A DNA stretch of 64,000 nucleotides from positions 62,001 through 126,000 of the forward strand of contig CM074820.1 of NCBI GenBank assembly GCA_037447605.1. The letters are read 5' to 3'. The notes under the pieces were generated by a model. The model was not told the origin of the DNA. It saw only the letters and a program-made list of their open reading frames with translations, and made no database searches. The translations under genes were made by a program, and so were the position numbers. Below, piece by piece: positions 1-64,000 of this stretch (the stretch's first letter is position 1; each line of letters begins with the position of its first letter). The stretch comes from Zygnema circumcarinatum SAG 698-1b (lineage: Eukaryota > Plantae > Zygnematophyceae).

Positions 1-3000
1 ATGCAGGACCATGCAAAGGCCACGTTATAGCCCCCCGTGGCGGAACTCAGGACGCCATCTTGGCCGTGGTGGGAGCCTCCTCTCGTGTGAGAACCCGCAG
101 GTGCCACCTTCTTCTCCATAAAATCGCTCACAGTCACATGGTTTTCTGCCAAGACAACAGTGCTACATGTGACAAATTGGCTCAAGGTTCAGCAACGAGG
201 TAAGGGAAGACACACTTCGTAGACTCGGATGATACACTAAACTCAAGGTCTCCCTGGTTGTATACAACAATGACCCAGCCTTCTGTGCTTGATAGTAAAG
301 CTCTGCCAGGAGCGAGTCCTTGGCTGCACCAAGCATTCCTTTCCAAACAAGAGCAGCACTGCTCAAGGGGTTTCCAAAAGACACAACAGGTGGGCCTGTC
401 CATGCTCCGCGAACATCAACGTTGACAGCATTGGCCATTAACTTGCTTGAAGGCGAAACGCAAGGATAGGCCTTATCAAAAAGTCGAGTCTAAAGGCCGA
501 AGGACAGCAAGAGACACACGCACGTTCAATCAGTCGAACATGATGCAGGACTGCAGCAGATGCAGCCCTGCAGGGAAGCAGGGGGCCCCTTTCACAGGGA
601 GGGGAGATCACCTACCGAGCACTTCCAGCAGCACGTACATGACGGACTCCAGCAAATCGTGGGCCGCCACCTGTGCCGCGTGCATGGGGCTGGCCACTAG
701 CGCTGCAGCGCCCTCCCGCATGGCGGCCCCCGCGGGGGGAGCGCGGGAGGACGGGCTGTCCGCATGGGAGATGGCGGGGCCGGGACGGGCATTGCGGGAA
801 ATGGAGGGAGAGTAGGACATAGAGAGAGAGCGGGGAATGGCGGCAGATGCCGATCCTGCCTTGCTGCCGCTCTTCTCCATCAGGGGCCTGCATATATCGC
901 AAACTTCGCTTCAGTGAAGCTTGTTCGTGAGATCATCGACAAGGAGTAGGTACTATGAATCTGGTCAACAGCATTAGCGATCATGGCCTAGAAAGGTCGG
1001 GCAGTCCGATAGCATCATCTGAACTTATGGCAAACTCCCTATCAAAAAGAACATGCCACGCTCGTTTTGGCCTAAGCGAAGTGTGAACACGACTTTCTAG
1101 CTCTCTGGCCAAAACACCTCCGGCAAGGTGGGCCGTGGCGTGAATATGTCCGAACCTGGTAGCCTCCAGCACAGTCACTTTCAACTTGATCTCAGCAATA
1201 ATTCGCTCTCGAACAGCACTTCGCAACCTTTGGCTGCACAGTATAAACAAGCCCACCTTCCCAACGATAAAACCAGCATGCTTTTCGTTCAAGAAATGAA
1301 CTACTTGGTTCGCATGCTTTAAGAGCCTAGTATTGGCGATGAGAGCGATGAACCTATGACATACGGACTGCGAATTCACAAGATACAAATTTCCGTTCCA
1401 ACTTACTTGAGAATAGATCCAGCAGCGGGAATTTTTCCCAGCATAGCCAGAATCTCCACAAGAGTTTGCAGATACTTTACATGCTGAGGAGCATCACTTT
1501 TGGATATAGCCTCCTGTCAGTGAGCAAAAAAAAAAGGGGGCGCAAATATTGTCAAATATGCAATATTCCTTGTGGCTTAAGCATGTGGAAGAGGGCTAGA
1601 TGAGAACATACTGTGAAGCTGTCGGGAGTTGTCTCGGCCAACCATGGAGGAAGCTGCTGTTGCACAAGCTTGCGAGCGATAAAATCAGGAATAAGCTCTT
1701 GGCGAGAGGATGATCCTGAGACTTCACTGCTAGGGGTTCCGGGCACTTCGTCCGCATCCCGCTCGTCCACTCCAGGATTGCTGCCCAACCTCCCCGCCAT
1801 GAGAAAAGTCAGTTGAACCTTCCCTCCCATTGACTAATATTCACCTTAAAAAAAACTCCTTCCCTCCCTCCCGTTTCAGGCAGACGGGAGGGCCATAGCT
1901 TACCTGGTGTCAATGCTGAGAGCGCGCGCTTCAGAGGGGCTGCGCCGCATGCTTCGCGGCTTCATCCGCGCTGTCTTATCGGCCTTGGCCCCGCCCCCTC
2001 CGACCGGATGGCCCAGAGCTGTGGCAGCCGCCACCGGGGCAACAGCAATGGTTGAAATGTCATCGTCGGATTCGTTGCTCCAGCTATGATCCTTGATGCT
2101 GTTCAAGGCCACCCATGGAAGGTAAGTGCGACGGTTGTGTTCTGCATCATTTCATGCTCTACACGCGCCTGAAGCCCAAAATGCCTCATGTGAATCGCCG
2201 CAAGAAGTTTCACCTGTATGTCCCTTTGTTGTACAGGTGATGCTGCAAGTCATCCACCACTTTCGCAAACAACTTCTGCCGCAGCGCAGTCAACTCATTG
2301 CGCACCTCCCGCAGCGCTCCAACCTGCCGGGCCAGTGTGAGCAATGGCACCAACCAGTCTGAGGATTCGTCCAGGAAACTAAAGCAAAGTGCCTCTTTGC
2401 AATGATTACTGTCTTTCCACGATGTTAGGAATGACATTACTGCTGTCGGAAGGACCATTTCTACCCTAAGCCAAACGACAGCATCAGCTCTGCTTGCCCG
2501 CAATGGACATTATCTCAGTAGTATCCTTCTGACCATGTAACGTTCTCAAATCATATCTGGCTGACACGTGTACAAGGGGCCAAGCACTATGTGGAAACGC
2601 AAGATCGAAAACTGCTAACTACATAGCAACTGTCTCAGGCAATCTTCATAATCAGGCACACAGGTTGAAGGTGCGTAGAAAGTCCTTTATGGCCTACGGT
2701 GTCAGAGAAGTCAAGGAGCTGAAAGTCATACCCCTTGAATGCCTTCACGCTCTATAAGACCCATTGAATGTAGCAGTGTTTGCACGGCCGCATAGTACTT
2801 TCTTTCCTGGATCATCTTCTCCACTCGGACGGGCACCTGCAACCGAAACCTTCTTTCCTAAGTAAGCTTGGTTATTGCCACCCCAAAGTCGGCAATATCT
2901 TCAACGTAGGATATGACTATCTAGTATGTTTGATCGGCCTTGGACTGAGGTACAGCAACCAGGAAAGCGAAAGGGACCAAACAGAAAAAAATAGAAGAGT

Positions 3001-4655
3001 GTTGTAGAAAGGTGCAAGACCTTTGCAACATTGTCAATCTGGTCCAAGAGAGAGATTATATGGCGCAAAGTGATGGATCGGTAAAACAGCTGTTGCAGCT
3101 GCTTGTGTCGGGTGCTCAGAAGATGGCGTGCCTCAGCCAGATTGGATTTCAGACCGCTCATCTGGGCAGCCGATTCGCTGAACAGGCGGAGAATCTGCAA
3201 GCAGGTGCCATTCACCCACGTCTTGCTGCAACTTATTACTGCATACAGACCAAACTTATGTAGGTCCGATACTAAGGGCTCCTTCATGTAGTGGCAACCA
3301 AGACCTCATTACCGCCACCCCTTTCTCTCCTAATCTGATAAAGAACACTCGTACTATTCCTCCAGTTTTCTATCTTAACAAGTATTTGGCCCTAAATCAA
3401 TGTGGCCTCTACTTCAAAATGTTAAGTGCTACAGTATAATTTCTCGTCAAAAGCCGTGTGTTCTTACACAGTTGGCAGTGACACAATTAAACACCGCTGT
3501 ATCTTTCGTGTCCTTCATTCTTTTTATGATTCACGGCATTGCTCTGTTTGCAATGACAATCATGTGTGGTGCCGGCTTTTACTTCATTTACTTTGCTTTC
3601 GACCATCAGTTCAAGATGAACAGTCGGATTGAACAATACACAGCTCCTCCAGAAATCGTCGCCTCCTTGGCACTACATTGCCAATCTTCCAATCTCCCAA
3701 AACTAAGTGGCACGCAGTAATGTATACCACTACACCAGAAAGTTTTGAATTCCCTTACGAACCTACAAAAAATTCCTGACAACATTAGACATAGACCAAA
3801 AATTGACTGGCTTAATCTTTAAGTGTGGATGCCTCCATTGTCTCCTCTTTTACCCTTACATATCTGTAACAGAACTATTGCTGAGAATTCATTATTATCA
3901 CCAAAATAATCAACACAAGTTTGTGGGTTGTTTGAATTTGTGGGCGGTGAATCACATGACTAGGTGACCAGAAAGTGTTGACTAGTGGCGACTAGGAGAA
4001 ATTGAGGCTAAAACCGACGCTTTACTATCAAAGAATGCACCACGCAAAACAGCAGAAGAAACCGTGTTAAGCTTCTTGTAAAAGATATGCTGACGATAGT
4101 CCAGAGTCTGCCATTGTTATTGTGCTTTTCGTTTGCTTTTTCCTGACCAACTTAAACCATGTTTCACTCTCTTTCTTGCGCTGGATTATGCTACAGCATG
4201 CCTGGCCGGGACATAAGGAGGACAGGAAGTGGGGGCATGACGTGCCTCAGAATAGTTGTGGATAGCACGGTTAAAGCCGTTGTGGTAGCCGCGCACGACG
4301 TCGTCCACAAGCTCCTCAATGGCGTCGCGCCGCCTGCGCAGAGAGCGCAGGGCGCCCTGCGGATCTCGGGACGTAAGCACCTCCACCACGTGGGGCAGCG
4401 AGTCGAAATGCGCCTCCTTCCACACGCTGTGCGTGCTCTCCAACTCATCTTCAATGTTCTGCAGGCCCCTCCAACAGCCCCGGTTCGACTCCAAGTTTGA
4501 GTGCTGCCAGCTGTTGGAGCCGCAGCAGGCGCGGGCAAGCAAGTAGGGAGGGGAGGACGCACGTTCCAGTTGACTTCCACGGCGTCGGCCTCCGCCTGCT
4601 CCGGGCGCTGCACCCGCCCCAGTCCCGCCGAGGCCTGCAGGCGCCGCCTCTCCAT
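1..4655 (-). CDS. SEC8: Exocyst complex component SEC8 (multi-exon, 3' part extends beyond the left edge of the window)
   Basis: Exon translations match plant SEC8 motifs: FDSLPHVVEVLTS..IEELVDDVVRGYHNGFNRAIHNYS (~4250-4480), QILRLFSES..LFYRSITLRHIISLLDQI (~3020-3200), VGALREVRNELT..DDLQHHLYNKG (~2210-2330), HDLLESVM (~650), ENHVTVSD..TGGYNVAF (~10-150). The start ATG at 4655 is inferred. Confidence 0.93.
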
Positions 4656-4881
4656 GCCGCCCTGCCTCTTCCTGCCTCCTACTGCCTCCTCCAGTCCTCC
4701 TCCCGCAGGCCCCCCCTGCTCCCACCTCCCTCCTTCCTCCCTCCCTCGTCCCTCCTCCCCCGCCCGCCCGCCTGCTTGCTCGCAAGCCGCGCGCGCCACT
4801 TCGATATGCGATACACGATATTGATACGGTACTGTGACAGAACGATACGATACTGAGCGTACCGGCGCTTGCAGTCTCGCC

Positions 4882-5111
4882 GGGGAGGGGAGGGGAGGGG
4901 AGGCGAGGGGAGGGGAGGCGAGGGGAGGGGAGGCGAGGGGAGGCGAGGGGAGGCGAGGGGAGGGGAGGGGAGGCGAGGGGAGGCGAGGGGAGGGGAGGCG
5001 AGGGGAGGGGAGGCGAGGGGAGGGGAGGGGAGGGGAGGCGAGGGGAGGCGAGGGAGGGAGGCGAGGGGAGGCGAGGGGAGGGGAGGGGAGGGGAGGCGAG
5101 GGGAGGGGAGG
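4882..5111 (+). repeat. Pentanucleotide array (GGGGA/GGCGA)n, about 46 units, purine-rich
   Basis: Read directly. It lies between the divergent SEC8 and TRM6 starts and ends 17 nt before the TRM6 ATG. Confidence 0.97.
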
Positions 5112-5128
5112 CCGCGGAGTGGCGGGCC

Positions 5129-8100
5129 ATGGCGGAGCCTGCGCCTGCGACGGAGGCGCCTCCGCAGCTTGCTGCCGTTGTGCGCGCGGAGGGAGGCATA
5201 TCGGAGGGCCTCTCCGTGCTGCTCGATGTCAATGGCGAGAAGCAATCCTTCGCAGTTGTCAAAAAGAATCAGTCAGTGAGCTCCTCCTTTCAAACTCCGG
5301 AAGCACAGCTCTCATTAAAAGTAGCCTGTTGCTCGTCTTTTGCCAGACGTGTCACATTAAATAGTACCTAAAATGAATGTTATGGTTGCAGGAGAGTGAA
5401 GGTGAGCTCCGCCTTCTGCGCACTGGATCCTCTCATTGGTGTCCCTTTTGGTTCCGTGTTTGAAGTCCGCAATGGCGCTCGTGGAGAGCAGCATCTTGTG
5501 CGACTGACCACGCCAAACACGAGTAAGTAAATTCGTGCAGATTTCCAAACCCTTTCTTTCGTTTGATTTTGGGCGTAGTGATAGCAAAGTTGACTCTCCA
5601 GCGGGGTTTCTTCTCGCAGAAATTGCAAACAATAGCGGGCATTTCGGTTGTGTTCTGAGGCAAGCTTGGCTCGTGTATGCAGGGGAAGGGCTCCCGGCAA
5701 CGGACGAGGATGCTTTACAACGCAGTGAATCGGAGGGTCGCGACAATCGACAGCTGAATGATGACAACTCTGCTCAGGGTTTATCTGCTGATGAAATCGA
5801 GTCTATGAAGCGGTAAGAAACTCTCCGTCAATTGTCTCGAGCATTCGAGTCTCGAGCATGGATGAGGCTGATCCGCAACTTGAAAATGTAAATACTGTCT
5901 GCTGTACATGTACATGTAAATGCACAATTTTTTTTTCGCATTCGAGTAGAGAATTCCGAAATATGTCAGGGAAGGCTAAATCAGTGTCGATGAGGTGACA
6001 ATTAACCTTGGGTGTCGTAGGAGCTGTGAATCTTTAGACTTCACACATTTTTCATTCAGAATATGTTTATGCCTGGGAACTCGTTAAGTCTATATTGAGC
6101 ATCGGTAATGATGCAGGCAAGGTGCCACAGGCGAAGAGATCATTAGAGCTCTTACGGAAAACAGTGCTACCTTTGCAAACAAGACAGCCTTCTCTCAGGT
6201 ACTGAGCTTTTGGTCTCCTTGGTGAGATACCAAATTCCAGAGGTCGCTGCTATCGTACGTCTTAAGGGTGTCGATTGATCATATGATCGGTCACTGTCAT
6301 GTTGCACTGAGTTTGTGGTTTTCTATAATATCGCTACAGGAGAAGTACATGCGCAAGAAGCAGAAAAAATATGCTCCTAGAGTGATTGTCCGCCGACCTT
6401 CTGCTCGGAGGTGTGTATCTTTCCACCCTTTGGCTCCTTTTGCATCCATTCCTCACTGGCTTGCTGATAAAGAGTGATTGCAGTCGTTCTGAGTTACGAA
6501 GGTTCATTGGCCGTTAGAAGCCTTTTGATGACCCATTCTTTATCGTTTTTTTGTTCTTGCTTTCTGAACTTTAAAGTACAGCACGTATTATTTAGGCTTT
6601 GCATCTCCTCGCTTGCTGGCTTGCTGTTGTTTGCAATCCAAAACGAGATCTCAACTACTAGTTACGGGTCTGAACCGAGCGTAATGCTGAACTGGCACTT
6701 TCCTCCTTTCAGAACATTCGGAAATTCTTATGGTTGATCGCGTGGGGCGGAGTTGTTCTTGCCAGTGTGTGCGAGGCGTATTTTCTCAAGACGCCTATGA
6801 AGACAGGGTAAGCCTTTTTGCCGTAACTCATGTCAGATGTCCAAACCAAGTTCAACGTTCACTCAATGCCTCTGAAAACTCATCAGGCAGGGCTTCCTGT
6901 AGGATTCCTCCTTTGCGCCCTTACCCTAGCCAGCAATGTCCACAGTGTAGCTGTACAGGAATGGCTTACACGGCACACAGTTGAAATACAAGCTGATATA
7001 AATTGGTCGACAGTATTTAATGGCTCGTTAAACTGGTCAGTGGTCTTGCAGAGATAACATCTTTTGAAGACTTGGAGGCATATGCAGGTTTCTTCGTGTG
7101 GACTCCCTTGCCCTCCTGTTGAGCATGGCAAACGTAGGGGCAGGTGCGGACGTGCTGATACTCGATACTTGCGGAGGCCTTCCAACGGCTGCAGTTGCTG
7201 AGCGTGTAGGAGGTGCGCATCGTTCGCATTTTAGACAGACTTTAGGTGCTGATCGTCCGGTGTTGGGTGTCGATATTGGTGCCTGGCATGCAGGTCATGG
7301 AAATCTTATTGAAACATGGCTCAGATACTCGCTCATTCATCTTTGAGCTTGTTGACATCTTGATAACCTTTGATGGAGAGGAAGTTTATGCATGTGTAGG
7401 ACATGGCACCATATGCAGTGCATATCGGGGGCAGCATCCACCTTCTATAGACATTCTCCGCCTGCTCAACCTGGACTCCGCATCAGCTGCTGCGTACGTT
7501 GCGCACTGTCTCACGTAGTTTTTACTCTGGCTTCCATCCGCATATGACAGGAGGTATGACTGATTCAAGGAGACTCTAACTGTCAGTTCAGAGACGACTG
7601 GACACCTGTTACGCTGACTTGAGCGTGTGCTGGATATGGCCCCCTGCAGAGTTACACGAGCCTCTATTAGCGCTCTTGCAGCAGGTCGAGCTGCCGTACT
7701 GAGATCAGACGGCGGAGGGGACATTGGTCCGGCCGCGGGCGCGGCGGCGAGAGCAGAGCAGGCTGATGTGGCAGACTTGGGAGGTACGGGAGTGCGGCAG
7801 GGAAGCGGCAGAAACGCATGTAGAGAGCCACGTCAAGGCGAGGCAGGAGAGGTGGTGCAGGAAACGCAAGGGCTAGAGTTGAGAAGGGGAAACTTGGATG
7901 CTACTTTGAATGACGAAGTCACGCCTGTAGAGAAGCCTCCCTCAAAATTAGAAGGTGGACTAACAGCTATGGACATAGATGCGGTAGGAGAGAATGGCAG
8001 TGGTACTGGAACTGAGCCAAAGCAGGCAGACCAGAGTCCGGGCAGGAGAAAGCGGCGTAATGTTGGAGAGGAGGTGATGGAGATGCGAGCCGGGCGACCT

Positions 8101-9254
8101 GCTCCACCAGAATACCTTCAGCGTTGGGCTCAAAACGGATTTAGCAGGTGAGAAGTGCAGCGGCCACTCTGTTGCTCTGTTGACCGGCTACTTTTGAGTG
8201 CCTCCAGCAGAACATTGTGAGCCTTGCAGTTGTAGCTTAGCGATGGGTAATGCCTCGTAGTCCCCTTAGTATCGTGATGGAAATATCAGTAGTGTGTGTG
8301 TGAGCTTATCATCTATTAGTCGCCTTGTACAACGCGTAGTGTTTAATAGATGGTAAAGTAGACCACCAAAGCAGCTATTGATGGCTGCAGTTCATTTGTT
8401 GCTAGGAGGTGCTTAACCAATATAGAGCCTATAATGCAATGAGAAGCTTGGGACCTCGACGTTATTTTTGTTTTCCTTTAAAACCTAAGTAGGGTGATGG
8501 GCGGGGCCATGTCTCTTTATTGGTTGCTGTCTTTCATTGCCAATGCAGCCTGGTAATGGCAGCGCCCTCCATATCACCTTCTGCTGCAGTTCAGCTGCTG
8601 TTGCCCTTGCTGGCGCCCTCCTCGTCGTTTGCCATTTACCATACGTACCTGCAGGTGTGAGGATAGCTCTCCCTCACTTTGCTTTGGGGTTTCACACTCT
8701 TCTGTCCATAACGTGCAGTATCTACTCGGGAAGTTTCTCCATCATCCCGGAACTATTTTATCGAGCACATTGTGCACTCTCTGTTTTCCTACAGCGGTAG
8801 TTTATGCCGCCGTTGTCGTTTATCTCACTGCGCATGCACGCCCTTCGTACTGACTTTTCCACTGACGGCTGTAGCACGTCACTTTAGCCTGCTTGCCTTC
8901 TTCTCTATTCTTCAAATATGACGGAGACGTTTCCTGTTAGGATGCTGAGTCCGAAAAATGGGGAAGGTTGGAGCAGCCTCTGGCAGAATGCATGCAGTTT
9001 TTGCAGAAAGAGAAATCTGCAGTGTCATTGCAGCTGTCGGAACCGTGGCTACGAGAGTACCAGGTGAGAGTCGACTCTCGGGAACTGGAGGGAAGGTGCT
9101 GTAGCACCACAGAGAGCAAGCCATAATCGGGAGATTTTCCCCTGTGCAGGTGTTGCCTGATCGCAGCCATCCCTTTATGCAAATGAGTGCCACGGGAGGA
9201 TATCTTCTGCACGGCATAACTGTAGATGCGAACAATCGGAGCGACGGAGCTTGA
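5129..9254 (+). CDS. TRM6: tRNA (adenine-58-N1)-methyltransferase non-catalytic subunit (TRM6/GCD10), multi-exon
   Basis: Exons encode RDNRQLNDDNSAQGLSADEIESMK, GATGEEIIRALTENSATFANKTAFSQ|EKYMRKKQKKYAP, FLRVDSLALLLSMANV..VLILDTCGGL and a terminal VLPDRSHPFMQMSATGGYLLHGI..stop (9150-9254). These are characteristic Gcd10/TRM6 motifs. Confidence 0.92.
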
Positions 9255-10748
9255 GTGGAGCTGGGGCCCGTAGGAGTGCTGCTTTCAGAACCGCTGGCAT
9301 AGAGATTTTGCCTCCTGTAGTTCAAGAGTACAGTCGTATTTGTGCCAGCATGGGACTTTGAAATATTTGCTGGTTATTACCCAGCATCTTCTTAGCCATT
9401 TCCGCATCACTGATGTGTTATCTCCGGAGGGCCTGCACGGGTTAGTACATTTGTGGCTTGCGAGTAGTGGATTCTGCCAAGCCGTAGTCAAAGAATATGT
9501 TATGGAAGGTAGCGAATGTGATTTGGCAATTGCTAGCGTTTACGTTCTTTCTGTTTGTTATGCTTTAATTAGAAAGCACTATTTGCAGAAGCAGAAGTTG
9601 CCGAATTGAAATTAGCTTGCGATCATTGCGACTGGTGGTATTCACAATCGATGGCTTGTTCATCCGCCATTGCAAAATCATATAGAAACACTACAACGGA
9701 GTCTTTAAGATTCGCTTTTTCACCTGTCGACGTTACGGAAATGTTGGGATTTTTTCTCTAAGTGAAGGAATGTCGCATTACATGTGCACATCATGGTTGG
9801 GCAGAGGGTCATGTGCGTACAATACTAGCACAGTGGCACTCATCATTTCTCGCTCTACCACGCAGCAAGCAAGCAGGGGAGCATGGCTTGACCTGGGTTA
9901 GTGTTGGGCAGCAGCAGAGCGTCCGAGAGTTGCTGCCTGCACATGCCGCTTGCGCTTTACCTGGTTCATAACTCCACATGTACTCAGCACGGGCAAAACT
10001 TGCCACGAGAGGATGCCCCAGCAGATAGACGGCCTTCTTCGAAAATGCTATATTTGGATCTGCACTTGTTCAAGCGGGTATGCTGACTACTATCACCCTA
10101 ACTGTCAGCCTTTGGAAACCTCAATCTTCCCATCAACAGTCATTGTACCTACCAGAACAAGTAAACCCTTACACCATATTTTGTCTCCCCTTCCCGAAAC
10201 TCCCTAGCAAGAGGCGACGTCGTGTTGCACGCTGGGAAAGTCACTCGCAACACCTCGGATGGTAACATTACCCTCCCGCCCCACCCACAAAGGAGCGAGC
10301 TGGCCGCACAATTCCCTTCTAAAAATGTGCCGGTCGGTGACCGTACCGCCCGCCACCCCCCCCCGCCCCCCCTTCTACTCTGCACTGCCATTTTTCTGCT
10401 TGCGGAGCACTGCTTGCTGCTCGTACAAGTGCCTGCAGAGCCCTGTATTTGGGAGCTCTACAGAATTGTGACCAGGGCAAAGAAATCTCAACAAAAATAG
10501 CAAAAATTTAACCCTGGTAATAATGCGTGACTACGCCTAAAAATCCTAAGGACGCTCAAAAACCCGAACCCCTCCTCGTTGGTGGAGGGAGCCGTTAACG
10601 TAAAAGAAAAAAAAATAAGAGTTCACTAGTTTGAGCCGCATCCTCCATAGGAGACGTCATTGGCTCCGTTTCAGCAGGTAGTTCAAATGTATGTACAGAT
10701 TCTTCGCATCCCTTTCCCGTCATCGGCCATCTTCCAGTCCGCAGCTTT

Positions 10749-12634
10749 CTAGGACTGCAAGAAGCCGGTGGAGCAGGGGGAGCTCTTGTCCAGCCAGGCG
10801 AGGCACATGGCGGCTGTCCACGAGAAGTAGCTCCCTCCTGCTCCCGCCCCTGTGAGAGGGTCGTAGTACTCAAAGAGGCCGTGCGTGTTAATCAGGTCGC
10901 AGCTGTTCTGCTCAATGCGATCCGCCAAAGCGTCGTAGCCGTAGTGGCGCAGACCGTCCGTTATCATATAGTTCACTATCACCCTGCACATCCCACATCC
11001 ATCCGCTCAGAGGCCTTTCCAGAAAAGCACAACAGTTCCTTTCGAGCAATGGAGCGAGAAACAAAAAATAAGGTAAAAAATAGAGAATTCCGCGGAAGAT
11101 CCGGCAACTGTTCTCGGCTCGAACTGTTGTTCACAGACTCAACCTCCCCTTCCTCTCCGTTCAACAACAACCCACCATCGTCTCCCAAGCCCCTCCCAAA
11201 CCTACCCACCACTTCCACCATCTTTCACCACCCGCCCACTAGGGTTGTTCCCTCTTTATCCCAGGCACAGCCCCCACCCCCCGTCCAGCAGCTGTGCACC
11301 TACCACACAGGGCCGCGCCAGTAGCGCAGGGGCTCGAAGCCGGCGGCGGAGGGGTCCATGCTCGGCACGCCGTACTGCACGCAGTCCATCCACCGCGTGA
11401 GGGTGTCCGCCAGCGCCGCCGCCTGCGCAGGAGTTGCCACGTGCGCAAAGAGAGGGAGGAAGCCTGCTGACGTGGCGGCGGCGAGAGGCCGCCCCGCGAG
11501 CTGATCGTGGGAGCGGAAGATGCCGCTCTGCGCGTCCCAGAGGCGGGAGAAGGCCGCCTGCGCCTTGGCCAGCCACGTGTCAATCTCGGGGAGCGCCTCC
11601 AGGCAGCCAAGCTCCGCCGCGAGCCAGCGCAGGTCGAGGTTGGCGCGGTGCAGGACGGAGTTGGTGCAGAGGTCGGTGACGCGGAAGGGCGAGGCGTGGA
11701 AGAGGTGCGCGGGGCTGTAGTCGAGCGCGCGGAAGCGGTAGAGGAGCGTCAGGTACCGGTCGTACTCCGCCTGCTGGGGGCGCATGGCGGCGTCCACGTG
11801 GCCCAGGTCGCGGCGCGTGTAGGGCGGAATGGCGTCTACGGGCACACGGGCGAGGGGCTCGTCCCAGGCGGCGCTGTTGTCCATGCCGGACTCCCAGGGG
11901 TGCAGCGTGGCCACCAGCCCGCTGCCGAGGGGGTCACGCGCAGAGTAGAACCACCGGTGCGAGCGCAGCAGCCGCGGGAACAGCTCGCGCGCCTGCCGCA
12001 GCGCGAGCGGGCGGTCCTCGGCGCGCTCCAGCATGTGCCGTACGGCTATGGCGGCCACGGGCGGCTGCGTGATGCCTGTGCTGCCGCGCGGCTTCTCCGC
12101 GGAGCCCCAAATCTCGGGCCCGGGGAAGTAGGTGGAGCTGGCGGCGTGGAACACCACGTGCGGCACCATCCCGTCCTGCCACTGCGCGCCCATCAGCTTG
12201 CGGAGCTCCTCCCAGGCGCGCGACTCGTCAATGGCCGCCCAGCCCATGGCCACGAGCGCGGAGTCCCAGTTCCATTGGTAGGGGTACAGGCCGCGGGCGG
12301 GGATGGTGTACCCCCCGTAGTCGTTGCTGCGCAGGATGGCGGTCGCCTCGCCGATCACGTCCGCCTGCAGCGCGCGCCCCTCCGAGGGCCCCGCGCACCC
12401 ATCCAGCAGGGTGGAGAGGTCCGTCACGGATGTGGGGGACGCCGGGCACAGCTTCTCCAGACGCGGGGTGGACGCCCCCCCCCCTTCCTTCAGACTCACG
12501 CCCTCCACCGCCAGCCGCAAACTGCTCAGGGTGCGTGGAACGCGCGGGCTGGAGGGCTCCGAGCAGAGGGACGCCATGGAAAAGGAGTGCGGCAGGGCCA
12601 CAGGGCCCGCCATGTCTAACTGCGGCGGTGCCAT
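10749..12634 (-). CDS. GH63-family glycoside hydrolase (glucosylglycerate/mannosylglycerate hydrolase-like), two exons
   Basis: Motifs GGYTIP..LYPYQWNWDS, QWQDGMVPHVVF, HPWESGMDNS..WD, YWRGPVW and GLFEYYDPLTG..FSWTAA. A single GT-AG intron at ~10985-11302 splits the W codon of RGPVW. About 90 aa of N-terminal extension precede the catalytic domain. Confidence 0.9.
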
Positions 12635-12955
12635 GTTTTGCTGCAGCCGGCCCTTGCGGTCACCCTCGCCTGCCTTTGAGAGACGCCAGCTTCCTGCAAA
12701 GACCACCCAAACCAGCCAGAGCGAATGTGAGTGCCAAGAAGCAACGTTTCCATAGAAGCGAGAGCAGCACGAGGCGGCAGGATGGGCCGAACAGCAGCAG
12801 AAGCACGGGGGGGCGAGAGGGCGAAAGCAGGCGGGCAGGCAGGTGGGTGGGCGGGTACCTGGGCGAGCGGTGCGGGCGGAGGTAGCGAGGCGCTCGACGG
12901 GGGTTAAACGCCGCCCCGCCCCGCCCCGGCCCGCGGGCGCGCTGCCGCTCGCTTC

Positions 12956-13378
12956 GCCACGTGGCGGGGGGGCGCCACGTGGCGCGCGGCGAGAGGGCGC
13001 GCCGGTTCGGGCGCGGGGGGGCGCTTTCGGACGCGGCGGGCGGCGCGGGCTGACGTGGCGGATGGCGCAGGCCGCGGCCCAGGGCGCCCCGCGCCACGTG
13101 GCGCGCGGCGGCCCCTCCGCGCCCCGTCCTCCCCCGGCCGGCCGGCGACCACCACCACCCGATGGCCGGCCGCCCGTCCGCCCGGCCAGGCCCCCCCGCC
13201 ACCCACCGCGACCCGCCGCCCGCCACCCGCCACCCGCCACCCGCCACCCGCCAACCGCCCGCTTTGCTTCGCGGAAAACGACGCGCGCCGTGGCCCGCCC
13301 GCCCACCCGCCCGCACGCGGCGGCGTGGCGTGGCGTGGCGTGACGTGGCGTGGCGTCCGGATAGCGCCGTGACGTGAC
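12956..13378. promoter_or_regulatory. G-box/ABRE cluster upstream of the GH63 gene
   Basis: Palindromic GCCACGTGGC at 12956, 12974 and 13093; TGACGTGGC at 13051 and 13341; TGACGTGAC at 13370. All lie in a very GC-rich island. Confidence 0.6.
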
Positions 13379-13813
13379 GCGCCGTGACGCGACAGGCCCC
13401 TTGCCCTAGGTAAGAGGGTAAAGGCAGGGAGGGAGGGACGGACGGACGGAGGGATGGCTGGATGGATGGTAAGATCAAGATTGGCAGGGGCCGAGCCGGG
13501 GCCCGGGCCGGGCGGGGGCGTCCTTGCCTCCCTCCCTGGGCGAGGGCGAGGCCGAGAGCGAGAGCGGCGCGGTGCGGCCCACGCCCGCGCCCCCCCCGCG
13601 CCGTACGCCCTGCCCGGCCGTACGCCCGTCCGTACGCTCGTTCGGGCGGTCGCCGCACTCGCCGGGGTCGTTCCGAGTTCGTTTTGGCCCGGCCCGCCGG
13701 GGACGGCATGTACGGCCCGCCCCCCGGCAAGGGCCGGGGACCCCCCGCCTACCCGTCCCCCTGCCTGCGTGCACGCTGGTCGCAGGGCAGGGCAAGGCAA
13801 GGCAAGGTATGAC

Positions 13814-14665
13814 ATGGCTAAGCAAGCAACGGCCCGGGGGGGGGGGTGGTGGATGGGGTCCTGTCCTTGGTGTCCTGGTTTGGTGCGCGGGCGGGCGGAG
13901 CCGGGGGGGCACGGGAGGGCGTGCTCGCAGCCGACAGTGTTTGCGTGCTTGCTGGCTTGCGGGCTGCGGATGGATGCAGACCTGCACGTGGCCTGGGCTG
14001 GGCTGAGCAACTTCGCGCTGTCCGATAGCTCTGCCTTTGTTCGAACGCCACTTTTGTTAGCGGAGAATGCGCCGTTGGGAACCATGGTCGTGACGCAACA
14101 TTTTTCCACTTCGCTGGGTGGGACTGAAGCCCATCGGTTGTTTGAACGGCAATCTCCACTCTCTCCGCAGCGGGTCGTCTTGGGGCGTTGGCTGAGTTTG
14201 CTCTCGTCAACGTCCCTCGGAGCACTTCCTCTCCTCCCAGATCGGGGCGGGCGGCCGCGCAATGGCGCAAGGTGAGGCGGGTGTTGCTCGCATCGCGTGG
14301 CCCACATCTGAACCCCTAACCTTGCTTAAAATTGACCGCTGGCGGTTGCCCGCCGAGCACGGCTATGCATGTTGAATAAAGATACATGGTATCGCATGGA
14401 GGCTACCTTCTGCACTGGTGCATGCAACCCACAGTGCCGAAACAGGATTCTAAGGCTATACCAGTGGAACAAGTCAAAGAGAGCCACTTGAGCGACCATT
14501 TGCCTGTTCGGAAAATGCAGGACGTTAACTAAAAAATTCAAAAGTAGCACTTGCGCGTTCACAAGTCACACCACCACGTCACGCGCAGCCTTACATCCGA
14601 AGCACATGGAACCCCTCCCTGATGAGGGCGTTGTTCCATGGTCCAACTTCGTTCAACTGGACTGA
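13814..14665 (+). CDS. Candidate two-exon orphan protein (unrecognised)
   Basis: An open frame runs from ATG 13814 (or 13970) to a donor AG|GTGAGG at 14271/14272. A phase-compatible acceptor at 14565 continues HTTTSRAALHPKHMEPLPDEGVVPWSNFVQLD-stop (14665). No family motif recognised. Confidence 0.28.
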
Positions 14666-15236
14666 ATGCTGACATGTCTCAACATAGAACAGCCCATGCA
14701 TGTAACGCTGATGCTGGCCTTAATTTGCAATGATTTTTACATACTTAAACAAATTGATAACCACAATTGTAGACCCTCAACAGTGGGATCCACTTCCCTA
14801 TTAAAAACCAAACCTAAAACCCTCAACCTATTGTTTGGTATCTTGATCTAAGTGGATTCGAACTCCTCGTAAAAAATGGAGTACAGCCTCTGAGTCTAAG
14901 GGTAGCTGACTGGTTGACTTTTGAGAAAAGAATAAGATAGTAGAGCAAAAGTTTAGCGCAAGCCACTCTGCTACTTTCTAGAGCTGTAAATCGTAATAGC
15001 CCGACAATCCCATCGTCATGTAAGCACTTCCTTCTCTTCTGGCTTAAGATTAAGGTTCCGTGGATTTTTAAACTTTTTAGGGTTCTGGTCCCCCCTTCTT
15101 ATACACAACGGCCAGTCACATTCACATTCACATTTACATTCACTGAAAGACTGACTCTAGTAGCATAAAAACAAGTAAACAAAAGAGGTTTACATACAGT
15201 AGACGGGATTTGAAGATAGAATTCCTCACTCATATT

Positions 15237-17915
15237 TTATGGCCTCCCTAAATCACCACCTGAGCTTTCTCTAGAACGGCATTTTCTTTCCGCATCGATC
15301 AACGCCAGAGCGGACTTCGCACTCTCGCAGCCTTGATCCGCCGCCTTTTGAAGCAGTTCTAAGGCGCGATTCATGTCTCTCGTAACACCATTACCGGTCA
15401 TGTACAATCGCCCTAAATTGTACTGGGCTGCAAAATCACCATTCTCAGCAGCCCTCGCATAAAGCTGAATGGCCTGTTCCATGTCCTTGGAGACTCCATC
15501 TCCGATCGCGTAGCACACAGCTAAATTGAACTGGGCATCCCGATTGCCATTCTCTGCAGCGTGCGTGTAAAGCTGAATGGCCTGTTCCATGTCCTTTGGG
15601 ACTCCATCTCCGCTCGCATAGCACCAAGCTAAAATGCACTGGGCATTACGATCACCATTCTCTGCACAGCGCGCATAAAGCTGAACGGCCTGTTCCATGT
15701 CCTTGGGGACTCCATCTCCCTTGTCGTAGCACACAGCTAAATTGAACTTGGCACCCCAATTGCCATTTTCTGCAGCGCGCTTGAAAAACTGAACGGCCTG
15801 TTCCATGTCCTTTGTGACTCCATCTCCGTTCTCGTAGCACCAAGCTAAATTGTACTGGGCCTCAGAATGGCCATTCTCAGCAGCCCTCGCATAAAGCTGA
15901 ATGGCCTGTTCCATGTCCTTGGAGACTCCATCTCCGACCGCGTAGCACACACCTAAATGGCACTGGGCCGCAAGATGGCCATTCTTAGCAGCGCGCGCAT
16001 AAAGCTGAACAGCCTGCTCCATGTCTTTGGGGACTCCATCTCCGTTCCTGTAGCACCTAGCTAAATTGACCTGGGCGTCAAGATGGCCATTCTCTGCAGC
16101 ACGCGCAAAAAGCTTTACGGCCTGTTCCATGTCCTCGGAGACTCCATCTCCGCTCGCATAGCACAGACCTAATTTGTACTGCGCCTTACTGTCTCCCTGA
16201 TCCGCCCTGCTCCTTAATTCACTGACTATCTTCTGCTCCTTAGAAGGCGAATCTTCTCCTTTTCTTTTTTCAGGTGCAGGCGTTTGTGCTGATCCTGTTG
16301 AATCGGGTTGCTTTCCCCTCTTTGCATCCTTCGCTGCTTTTTGCAATCGAGGCAGCACATCGCTCTCAAGACTGGGCCGAAAAGACCTCTCCTCGTTCAC
16401 GCATTGGAGTGCCACCTGAAGAGCTGCTTCCGTCGACTCCCGCTCCCACGCCCCTGCCCGCGGGTCTAGCTCCTTCATGAAGACAACTGTCAATTTATCC
16501 CAGTCGCGTTTAGGCTGACCTGGCCCGAAGCTCTCGAGGAGTCTATGGATGTTTTGAATCCTGTTGTCGCCCGTGAGCAGCTGCAAAATAACGACGCCGA
16601 GGGCGTACACGTCGGCAGTGCCTGTGAGCATTCCCTTTCGTGTCTCCGGCGTCATGCACCTATAAGGAGGAAGAAAGTGGGGGGGGTTAGGGAGATGAAT
16701 AAATCCCATCCCTACTAGTAAGAGAGGATGACGAGAAGGAGAACTCCTCAAGAAGCAACAAAATAGAGTGGAAAATGATGTACTCAAAAGTGCCTTGAAA
16801 ATGGCCTGTTTGGATTGTGCCATGGAACCTTTCAACCGGGCTCATGTCCGCCAGCTTGGAGGTGAGGTTCCCGTCCAATAGCACGTTCTCCGGCTTCAAT
16901 TCGCGGTGGATGATATCTTTCTGGTGCATGAACAGAAGAGCGGACGCCATCTCGGCACATATCCGGAGACGGTCCGCCCAACCAACGGGGGGATACTTGG
17001 CAGCAGGGTCTCTCAGGCGGTCCAAGAGGCTCCCTCCGCTCATGAGCTCGCTCACAAAGCAGCGCGCTTCGGGGCTCCATCCCATGAACTGCACAATGTG
17101 AGGATGGTGCAGCCGGCTTAAAGTCACCACCTCCTTCTCAAATCCTTTCGTGGACCTGCCCTCATGCAGCCTCTTTACTACCACAGCGGTGCCATATAGC
17201 ATGCCTTTGTAGACCGACCCAAAGGCTCCTTTTCCGAGCAGGTTTGTGTTGGAGAAATTGTCAGTAATCTCCACCATAAGGCTTTCCTGGAAGGTTTCAG
17301 GCATGGCCACTTTGGAAGCAAGAATTTCAATAGTCGTTTGAATACTGAGCACTTCCTGTCGACGATTGTCAGATACACTGTACGTTCCTGGTCCTCCAAC
17401 TCCGCCACGAACGCTTCGACCTGAGTGAGGACATGCCATCCGTTAACGTCAAAATCCCGAGTGGGAGCAAGCGAAGTTGTTGCTTTCCCTCGCAAATCCT
17501 CTCCAAGGAACCTTATGCTCACAGCCTAACAGAATACCCAACAAAACAAAGCCAAAGCTCCATGAAAAAAGCAAAGGCAAGATTCATTCTAAGTCTAATA
17601 CATTCCAGTGCAGATTACAACATATTTAAGAAAATCAATATTCTCCTATTCGTCACGCCTTCAATTTCACCTTACTCCCGAAAGCATCCTCAGCCCCTCC
17701 GAAACCCTGCTGCTATGACATTCGTCCAGCAAGCTGCAATGCAGCGGCCTCCTTCCCTCCCTCCCAAATGACCCCGCCATGCCTTCCCCTGACTTCCCCA
17801 GCCCATCCGCACCGCACAGTCGGCCTCCAAGAGTTTTGAAGCCTTCCGTACAGCCTGCCATCCCTACGGCAGCCGGCGCAGTCCGGCCGTGCCCGCCGAC
17901 AGACATTTCGGCCAT
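15237..17915 (-). CDS. RLK/Pelle (RLCK-IX-like) kinase domain with degenerate catalytic motifs fused to 8 C-terminal Sel1-like repeats
   Basis: Kinase motifs LGKGAFGSVYKG, VVVKRL, FEKEVVTLSRLHHPHIV, IIHRELKPENVLLD, KLADMS and DVYALGVVILQLLTG..LDPRAGAW..ALQC..RPSL..VLPRL. Intron 16660-16783 joins GTFE|CMTPE. Upstream introns (17526-17675 and a 65-nt intron 17356-17420 with a CTGAC branch site) and the ATG at 17915 are inferred. Confidence 0.85.
15330..16193 (-). repeat. Coding tandem repeat: 8 x 108 bp (36-aa Sel1-like repeats)
   Basis: The anchor CTCCATCTCC recurs at 15494, 15602, 15710, 15818, 15926, 16034 and 16142 (exact 108-bp spacing). Protein consensus is xxxAQxNLxxCYxxGDGVxKDMEQAxQLYARAAENG. 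Confidence 0.97.
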
Positions 17916-17976
17916 GGCCTACGGCAGCCGGTGCCCGCGCGGAAATAATACGTGCACAGGGCGGATCATTGGATCG

Positions 17977-18093
17977 GCAACCATTGGACAATCGTTGAAT
18001 TGTCAATGGTTGGACGTCCAATGGTTGGCAAGCAGTCGTATGTTTGGCAAGCATTGGATCCAATGGTTGGCAAGCACTTGATCCAAAGGTTGG
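17977..18093. promoter_or_regulatory. Array of CAA-N3-TTG inverted motifs (CCAATGGTTGG-like) in the kinase/ACC divergent promoter
   Basis: Seven copies at 17978, 17989, 18004, 18019, 18048, 18061 and 18084. A GGCCAATCA box at ~18241 and CACGTG at 18222 lie nearby. Regulatory function is inferred. Confidence 0.5.
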
Positions 18094-18680
18094 CAACCGG
18101 TCTCATGGTTGGTTTGATGGTCCCCGCCCCCCCGGTGAGTACGGTCCGTGTTCGAGCAGAGCCCGCCCGCCCGCCCTCGGAGGCCGCGCCGTCCCGTCCG
18201 CTGGCTGTCCCGGCGCCTCCGCACGTGTGAGGGCCCCAGCGGCCAATCAGCGGCCGCCACGCGAGAGGTCCTGTCGGTCGTCCGTCCGGTCGGTCGGTCG
18301 GTCGGTCAGGCGCGGACAGGAGCTGCGTCACGTCACGCGGTCACGCATGCTGGCGCTGGGACGGACGACGGTCTGACCGGCGGCCATGGCCGCGCCGCCT
18401 CGCCTGCTCGCGGTGATAGGGGAAGGCCCCCCCCCTCCCGCTGTAGGCCTCTGGTGTTCATCACCGCCTCAGAGAGGTGTTCATCATCTCTTCTGACGCA
18501 CGGAGACCGTCTGCGCTAGAATCGAAAGCTGTTTTTGCACACCCAAAGACTACCTTTCTTCCTCATATAGAATATTTTGAATCCAGCTGTTCGTGTAAAA
18601 CTTTCGTTTTTACTAAAGGATAATTCAGGTTATCTCTAATATTTCAAATTACAAGTCTCTTCTTTCCGGTCTACTCTGCC

Positions 18681-21600
18681 ATGGCTCCAGGCTGCCCACT
18701 TGATGCATTTAGCTTTGCACAGCAGGGCGGGGGTGGCTCTGCGACTTGCAGTGTGAAGATGGGCATCCAGGAGCAGACGCAGATCGATGGGAACGGTCGC
18801 ACCACGCAGCAGCTAGAGGAGTTTTGCAACATTATGGGAGGGGCCCCTATAAAGAGCGTCCTGGTGGCCAATAACGGGATTGCTGCAGTCAAGTTCATTC
18901 GGAGCATTCGCATGTGGTCGTACCAGACATTCGGAAATGAACGGTGAGTTGTGTGGGAAATTAACCAAAACGAAAAAAATCGAGGAAACATCTGAGGCGT
19001 GTGCCTCTGATTGCATAACAAATGGTTACAATTTTCTGGTAGGAAGTGAACAGATTCAAGCACATTCATTACCCCTCACGAAAACTTGCCAGCACGTGAA
19101 AGGCTCGTTCTTTTTTTTATCCACACTGATTTGAAAACTGAATAATAGAGGATGTCCCCATATCCGGAATCCTCTCCATCTCACGGGCTCATTTTTGGGA
19201 AATTTCTATTTTTTCTTCACGATGTAGGACAATCACATTGGTCGCCATGGCCACACCCGAAGACATGCGCATAAATGCAGAGCACATCCGGCTGGCTGAT
19301 CAGTTTGTGGAGGTTCCAGGAGGAACCAATAACAACAACTACGCTAATGTACAGCTAATTGTTGGGGTGAGTTGACCATGTATAGTATGCATTCTGGGAC
19401 AACAGAATCATCGTGGTTTTTGTGAAAGAGAATACAATCCTGTTGACTTTTGGCATCACTACTGTGATGTGCAGGTGGCAGAACGCATGAAAATTGATGC
19501 AGTTTGGCCTGGATGGGGCCATGCCTCTGAAGTGCCTGCCTTGCCAGAGGCCCTTTCACAACATGGCATAAAGTTCCTCGGACCGCCCGCTGCACCAATG
19601 GCCGCGCTCGGCGACAAGATCGGCTCGTCCATCATCGCGCAGTCAGCCGGAGTGCCGACAGTGGAGTGGAGCGGAAGCAAGGCAGGAAACCAGACCCCTT
19701 GCAAGCAGAAATACGTTGACGAATAAGAGTGTGTGGAATTGGCTTGCAGTGGACGCACAAGAACAGCTGCAACAAGGAGGTGCAGACAACTGAAGCCGGT
19801 TTCGTGGCGCAGGTCATACTGTCGCGGGAGAAATGCAGCGAGCCGATTCCGGATTCCGTGTACCGGCGCGCGTGTGTGCACACAACGGAGGAAGCACTCG
19901 CCGCGTGCGCCAAAATCGGATACCCGGCGATGATCAAGGCGTCCTGGGGGGGCGGAGGGAAGGGCATCCGGAAAGTGAGCCCCGTGATCAGTACTGTTGA
20001 GAGCGACAACAGGGTCTGACCTAGTCATTGAGCGAATGCATATGTCGACGACTGCCACTCGTTACATTGTCGCCATATTCAAACTTCGAATGCGTCATGT
20101 CAACCGTTGTGCTTTCTCTGATGGTATTCAGAACCTTGGTTTTGCATGTCGGAAATGACAGAGAAACGTATGCTCAGTGTAGGATGTTCCTTTTGGCAGG
20201 TGCAAAACCAGGAGGATGTGCGGAATCTCTTTAAGCAAGTGCAAGGGGAAGTGCCGGGTTCACCAATTTTCATGATGAAGTTGGCGACGCAGGTCTGTCA
20301 GATTGGACTGATTCTTTCCACTCTTTCCACCCTGAAGAAATGTTATAGCTATGTTGTTCTTTATGAAGCGTTGAAACGTTTCCAAGCTGGAACTTATAGT
20401 ACGTTGCCGTTGACAACGTTGTTGGTGCTTTACTATTGGCAGTGCCGCCACTTGGAAGTGCAGCTTGTGTGCGATGTGTATGGGAACGTGGCGGCCCTTC
20501 ATTCCCGCGACTGTTCTGTGCAGCGCCGCCATCAAAAGGTGCAACCAGTCGACCTGAAGGATTTTTGCTTGGTCAAACCACAGAAACCGTGAACTTGTTG
20601 TAGACTGTCTCTTTTCCTAACCCCACCCCCTTCCCTGTCTTGAATAGTACCCCAAGCATTCAAACTACGTCTTGTCCAAGTCAGCAATACTCTAAACGTG
20701 CTCGAGTTCCATTTACATGGAGCAGATTGTCGAGGAGGGACCCATCACGGTAGCTCCGCAGGAGACCATTCGCGAGCTGGAGAGGGGGGCGTGCCGCTTG
20801 GCGGCGTCTGTGGGATACGTCGGCGCCGCGACGGTGGAATACCTCTACAGCATGGAGACGGGGCAGTTCTTCTTCCTCGAGCTCAACCCTCGCTTGCAGG
20901 TGCGGAAGAAAGCATGAAGGAGACAATTGCGGTTTCAGCGAGTCGTTGCAACTGTGAACTACTCGGAAACTAAACCAATGCACGTATCCCGGTTTGCTTT
21001 TCTACGCCAGGTGGAGCATCCGGTGACAGAGTGGATAGCCAATGTGAACTTGCCGGCAACGCAGCTCATGATCGCGATGGGCATCCCTCTCTGGCGGATG
21101 CCTGGTAAGTTTGTGTACAGCTCTGAGCCACGAGTCTCAGAATGCAAGCGTCATTTCAAACACATAGCAGCAAGCGTCTCTCTGCACGGCAATTCCTTCG
21201 AACATGCAGAGTCTGCAGGTCAATGAGCGCGCCCTTCCCTGCGGCGTTTGCCCATGCAGAAATTCGGCGGCTGTACGGGCAGCCTTCAGGGGGCGGCCTG
21301 CACACGTGGCGGCAGGCCCATTGCGCGCTGCCCTTCTCCTTCCCGGAGGCGCAGCAGACGCCCCCGCGCGGCCACGTGGTGGCCGTGCGCGTAACCAGCG
21401 AGGACCCCGAGGACGGCTTCAAGCCCACCACCGGCCGCATTCAGGTGCGCCGCTATCCTCTCCTGCACCCGCCATACAACCATCTTCCTTTTCCATCCCT
21501 TTCCCGGGAGACAAGACATTGTACTTACTCGTTTTGTCACGTTCACACTTACGTTGCAGGAATTGAGCTTCCGCAGCAAGCCAGACGTGTGGGCCTACTT

Positions 21601-24600
21601 CTCCGTCAAAGTAAGCTTTCTGCAAGTCTTATGTATTCCACATGTATTTTAATTAAAATTACACAGTCACTCAATACCACGCATTCGTCGCTGGCTATGC
21701 TGGACAGTCGGGCGGCGGAATCCATGAGTTTTCAGACTCGCAGTTCGGTCACTTGTTCGCGTTTGGCGAGAACCGTGCCGCCGCCATTAGCAACATGGTG
21801 TTGGCCCTGAAGGAGGTGCACATCCGCGGGGAGATCCGGACCATCGTGGCCTATGTGGTGGACCTCCTCCACACGTGCGAGTATCAGGACAACCGCATTC
21901 ACACGGGCTGGTTGGACGCACGCATCGCCATGCGCCTAAGGGTGGAGCCGCTGCCGTGGCACGTGCCGGTCATTGCGGGAGCGCTATATGTAAGTCCTTT
22001 CCATGCAGTCCATTCCATGTTCAAATTGGCATGGGTGAAATCGAGAAATTTCTGCTCCCTCTTCTGAGCATCCTGGGCTTTCCACCTTCTTGCAGAGCGC
22101 AACACGGCAGTCAGCAGCTGTGATTTCGGAATACATCGGGTACCTTGAAAAGGGGCAAATTCCACCAAAGGTTAGCACTGTCTCGGATTTTGAACTTCGT
22201 GTTTTTGAGGGGCGAGAAGGAGAAGATGGGTGAGGGATTACTGCAGTCTTTCCGCCCCCGACAAAGAAAAAAAAAAAAAAAAATCGAAGTTCGTCACAGC
22301 CCGACATTAAGAGATAATATAATTCACAACCATGCGATATTTCTCCAGCTCGTGCCAGCTCCGAGCAAATTCTGATATCCGAATGTTCTGTATTGCTCTG
22401 CCAGACTCTCTCCCTCACCTCCCACCAGGCCGTGCTGAACATCGAGGGCGTGAAGTACACAGTGACTCTCTCCCGGCGGTCCAGCAAGCGCTACCTCCTG
22501 CAGCTCAACCACTCCGCGGTAGAAGCCGAAGCGCACACCCTCCACGACGGCGGCCTTCTAGTCCAGGTCCCAATCTTAACCCTAACAACTTTCCCTCATG
22601 CTCACATCTGTGTCACATCAACAAGGGAAAGCCCTCACCAGAGCTTTTTTGTCTTACGATTTTTTGGACCGTTTCTTTTTTTGAAACACGCTACGGTGTA
22701 TGTGCGATATGGAATGCAGGTGGACGGCAGCTCGCACATGGTGTACGGAGAAGAGGAGGAGGGTAGCGGCACGCGGCTGTTCATAGGCGGGCGCGCGTGT
22801 CTCCTTGAGCGCGAGCAGGACCCCTCCCGCCTCCGCGCGGCCACGCCCTGCCGCCTCCTCCGCTACCTCGCGAGGGACGGCGCGCGGCTATTGGCCGGCG
22901 CGCCCTACGCCGAGGTAGAGGTCATGAAGATGTGCATGCCCCTGCTCGCCCCCGCCGCGGGCCGCCTCCGCTGCGTCATGCAGGAGGGTCACCCCGCGCA
23001 GGTAAAGAGGCGACCTCAACCACAACATCGTCATCCTAAAAACCCTAAAAAAGGATAAGGTTTAATGAACTTCTCTCGGCGTCACCGGCTGCGAATTGCT
23101 CTACTAGTTTCGTCGATCTTGAGCAGTGTCTGCGTTGCGTTGGCATGGGGAGCAGGCGGGCGATTTGGTGGCCACGTTAGAGCTGGAGGATGCGAGGGCG
23201 ATACGGCAGGCGGAGCCCTTTGCAGGAGAGCTGCCCCCTTTGGGCCCTCCCACCGCCTCGCCCAGCAAGGCTCATCAGCGCTTTGCTGCCGCCATGGCGG
23301 ATGCGCGCATGCTCTTGGCGGGATACAAGCAGGATGCTTCGCAAGTAAGTTTTTTTTACCTCCTTCCCTCACCTCTTCCCGCATCCTTTGGCTCGGCTTT
23401 GGCCTCCATCAACAGTCCCCATCTCTGCCCGCAGTAGGGAAACGGCCTACTCGAAACGGAGTGATGAGCGTAGTTTGAAACTACCTTAGGGCTGAAAGAG
23501 CAACTGGACTGGTCAACGGAGTTTCACACCGACCTCGTTTACCTCCAACAGTGTGGTCCATGTGGAAGGGTTCGTTTTCATGGTCCTCAACATCTACTTT
23601 TGCTGACGTGGTTCACCTTTTTTGACGTGATCTCGCACATGCGAACGGTTGAAGAGAGGGCAAACCTATAGATCCTCCGATAGAACGCGTGGCAGTAATT
23701 GGCGCGACCGTGCACGTGGTAGACACGTGGCGGGTTTCTATTCGAGAAGTCTCTTTTCGTCGCCGTCGCCCGCCAGATTTCATCACGCGGATGGGTTGAC
23801 TTTTGCTAAAAACCTGAATCGTGCGAGTTCGCAACTTTGGGGAGAAACCAAGACGACATGAAACTGGACCCTTACTGTACAGTATTGATGGTCGCTATTT
23901 TGTACGGTAACCAGCTCCTTCGGCCACTACTCCGCTTCTGCTCGTAACCAGTGTGCCGCGCTGCTCCCCCCTCTGCAGGTTGTGCAGCAGCTCGAACAGA
24001 GCCTGCGGGAGCCGCGTCTCCCCGCGCTGCAATGGCAGGACTGCTTCGCCATTCACGCCACTCGCCTTCCGAGAGAGCTTCACAAGCAGGTCAGAATGCT
24101 CAAGTTTACCTGCGGGATTGGTCCCGCTGCATCCAGTTCATTTTATTCGAAGTTTTGCACCTTGTGAGAACCAATTCATACCGTAGTTTACGTTTGAACG
24201 AGTGGCGTGTCGCAGCTGGAAGAAATTTGGGAGAAGTTCGGAGCAGCCGAGGAGGGGCACTTTCCTGCGAAGGAGCTGGGGGAGACTCTAGAGGTGAGAA
24301 CGCAGCTCCCTCCTGCATGTGAAATTGTCTTATAATCTAGCCCCCCTCGACATCGTTATCCACCTTCAGCACCATGTCTATCTCTCTGGAACAATTAGCA
24401 ATCTAATAACGTCCAAATAATAATAATAATAATAATAATAGTAATAGGCACTCCTTTTTCTGCCGCTTGCATCACTGCCTTTCGGCTAAAAAACCTTTTG
24501 TTCATCCCTGTTGAGAAATGTGTTGTGCTGTTGCCGTGTGCAGCGCCACGTGGCGAGTGTGCCGGAGAGGGAGCGCGTCGCGCAGGAGACGCTGGCGGCA

Positions 24601-27600
24601 CCTCTTTTGCAGGTAGCGGCGCAGCACAGAAACGGCCCCGAGGCCTTCCGCGCGGGCGCTGTGCGCGAACTGGTCGAGGAGTACCTCCGCGTGGAGGAGC
24701 CCTTCAGCCGCCTGCCTGAGGTGGGGGGGGTGGGTGGGTGGGTGGGTGGGTGGGGGGGAGAGCAGGGGGGGGNNNNNNNNNNGGGGGAGAGCAGGGGGGG
24801 GGGGCGGGTTGGGTGGTGGGTTAGCTCTGCTCATCTCACGTTACTATGCTTCCACGCAGGCTGACGTCATGGAGATTCTGAGGCAGGAGCATAAAAATGA
24901 GCCGACAGCCGTTCTTGATATCGTTCTCTCCCACCAGGTGGATTGACGCAACTCCCCTGATCGTTTTGATAAAAATGCCAGTTGCACAGTTGAAGTTAAA
25001 CGGCCATATAATTATCTGCACTTTCAATTCTCGTGCGTGAAGCCCCATTTTTTACTATCAATGATGAACAATTCCGTTTGCTTCAGCCAGACACTTGGAC
25101 CTGAGATCGCTGCTAGTTTTACCCGTATGTGCGTTGTGACTCTCTCCCTTGCAGGCGCTGAAGCGCAAGAACGAGCTTCTGCTTGGTCTCATGGCGGCCA
25201 TGGTCGCCCCCAACCCCATCCCCTACCGCAGGGAGCTGCAGCGTTGCGCGGCCCTCAGCCATGGGCCCTACTCCCAGGTCGGTCGGTTTTCCTCTTTCAA
25301 CCCTGCGATATCCCTGCATTCACTAAAAAAACGCTACCGAAACCCTGCCATTGCGAAAGCCAAACATCCATAATTCTCTGTTCGTGTGATGTGCAGGTGA
25401 CGGTGCAGGCGAGCCGCCTGCTTGAAGCCGCTCACTTGAACGACCTCCGCAGAAGGATTGTCCGCAGCCTCTCGGAGAGTGAGTTTGCGAAGAGGCAGGG
25501 GGGAGAGGAGGCGGAGCAGAGCCGCCCCTCCGCGCGGACTGACGTCAGCATGCGTCAGCTGGTGGACACGTGGCACCCCATAGAGGACGCGCTGACAGGC
25601 CTGTTCGACCACTCCAACCACAGCCTGCAGGCGAGGGCTGTGGAGGCCTACTTGAGGCGACTCTACCAGGTAGGCTCTTGTTTTAACCAACCCCTTCTAG
25701 AAAGACTGGTTTCTTGTTAATTGTTGGCTAGAAAGCAGTTGAAGCGCTCCCGTAAGTTAATCCCCTTTCTTTTTTTGGCTCGCAGCCGTATCTGGATACG
25801 AATTCCACAATCAACATCAAGTGGCAAGACCGCTGCCTGATTGCAACTTGGCAATTTTGGGAGGAGAGTCCCCCTGCTTCAGCCCTGCAGCAGGAAGGAG
25901 ATTCTGCAGCGATAGCTGAAAGTAGCGTCGTCCCCTCAGGGGCCCTGCGATGGGGGGCCATGGTGGTCGTGCCTTCACTTGCGCTCGTGAGGAGTGCCGT
26001 GAATGCAGCTCTGGCAGCCACGTGTGGAGAGAGCGTGGCAGCGCGGGTGGAGGGTGCAGAGTGGGAGAGTCTGCAGCAGAGTGTGCAGGAATCAGCCCCT
26101 TGCCAGTCGGGAAACGTCCTCCACGTGGTATCACTTGTCAAGGATGAGCCTGGCGAAAGGTGGGCGACAAAAACCTCCCTTCACGCCACTCTCGCTCCTC
26201 TCCCACACCTCTCTTCGCGCCGCCTCCCTTCCCTCCCTTCTTCCCTTTACCTGCCACGAGACGTCGTCACTTTCACTCTATCCTCTCTCACTTCTTTCCA
26301 GAAGTGTCCTGTGAATCTGGGATCTGGGATCTGGGATCTGAGTCCGAGTCCCATGAAGCATGATGATAATGATGGACATGATGTCAAGCCATAGAACAAT
26401 CTATGACTAGGGAAAAGCGTTGAACGAGCCCTGAATTCGAATCCTCCCTTGTCCTCCTTGTGCGTGCTTGACGTAGCAGCGGAGAGCAGAGCAGCGACGA
26501 GTGGTTAGGTGCCCTGGGCGGCGCCCTCCTGGGCGGCCCCGAGGGGCGCGCCCTGAGGGCGGCGGCGGGCGTGGGCGCGGTCGCCTGCACGCTGCAGCCG
26601 GGAGGGGGCCCCGCCCGCCCCCGCCGCCGCACCTTCCACTGGGCACCCGACACGTGTTGCTTCAAGGAGGAGCCGCTGCTGCACCAACTCGAGCCCCCTC
26701 TGGCCGACCTTCTGGAAACGGTCAGACTATGGCTATGACTATGGCTATGGCTATGGCTATGGGATGCGGGAGTTGCTCGCCGTTCCTTCATTTTGCCCCT
26801 CGGTCGTCTGGACGCTGACAAGGGGTGTTTTTTGCTGTGGGGAGCGCAGGAGAAGTTGCGGCATTTTGAGGGTCTGCTATACGCGCAGGTGCAGAACCGG
26901 CAGTGGCACATGTACTCCTGCACCGACCGCCCTTCAGGCATCCACCGCGCGTTTCTGCGCACAATCATTCGACCTGCGAAGTCAGCTCGGCTGCCGACCG
27001 AAGGGCCATTTGCAGAGATTGAGGAGACCTCTCCCGAGCATTCGCCTCGAACGCAGGCATTTCTCTGCTCTCCTTTGTCCGAGCAGGCAATTCCGCTGCA
27101 ACCACGCAATCTACAGGAGAGGCTCACACCTGCCAAGTCCCCTCTCCAGCCTTCAAGTTCTGACGAAGATGAGCCTTCCCTTTCCGGCACAGCTGTCAGT
27201 GAAGGAGTCTCCGGAGGAAAGCTGCAGGAGCAGGTGGATTCAATTCTTGAAGGTTTGGCTCGGGCCATTCAGGGAGCTTTGGATGAATTAGAGCTTGCAC
27301 TTCACAGCTCGTCTTCCGATCGCCGTCCGGGGCACATCCACCTCTATATGTCTGTACTTCAGACTTTGGATTTGAGGTCAGATATGGTAGCGAGAGTGGG
27401 GCTTAAACAGGACAGAGGGAGGGTGGAGGCGGCTGTGGCTGCTTTGGAGAGCATGGGGATGGCGTTGGACCAAAAGTTTGCTGCGAAGATGTCCAAGGCC
27501 GGAATTATGGCGTGGGAAATGAGGCTGAGAGTGAAGATGGGGGCCCATGGCGATGGAGCATGGCGCATTTTGGCGAGCAATCCGAGCGGACATGCTGTGA

Positions 27601-30547
27601 ATTTGGAGGTGAGAGGACATGTCAAAACGTAGAGCCTCCAGAGTGAAGTGAAGGATGAAGGATGATTCGGTAGTGCATTCAGGTCAACCCTTGGATGTGC
27701 CCATCCGTCTCGTGTTTGTACGGATTGAAGCGACGACAGTTGGTTGAATACCAACATGGAGCATTTTGAAAGACTGAGAGTCTGATGCGTGTTTCTGATG
27801 CTTGTTGAGATGTTTGCAGATATGTCGCGAAGCTAAAGTGGAGTCTGGACAAGTGATATACATGTCTGTTCCAGGACGGGCTCAGGGAGCCCTGCACAGC
27901 ACCCCTCTGTTGGCCCCCTACTCCCCCCTCGGCGTAATTGACCGTCGCAGACTGTCGGCCCGAAAGCAAAGAACCACTTATGTTCACGACTTCCCTCAGG
28001 TCGACTTCAGGAAGCATGAAAAAGACTATCAGCACCTGTTTGTCTGCTTTGTTGCTTCCATCAAAAACTCTTAAACCTGGAATATGTTGGGATATGACAC
28101 TGACATGTAAAAAAGTGCTTCTTTGCCAGGTGTTTGAGGCTGCGGTTCGGTCTGCATGGGCTGCTACAAGGCAGGAAAACTCCCTCTTGAACGGCCCTCG
28201 CCCGAATGAGCCTCTTTTTGAAGCTCGAGAGCTCGTTTTCTCTGGCAATGCAGCAGGGCAGAAATGTCCACTCATTGAGGTGCCACTTAACAGCGGTTTG
28301 GGCAACAAAAAGTGCGCCATGGTAGGGTGGCGGTTTTCCATGAAGACCCCCGAGTGCCCTTCCGGACGGGATATTATGGTTGTCGCCAATGACATAACTG
28401 TGAATTCGGGTGCGTTTGCTCCGGTGGAAGACGCCCTCTTCAAAGCAGTTACCGAAATGGCCTGCAGGAAGCGGCTGCCTCTTGTATATTTGGCTGCAAA
28501 CTCGGGAGCTCGCATTGGACTGGCTGAGGAGGTTAAAGCCTGCTTCAGAGTCGGCTGGTTGAACGCAGGCAGCCCAGAGAAGGGCTTTCAGTATCTTTAT
28601 TTGACTCCTGAAGACTATGCCAGAATCAAAAACTCCGTTAGGGTGCAGAAAATTTCGGTGAAAGCAGACAAGGCGGCGTCAAGCAGCAAGGGGGGAGTCT
28701 GTGAAGGAGAGAGAGAGGCGGAAAGCTCTGAGGAGGTGCGCTACATGATAGTGGGCGTGATAGGCGAGGAGGATGGCTTAGGAGTCGAGTGCCTCTCGGG
28801 AAGTGGAGCAATTGCAGGAGCATTCTCGCAAGCGTATTCAGAGCTCCCTTTCACCCTCACCTTTGTCACGGGCCGCACTGTTGGCATTGGAGCGTACCTT
28901 GCTCGTCTGGGTATTCGCTGCATTCAACGCATTGACCAGCCCATCATACTGACCGGATATCAAGCTCTCAACAAGCTGCTCGGGCGCGAGGTCTACACTT
29001 CCCATATGCAGGTGTGAACACTCACACCCCCCCTCTCTCTTCCCCCCCCCCCCCCNNNNNNNNNNGAACACTCACACCCCCCCTCTCTCTTCCCCCCCCC
29101 CCCCCTCCCCCACCCAAAAAAAAAAAAACATTTTGCAAAGTCGTATCTGAAGACCGGCTGTTACCTCCCACCGAACTTTTTTCTGTTTTCCTTTTTGCAG
29201 CTGGGTGGACCCAAGGTGATGGCTACTAACGGCGTTGTCCACAAGACGGTGGCTGACGATGGAGAGGGCATCAGCGCCATCCTGCAGTGGCTCAGCTATG
29301 TGCCGCAAGTGGGAGGAGGCCCTCTCCCATTGCTCAAAACTTCTGACCCAATTGACCGCTCAGTGGGGTACATTCCCGAGGTTTCCTGCGACCCAAGAGC
29401 CGCCATTGCAGGTGAAGTAGGCAGTGACGGGGTGTGGAAGGGAGGGCTATTTGACAGAGGGAGTTTTACTGAGACATGGCCCACATGGGCGCAGACCGTC
29501 GTCACAGGAAGGGCTCGATTGGGGGGCATTCCTATGGGAGTGATAGCGGTAGAAGTAAAGACTGTGATGCAGAAAATTCCTGCAGACCCTGGCCAGCCCG
29601 AGTCGCAGGAAAGAATGCAGCCGCAAGCAGGGCAGGTGTGGTTTCCCGACTCGGCCACGAAAACAGCACACGCAATGCGTGACTTCAATCGCGAGGGACT
29701 CCCTCTCTTCATATTCTCGAACTGGCGGGGCTTTTCCGGCGGGCAGAGAGATCTCTTTGAGGGCATTCTTCAGGCCGGTTCGCTCATAGTGGAGCAGCTT
29801 CGCAGCTACCGCCAACCAGTGTTTGTGTATATTCCGAAGACGGGAGAGCTGAGAGGAGGGGCATGGGTGGTTATCGACAGTCAGATCAATCCGAGAATGG
29901 TGGAGATGTATGCGGAAACGGGAGCTCGTGGTGGAGTGCTTGAACCGGAAGGTTTGGTGGAGATAAAGTTTCGTGAGCGGGAGCTGCATCAGGCCATGCA
30001 TCGCTTGGACCCGGAGTTGATTGAATTGAACCGCAAGGGGCTGTCTGGTGAGGCGAACGTGGCAGAGGTCACTGACAAAATCAAGCTGCGCGAGAGTGAA
30101 CTGCTTGGAGTGTATAAGCAGGTTGCAGTCAAATTTGCTGAGCTTCATGATACGCCTCACAGAATGAAAGCCAAAGGAGTGATTCGAGCGATCATACCGT
30201 GGGAACAGTCTAGGCGGTTCTTCTATCGCAGACTCAACCGCCGACTTGCAGAGCTCAGGCTTGTGGCTGCAACGCATTCGAAGGTGGCAGCTCCCTCCGG
30301 AGAGAGGAGCTGTCCCGGTTTGGAGGCGGGGATGGAGGCAGAGGTGGCTTTGGCCGTTCTGCGGACCATGTTCGCCAAGAGTCACTGCAGGGAGAGGGCT
30401 GCGGCAGCGGAAGGAGAGGGCGGCGTAGCAGAGAGCTTGGAGCCCATGATGGAGGAGGACGAGGAGTATGCGAAGTGGTGCGAGCAGCTCTCAGAGCAGA
30501 CGCTGCCGGGCATGGCCGCTGCATCGCATGCCTCTGGAAATGCATGA
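18681..30547 (+). CDS. ACC1: Homomeric (eukaryote-type) acetyl-CoA carboxylase, multi-exon
   Basis: BC domain: [65 protein letters not shown]: [11 protein letters not shown] (~22915-22945). CT domain: [56 protein letters not shown]. Both N-gaps fall in introns. Confidence 0.97.
24773..24781. other. Assembly gap (N run) in an ACC intron
   Basis: N bases flanked on both sides by duplicated GGGGAGAGCAGGGGGGG. Confidence 0.99.
29056..29065. other. Assembly gap (N run) in an ACC intron
   Basis: N bases flanked on both sides by a duplicated GAACACTCACACCCCCCTCTCTCTTCCCC.. segment. Confidence 0.99.
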
Positions 30548-31743
30548 TGGAAGGGGAGGGAGGCTTCGGCCATCATCTCGCCATAGTCGTAGTAGTCGCT
30601 GCTTCAAGAAGCAGCGGGAAATTGAAAACGCGTTTGTTAGTGTGAATAAGGTTGAGTTATGGCAGTCCATTTAAGGACTGAGCCAGGCTCTCTCTTCTTG
30701 TTTGGCCGCAAATCACTAAAACATTTCTTTATTCTTCATAGGGAGTGTCCACAAATGTTCGCTTCCTATTTGTATATCGGACTTCAGACAGCGTCAAATG
30801 TTCGTTCATGAACGTACGCTTGTAGTTGAATAAATTCTATATCTGTAGGCGATGCACTGTAGATGCGTTCGACGAATGGATACGCCGTTTCTGATAGCAT
30901 GACAGCATGTAGGAATTTGGAGATGTTTTAGAAAAGGCAATGATAACTTCGATTTGAACTTCAATATCCGACCGACATGAGATAGACCGTTTTTTTGTGA
31001 TTGCCGTCCTTTCCAGGTGGCCGCATGCCCCTGCGTGTCGGAAACGGAAGAGTCGCAAGGATTTTTGTTTCTTGTTCGAAATATGCTTTTGAATCGACAC
31101 TATGCTGGCACTCGGTCAAGTTAATCAAATGCTTCGACTGCGGAGACATGGGAGTCCGCTCCTTTCTACGGAGTCAGAAAGGACATGTTAGACCCAAAAC
31201 TTTGTACAAAAAGGAAAATAATGAACACCAAACCCACGAGATTTGAAACAGTTGCTTACATTTCACGTGAGCCATAAGCTGCTCACGGCTGACGCTAGCA
31301 ATTATTTTCGTCCGCACTTAAAGCCTATGTACAGCACATAAAGGACGACAAGGTTTGGCTCTAGTCTGCCTCGGAGTTGCGCATCTCAGAGGGAGATGCA
31401 GCTGCTGTAGCCTATCAGTGCCCAACATCTGCTCACGACTTGCTTCGAAATCGTATCGAGTTTCATGAGCTCACAAGAAAAAAGGTTCTCTGGATCCTAC
31501 GGCAATTGCAGAAGCAGTACGTTCCAACTATTCCTGAGTTCAGTTCCCTGACTAAACCACTGCCTATGGGATCCAACTGGAATTCGGTGTTAATCACTTT
31601 AATGCTGACTCTATTGATGATAAGGTACAAGAATTATCAAGGAGGATCCTTAGGAAGGTCGGTGCTCTGGATAGCCCCTTGATGCAAAAACAGACGAAAC
31701 CATTTTGACGTCCCACATTCTAAGCATTTATAGCTGAGAGGTT

Positions 31744-32238
31744 TCATGCCGTTGCAGCAGCTCCATCATTGTAGCCGCCAAATATAAGCCAAAAAAATAG
31801 TGCAAGGACAAAAGCAACCATCAGCATAACCGAGCCGGATAAGAAGCTCCCAATCCAAAGTGCACCTCCCCCGTCCAGCCACGGCACATACCATTCGTCT
31901 TCATCCATCTCGTCTCCATCTTCAATCTCCAATGTCACTGTATCCGTCGCTTCTCTGCCTTCAAAAGGCCCCCCTCTTCGCTGAAACTCCAAATCTCTTC
32001 CCTCTACCCTTCCTCTCTTGTCACACTTTTCCGCCTTTCCAGTTTCTGCTTCACCTTCAGTCCCTTCTTTCCTGCAAGAGCTTCCAGGCGTTTCGGTAAC
32101 CTCACTATGAGCCAGTAATGGCTGATGAGGATTTTCTGAACACGCGCTTTCGGCCAAGTCACAGCAATCTGCCTGAGACACTCCATTGGACGACTCAATG
32201 CTTTCATCAGGACAGCGCCGAGCTCTATCTGCCGCCAT
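31744..32238 (-). CDS. Small acidic protein with a C-terminal hydrophobic helix (putative tail-anchored membrane protein, unrecognised family)
   Basis: 164-aa ORF with an acidic, disordered N-terminus, then GALWIGSFLSGSVMLMVAFVLALFFWLIFGG. It lies downstream of a GC-rich promoter-like island (TGACGTCA ~32554, CCAAT ~32614). Confidence 0.5.
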   Translation of the reverse strand: MAADRARRCPDESIESSNGVSQADCCDLAESACSENPHQPLLAHSEVTETPGSSCRKEGTEGEAETGKAEKCDKRGRVEGRDLEFQRRGGPFEGREATDTVTLEIEDGDEMDEDEWYVPWLDGGGALWIGSFLSGSVMLMVAFVLALFFWLIFGGYNDGAAATA

Positions 32239-33488
32239 CCAGTGAAATTATCCGTAATAACTTAGAAGAAATCCTCAACGAGCGAAGGGCTTACTTCAGA
32301 GCGCCCCAGAAAAGTAATTCGTCGATCAATCGCAAGAATAACGCGGATTGGACTAGAAACAGGCACAGCCGAACAATGCCTCCATCGCTTCTGTTAATGC
32401 CTACACAAATTGCAGCCAGCTGCCCCCAATTCCTCTTCAAACGAGCTGCCAATGTCCACCCCTTGCAGCCATTCCTCCGCTTCTTCTACGGAAAAGCAGC
32501 TGCCTCCTCGCGCGCTCCTCGCTCGCGGGCGAGTGCCGGCGCAACCGCGCAGTGACGTCAGCCTCAGTCTGAGCGCAAACCGTCCGGTGTCCGTATGCGT
32601 GTACGAACGAGCGCTGATTGGCCGCAGAGCGAACAGTCGCGGAGCGGCGCGGAGCCGCCGGGGGGAGGAAGCGGCGGACGGTTACGAGCTGTGGGCGGGA
32701 GGGGGAGAGGGAGAGGGAGAGGGAGAGGGAGAGGGACTGCGGGAGGGAAGGTGGAGCGAGGGAGGAAGAGGATGGGAGAAGTGGAGCAGCATCGCTGCAT
32801 TGCCTTTTCGTGTGCGGAGAGAGAACCGTGTTTCGAACAGCTCCGAATCCTGGAGCACACGCTATATCACTAAAAGAATGGAAGGAGCAGAAAGTAAAAA
32901 AAAAAAACCGATGAACGGACTTGTTTGTGCACATTGTGTACGTTTGTGTGTCCTTTCGCAGATGTTGCGAGACAAGCAGTGTTCGATGGCAGCACGTGTG
33001 TGTACTTGTCTCGCTCTCAATACCGCCAACTCAAGAAAGATATGTGGCAAGAAAGAGGGGCCGTCGACTGTACGTCTGGGCGGAGTGCAGCCTTTCTGAG
33101 GGCGATGGGAGCTGCCAGTGCCACGCTTCGGGGACGAGGCCCGCAACGAGAGGCTGCAGCCGCCGCAGGGATAGGCGTCGTCAGCCGCTTGGCTGCCGGG
33201 CTGCAGTGTGTAGGGTCGTTTTAAGAAAACTGTTCGAATATATTTTATCTTTTGGTAGGATCGCTGCCGCAAAAACTGAGCATGTCTCACCATGCACACA
33301 GACGCCATCCCATGGTCGACTCCAGAGCTCTCTGAGAGCTTAAATCATTCGATTACCAAGGGAATTGAAAAACAAGGATTAACTCATCAAAACTGGTGGC
33401 TAGAAGTTGCTGTCACCGGTCAAACGAGGCAACCCACAGACACTCCTCGCCCGCCTTCTTTTGCCGCGACCTCTTTAAGGGAGTCATG

Positions 33489-36400
33489 CTACAGGCCAAG
33501 CCTACAAACCGGGTTGGTTTTGATGAGGTTCAGGTCAACCTGCGCCACATACAGCCACCGTGATGACAAAGTAAGACAACATAGCAAGAAGTACACCTGA
33601 TTCACACAAAACCGTACGGGGGTAGGGTGAACCGCAAGGCCCGACTGCTCGATGAAACAAGGACAAGAGTGCTACCTGCCATTCGCCACATGCATCCATG
33701 TGCAAGTGCAGACAAACCACTCACACATCATCAAGGTCCTTCTAGGCCACTCCTGGAGACGGCGGGGTTAGACGTTACAAGAGGTTGCACATTCACACTT
33801 CTATGCGAAAAAGCCACCGACCGTGCTGCTTACCTTGGGTCCGAACAAGTCACGAATGTTATCAATGCCATAGAGAATCATAGTAGGCCTGCAATAACAC
33901 CCGCCAGACAACTCCCCTTCAAATGACGAACAGGCGGCTGTCAGAGAGAGACATTTGCCCGGTCCTCAAGGTCCCCTTCTGACTTCCCACCAACCGGAAC
34001 TCTTCTTCAAGCTCCTCAAGCGTCGTCACTTTCAGCTGCAGAGGAGCAGATCTCTACTCCCTAGCGTAAAGAACCTCTTTCGATCAATCACGGTGGGCAA
34101 GATCTTTGGGTGATTCAAAACATAGATCGTTTCGCGCCCATGGCGACAACTCTAACGCTCACCTCTCCAGCGACAGTCCCCAGCCATGGACCTCTACATC
34201 GGGCGGCAGTCCCATAGGCCGCAGCATTTCAGGGCGGAACATCCCCGAGTTGCCGATCTCCACCCACTTCTTCAACTGCTCGTGATAACTGCCATTCCCC
34301 CCTCCCCCAGCAAACCCACTTAGTGTCTGCGGAGAAGCTAACACCACTCCAAGGTCGCATTGCTGCAGAGGGCCGAGGAATACCTGAAGATTTCCATGCT
34401 GGGTTCCGTGTAGGGGTTGTAGGCGGGTTTGAAGCGCAGTTTTGTTATGCCTGTGCCCCCGCTGTGTGCCCCTTCCAGTCACGGCTTTACCCCACAGGCA
34501 TGAGCGCCTCTGGGGAGATGGACCTTGACAAAACCCAAACTGAACGAATGTGTTTAAGGAGGATTTCCAGGAAACACTGTCCGAAAACTTAAGGCTCCTG
34601 CCAATAGCAGAGGGTGGCTGAGAACAGATGCGGCACCTAGACGACCAAAAAAGTCGTTAATTATTCCAATTAGATCACCAAGTGTGGTTCCCCGCTCGCA
34701 TATAACACCTGCGTCAAGACACGCTCCATAGTTTCTGCAGTCAGCCTTCAAAACCGTCGAAGATGGATGCCCAGGAGGAGCAAGCAAGGAGCACGCTCAT
34801 AGCAGCCGTGGATTTGGCATGCCACTTGCCTTCTATTTGATGAAACTCCGCCAGATGGGTTCTGTCTACTGCTTCATTTCTGAACACTCGGTCGATGGAG
34901 AAATACTTCTTGGGCTGGAAACCGTCCTGCTTGCTCCTCAAAGCCAGTGGGTGCCCAGGTCAGCTCTGTTCTCTGTCAGCCTGCAGGGGCTGACAGAAGC
35001 TACCATGGCAGGGGGGGGGGGGGGGAGGAGAGAGACCCACCTGAGCGAGGCGGTAAAGCATCCGCGATGAAACTGCCGTCGTGTGCGTCCGCAGAAGGTT
35101 CTTCTCTGTCTCTGCGCGCTTCCAGTCACTCCCATACCTGACCACACCTCCCAGGAGGTGTAACCGCTGCTGTTGCCAGAGCCTCATAGCAGGAATGAGA
35201 GTGCCACCACTAAGATAGTTCTGTCGGTGACAAGAGTGGATGCTCATCCGTACAGCTAAGCATCTCCCTTCCACACCACAACGAAATTGAACCCAATGCA
35301 TTTTCAAAGGTACCCTCTGCATAAAATGACACAACTCTACTCACTCACCCAATCGATCCATGTCCTCCTCTCTCATGAATTTGCTGCACTCTTTGCCAGT
35401 AGCCTTCTGGCAGGTTTTTTGTCGTTGCGGGCTCTGCAGTGCACGGCAATGGAAACAGCTGATGAGATATCGACCCTGGACCATGCGGGGGAGCTGATCG
35501 CAAAGTCTACAGATAGGGGGCGAAATGAGTCGGCAGCCAAGTAAGATCGCAGAGGACCCTTCAGAAAGAGGCTTCCCCACCTTTCAAAAAGAAAGTGTCA
35601 TGCGAGTCACGGGCAGGATGCTGCTGTGGCTGAAAGAGGGCATCAAAGTTCCAGAAACTGCACGGGAATGCAATCAAGTACAAAGTTATTGCTTCAGAGC
35701 AGAGAAGAAGGACAGCAGCAGTCTCACTGGTGGGCACGGCTGCTGCTGGAGAGTGACTGTAGGCTGAGTGAGTGAGTGCAGGGAGTGTAAATGTAGGCTG
35801 AGTGAGTGTAGAGAGAGTCAGTGTAGGGTGAGCAAGTTTAGGGAGAGTGAGCATAGGGACAGTGAGTGTAGGAATAGAGAGTGTAAGGAAAGTGAGTGCA
35901 GGGAGAGTGAGTGTAGGCAGGATGAGTGAGTGAAGGGAGAGTGTGTGCAAGCAGAGTAAGCGTAGGGAGAGTGAGTGTAGGGAAGTGCATCAATACATTT
36001 TTCAAATTGGGTCCTCAGTACTAGCATTTTCCATAATGCATTTGCTATGCAACTAAATGACGTCTTTCTGCTTTCACTACATTTGTTTGCTCCCATCAGA
36101 TCACAGGTACCTGCTCTCCACAAAGTTGTTTGTAGGCATCTCCTCAAATCTGCTTTCCATCCACCAGTTATGACCAGAACCACAATGAGATCACCAGACA
36201 GAGCTCACTACCGCGCCCTGCTTCACACTCTCAACCTCATGACGGGTGCACCAGTTCGGATTATCTCACCCCATTTCCAAGAAAATGCTGCGAAATTCTG
36301 CTCGCACCTGCCGCCACCCTCAGGAAGACTGTCTGCTTCTTAATCTGGAGCTGGCGAAAGAGGGAGCATTAGGGGAGAGTAACATCCAGGGTCAATTCCT

Positions 36401-37969
36401 TCACATTTTACAAGCAAAATAACTTTGACTCCTTCAATGTACCAGCTGTAGAAGACAGCGCTAACTACAGCGCACCTTAAGCAGGGTGTGGAGGTGCCCT
36501 CCTTCAACTGGCTGGCCGAGAGCATTGAAGTTGTACTGCTTGAATTCCAGCTCCTTCCATGCACCACTGCATGGCACCCTCTGTTTACGTTAGGGTCACA
36601 TAGGCAAAAAGGTCCAGCGAGCAGTGCAAGTTGCTTTAGAGATGTTGCCTGCATGCATCTCAGCACCACACCTCTGCAGCATTTCTCGGGTGAGATCCGT
36701 TGCCGCCTTCTTCTTCTCCAATGCAAACTTCGGCCCCTTCTCGATACTATATGTCTTCCACGTGCTGTCCCAAGCAACCCCTGACAGAAATTAAAAGACT
36801 GAACGCGCTTCAGCAGGTTTTCCCTGTCTAACGAACATATTTTCTAAAAAGTCGAACGTTGATTCTTCCTGAAAAATACTTCTGCAGCTGGTGAAATAAC
36901 AATCGGCTACGATGCCTGAAAAGCTTCCAAGCCGACAGATGGGGCTACAGCTGGAGCTGTAAGGAGCGGCACGTGCTGGACGAGCGAGTGAAAAATCTCA
37001 CATCAGATTAATAAGCTTGCGTTTCTTGTGGAGAGTTTGTAGCTCGTCCTTTCCCACGTCCTGCATTAATCCAGCTCTAAAATTTTTAGAGGCTGCAATT
37101 TCCCGTAAGAGCCCTAAACCCCGCAGACCATGAACGCCTACAACTCCCACCATCTAGCAGCTTTACACCCTGACGCCATTCCCTGGCCGCTGAAAAATTC
37201 CTAAAGGTGAAGCGCACCAAACAAGCGAGGTTGAAATTTTGCCCCTCCCCTGGCTTTGCTAATGATGATGTTTCTGCCAATGCATTCCCACCTGTCCATG
37301 CTTTATTCGTAGAAGCTGCTCCTTCACTTTATCCTCAATGCTGTCCACCTGTGACAGCCCACGTGCAAAGGAAAATTATTGCATGCTGCATTGCGCAAAT
37401 CCCGTCAGCTCCGATTGGATAGTTAGGGTTTTATAAGCGCGGAAAACAGAGGAGGGAACAGGGTGGAAGACCCGTGCCTTCCGAACAACGAGAGGGGGTC
37501 CACTGGTACTCTTCTGCACAGCAAGCCAGCGGTTTGGCATGGCCTGCTTCATGCCAAGGTCCGCCAGAGGACCGACAATCTTCTGCTTCCCCAGCCCCAG
37601 GCCCTCTCTCCCTCACTTCAGACATCAGTATGCAATGCTTGTCGCCGGTAGCCCCCTGCAAGGGGAGCAGAAAGCTCAGTCGCGCACCTTAAGGTCGTCG
37701 AGAGAAATGCCCTCGGGCGGAACAGCTGCGAAGACCTGCGCCTCGGGGGAGCCATGGAGGGCGAAGCCGTCCGCTTCCTCCGTGAGGTCCCACTTCTCGT
37801 GGTCGTGCTCGCGCAACGCGATGAGCTCGTGCGCAGCGAGGCTGCGGATGACGCCCGTCAGCGCCGCGTGCTCGAGTCGCTCCGCGGCCGCCCACTCAGC
37901 GGAGTCAGCGATGGGCCCGCGCTCGTGCAGCGCTCGCAGCAGCCGCTCCTCCTCCACAGCGCGCGCCAT
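33489..37969 (-). CDS. FARSA: Phenylalanyl-tRNA synthetase alpha subunit, cytosolic, multi-exon
   Basis: N-terminal [81 protein letters not shown]|[18 protein letters not shown]|[16 protein letters not shown]-stop (33489). Confidence 0.96.
35745..35985 (+). repeat. Degenerate intronic minisatellite built on GAGTGAGTGTAGG-like units
   Basis: About 13-15 imperfect copies visible inside a PheRS intron. Confidence 0.85.
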
Positions 37970-38197
37970 GGCTGCCCCTGCTCCCTGCCCTCCCGCTGCC
38001 CTGCTCCCTCTCCCCGCCCTCCCTCCCTCGCTGACGGCCTTCCAGTTTTCAGTTTGCGCCGCGTCGCGTCGCTGCGAGTTGCGGCCGTACTTGAGTGACG
38101 TCGTCAGCGTGTTCCAATGACGTCAGTATTTTACGGCTGACATCATGCGGCAAAGGGACGCGGAAGGCCGAGCCCCTCCCAGGCCGGAGGGGCCGCC
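37970..38197. promoter_or_regulatory. Compact bidirectional promoter between FARSA and the LisH-WD40 gene
   Basis: Only 228 bp separate the two ATGs. The region contains TGACGTCG (~38096), TGACGTCA (~38118) and TGACATCA (~38138). Confidence 0.6.
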
Positions 38198-41100
38198 ATG
38201 GATGCCGATGGGGAAGGGGAGGCGGCGCGTAGCTCCGAGCTCGGGCGATCTCCCGCGGAGCTGGTAGAGCGCGCGCTGGAGGTGTGCTACGTGGGGCCCC
38301 CACGCAGGAGCGCGCGCAGCGGGGACGTGCTCTTCGACCCTGCCGCACCGCGCATCAAGCAGGCCTGCGCTAACCCTAACCCTAACGCTAAATTCCCCTC
38401 CCTGCTATGTTGCGCCTGGACAGTAGAAAACGCTCAAATGGCGCTGACGGAGGGCGTTTCGGGGCGACAGGACATCCTCCGCCTCATTCTGCAGTACCTG
38501 CAGGATGAGGGCTTCACAACCGCTGCCGTGATTCTGCAGGACGAGGCAGAAGTGCGGGTTAAGCAGCAGATACGGAGCAATGAGCACTTCAAAGGCCTCA
38601 GGAAAGCTATTTTAGGTACTGCTATCTGCACTGGAGTCTCCGGTTGCTCCGTCTTCTTTTCCTCGCACCCGCTCACTTCACATTCTCAAGTTCAAACTAG
38701 TGAGAAGTAGTGAGAATTTACAGGTGAATGGAAGGAACAATATATCTTCTCATTTAAGACGAGTTTCTTGAGAGGGAAGATAGGTTATCCCCGCAGTCAT
38801 TAAACTTCTTCAACTATCTCTTTCTCCAATTCCTCCTCATTGAACACATGTGGAGACGATCCCAAGAGCTGGTTTACCCCTCTCCTTTTTTGAATTGGAT
38901 ATATTTTTGCACTTACATTTCTTAACAATCCTTTAATTGGATATTAAAGATATCTAAGATATCTTCACATGAATTGTCGAAGTGAGCAGAATCGTTTGAG
39001 CGTATCCTTTTTTGCGGTCCTGAAATTAGTTGATCAATACGTTCATGTGATCCGTATCTAAATAGCACTTACCCCATTTCTTCAGGACAGTTGCAGACAG
39101 CTGTCACACGTGGCACCATTTCTAGATTGCTCTTTCTCCACTATCCCTCTTTTACTTTACCACTTCCCCAACTTTTCTTTTCTAAAAGCAACTGCCCTCC
39201 CCTGTCGTTTCCGCTTGTGACTAACATGAAGTAGCAGACTCAAAGTGATGAATACAACTCCAAGCAAACACGTCCATGTGATTTCGCCCTCCTATCTTCA
39301 ACATTCATTCTACTTTCCTTACCGCTGCAGACACTATTCTGATCCCTCCGCACCCCCCCCCCCCCGGCTCCTGACCTCGCCGAACTCTGTAACCCCTATT
39401 TTCACCCTGGTTTGGAACCCTTCAAAGTTTCGCGCACACGCTCCACACTAATCAACAAATTCGTGCGGCTTTCATTGCAGACGGGGATTGGGTGGAAGTG
39501 GACAAGCTTGTTCAAAATGTTGCTCTCAGAGAAAACACGCAGCTCCAATACAGCATCTATCGCCAGCATTACCTGGAGCTCATCGAGCAGACGGAGTTTC
39601 AGAAGGTGCTCCTGCAGGCTGCCTCCTTGAAGCATTCGAACTGCTTCACGGCTGAGGGCTGGCTTGGATGAACGAGGGGCCCTAATGGAATTCACAGGAT
39701 GCGGAACGGGTATGCAGGCCTTCACCCTTCTGAGCAAGCGGCTGAAGCCGTTGGAGCTTCAGGGAGCACCGCTTGGGGAGTTTCGTGACCTCTGTTATCT
39801 GCTCACCTGCAGATCGGTGCAGGAGGCTCCCGCCTTCAAGCAGTGGGAGGGGGTCTCTGCATCACGGTATCGAGACAGCAGAACCACTGCAGTTAATTCT
39901 CGGGGGGAGACTAGGGAATAGTAAGGATGGAACTAGACGCATCAAAAAGCTGAATTTTGTGTTAAAGCTGTCCAGTAATGCAGGAAGCTGAATCATGTAG
40001 ACTAGGAAAGTCTGGGAAACTTGTAGGAGAGGAGCTGGTGTTGATGCCGTCCCTTTCGTGAATGGTGATTGGAGTGTGCAGGGAGAAGCTGGTGGAACAC
40101 TTGGCAGGAATGTTGGAGCTGGGCGGGGCCACCCTCACTGGTCAGGGTTCCACTCTACACCAGTTCATTCGAATGCATCACATTAGCACAGAGCGGCATC
40201 TGAAGGGGAGAGAGATGGTTTGCAGGTCCTCCGCAAGAGGCCCCTCCGCAGCGGCTGGTCCACCTGCTTGGCCAGGCAGTGCGTTACCAGATAGAGGGCA
40301 GCCGCTACCATCCCAAGGTGCTGCCCCGCATCTCCACGTAAGCATCGCAGCCATGGATTCCATTCTCGGAGCCATCCCGTCATACTGGTGACCCTCCACG
40401 GCGTCAACACTAACGCGAAAATGGAGCCGGTGCAGCCTGCTGGAGGACTACGCCTGCTTTTTGCTGCCTAATGCGAGCAAGGCCACTCTGAGGGGACATC
40501 GGGAGAATGTCAAGTGTGTCTCCTTTCCCACCTACTGTTGCAAATATGCGAATTTGGAGAGTTTAGTCGCTTTGCCTGGGTGGGCTGGACAAAGTATCTT
40601 AGTTGTAGCTGGTTTGAAGGTGCAGATGTGTCGACTTTGTGGGTGACAGTGGCGATCTGTTGATCTCCGGCTCGAGGTAGGCCTGCCGCTCTCTGCTCTT
40701 GCTGCCTTCTGCGAAGCCTCTAGGGGGACGACCAGTCTCCTGTCCAGAAATATGAAATGTCTCCTACAAAGGATTTACCTCTTAGATGCATGGTGTATGA
40801 ACTGTCAGCTGAAAGCGGTCAACTAAGATGGCTTTTGAGAGCGCATACCTCCCACCCATGTTGTCCCCTGCAGCGACAACACTCTGCGCGTGTGGCGAGC
40901 AGAGGACGAGCGCTGTGTGCGTGTGCTCTGCGGGCACACCTCGCGAGTGTGGGACGTGGCATGCAGCAGCGAGGGCGATGTGGCTGCCAGCGCATCAGGG
41001 GACTCCTCTGTACGGGTGGGCCCCCTCCCCTCGGCTGCAGGTCAGAGGGTTGGCAAGAATGCTAACCGTTCCGCGGCTACTGAAAGCACATGCGCCCGTC

Positions 41101-43076
41101 TTTCTGCTGAGGTAGGGAGATTAGAGTCCCTGTTTGCGGCAGGGAGGCAGAGGGAGAGGTAGAGCTGATAAGGGAGGGAGGGAGGTTTGCAGCTGTGGGA
41201 CATGCGAGCTCTGAGGGATGAGCAGACCGGCCATGGCGACACGCAGAGCTCTGCCGCGACCTTGAACGCACATGAAGGGGATGTGTACAGCGTCAAGTTT
41301 CACCCTTCGAATGTAGGCTCCAAGAAGCTCCTGTGCCTGGTAGGAATCCTTTACTAAATCTATCTGCCATGAAATTCGCTCACACTGATGCAGGACTGGA
41401 GGAGTTGCAGAGCCATGTCGCCACTGGAGGGTACGACAAGACAGTTCGTCTCTGGGATGCTGCCACGGGAGCTCTTGTCCGTACACTGAGGGGGCACAGT
41501 GGCAGCGTTTCGCGCGTGGTTTTCACGCCGGGGGGAAACCTGCTGGTGAGCGCCTCCAAGGACAGCACTGTGCGCTTTTGGGACATTGCAAGCGGCGTTT
41601 GTGTCAAAACGCTCAGTTCGCACCTTGGAGGTGTCCTCACTCTCCCTCCCCGTGCCCACCCCGTCTCCCATCCTGTAAATTACTTTGTTGTCTAGAGGGA
41701 TGCATTGTGGGCATCAACGGCTGGGCTCTGATGTATGAGACAAGGGATTGCCTGAAGCAGATGTTGACATGCTGTGACTGGGAGGAGAACACTGTTGTAG
41801 ACATGCTCCACTGTTAGAAAGAGTGAACTTGACGCAAGGACCGGGTAAAGCTCTGTCTGCCAGTCAGCCTGCTTGAATGTGAAGGAGAGCGTCATCGTGT
41901 ACATTACTTTCCACATCATAAAGGGGAGGAAGGTCATACTTTTGAGAAGGGAATTCTTGGAGTATCATGTGATGAATGAAGCGACGCTCTTTCTGTGAAA
42001 GAAGAAGGTGCTCTCTGTCAGTCTCATTTAAAAAAAGACTTCTTTAATTTTACGAGCACTCGTATAGATGAGATGACTGCTGTGGCTTCCGAAAGTAAGC
42101 CAGTCTCTAACGAACAGAGTTGGTGCACATGCAGAGGTGACATCAGTGGAAGTTAACCGCAGCGGAAGCCTGCTGTTGAGTGGTTCGAAAGACAACTCCA
42201 ACCGCCTGTGGGACCTCCGCCTAGTGAATTTCTCCCCTGTTCACCCCCCCCTGCGCTGTAAATGCATAGAAGAGTTTCCCTCTCCACCATCTCTTCCCAC
42301 CCTGCCAGCGGCCCCGTCAAACGCGCCCAATGGCTCTGCATGCAGGCCCGCCCCATACAACGCTTCAAGGGCCATCAGAACACAAGCAAGAACTTCGTGC
42401 GCGCGTGCTTTGGCCCCAGTGAGGATCTCATTGTTGGGGGCTCAGAGGTGGGCCCTCGCGACTCCCCGCCTGCGCCTCCTGCAAAGCATGCTCTGCCTCT
42501 GCCTCTGCCTCTGCCTCTGCCTCGGCCTGACGGGAGTGCACCTGGTTGATACAGGACGGGCTGGTGTACATCTGGGACGCTGCCACAGGGGAGGTCATGC
42601 AGCGGCTAGGAAACTGTGGAGTCGAGGGACACCAGGGCACAGTCTACCGCGCAGTCTGGAACACTAACCAGAGTCTTCTTGTCAGGTGTGGTCATAGTTC
42701 GTATTGCTATGAAGTTTTTAATCTGCAGTTGCAGCTAGAAGCTCAGACAGGCGTAGAAGTGCTTGGGAAGTCTTTGGAAGTGCCCGTCTAAGCTGCTTGT
42801 TTGCAAGTTCCTTTTCATTAGGTATAGGGCTCGATTTTTTTTTTGTCTCAACGGGGAACCCGTCGCCACAAAGCAGCTCCTCTTTCTGGGCCTTCGCTTT
42901 TGCAGCTTTCGGGACATTTTCCAAGTGTAGGGTTTGTCCTTTCACTGTCCCATGTGGGTATGAGGAAGCTGAAACTCTCGTTGGTGGATGGGTGTTGCAG
43001 CTGCGCTCACGACTGCACTATCAAGACGTGGTGGTACGATGAAACACGCCCCTTGATTCAGGACGACAGCAGCTAA
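38198..43076 (+). CDS. LisH-CTLH-WD40 repeat protein, multi-exon
   Basis: LisH: RQDILRLILQYLQDEGFTTAAVILQDEA. CTLH-like: AILG|GEW, YRQHYLELIEQTEFQK|AFTLLSKRLKPLE. WD40 repeats: LRGHRENVKCV, GHTSRVWDV..ASASGDSSV, GYDKTVRLWD..GHSGSV..ASKDSTVRFWD, GSKDNSNRLWD, FKGHQNTSKNF, CAHDCTIKTWWYD-..stop 43076. Exact exon 1 splice sites are uncertain. Confidence 0.85.
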
Positions 43077-45121
43077 CCAACATGCGTTTGTTGCCCCCCC
43101 AGGGCTGGGCGGGTTCTCGGGCTCAGTCATTGAAGCAGTCAGGTGACAGGCATTCGCTTGATCGACGGTCACAGGGCTAGGCTGAAAAGCCTCGTTGGCG
43201 GGAGATGTCACATTTTTTGCGCCGCTCAGGTGGGCAGGACATGGTCCGGCAATGTCGTTCCAGCGGATGAGTTTTGTCCCTCCACTGTGAACAGCAGCAC
43301 CCTTTGACACAAGGCAAGGCTTGCTCCCAGTCTTCAGGAGTCCCAAAGTGCTGGAGGCTCGCCCGCGTAGACCCGTCCTGCCGTTGTTGGTCGAGTTGCA
43401 TGACGCGGCATTGCACCAAGCAGCTCTAAATGAGCGGCGCTTTTCTACTCGAGCCGCGGCTGCCCGTGCAGAGGCCCTTGGTTTGCGCGCTCGTCACCAC
43501 GTGCACCTCTGCGCTCGGATACCGTGAGATGTAGGCATGCTGGTCAAAATTCCTTCGTCACAGAATTGCAATGTCAGGCTCGAACGAATAGGGCCTGGGC
43601 AACAATTGAGATCATTTTGTCGAAACAACTCTTGCACATGAATTTAAGAATTCCGTAGCAAGTTCTTATTTTTTTGGTTCATTCTATTCTTCTGACTGTT
43701 TGCGCTTTCGTCGTAAAGGCTTTGATAGGAAGGTGATGTGCCTTACCAGGGAGTACACAAATTTTGACCCCCCGAAGCTATGAATTTCGAAGATAACACA
43801 TGTCTTTTGTCCGACAGCCTCTATTGACAACATTTCAGACATGCACATGCATGTCCACGGTGACGCAGGGAAAATGCTTATTTGCTACGGCTGCAGGCAG
43901 CCCCACTGCAGCCATGCACACGCACAGCCTTTAAGCTCGTCCAAAGACTAAAACATGGGACAAAGCCTAAGGTTATAGCACTGACTATTACGGAAAGGAA
44001 TTACATGTAATAAGGATAGCGTCCACCTGAAAAACATTATCAAAAAATGAAAAGGCCATTGGCAAGCTCCTTCGATCGTCCTGACAACATCTCAAAATCT
44101 GCAACATGTTGACATTCAAATGCCAATATCAGTTTGGAAACATGCCACTTGCGGGAGAAGAGAATGAGCGTCATCCAATTCTGTGTGTGGAGATTGGCTT
44201 TGACTCCAAGCCTGAACCTGCCTCTGCCTCTGACTCCGGCTCTGGCTTTGGACCACGGGCCAAACCACATACAGTTGTGATGCGGCGGCTGGAAAGCAGA
44301 GGATTATGAATATACAACCAACGCTAATGCGTTTTGGGAATTGGCTTCGAGAAAGCCAGAATAAGGAAAAGAAGCACCATGCTTGACATAAGATAATCTT
44401 CATAGAAAACCTAAACAACAACACTCATACATATAGTAGATCCAGGGCTATACCAGCAAATGATCGAAAGCAGATCACTGAGCACTCAGGAGGACAAAAA
44501 AAAATGAATAAAGAGGTACATAATTAACTGGTGTGTGCTTATCAAAGACACTGGTGCCCTTGTTTCGGGACATATGAAACACCTAGCTGGATTCCAGAAA
44601 GTCACTGCGTCCAGGCAGTAGCGAGAAAAATAACTCTGCTACGAAAACACTCTGCAGAATAGCATGTAAATTGACTAGCGCCACATGACACACCACGAGT
44701 GCAATTCGCTTTCCATTCCATTCATAAAAAAAAATAAGACTGAAATCTAAACTTCTTGCTTTTGCAGAAATCTAGGGACTTCCTACCTTTGGCTCTCGAC
44801 CAAGAGGAGAAGCAAAATATTCGAACCAGAATAGTGACCTTTCTCGGCTTGAACAACTGCTCAGACACGGACCAGAATGCATCCAACTGGGAATCTATCC
44901 TGAAATAAAAGCTCTGATATACAGCAGCAAAGTTGTCAACACATTGCTCGACCGTTTGACCCTAATAAGTCAGAGCAGCGAGTCCTGCCAGTAACAATCC
45001 CAAAAATTCTCAGCTGTTCCCTGACTGTCATGTCCTTGATCATCCTACAGGACTAGAGCACTGCCACCGGCTCAATTGCAGAGCATACCTGCCCAGAAGG
45101 ACTGTCGAGCCCGCTTGCAGG

Positions 45122-45724
45122 TCAAACATGCCCGATAGATGCGGGCAATTGTGACGATACAGGCTGGGGAGCATTCAACCACGAAAGAAATCCTCCCGAA
45201 TCTTGGTCATCTAAAAACAGATCGTCTGGAACTCTGAACGCCGCGTGTGCGGTCGCCGCTATAAGTCCTATGGTAAGCCCCGAGAGGATGATCGAAGCAA
45301 CCGGAGTGAACACCATCACTAAGACTGTGAACAATGCAAGAGCAAGGAATTTCTCCCGTTCATTAATCGTCCTGTTGGATATAACGAGCGGCCCCGTGCG
45401 AAAGATGTACATGTAGCTCCAGAGCGCCAGCAGCCCGATCAAGCAGGCAATGGAGACAGGGTTCCAAATCATGCTGAGGAGCACCGTCGCGAGAAGGACC
45501 AACACATAGTTGACCCTGAAATACGCAGCATTCTTCCTAATGCGGGTGGTGGCCTCCGTGAGGCTCTCCGGTTTGACAAAAGCATTGCGATCAAGGAGCT
45601 CCTGCCACGGGCGCTGCTGCACCAGCGCCTGCTTCGCAAAGTCCTGCACCTTGGCGACGAGCGCGCGCGCCACCTGCGAGGAGCCTGCGGTGGGCGGGCC
45701 GTCGAGGGCGGCGGGCGCGGCCAT
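45122..45724 (-). CDS. PRA1: PRA1 family protein (prenylated Rab acceptor, B-type), intronless CDS
   Basis: RPWQELLDRNAFVKPESL.EATTRIRKNAAYFRVNY, hydrophobic helices and AHAAFRVPDDLFLD. The likely start is MAAPAAL at 45724. Confidence 0.95.
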   Translation of the reverse strand: MAAPAALDGPPTAGSSQVARALVAKVQDFAKQALVQQRPWQELLDRNAFVKPESLTEATTRIRKNAAYFRVNYVLVLLATVLLSMIWNPVSIACLIGLLALWSYMYIFRTGPLVISNRTINEREKFLALALFTVLVMVFTPVASIILSGLTIGLIAATAHAAFRVPDDLFLDDQDSGGFLSWLNAPQPVSSQLPASIGHV

Positions 45725-45902
45725 GGGTGCTCCTGCTCCTGCTCCTGCTGCCTGCCTCCTGCCGCGCGGCTCTGCCCTCATCAGGCGGCGGAGCAAGCTG
45801 GGAGGGCGGGCGGGTCGGAGCGGTGAAAGAGGGAGCAAGGGAAGCGACCCAGGCCGGGCGGCCGGGCGGCCGGGCGGCAGGCTCCCTCCCGCCCTTCCGT
45901 GG

Positions 45903-46107
45903 CCGTACGGTACGGCACCAACCCTGCCGTACGGTCACGCACATACCTGTACGGAACCTCAGGTTCCAGTTTCGGTTGGGTCCGCCGGACGGTGGATGGC
46001 GTCAGCGCACGTAGCGCGGCAGGCGCACACCGGAGGAGGAGATCCGCCACGCGGCCGCGCCCGATTGGTGGCCTGTCGCCACGAGGTACGGGTGGCGCCA
46101 CGTGGCG
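45903..46107. promoter_or_regulatory. PRA1/ISA3 divergent promoter with CCGTAC cluster, CCAAT box and G-box
   Basis: GTAC cores in CCGTAC context at ~45903, 45910, 45927, 45948 and 46086; GATTGG at ~46063; CGCCACGTGGCG at 46096-46107. Confidence 0.5.
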
Positions 46108-46245
46108 GAGGGAGGGGCAGGCTCCCGCTCCCGCTCCCTCGCCCGCCCCCTCGCTCGCTCTCCCTCGCAGTCCCACGTGGCCGTCCGAGAACGGGCGCTG
46201 CGGGGGCTGTCTCCGCCTGCGGGATCGCGAGCAAGGCAGCCAGCC

Positions 46246-49200
46246 ATGCCGCCGCAGGGGCTGCTCTCCTCGCCGCCTCGCTCTCCTCCGCCTTGCGGCG
46301 ACTTGCGCAAGGTTCCACCGCAAATCATCCTCGCTCGCTGCTTTGGGTTAGGCTGGATGCGCGTGCCTCTTGGACAGCGCTCTTTCTTGATTTAGAAACG
46401 AGCATTTGGTTTTGGTTCTTACCGAACGGAGTTGATGTCCGCTGTTGAAAAAGACATCAAGCACCTCGCTGTTCTGGGCAAGTTCTTGGGTTTTAGTTTG
46501 TAGAACTGCAGCTCCATCCATTTTTTAAACGGGGTCGTTTTTTTTTATTCAAGCGTGAGGGGTTCCTTTTCTGCGAGTTTGCCTGTTGCTTGGTATCAGA
46601 GAAAGCGACAGAGAAGTACCTGTGCGATACCATTCGCATTGCAGCTGGTACTTGTTTAGTTTTACGTTATTGGTTGCTTGGAATTCGTGATTAAGATTCC
46701 ATCCTTCTTCGCGGCCTCATTTCACACTCAAATGGGAATGCAGCGGAGGAGCGAACCTTAAATATGACTGCATTAACTCCAGATGATCCTGACGCGTTGG
46801 AATGCAACAGTAAAACATACAGGGATATAACTTAATGACTTGAACAAGTTCTGATCTCAAAGAACTTTTTATCTATTGTAGACGACTGTATGACATGAAT
46901 GCCAAGCAAGGAAGAATTAATGCGGGTCAAGTAGCTTTTTCGTGCAGGTTCTGTCAGATAGCCTTTTTGTCAAAACACTCAACAGAGAGCAATGTAAAGG
47001 GAACCTTTCTGCCGTATCAGCGCACTTATCAGAATCTGCTGCAAGATTTGGCGCCGTATCAACTGGGAGCGCATCCTCCTCGGGGCCACTGACTTGGCTT
47101 ACAAACTCCAGACAGTATAACACCTCCCACACAGCCAACTGGCGGACTGCATTGCAGCTGCAGGGCGGACGAAGAAATGCGATGCCATTGCCAACTGGCT
47201 ATATTCCGAAAAGTTCAACTTCAACAAAGGCACCAGTAAGCTACACCTCGAACGGTCTATAGTTTAATCAATCAGCAATTCGGTCTCACTCTAGCTAGTT
47301 AATTCCTTTGTTGGGCTTTCCAGTTTTGTCATATTGGACATGCGCGGATTTTCTCTGGCAGGCTGAGGCGAGCAATAAGTTTGCTGTAGCAGCTGCGGTG
47401 ATTAAAGAAGAGCCTCCTACCACTCTTTCTAAGCCTGAGGAGAAGACGAAGTCGGCAGAGCTCCGCATTGGAGCAGGGCAACCATCACCTTTGGGACCGT
47501 CCCTCGTCTCTAGCAATGGCACAAGCGCAGTTAACTTCGCTCTCTTCTCCAAGCATGCCACAGCTGTCACATTGTGCCTGTGAGATCATTAACCCGCATT
47601 TCTTCACAACCTTCTGGGTTGTTGTTATAAGGTAGTAACTACTGCAGATCTCTTCCATAATCCGTTTCGAGAAGGTTAAGGCAGGTTACACCAAAGAGTG
47701 ACTCCCGTATCGACCATCTGTCACAAGCATGGAGCCACTGGTGCGAGGCTGTTGGAGTGTATTAATAGGGGGTATTCGAGCTGTAGCAATTTAGAAAACA
47801 ACCATTTGCAAGTTTGTCCAATGCCAATACACATTTATTTTTTGCAAGTCCTTCTAAATTGAGTTTTTTACAACAGATTTAGAAAAACCGGGATGAATCA
47901 ATCTGGACACGACTTGTTGTTTGGCAATCGATTTACATGGAGACATTGATTTGAGGCAGAGTTACTGTAGATTCATGGTTCTTGAATCTGTAATAAATTG
48001 GACAATGTTCGCTACTGAGTCATGTACAGTTTATGTGAGCCAGCTGGAGCATTTTGGCGAGGGAATCTAATACCTAACTCAAAAACTTGCATTGTATACA
48101 GAAGATGTATTTAGCTAGGCCGACTTGTTTGATTTCACTTGAGATCACTGCCCTCATCAAAAATACTCAATGGAATTAGGAAGTGTACATGTACATTTGA
48201 TGGCATTACCATCGTGAGATCAATGCCACATCATTCCTTCCAATCAGGAAGTCGAGGAGAATTTTATGCCCATATTCTTTTGACGCTGTACTTATCAGTT
48301 TACCAAGATGCTTGTCGTCTGCATGGAGAGCAGCTATTTACATGGAGATAAGAACCAATCTCCGAGCCACGAGTTCCCACTGAGCCCAAAAAGTCATCGA
48401 TCGGGTGATGTTTGGCACGCTGTGGTCGAGGTATGCATGGTATTACGGAGTCCTTGTCCGACTGACATGATTGGAGCCTCAGTTACTACTTTAATTTGCA
48501 CTCAGGAATCGGAAGTATTCAGCGCTGTTATGACTTCTATTTCTAATCAGATTCTCACTGGCATTTCATCTTTGGCGTGCTTAGCGATTCAACTAACGAT
48601 CAGAGTTCGCCGGGAAATTGCTAAAAGCAGAGTCTGATGATGGTAGTGAATATAGTAGTATTGAAATGATGAGTATAATGACGATAGTTACCAGTGGGGG
48701 TGTCCAGGACTTGCCATTGAGTGGAGTTCTGTATGCCTACAAGGTTGATGGGCCACGAGGGTGGGAGGCCGGCCATCGATTCGACCCAGAAACACACCTG
48801 CTTGATCCGTACGCTCCTTTGGTTGAAGGCCGCCGAGTGTTTGCTGATGCGCGGGAGAAGATGGCTCCCTTCCTCGGAACATTTGCATTTGACGAAGCGC
48901 CGTTCGACTGGGGAGATGCTGAAAACTTCACATGGCCATTGGTACATGAGGTGAGGCATACACCTGCTCATTGAGTCTCCCTCCAAGACTCCCTCGTTCT
49001 ATGCATTAGGCAAGAACAAGCATCCTGTGCTGGAAACATACTTGAAAATTTCAACCTGTACACCCTAGGGAGGGCAGAACTCACAGCCTTCATTTTATCT
49101 TGGCTGGTATGGAAAGCAGAAGGATGTAATTGTGTACGAGATGAATGTTCGAGCGTTCACTGCGGACTCTTCGAGCGGATTGGAGGAGGGGCTGCGAGGC

Positions 49201-52200
49201 TCATACCTGGGACTCATTCAAAAGGTAGGCGGCGTTGTAAGAAGCGAAGGCGATGATGTTTCGTTGAGCAAGGAAGGAAGCAATGGATTTTTTACCTTTG
49301 CTTTATCTTTCAGGTTGTCCTATACGATCGGTTTTGGAAAAGGTAACCATTTTTTGGGTCATCCTGCAGTAGTGCACCCTGATCAGCGCGTTAATAGAAT
49401 GTAGGAGCCACTGAAGACTGTCAGGTTTCGAACAAGTTGGCTCTCTCGTTGCCTGTACATCGCTGTAGTCGTTTCTGTCGCGATAAATGGCAGCTGGAAG
49501 GTTCTGCCTAAGCTCAATGTGCTTATGCTTTCCCTGACATTTTGTCGTTCTTTGAAATCACATCCTTGTGTTGAACTTTGTTGGATGTGTAGATCCCGCA
49601 CTTGGTGGAGCTGGGTGTCACGGCGGTTGAGCTGTTGCCTGTCTTTGAATACGATGAGTTCGAGTTTCAACGCCGCCCAAATCCGCGAGATCACATGGTT
49701 TTGTCGCATCCTTGAACCCTGTTCACTGTTCTGCTTGTACAATCATTGATTCAAGATGTACACTAGCGCAGGTGGTGTAGCATGTAGATTACGTGGAACA
49801 GAAGGCATTCGAACTTAAGGGGACATTGTAAGACCGATTTTAAGGCTGATTTTGAAACAGCTGACCCTGTTCCATGCTCGCAGTTTCGCAAGACTCACTG
49901 AATTCAGTTGCAAGCGCAGGTGAACACGTGGGGCTATTCCACCATAAACTTCTTTGCTCCCATGAGCCGCTATGCGAGCAACGGAGGGGGTCCCGCAGCT
50001 GCTTCAAGGGAGTTCAAGGAGATGGTGAAGGCCTTGCACGCGGCGGGCATTGAGGTGGGGGCCGCCCCTCCCTGCCCTGCTCTCAACTTCACTTGCTGAG
50101 GTCTCAGTCAGTTAGTCAGCCAATCGATTGCCTTTGGCATGATCGAACATGATCTGAGTCTCTTGACTTGAGACCATGGTTCCACGTGTGCCTGATGCAA
50201 ATCCTTCGTTGGGTGCACAGGTTTGGCTGGATGTGGTGTACAATCATACAAATGAATTAGACGACGCTTTCCCCTACTTAACTTCGTTCCGAGGAATTGA
50301 TAACCTGGTGAGCATCGCGTTCATAGTAACTTCTGTGGTTCATCACCTGACGGATGTACAGGCAGGACAGCTCAAAATGCTTAGGCATGGTATTGCTTGT
50401 CATACATTCGAACACTTTCGGGACCTCGTTCTCAAACAAAGCCTGACAAAAATAACAGAAGCGAATTTCTTGGTTGTTTCGACTTCTTCCTTAGCATGGG
50501 AATCGGCTGAAAGCGGGGTCGAGTGACACCGGGGGGGATTTGCAGGTGTATTACATTGTGGATACAAACGCTTACGTGCAGCTGGCCAATTATGCGGGCT
50601 GTGGTGCGTTGCATGGAGGGAGTTTGCATGCTGTAGAGGAGAGCTTCCTTGTCTTTCAAGCTGGGATGCTCCAATTAGAGTTGCTGTAATTTGTCTGACG
50701 GTTTACGGTTCCAAATTGCAAGCAAGTGTCGGGATACCGTGGATAGGGAAAGGCTATGAAGCCATCCGTGTACCATGGCCCTTGCAACGCTTTTTCCTGC
50801 TTCCTGCACACTGACTGACTGACTGACTGACTGACTGACTGAGTGCGTGCGTGCTCGGAGGGCTCCAGGGAACACGCTGAACTGCAACCATCCGGTCGTC
50901 ACGGAGCTCATCCTCGCCAGCCTCCGCCACTGGTTGGTGCCAACCAACCAACCAACCAACCTCCCTCCGCGCTCTGGCACGCACGCACTGGTGCTTTTGA
51001 GCACTCACTGACTGAAATTCCCAAGATGCCAAATCTGCATCTTCTCTTCTCCTTCTTCTTCTTCTTTCTTCTCCTTCTTCTTCTTCTTCTTCTTCTTTCT
51101 TTTTCTTCTTCTTCTTCTTCTCCTTCTTCTTTCTCCTTTCTTCGCCTTCACCTTCTTCCTTCTTCTTTGTTCTTGGTGGTTGGCGCGTCGTGACGCGGTG
51201 CGGGGGGGCGCCTGAAGGGGTTGCCACGTGGCAGGGTGAGGGAGTACCACGTGGACGGGTTCCGGTTCGACCTCGCGAGCGTGCTCTGCCGCGGGACGGA
51301 CGGAGCGCCGCTCGCGGGCGCGCCCCCGCTCGTGCGGGTCAGCGCAGCGCGTCACCGTGACACCGCGCCGCGCCGCGCTGCGCCGAACTCAAACTCAAAC
51401 TGGAACTGAAACTGAAACTGAAACTCTGGCGGGCGGGTATCCCGTTGGGGACGCGCAGGCCATAACGAAGGACGTCGTCCTGGCGGACGCGAAGCTGGTG
51501 GCGGAGCCGTGGGACTGCGCGGGCCTTTACCTCGTCGGCTCCTTCCCCAACTGGGACAGGTGCGGGGGGGGGATACCTATGGCTTTTAGGGTTTTTGGGG
51601 GCATAATGTGCAACCCATGGGGGACTTCCAAGATAGGCCATCCATCTTGACTTTTCTCGTTAAGTTGCTTTACTCTTGCTTTGTCTGTTAGGAACAACTT
51701 TGATATGAATAAAGTTTGCGATAAGCGCTTGAACAAGCTCCCTTTGCAGGCTGTGGGATAACTTCTGCAAATTGTGGTGGGAGACATGCAGATGGGGCGA
51801 ATGGAATGGAGCCTACCGAGATGACGTGCGCCGCTTTATCAAGGTCGATTCTTTCATCTTAATGGCCCTGCGGTTACTTCTTGCAGCCGCTGACCGCCTC
51901 TGACTAACCTTAGCCATTGAGAGAGTATTGCAGGGAGATGAAGGGATGAAGAGTGCCTTTGCGACACGGCTCGCAGGATCCGCAGACCTCTATAATGTCC
52001 GTCAGTGAGCCCTCGTCAGATTTCTAACGCAAAACTTGCCTGCACTTCCATATCAATCTTTGCATGGATTGACTCTTCACAGGTCCTTAAAGCACTGCTA
52101 CCATTACGCTAGAACGGCTCAAGTTTCTGCTGCAAACACTTACTGTAAAAAATGGGGATTGGCAATGAGCAGGTGAATCACAGAAAGCCATATCACAGCG

Positions 52201-54478
52201 TCAACTTTGTCATTGCACACGATGGATTTACCCTCATGGATCTCGTATCCTACAACTCGAAGGTGCGTATGGGCACGCTTTATGACAAATGAATTGTTTG
52301 AACAACTAGAGTTTCATGGCAGAAAAAGATGATGCGCAATGTAAAAAGGAGGCTTAGAAGCTGAAGATGCTGGTCTTTGCTGCTGACCGTATTGGAGAGT
52401 CAAGTGATACACACTTGTGTTAAGGTTCTGGAAAAGCTTGCTCTGTTTCTCTTCGGACCTTTGTTTTATAGTAACAATGGGTCCCATAATCATTGGGGAG
52501 GAGATTGGTGCTCATAAAATGTGCAAGTCTTTGTGGTACACTCAGCACAATGAAGCGAACGGGGAGGGCGGCCGTGACGGCAGTAACGACAATTTTAGCT
52601 GGAACTGCGGAGCGGAGGGTGAGAGCACACAAGAACGGAGCCCTGCTCTCAGTGCTCCTTCGCGAGCGTATGCTCTGACCACTTGTCGAAGAAAAAAACA
52701 TTCTTTGGGAAACAGTGAACATGAAGAAGCAGCTCACATGCAGGAGGGTGTGCGGTTGCGGTGCAGGTCCAACAGACGATCCCGGAGTGAACGCATTACG
52801 GGTTCGGCAAGCGAAGAATCTTCATGCGGCACTCATGCTCTCGCAGGTTCGGAATGCTTTGCTTCATACTGCTTCTTCATTTGATTTTTACCTTCCTCGC
52901 GATTCCTTTCTCGATTTTAGAAGGCGATTGAGTTCAATAACGGAGGAAACATGATCTTGTTGTTGTGTTTCACCGCCATCTGTTTTGATTCCATCATACA
53001 CTTGTTGGAAGTTTACTAAGAAGTACGGCACTGTTTGATGGAATAGGGCTGCCCCATGATGCTGATGGGTGACGAGTATCTGCACACGCGAGGAGGAAAT
53101 AACAACAGCTATGGGCATGATAACTTCTTGAACCATTTTCAATGGCATCAGGTGGGCAATAACGGTCTGCTGAAGGATGGGAGAGAGCAGATGTGAAAGG
53201 GGGGAAAGGTGGGGGGGTGTCTTGGTACCGCCCATGGGAGTTGTGATAATGCCATCTTTCCTGCTTCACTTAATTTCAACTTTAAGTGCAAAGAGGACTC
53301 AGAAGATTATAATGACTGTACTTCCATTGTCTAACGACTGGCAGCTCGTTTTGGATATCAATGGAGTGTGTTCAGCTGGAGGCTGAACGAACAAAGACTT
53401 TCAGATTCTTCTCTGAAACGATTGCATTCCGTAAACGACACCCGCTTCTCGGAAGGGATTCATTCTTGACAGATGTGAGAAATGGCAGACCTGTTGAGCC
53501 TAAACATGTTGAATGTTCTGTTGGGACGTCAATGTGACGTGCCAGACTGTGTCATTCAGATCAAATATTTTCGCCAATGGGCAGGCTTGGCCATGGGAGC
53601 AAAGTTATTGCGCATATTCACATTTTGTTTTGTCGCCCGTCTTTAGAAAGTTGGATGCATTTTCTGTGTGCAGGGCGATGTAACTTGGCACGAGGACAAC
53701 TGGGACAACCCCGACAGTCGCTTTCTCGCCTTCACGTAGGTCACCGTTCCTCCCTCCTCGTGGGGCACCATGGCTTGTTTCACTCGCCATTGAGTGGTGA
53801 GATGCTATCCTCCCCAATAGCAGGTAAAATACTACTCACTTGGACATGTTTGTGACTTGTTTTGGAAAGGAGAATCTTCATGGTCACCAGATATCATTTG
53901 AAATGGGTAAGTTGCAGTTAGGAAACAGGTCAACGCTTAAATTTCGACTCAACTGGATTGGATTGGGTTGTCTAGTTCATGGAGTGATCAGCTGTCAGTT
54001 GTACAAAAAAGGGGTTGACAAAAGGTAGCTCGTGTCAATCAATGACTCTACGAAAAAAATCCTGCTAAACGGAGGGAGGTTGATGGATGATGCTGAGCAG
54101 GCTGCACGACAGAGGCCAAGGCCACGGCAGCATCTATGCGGCGTTCAATGCGCACACCTATTTTGTGAACGTTGCGCTCCCATCGCCCCCGAGCGGCAAG
54201 GCGTGGCGGAGAGTGGTGCGCCCTCCCCCTTCCTCCATGGCCTGCCTCCTTTCTGCCCGCCCCCGTGCATGAGTCTGAGTGTGCCTGCCAGCTTCAAAAG
54301 GCCGAGCGGGCGTGGGAGTGACCAGAGGGTTTGGGTTTTGAGGGATGGACGGATGCCTTGGCAGATGGACACGAATCTGCCGCCCCCAAACGATGTCGTG
54401 GAAGGCGGCGTGGGAGGGCTGGAGGCGCACTACAATGTGGCGCCCTTCTCGTGCATTGTGCTCGTAGCGAGGAGCTAG
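46246..54478 (+). CDS. ISA3: Isoamylase 3 (GH13 starch debranching enzyme), plastid-targeted, multi-exon
   Basis: [93 protein letters not shown], catalytic [18 protein letters not shown] and [12 protein letters not shown], ending [15 protein letters not shown]-stop. The start at 46246 with a Ser/Pro-rich transit peptide is inferred. Confidence 0.95.
50812..51425 (+). repeat. Microsatellite cluster inside ISA3: (GACT)n 50812-50843, (CCAA)n ~50938-50960, (CTT)n-type pyrimidine tract ~51040-51175, (AAACTS)n ~51385-51425
   Basis: Read directly. Confidence 0.93.
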
Positions 54479-55573
54479 GGCGGCTGGGCTGCGAACGTTC
54501 ACAAGGGCGGACTGTCGTTGTGGGAGGCCAAGGGCCGTCGGCAGGCGCACCGAAGAGAGCGCTTGTTTGACCACCCTCTTGGTCGCCTGCGCTTTGTACA
54601 AAACACTTGAAACCTAACTGTACATTCAATTCTTGCTCATCGTGTGGCTGTCGCACTGTACTCGCCGCTCGCTCGGACCTTGCTTAGAGCCACAGCCGGT
54701 CGGTCTGTCGGTCGGTGCTCTTGACAGCATGCATGCATGCATGCATGGTTAGTAATAATGGCCATTCGACTCTTGGCGGAAAGCCGAAGGAAATCACCAT
54801 GGAACAACCAAGGCTGGTCTGTCGAATGATCGGAACAATGCATGCATGCTCCAACGGCTGGACCCATGACCAAATAAGGCCCACATTCGCCCTTGTTCTC
54901 AACACGGCTGCGCTAGAGACGACGCGCCTCCCTCGGCCGGTGAGTGCGCGCTGACGTCATCGAGATGTGCAAAAAACGTAGACGGTACCAAATGAAAGTT
55001 GTGGCTACCGTGAGGTCAATGCACATCCTTTCCTAACGTTTGGCCCAACCAATGCTTGATCCAACCAACGGTCGTGGTCGCCATGGAACCCGACCACATG
55101 TACGGCACAGCGTGGACCTCGTCCCTCGTTCCATGCCACAGTTTCGGAGTTTCACGTGATTCAGTTGAAACGGGGAGCAGTCAGGGGGGACGCGCAGGGC
55201 GGCATGGAAACCCTAATGTTGCCTCGGAGCGCTGCGCTGGGGCAGGCAGAGCAGAGCGCAGACTCGAGGACAGGCGGAGGGCAGGTCTTCGCGCCCTTCG
55301 AATGAAATTGCTCAAATTGACACCTTTCAATGGCTCCGCTCCTAGCAGTACTCGCCTCCTTGTGTCTGTAATGTCTTTCTTTTGTGAAGTTTAAAAAAAA
55401 CTGATCCAAATACTCTCTTCTTATAATTGAAGGAAATGTGGAAAGGGAGAGCCGGAATACAGTGAGGAAAACAGGAAGGAGGATGCTTATTCGTACATTC
55501 TTTCGGCAGAGGGAAAAGTTGACTTAGAGCAAAGGGCAATAGCTGTCTTTGAAGCGGAGGATAGGAAATAGTT

Positions 55574-57659
<2,086 letters not shown>

Positions 57660-58747
57660 GTCTTCAAAACCTTTTTATCCGTGCCCTGAGCAGTAAAGCG
57701 GCATGATGGAGAGAAAAGTTGAAGCGCCAAAAAAAGTTGATGGTTGCAGTTATTTTTCAGACAGAAGTCCACCAAGGATTTGATAGACTCTGTGGGGATC
57801 TGTTCCGTGAACCCTGCTGTCGGAATTTTGCTTCCTACACATTCGTTGTAGTGTGGGTGCGACCAGCAGGTCGGAGTTTGCATCATTCTGCCCACAGTTG
57901 CATGCACCGTTATTGGCCTCAGTATATGGTGTCATTGGTTTTTAGGAATTACAGAAACACTGGCTCTCTCTGGCTTCCTCGTATCGTTTCTAACTTGGGT
58001 GTCTACTATGGAAGTTTTTCGCCCTAAGCATTTATTTTGTTTTTCTTGTTGGCTGCAGGGATTAAACTCAGACGTTCTTCTCCAACAATATCCGAATCAG
58101 TTTTGTAACGTAGTGTAGGCCTTTAGCGCATGCTTGTCGACCTCAATGGATGCTGCGGATTTCCCTCCTGTTCAGCGTTTGAGGCTCTTTTCATAGCTAG
58201 GTTGGCTTTCACGGTGAATGTGAAGCTTCCGCGATACAATGTGAATAAAGGAGGTGACGTTTTCCACTTGACAACAGTCAACAGCGCATGCGCATGACTA
58301 TGTTCTACTCTTGCAGTTACATAGGAGCCCACGGAGGCAGTCATCCTGCTTTGCATGGACGGGTCAGTCACACCACTCTCATATTCAAGGAGAGTTTGCT
58401 CACTTTCGACAAAGGTCAATGAGATCATTGGCTACGGACGTGAAAATCTATGCACGTCCCCAGGGCACTAAGCTGGGGCTGCCCCGCGAGGAGGAGAGTC
58501 ACCTGCGCCGCCCTGTGGCCGCGTGCTCTAGTCAGCACGTGCTCCTTAAGAGCCGCGTCTACAGGATTGATGGCTACGACAATCTAAGTGCACTCTGCAG
58601 CACGGCTAACTGACTTAACAAACTTACGACATGTTCAAAAGGTAAACTGAAGTTTGCGAATGCAGGACGCTCCCTGCGGGGCTCCCTGCGGGGTATGTAC
58701 ATGGGGCGACGGGACAAAGTTTTCTGAGGAAGGAGTGGCAGGCTGTC

Positions 58748-60080
58748 CTAGTAGCCAAACTTGCGGAGCTCCGCTCTCCTCTTCTGCGCGAAGGCGTGCG
58801 CGTACGAGAAGATGTGCGCCATGCCCTCCGTCCACAGCTCGAACGCCTCGCTGCTCGCCGCCCGCGCGAAGACCTCCCCGGCGGTCGTATCCATGCGGAA
58901 CTCCCTCGCGGCTGCGTCGCATATCTCAGTGGAGACCAGCTCCACTGCAAACAGGAAATATCAGTCAGTCGGGAATATGCTCACTCTCTGTTAAGTCTCA
59001 CTCATGGGTAGCAAAGGCGAGTCAGAGTCGGTTTCATTATGCGTTACCGACAAGCCTTTACATTTTTAATTTGCAGATGGTGTAAATTCGTTATAACTGT
59101 GGACTCTCTGGAGATCCGCTGGAGAGCACAAACACTTGAAGCGTGACTCTGAATTAACTTCCCGTAAATAAATCCTCAAATGACATGATCGTTCGGAAGT
59201 GCGCCTACCCTTGTGCAGGTTGCTGCCGAGCAGGTCCATGCTTTTCCACTGTAAAGTTACCTGAAACACCCCGCATTTAACAAGCAATAAAACACTTGGC
59301 TTTTCCAGTGAACAAGTGCATTGCATTCAAATATCTGCTGATTGGGCATCTCCTGAACTACGAATTTCGTTACGAGTAAATAAGTGGAACGCTTGAAAGA
59401 AAACTCACCGAGCCGAACTTGTCAACGACGACCGTGTACTTCCTGCGCTTGCCGTGCTTGTCGCCAGGATATCGCAACTTGAAAAGATAGTAACCTCCTT
59501 GAAGCTCTGCGAGCCAAAAGCTGACTGCGACAATATCAAACTTTGCTTTCACCATTCGGTTAAGCGGAATGACCTCCACGGCCGAGATTAAGCTTTTCTC
59601 TTCCCGCTGTTCCTGCTCATTAACGCTTGGTTCGGGCGCTACTTTCTTTGACATCTGCGCGACTTTTCCACTTCCCAACTTTGCCTGCTCCCACTCAGTC
59701 ACTGAGTTTTTGTGACCATTGCTGCCTACAGGAACGGTAAGGCTCCTATCCTCTCCCAGAGTCGATCTTCCTACAGAGTCTGGCTGCTCCACTGCTGTTG
59801 TTCTTTCAGTTGAGACCGTGCGCCTTAGCTTTAACGTCCTCCACTTGACCCTCCTCAGTGTCTTAATAGAATACTGGTGTCGTTTCTGCAGGGGTGTTGA
59901 GCAGTTTTCATGCGAGCTTTCTGGCACTTCTACTTCCGCAGAAGCTGGAGCTACTTCTTCACGAGCACCTCCACCTTCTTCATCGTCATGTAACGAGTCA
60001 CACACAGGTGGTTCCATGCTGCACGCATCCCGAGTACATGATGGGTTGGCAGTGCCCGCATCACATTGCTGTTCATCCAT
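58748..60080 (-). CDS. Putative PH-domain protein with an acidic disordered N-terminus (ends of the gene model uncertain)
   Basis: Spliced reading gives LQGGYYLFKLRY..KHGKRRKYTVVVDKFGS|VTLQWKS..LHK|VELVSTEIC..REFRMDTTAGEVFARAASSEAFELWTEGMAHI. This resembles PH beta-strands plus the C-terminal helix with its conserved Trp. Extra 5' (ATG 60561) or 3' (to ~58123) exons are possible. Confidence 0.6.
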
Positions 60081-61697
60081 TTCCGACGAAAGCCTCGACC
60101 AGTTCAGAAGTTATAATACATGACATAAGCGCATATCGCTTTCTGCAATAGCTCCAAACAAGAGCGTAAGCCACGGAACAAAGAGTTTGCAACATCATTC
60201 CGCTCAATATTAGGAGCTCACCTGTAACTTTGCGCCAAGCTAACAGCATATCCTGTCAGTCTACTATTCTCAGAGCAGGGAGGAAACGAAGTGCTAACTG
60301 CGAATGTACCGCCTGTTACTTATGTACGACCATCAGTAAATATAATGAACTCAAATTAGGATAAACAATTAGGGATTTCTTCTTCACGAGTGGCTTCCCT
60401 TCAACCACATGCCGCAGCAAAGCTCCTGCCATTGCCACGCATGAATTCCAAAAATCTAATGACCCGCACATGAATACACACATCTATACCATTCGAAACC
60501 ACGAACCTTGAGTCGCAAGCTCTAGCTTCCGGCCCAAGCTCCTCCGCACAAAGAGCTCCATCGCCCACTGCCTCGCCTCCCCTTCACTCAGGCTATATGC
60601 CGAATCCCTGCACGCATCTGGCGGCCCTGCCCTGCCCTGCCCTGCCCTTGCCCCGCTACAGCTGCCTGCCGGGGCCAGAAGCCATGGATTCGAGCCGAGC
60701 CTCGTGAGGCCTCCCCTCCCACTTCCGGTAGGCGTCGTGCGGGGGACTCGGACGCTGGACTACGTCGGGCAGGAAAAGTCACACCCAAAATGTTTCATTC
60801 TGCCCGCGTTACAGCGATAAAAGAGCTTGTGACCAATAGAAGCACTCAAGGACACGTGCGATGGTCAACGAACCGATACTTTGAAGAGTTTCGGTCAGGA
60901 TAACAATGTCTGAAATTTCCCCGTACAATACGGGCAGTTGAGAAGCTTCACTCAAAGCGGGCGCTTCAAGCCAATGAGGCTGCGAAGTTACACGCGCGAG
61001 AGCCAGCATGGACCGGGAGGTCTTTCTCGATCGGGCCGGGCAGAAAAACGTTCCGTTGGCCAATCACATGCTAGCATGGTGCGTGCGAGCCGGAATCTAT
61101 CCGTCCCAGCGGGCCGGGTCGGTGCGGACAGTCCAATGCGGGCGCCGCCTCGCGCGTGCGACACGGACGTGGCGGCACCGGCGAGGCCCTTTTGGCCAAG
61201 CGGGCGGCACCACGTGGCACGGGGCCGCCATGACTCCGGTCAAGCGCAGAGTAACGGTCAGGATCGGAAAAGTTCGTCGGCCTTCCCGCAAGTGCTGAGT
61301 CCAGCTGACGCAGCGTCATTGGCGCGACTCCACTTGACTGAGGAAATGATAATTTTGTCCCACTATCCGTGAAATGCGTTGGAGCTCCCCTCACACGTGC
61401 AAAAGCTCTTTGCGTGCACGTCGTGCCACGTGGTCGAGGTGCCGTACAAAACCTTGTCTGACGCGGGCCGGCAAGTGCCTACGTGGCGTAAGGAGAGAGC
61501 AGATGACGAGGAACTCGTGCACGTAGATGGAAGCGTTCACACTGCCGCCGTTGAGGCATTCACTCGTGCGTCGTTGTCAGTCCGAACTCGGGGTAGGCCA
61601 TGCGAGAGGCCGCGCGTTTGGGCAACATGCGCTGCTCATGTCCTACCCATGTTCCAACCCCAGAACTTCACAAAGCAGCAAGACGGAGCACGGGCAC

Positions 61698-61737
61698 CAT
61701 GCCATTCCATGCCATGCCATGCCATGCCATGCCATGG
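61698..61737 (+). repeat. (CCATG)n pentanucleotide microsatellite
   Basis: Read directly. The same unit, as (GGCAT)n, occurs at 63971-64000. Confidence 0.93.
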
Positions 61738-62154
61738 GTACAGAAGGCATGGCGAGGACGATGTCCAGAGACATTCTTGCAAGGAGGGGATCCACAAGGT
61801 ACAATGCGGCGGCGAAATGCAGCTAACATTCGGAACCGCATCGTCTCCACTAAAGCTTCCAGCTGCTGGTCTGTGGGCGGACCTCCCCAATTGATGATGG
61901 GAGCTCACGGCAAGTGCCATCCCCTATCTGGGACTTCAGACGGAGGGGGACGAACGAAGACTAAAGGGGAGACACAAAGAGCACAAATTTTCGAGGCCAA
62001 CTTTTTAGACGGAAGTGAAGATGTGATGCTGTAATGTACAGACACTCCGGCATGGCCACTACACAAAGGCGAGGATGAAATGAGCGGAGGAATTGGCTTG
62101 AGCAGCGAACGGCAACAATCACGGCCACCAAACGAGGCATTCATGCGTCTGTGC

Positions 62155-63916
62155 TCAGAGCGGTATGCCGCCACTGGAGAACTCCAGTACCTGCTCATCC
62201 CACTCACCAAACACTCTCAATGGTCAGAAAGTGTCGACTCTGTGCGCAGCGAACACAATAAACGGCCTGATGCAAGCCCGGTTGACTTTCGAGTTCAACA
62301 CTCTAATTTTCCAAGTGGGCAACATGGAGCCCGAACCCTTCCGCCAGTGTTGCCACTGCTCTACCAACCGTCGCATTGCCAAGGGGGGAGTAATCACCTG
62401 GCGAGGCGGCAGCTGGGAGAGCCAATCAGAGGCGTGCGTGGGCAACAGGCCTAACGCATTTAGCTGCAATTTTCCCGGGAAACAAGGGGCAAGTGGAGAC
62501 AAAAACTTAGGTTTCCAATATTTCTAAACGAGAAGTAAAAAATGGGGGATACTGTGAAAAGAGAACTTAGAAACGTGAGGCGTTAAGACTTTACTTAGAA
62601 ATAAATGAGGGAAAAGTGAAGATCGCAGGTCAAGACCAAGAAATGTGTGTCCCGCTACGGCCATTGAGCCATTTAGAAAAAAAGGAGTTCCAGGTTTTGT
62701 AGTTTCCAGGAAAAGGGAGGGCTTGAGGAAGGGAAATGGAGTACCTTCCACAGCCCCAAGATGAATCCTGCAACATTGATGGCACAAAAGAGGAGCTTCG
62801 GCAGCAGAACGTCTGTTCTCGGGTCTTGGAATGGCTCAAACACTGCAGAAAGACGTATTTTACATCCTTCATTACATTTCAGAATATGGGTCATGAACAT
62901 CGAAAGTATATGAACGTTTATAGCTCTCGATATAACTTGTCAATTAACCTGAGGGAAACAGGTCATTGAAATGGAGGGGCATCATCGAACAAGGGCTGCC
63001 AACATCGAAAAAGATTAGAAATACACTTACTCTTGTTTACTTGTTGAAATGCACTTATTGGTTGCCACACTGCTGAAAAGACGATCCCAATACTGAATAT
63101 GTGGACAGTGCTTCCCGCCATCCATAGCATGAAGGCCATCATGAGAATGTTCTTGACTGGGGCTTGCGCAGCCTCCCATGCTTTCTGAACCCAAGGAAAA
63201 AGAAAAACATCGCATGTCGAAATGCTTTAAAAAACTTCCGCCAGTTTAGCTTACTTCCATAACACGGCTTGCGGCTTTCGTTTGTGGATGAATCAGCTGT
63301 TAGAATTCTAGGCCTCCGCTTCCAGCTAAATAAGTGAAGTCATTTGGGATAAAGAGAGCCGTAGGAGAAGCTTTCCGGTGCGGGATGCTTACAACGATAG
63401 AGCAGAGGTCATCTCCTTTTGCATTCAGTCTGTTCGTACCTGCTGCTTCCAGGTAGAATCAACGTCCTTCACTTTTACAGCCTTCGACGACGTCTCCTCC
63501 TGAATCCGCCATAGCGAGCCTTGTCTTTCTTTCAGGGTAAACTAATGCATATCCCGCTAAACCTCACAATGTTTGAGCTGTTGTTTAAGAAATGCACAGG
63601 ACAAGGGAGAGGCAAATACACTGAAACTTACGCTAGCGTCAAGTTTCCTGAGAGATGAATTTGCTGCAAAAATGGAGGAGCCATAAACATGTATTATCAT
63701 GCCTAAGGTGAAAACGCCCAGCTAACACAGAATTTATCTGTACAATCAAAACCCTAACCCTAAAAAGCACCCGAAGGTGGAAAGGGCAACGAGGCCCACA
63801 GCATCCGCGGCCTGGCGATTGAACCCGAGTGGATCCGCGACCTCCCGCGTGGTCGATGGCGGCGCTTCTCCGAGGTCGACCGCCCATCTCCTCGCGGAGC
63901 GGCTCGAAGACGCCAT
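62155..63916 (-). CDS. EMC4: ER membrane protein complex subunit 4, six exons
   Basis: MASSSRSARRWAVD..DPLGF | STWKQQ | KAWEAAQAPVKNILMMAFMLWMAGSTVHIFSIGIVFSAVWQPISA | FEPFQDPRTDVLLPKLLF..GLWK | LNALGLLPTHASDWLS | VLEFSSGGIPL-stop. These match plant EMC4. Confidence 0.95.
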
Positions 63917-64000
63917 AGATTCGCCGGTGGAAGGAGAGAGCCGGGCACGAGGAGACAGCGGGCGATGGGAGGCATGGCATGGCATGGCATGGCATGGCAT

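Follow-up and report, generated by a model that had tools for sequence, protein, structure and literature searches.

A Zygnema gene in which an IRAK/RLK-Pelle-type kinase fold with substituted catalytic residues is joined to eight Sel1 repeats: a bare-cassette form within a modular family of algae

Plant U-box kinases (PUB-VI / RLCK-IXb), including Arabidopsis PUB32-35 and PUB50-53, carry a UspA domain, a long alpha-helical domain and, behind the kinase, a C-terminal U-box. Some members are predicted pseudokinases without the Asp of the HRD motif (bioRxiv 10.64898/2026.02.10.704836), and land-plant RLCK-IXb relatives have been linked to immunity (bioRxiv 10.64898/2026.02.10.704836; PMC12803775). 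Fusions of a kinase to Sel1 repeats are encountered in Rhizophagus irregularis (Glomeromycotina), where a TKL-type kinase is likewise followed by Sel1 repeats (P0117) and kinase-Sel1 genes form an expanded accessory family (PMC8647823), and in bacteria, where Ser/Thr kinase-Sel1 proteins (P0021, P0072; Akkermansia) display the same domain order. Moreover, IRAK-M/IRAK3 and the plant pseudokinase RLCKs (ZED1/ZRK, RLCK-XII-2) are IRAK/Pelle folds that have lost a catalytic residue and serve as regulators or scaffolds. Algal proteins with a kinase and Sel1 repeats (P0185, P0155), or with a RING, TRAF zinc fingers, a kinase and Sel1 repeats (P0273, P0277), are known only as transcript assemblies (Logan runs SRR8128902-08 and EukProt Trinity ids). 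No published description of the architecture reported here was found, nor a paper combining Sel1, kinase and streptophyte algae.

This paper describes such a gene in Zygnema circumcarinatum SAG 698-1b, within a window of 64,000 nucleotides (the whole stretch of DNA that was analysed, to which all positions refer). The gene model predicted from the sequence is an intact two-exon gene on the minus strand, with a soluble product of ~690 residues, and the housekeeping genes between which the first-pass annotation supposed it to have been inserted, an MGH1-like GH63 and ACC, were confirmed as its flanks. Searches, tree and structure model were all run per exon; neither a transcript nor a database protein of the gene was found, and three plausible ORF products, looked up by exact match, had no record. 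The kinase exon (16784..17439, minus strand) contains, from 5' to 3', the ATG (17439-17437), ~48 non-conserved residues, the N-lobe, the catalytic loop and the activation loop up to GTFE, the last codon being split as GA and G by the intron. Codon usage favours the kinase frame in this exon and family homology begins near 17310; the first 48 codons display no distinct frame preference. The intron (16660..16783, minus strand) measures 124 nt, has GT...AG borders, phase 2 and a pyrimidine-rich tract ahead of the AG; 16783/16660 is the sole frame-restoring GT-AG pair that keeps the activation-segment length of the family (GTFE continuing across the junction into CMTPE, versus GTxGYIDPE), and tblastn alignments of relatives are interrupted exactly here.

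Exon 2 (16659-15240, minus strand; 473 codons), closed by a TAA stop codon at 15237..15239 on the same strand, encodes the C-lobe of the kinase and, behind a disordered linker, eight Sel1 repeats. The C-lobe (16317..16659, minus strand) displays TPE, the DVYALG of alpha-F, LDP...W and the RP of alpha-I, and its helices were modelled at pLDDT 70-92. It is followed on the minus strand by the Lys/Glu/Ser/Pro-rich linker (16242..16316), which has no Pfam match and pLDDT <50 at residues 117-136 of the exon-2 model, and by a capping helix (~16200-16241) that precedes the repeats. Because C-lobe and repeats lie in one ORF, the kinase-Sel1 fusion is independent of the gene model. The motifs by which the first-pass annotation had recognised the C-lobe (DVYALGVVILQLLTG, LDP, ALQC, RP and VLP) were all found in this same ORF.

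The first-pass annotation had drawn the gene as 15237-17915, and its 5' part could not be upheld. The stretch 17440..17915 (minus strand) has no Pfam match, no codon-usage frame preference and no similarity to the N-termini of relatives at E <0.5, and an in-frame TAA (17443-17445) stands immediately 5' of the ATG at 17439; the stretch is a candidate 5' UTR or promoter, or might hold extra exons that are unsupported. Two candidate coding exons, the upstream ORF at 17667-17915 and a stretch of frame B (17421-17528), were rejected, each being devoid of domain match, homology and codon-usage frame preference, and a 65-nt intron (17420-17356) joining frame B to the kinase frame is possible on paper but has no support.

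The kinase domain is of the IRAK/RLK-Pelle (TKL) type, in agreement with the plant-type RLK/Pelle assignment made on first pass. Pfam gave the kinase on the upstream ORF (Pkinase/PK_Tyr_Ser-Thr, E 7e-26 to 1e-25) and Sel1 on the downstream ORF; the PDB matches ranked IRAK1, BAK1, Pto, BRI1, LysM-RLK and IRAK4; the atlas neighbours were Streptophyta kinases; and a tree of exon 1 only (176 columns) placed the kinase within an RLK-containing node (support 98/96). With exon 1, PUB-VI / RLCK-IXb kinases scored 89-107 bits versus 52-80 bits for other RLK subfamilies, and a word search with the C-lobe matched only plant U-box kinases (38% identity), which bears out the earlier remark that this lobe resembles RLCK-IX/U-box kinases. 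The gene and the U-box kinases are of the same broad kinase type and share the DVG/DMG variant of DFG as family motif, a GTxxYxDPE activation loop and a C-terminal module after the kinase. Unlike them, the Zygnema gene lacks the UspA domain, the long alpha-helical domain and the U-box, whose position is occupied by the eight Sel1 repeats; only ~48 non-conserved residues stand ahead of the kinase, so the N-terminal part expected of PUB-VI / RLCK-IXb is missing.

Closest to the kinase, with 50-54% identity and 135-171 bits on exon 1, come algal transcripts that encode kinase and Sel1 or RING, TRAF-finger, kinase and Sel1, followed by Closterium and land-plant U-box kinases, and the best local matches of the C-lobe were the same algal relatives. 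In the exon-1 tree the kinase forms one clade with six algal sequences (90/86), with the pseudokinase P0220, which carries the motifs HRN and NME, as its sister (95/91). The tree agrees with the RLK affinity proposed earlier. The algal clade appears to be allied to the plant U-box kinases, its best-scoring named relatives, and branches from a polytomy that lies outside the clade of land-plant PUB kinases. The kinase clusters with P0185, P0273-type sequences, P0277 and P0155, and the Sel1 array stands behind the kinase; the relatives share the order of kinase, linker and Sel1, and the repeats number eight in P0185, P0273 and P0277. The gene is a minimal, bare-cassette member of an alga-specific modular kinase-Sel1 family, whose other members combine the cassette with modules of the RING/TRAF-finger, U-box or helical-bundle kind. 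It is not a one-off, as the cassette is also present in transcripts P0185, P0273, P0277 and P0155 of other organisms. The fungal kinase-Sel1 fusions to which the first-pass annotation had pointed do exist, as in P0117, and are probably of independent origin because the P0117 kinase scores 27.5 bits against exon 1 and sits on a long unresolved branch, the tree itself not settling the point. The bacterial kinase-Sel1 proteins carry consensus-like Sel1 arrays (38-46% identity) but their Hanks-type kinases (15-42 bits) show no relationship in detail and are placed at the opposite side of the tree.

Besides the linker and the eight repeats, which had correctly been read as standing where a U-box would be expected, no additional module was detected. 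Neither exon matched a U-box at E 0.01, and Pfam and homology searches revealed no RING, TRAF or helical bundle in the gene. A membrane helix was likewise absent, as had been proposed: the maximal 19-residue Kyte-Doolittle mean was 1.64 and lay on the kinase alpha-F helix, the only hydrophobic segment, which speaks against a membrane-bound receptor kinase with its signal peptide or transmembrane helix and ectodomain. A Pfam search of 1.2 kb upstream gave no match, no E3-ligase or four-helix-bundle module was found there or in the gene, and upstream remnants of RING or TRAF were lacking even at E 10.

In P0273 and P0277 the RING and TRAF fingers lie in ~450 N-terminal residues that have no counterpart in the Zygnema gene, and this difference, together with damage to two catalytic motifs, the lack of a matching protein or ORF on record and the indistinct frame of the first codons, would fit a decaying, 5'-truncated duplicate of a paralogue with RING/TRAF or bundle modules, the partial copy having lost these N-terminal modules and the catalytic Asp and having little or no expression. 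We consider this quite unlikely, since ~690 codons are open over two exons with canonical splice sites, the eight repeats are in register without indels, the repeat scaffold has a dN/dS of 0.24, the structural kinase residues are intact, and P0155 and P0220 likewise start just ahead of the kinase. Moreover, the terminal branch (0.5) equals the median of the tree and so gives no hint of runaway decay.

Within the kinase fold, conserved and substituted positions stand side by side. The nucleotide-binding residues are intact, namely the glycine-rich loop GKGAFGS (17215..17235, minus strand), the VAIK-type Lys (K89, 17173-17175, minus strand), the alpha-C Glu (E103), N185 and the Asp of DFG; the family alignment shows no variation at K89, E103 and N185. 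The catalytic loop (16900..16908, minus strand) reads HRE, not HRD, with codon GAA (16900-16902) encoding Glu180 where the catalytic Asp is expected, and the DFG motif (16840..16848, minus strand) reads DMS, its Gly being replaced by Ser relative to the DMG or DVG of the family. Glu at the HRD-Asp position occurs in none of the 361 aligned kinase domains, and neither does DMS; the close relatives have HRD in all but P0220, and P0185, P0155, P0273 and P0277 retain HRD together with DMG or DVG, unlike the Zygnema gene. Glu180 retains a carboxylate, so residual activity is possible on sequence grounds.

Given HRE and DMS, and a Glu without precedent in the alignment, the protein probably has weak kinase activity at best or is a pseudokinase that acts as a scaffold. 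The first-pass annotation had spoken of a signalling domain and had left both substitutions unremarked; with the catalytic Asp and the DFG Gly lost, phosphorylation output of the domain is doubtful. An active protein kinase, in which Glu180 would be the catalytic base, DMS would coordinate Mg-ATP and the Sel1 repeats would recruit substrates or dock the kinase on a complex, is an unlikely alternative. It is favoured by the conserved residues listed above and by the retained GT, TPE, alpha-F Asp and alpha-I Arg, by the competent appearance of the close relatives and by an ordinary branch length; it is disfavoured by the singular catalytic Glu, by the concurrent change of the DFG Gly and by the clear pseudokinase P0220 as sister. 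In other kinases, exchanging Asp for Glu at the catalytic base lowers activity by orders of magnitude.

The Sel1 array (15321..16184, minus strand) comprises eight tandem units of exactly 36 residues in perfect register, which Pfam recognised as eight Sel1 stretches (E 3e-88) and TRF as an array with a 108-bp period, 7.1 copies and an indel rate of 0%. The units follow the Sel1 solenoid signature (A..LG..Y..G.GV..D...A..W/Y..AA..G), the PDB Sel1 proteins 6ok3, 4bwr and SEL1L match (E 2e-126), and a solenoid of paired helices was predicted at pLDDT 95-98. Units 1-7 share 77-92% DNA identity, an unusually high likeness, and unit 8 is a divergent cap. Mean within-array identity is 0.62 versus 0.34-0.47 in the algal relatives, whose repeats are far more diverged among themselves; the repeats have been homogenised recently, and the dN/dS of their scaffold indicates purifying selection after repeat duplication. 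A search for positional orthology with the repeats of relatives found no correspondence. The Sel1 exon was discarded as orthologue probe, as consensus-like, mostly bacterial Sel1 proteins with unrelated kinase parts swamp the search; the protein most similar to it, P0004 (53% identity), lies on a bacterial-type contig.

Variation among repeats 1-7 clusters at unit positions 3, 4, 7, 10 and 11, on one face of helix A, and at 34-36, and the variable codons display a dN of 0.71-0.76 versus a dS of 0.32. Together with the recent homogenisation and the immunity links of land-plant RLCK-IXb relatives (bioRxiv 10.64898/2026.02.10.704836; PMC12803775), this pattern could speak for the view taken on first pass, an immune-type sensor inside the cell, in which the Sel1 surface would diversify for variable ligands while the kinase signals. 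However, in a neutral star simulation that repeated the post-hoc pick of nine codons, dN came to 0.65 +/- 0.08 and 6.5% of runs attained the observed value, and the variable positions are those that are generally variable in the consensus of Sel1 repeats. Positive selection on the repeat surface was therefore rejected, the high raw ratio being insignificant once the site choice is repeated under neutrality, and with the kinase output in doubt as well, the sensor reading is improbable.

The best explanation, to which we give about half of our credence, is an intact gene for a soluble protein with an IRAK/RLK-Pelle-type kinase fold and a Sel1 solenoid, a minimal member of the modular family that would serve chiefly as an adaptor with weak catalysis or none. 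In such an adaptor the flexible linker would tie the kinase-like fold to the eight-repeat solenoid, the exposed face of the A helices would hold a protein partner, and the kinase-like domain might bind nucleotide and pair with active paralogues, by analogy with the way in which IRAK-M or plant pseudokinase RLCKs regulate active kin. This likeness would concern a possible mode of action, not membership, as the Zygnema protein has no death domain and carries Glu at the catalytic position, where Asn, Ser or a gap would be the likeness. A far-reaching extension, which we hold to be a long shot, is that streptophyte algae possess an NLR-independent innate-immune-like system of IRAK/Pelle-type kinases, TRAF6-like RING/zinc-finger or U-box ligases and rapidly reshuffled Sel1 arrays for ligand recognition, in effect a one-chain analogue of animal IRAK-TRAF6, in which the bare HRE copy would be a decoy or a pseudokinase regulator after the manner of IRAK-M.

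Plant signalling and immunity have RLK/Pelle kinases as their backbone, and the gene bears on the question of how these kinases gained partner modules before the move to land. It shows that algae allied to land plants place a Sel1 solenoid where land plants place a U-box, and that the cassette exists in bare form, its catalytic centre dismantled, beside relatives that carry TRAF-like E3 modules in the same chain. Should the family prove to be a sensing or ubiquitin-signalling system, the Zygnema copy would be a natural candidate for its regulator or decoy.

Two long overlapping open reading frames (ORFs) are located on the minus strand at the locus, at 16687-17439 (250 aa) and 15237-16835 (532 aa). 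The former matches the Pfam protein kinase domain over profile positions 4-146 of 258 (N-lobe through activation loop), and the latter encodes eight Sel1 repeats (Pfam), directly preceded by the remainder of the kinase (TPE, DVYALG and the alpha-I RP motif). Since the C-lobe and the Sel1 array share one uninterrupted frame, the kinase-Sel1 fusion recognized in the first-pass annotation stands independently of any splice prediction. The frames of the two ORFs differ, and all frame-restoring, stop-free GT-AG pairs were enumerated for the choice of the intron. Only donor 16783 combined with acceptor 16660 (124 nt, phase 2) yields an activation segment of family length (GTFE/CMTPE vs GTxGYIDPE); moreover, tblastn alignments of the relatives break exactly at this junction and a pyrimidine-rich tract precedes the acceptor. 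In the adjacent acetyl-CoA carboxylase (ACC) gene, two exons that are contiguous in the Carboxyl_trans profile are separated by an intron of no more than approximately 180 nt, so that 124 nt is an ordinary intron size for this genome. Read-through of the donor (16777-16786) gives GTFEYI, which is closer to the family GTxGYI than the spliced GTFECM, and GTACATC just after the donor resembles GTGCATG just after the acceptor (16650-16662); these features might be traces of a small tandem duplication that gave rise to the intron, or might be coincidental.

At the 5' end, an in-frame TAA (17443-17445) lies immediately upstream of the ATG at 17439, family homology starts near 17310, and the relatives P0155 and P0220 likewise start only some 10-30 residues ahead of the kinase. 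The gene had initially been extended to 17915, which is not sustained, as the added region (17440-17915) displays no Pfam match, no similarity to the N-termini of the relatives (best E 0.5), and no codon-usage frame preference, in contrast to both real exons. The first 48 codons from the ATG at 17439 have no clear codon-usage preference, with a slight lean to another frame. The simplest model would therefore start at this ATG and encode a protein of about 690 residues, the exact start being less sure. Similarity searches, tree, and fold model were run per exon, unjoined.

The flanking genes were identified correctly from the outset. An MGH1-like mannosylglycerate-hydrolase (GH63) domain (11303-12640, minus strand; Pfam E 1e-88) lies downstream on the same strand, and its match breaks off at position 297 of the 356 in the profile, implying at least one more exon further downstream. 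The multi-exon gene for homomeric ACC starts 1.2 kb upstream on the opposite strand and extends to approximately 30.5 kb. The divergent intergenic region of 1.2 kb contains 3.7 copies of the 23-bp unit TCCAATGGTTGGCAAGCATGA (18017-18096), each with a palindromic CCAAT/ATTGG-like core, which could be a promoter element shared by the kinase-Sel1 and ACC genes. A G+C-rich block (12700-14300; 74% G+C) lies in the interval that separates the kinase-Sel1 gene, at its 3' end, from the GH63 gene; it carries dense short tandem repeats (periods 5-22) and long spurious ORFs on both strands.

By sequence, the solved structures closest to exon 1 (17439-16784) are IRAK1, BAK1, Pto, BRI1, a LysM receptor kinase, and IRAK4, and its neighbours in the Atlas are Streptophyta kinases, in line with the RLK/Pelle classification made at first reading. 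The likeness of the C-lobe to U-box kinases was also borne out, as a word search with the C-lobe only returned two matches, both Rhynchospora U-box kinases (38% identity). [quoted passage not shown] Neither exon contains a U-box, RING, TRAF finger, UspA, or helical bundle (Pfam), and no membrane helix was found in the gene, as anticipated for the U-box and the helix. An exhaustive HMMER search with exon 1 placed multi-kinase proteins on top via summed scores, the informative matches being single-domain ones at 50-54% identity. Exon 1 scored 135-171 bits with algal kin, 117-121 with algal U-box kinases, 89-107 with land-plant PUB kinases, 52-80 with other RLK subfamilies, and 15-42 with non-RLK kinase-Sel1 proteins. 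With the C-lobe alone the same algal relatives rank first, and thus both exons tell one story.

The layouts of the relatives, established from Pfam and source look-ups, are modular. P0185 consists of a kinase and eight Sel1 repeats, while its longer cluster mate P0273 (1137 aa) and the EukProt protein P0277 have RING and TRAF-type zinc fingers ahead of the same cassette, i.e., a TRAF6-like module, an IRAK/Pelle-type kinase, and eight Sel1 repeats in one chain. P0155 has a long spacer between kinase and Sel1, P0175 combines TRAF fingers with a kinase, the EukProt transcript P0220 is a kinase with a long tail, and P0268 and P0272 are Closterium kinase-U-box proteins. P0273 is encoded by single ORFs (L006:406-3819, L007:221-3634) on contigs of approximately 4.5 kb that derive from multiple runs in a single sequencing series, presumed from size and single ORF to be transcript assemblies. 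The idea of a unique inserted immune sensor holds up only in part; the cassette is not unique, since P0185, P0273, P0277, and P0155 carry it. No trace of the relatives' N-terminal modules was found in the 1.4 kb searched upstream (17300-18700), nor any further family copy within the 64-kb window. A literature search found no published description of an RLK/Pelle kinase-Sel1 fusion in streptophyte algae.

In a maximum-likelihood tree of exon 1 only (43 rows, 176 columns), the kinase falls in a clade with six algal sequences (90/86), as sister to P0220 (95/91), and its terminal branch of 0.5 equals the median. The remaining RLK subfamilies are grouped in a clade apart (100/99), a separate clade unites the land-plant PUB kinases with two algal sequences, and the bacterial kinase-Sel1 proteins are found on the other side of the root. 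In this suggested comparison with RLK/Pelle and fungal kinases, the kinase-Sel1 proteins of Rhizophagus and Tritrichomonas are on very long, unresolved branches. The accessory genes of Rhizophagus include expanded families of kinases and of Sel1-like proteins (PMC8647823). Judged by scores, beyond what the tree proves, the Rhizophagus and Tritrichomonas fusions are likely of independent origin.

The eight Sel1 units (16184 down to 15321, minus strand) are exactly 36 residues each, with zero indels; units 1-7 are 58-81% identical as protein and 77-92% as DNA, and unit 8 is a divergent cap. AlphaFold modelled exon 2 (16659-15240; mean pLDDT 89) with a confident C-lobe and with a linker that is disordered (pLDDT below 50 at residues 117-136); the repeats form paired helices in a solenoid (pLDDT 95-98) that is flanked by one further capping helix at either end. 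The solved Sel1 proteins 6ok3, EsiB (4bwr), SEL1L, and HcpC match strongly by sequence. Variation in units 1-7 clusters at unit positions 3, 4, 7, 10, and 11, which in the model share a single face of helix A, and additionally at 27 and 34-36. The 27 scaffold codons have a dN/dS of 0.24, and the scaffold is clearly under constraint; the nine variable codons have a dN of 0.71-0.76 vs an overall dS of 0.32. Because these sites were chosen after the fact, a neutral star-tree simulation with the same pick of the top nine codons was run, which gave a dN of 0.65 +/- 0.08 and reached the observed 0.76 in 6.5% of runs. The surface can vary freely, but its excess over neutral is not significant and no positive selection is claimed. 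Of the variable ligand-binding solenoid proposed earlier, variation on the helix-A face remains, and a diversifying immune sensor appears improbable. The variable positions are those generally variable in Sel1 repeats (consensus of the Sel1 alignment). Mean within-array identity is 0.62 vs 0.34-0.47 in the relatives, and no repeat-by-repeat correspondence with their arrays was found, which together indicate recent rebuilding in this lineage by internal duplication or unequal exchange. Among the 260-828-residue proteins of a large collection exon 2 had no close match (best 53% identity, bacterial), and three plausible ORF products of the locus had no record on look-up, which is weak evidence at most for low expression.

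At the catalytic centre, K89, alpha-C E103, H178, R179, and N185, invariant in the family alignment, are present, and the fold retains every structural landmark, as would be expected of an active kinase. Such activity is nevertheless unlikely, since the kinase has HRELKPEN vs HRDLKPAN and DMS vs DMG or DVG in the relatives. In a census of all 361 aligned kinase domains covering both motifs, Glu never occupies the HRD-Asp position (HRD in 245/361, Asn being the commonest loss) and DMS does not occur (DFS five times); the sister P0220, moreover, with HRN, NME, and a degenerate G-loop, is clearly a pseudokinase. The HRE Glu codon, GAA, is one transversion from an Asp codon. P0220 has 1522 residues, with a low-complexity tail and no Sel1. 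Its relationship suggests a small subclade of putatively dead kinases. A decaying truncated duplicate is slightly less probable still than an active kinase. The landmarks are kept and the branch is not accelerated, a combination more in keeping with a kinase fold that is retained though impaired in catalysis than with one in decay. With roughly even confidence, we regard the gene as intact and as belonging, in a bare kinase-Sel1 form, to a modular family specific to algae; its kinase fold would have lost normal catalysis, and the protein would act as an adaptor or regulator.
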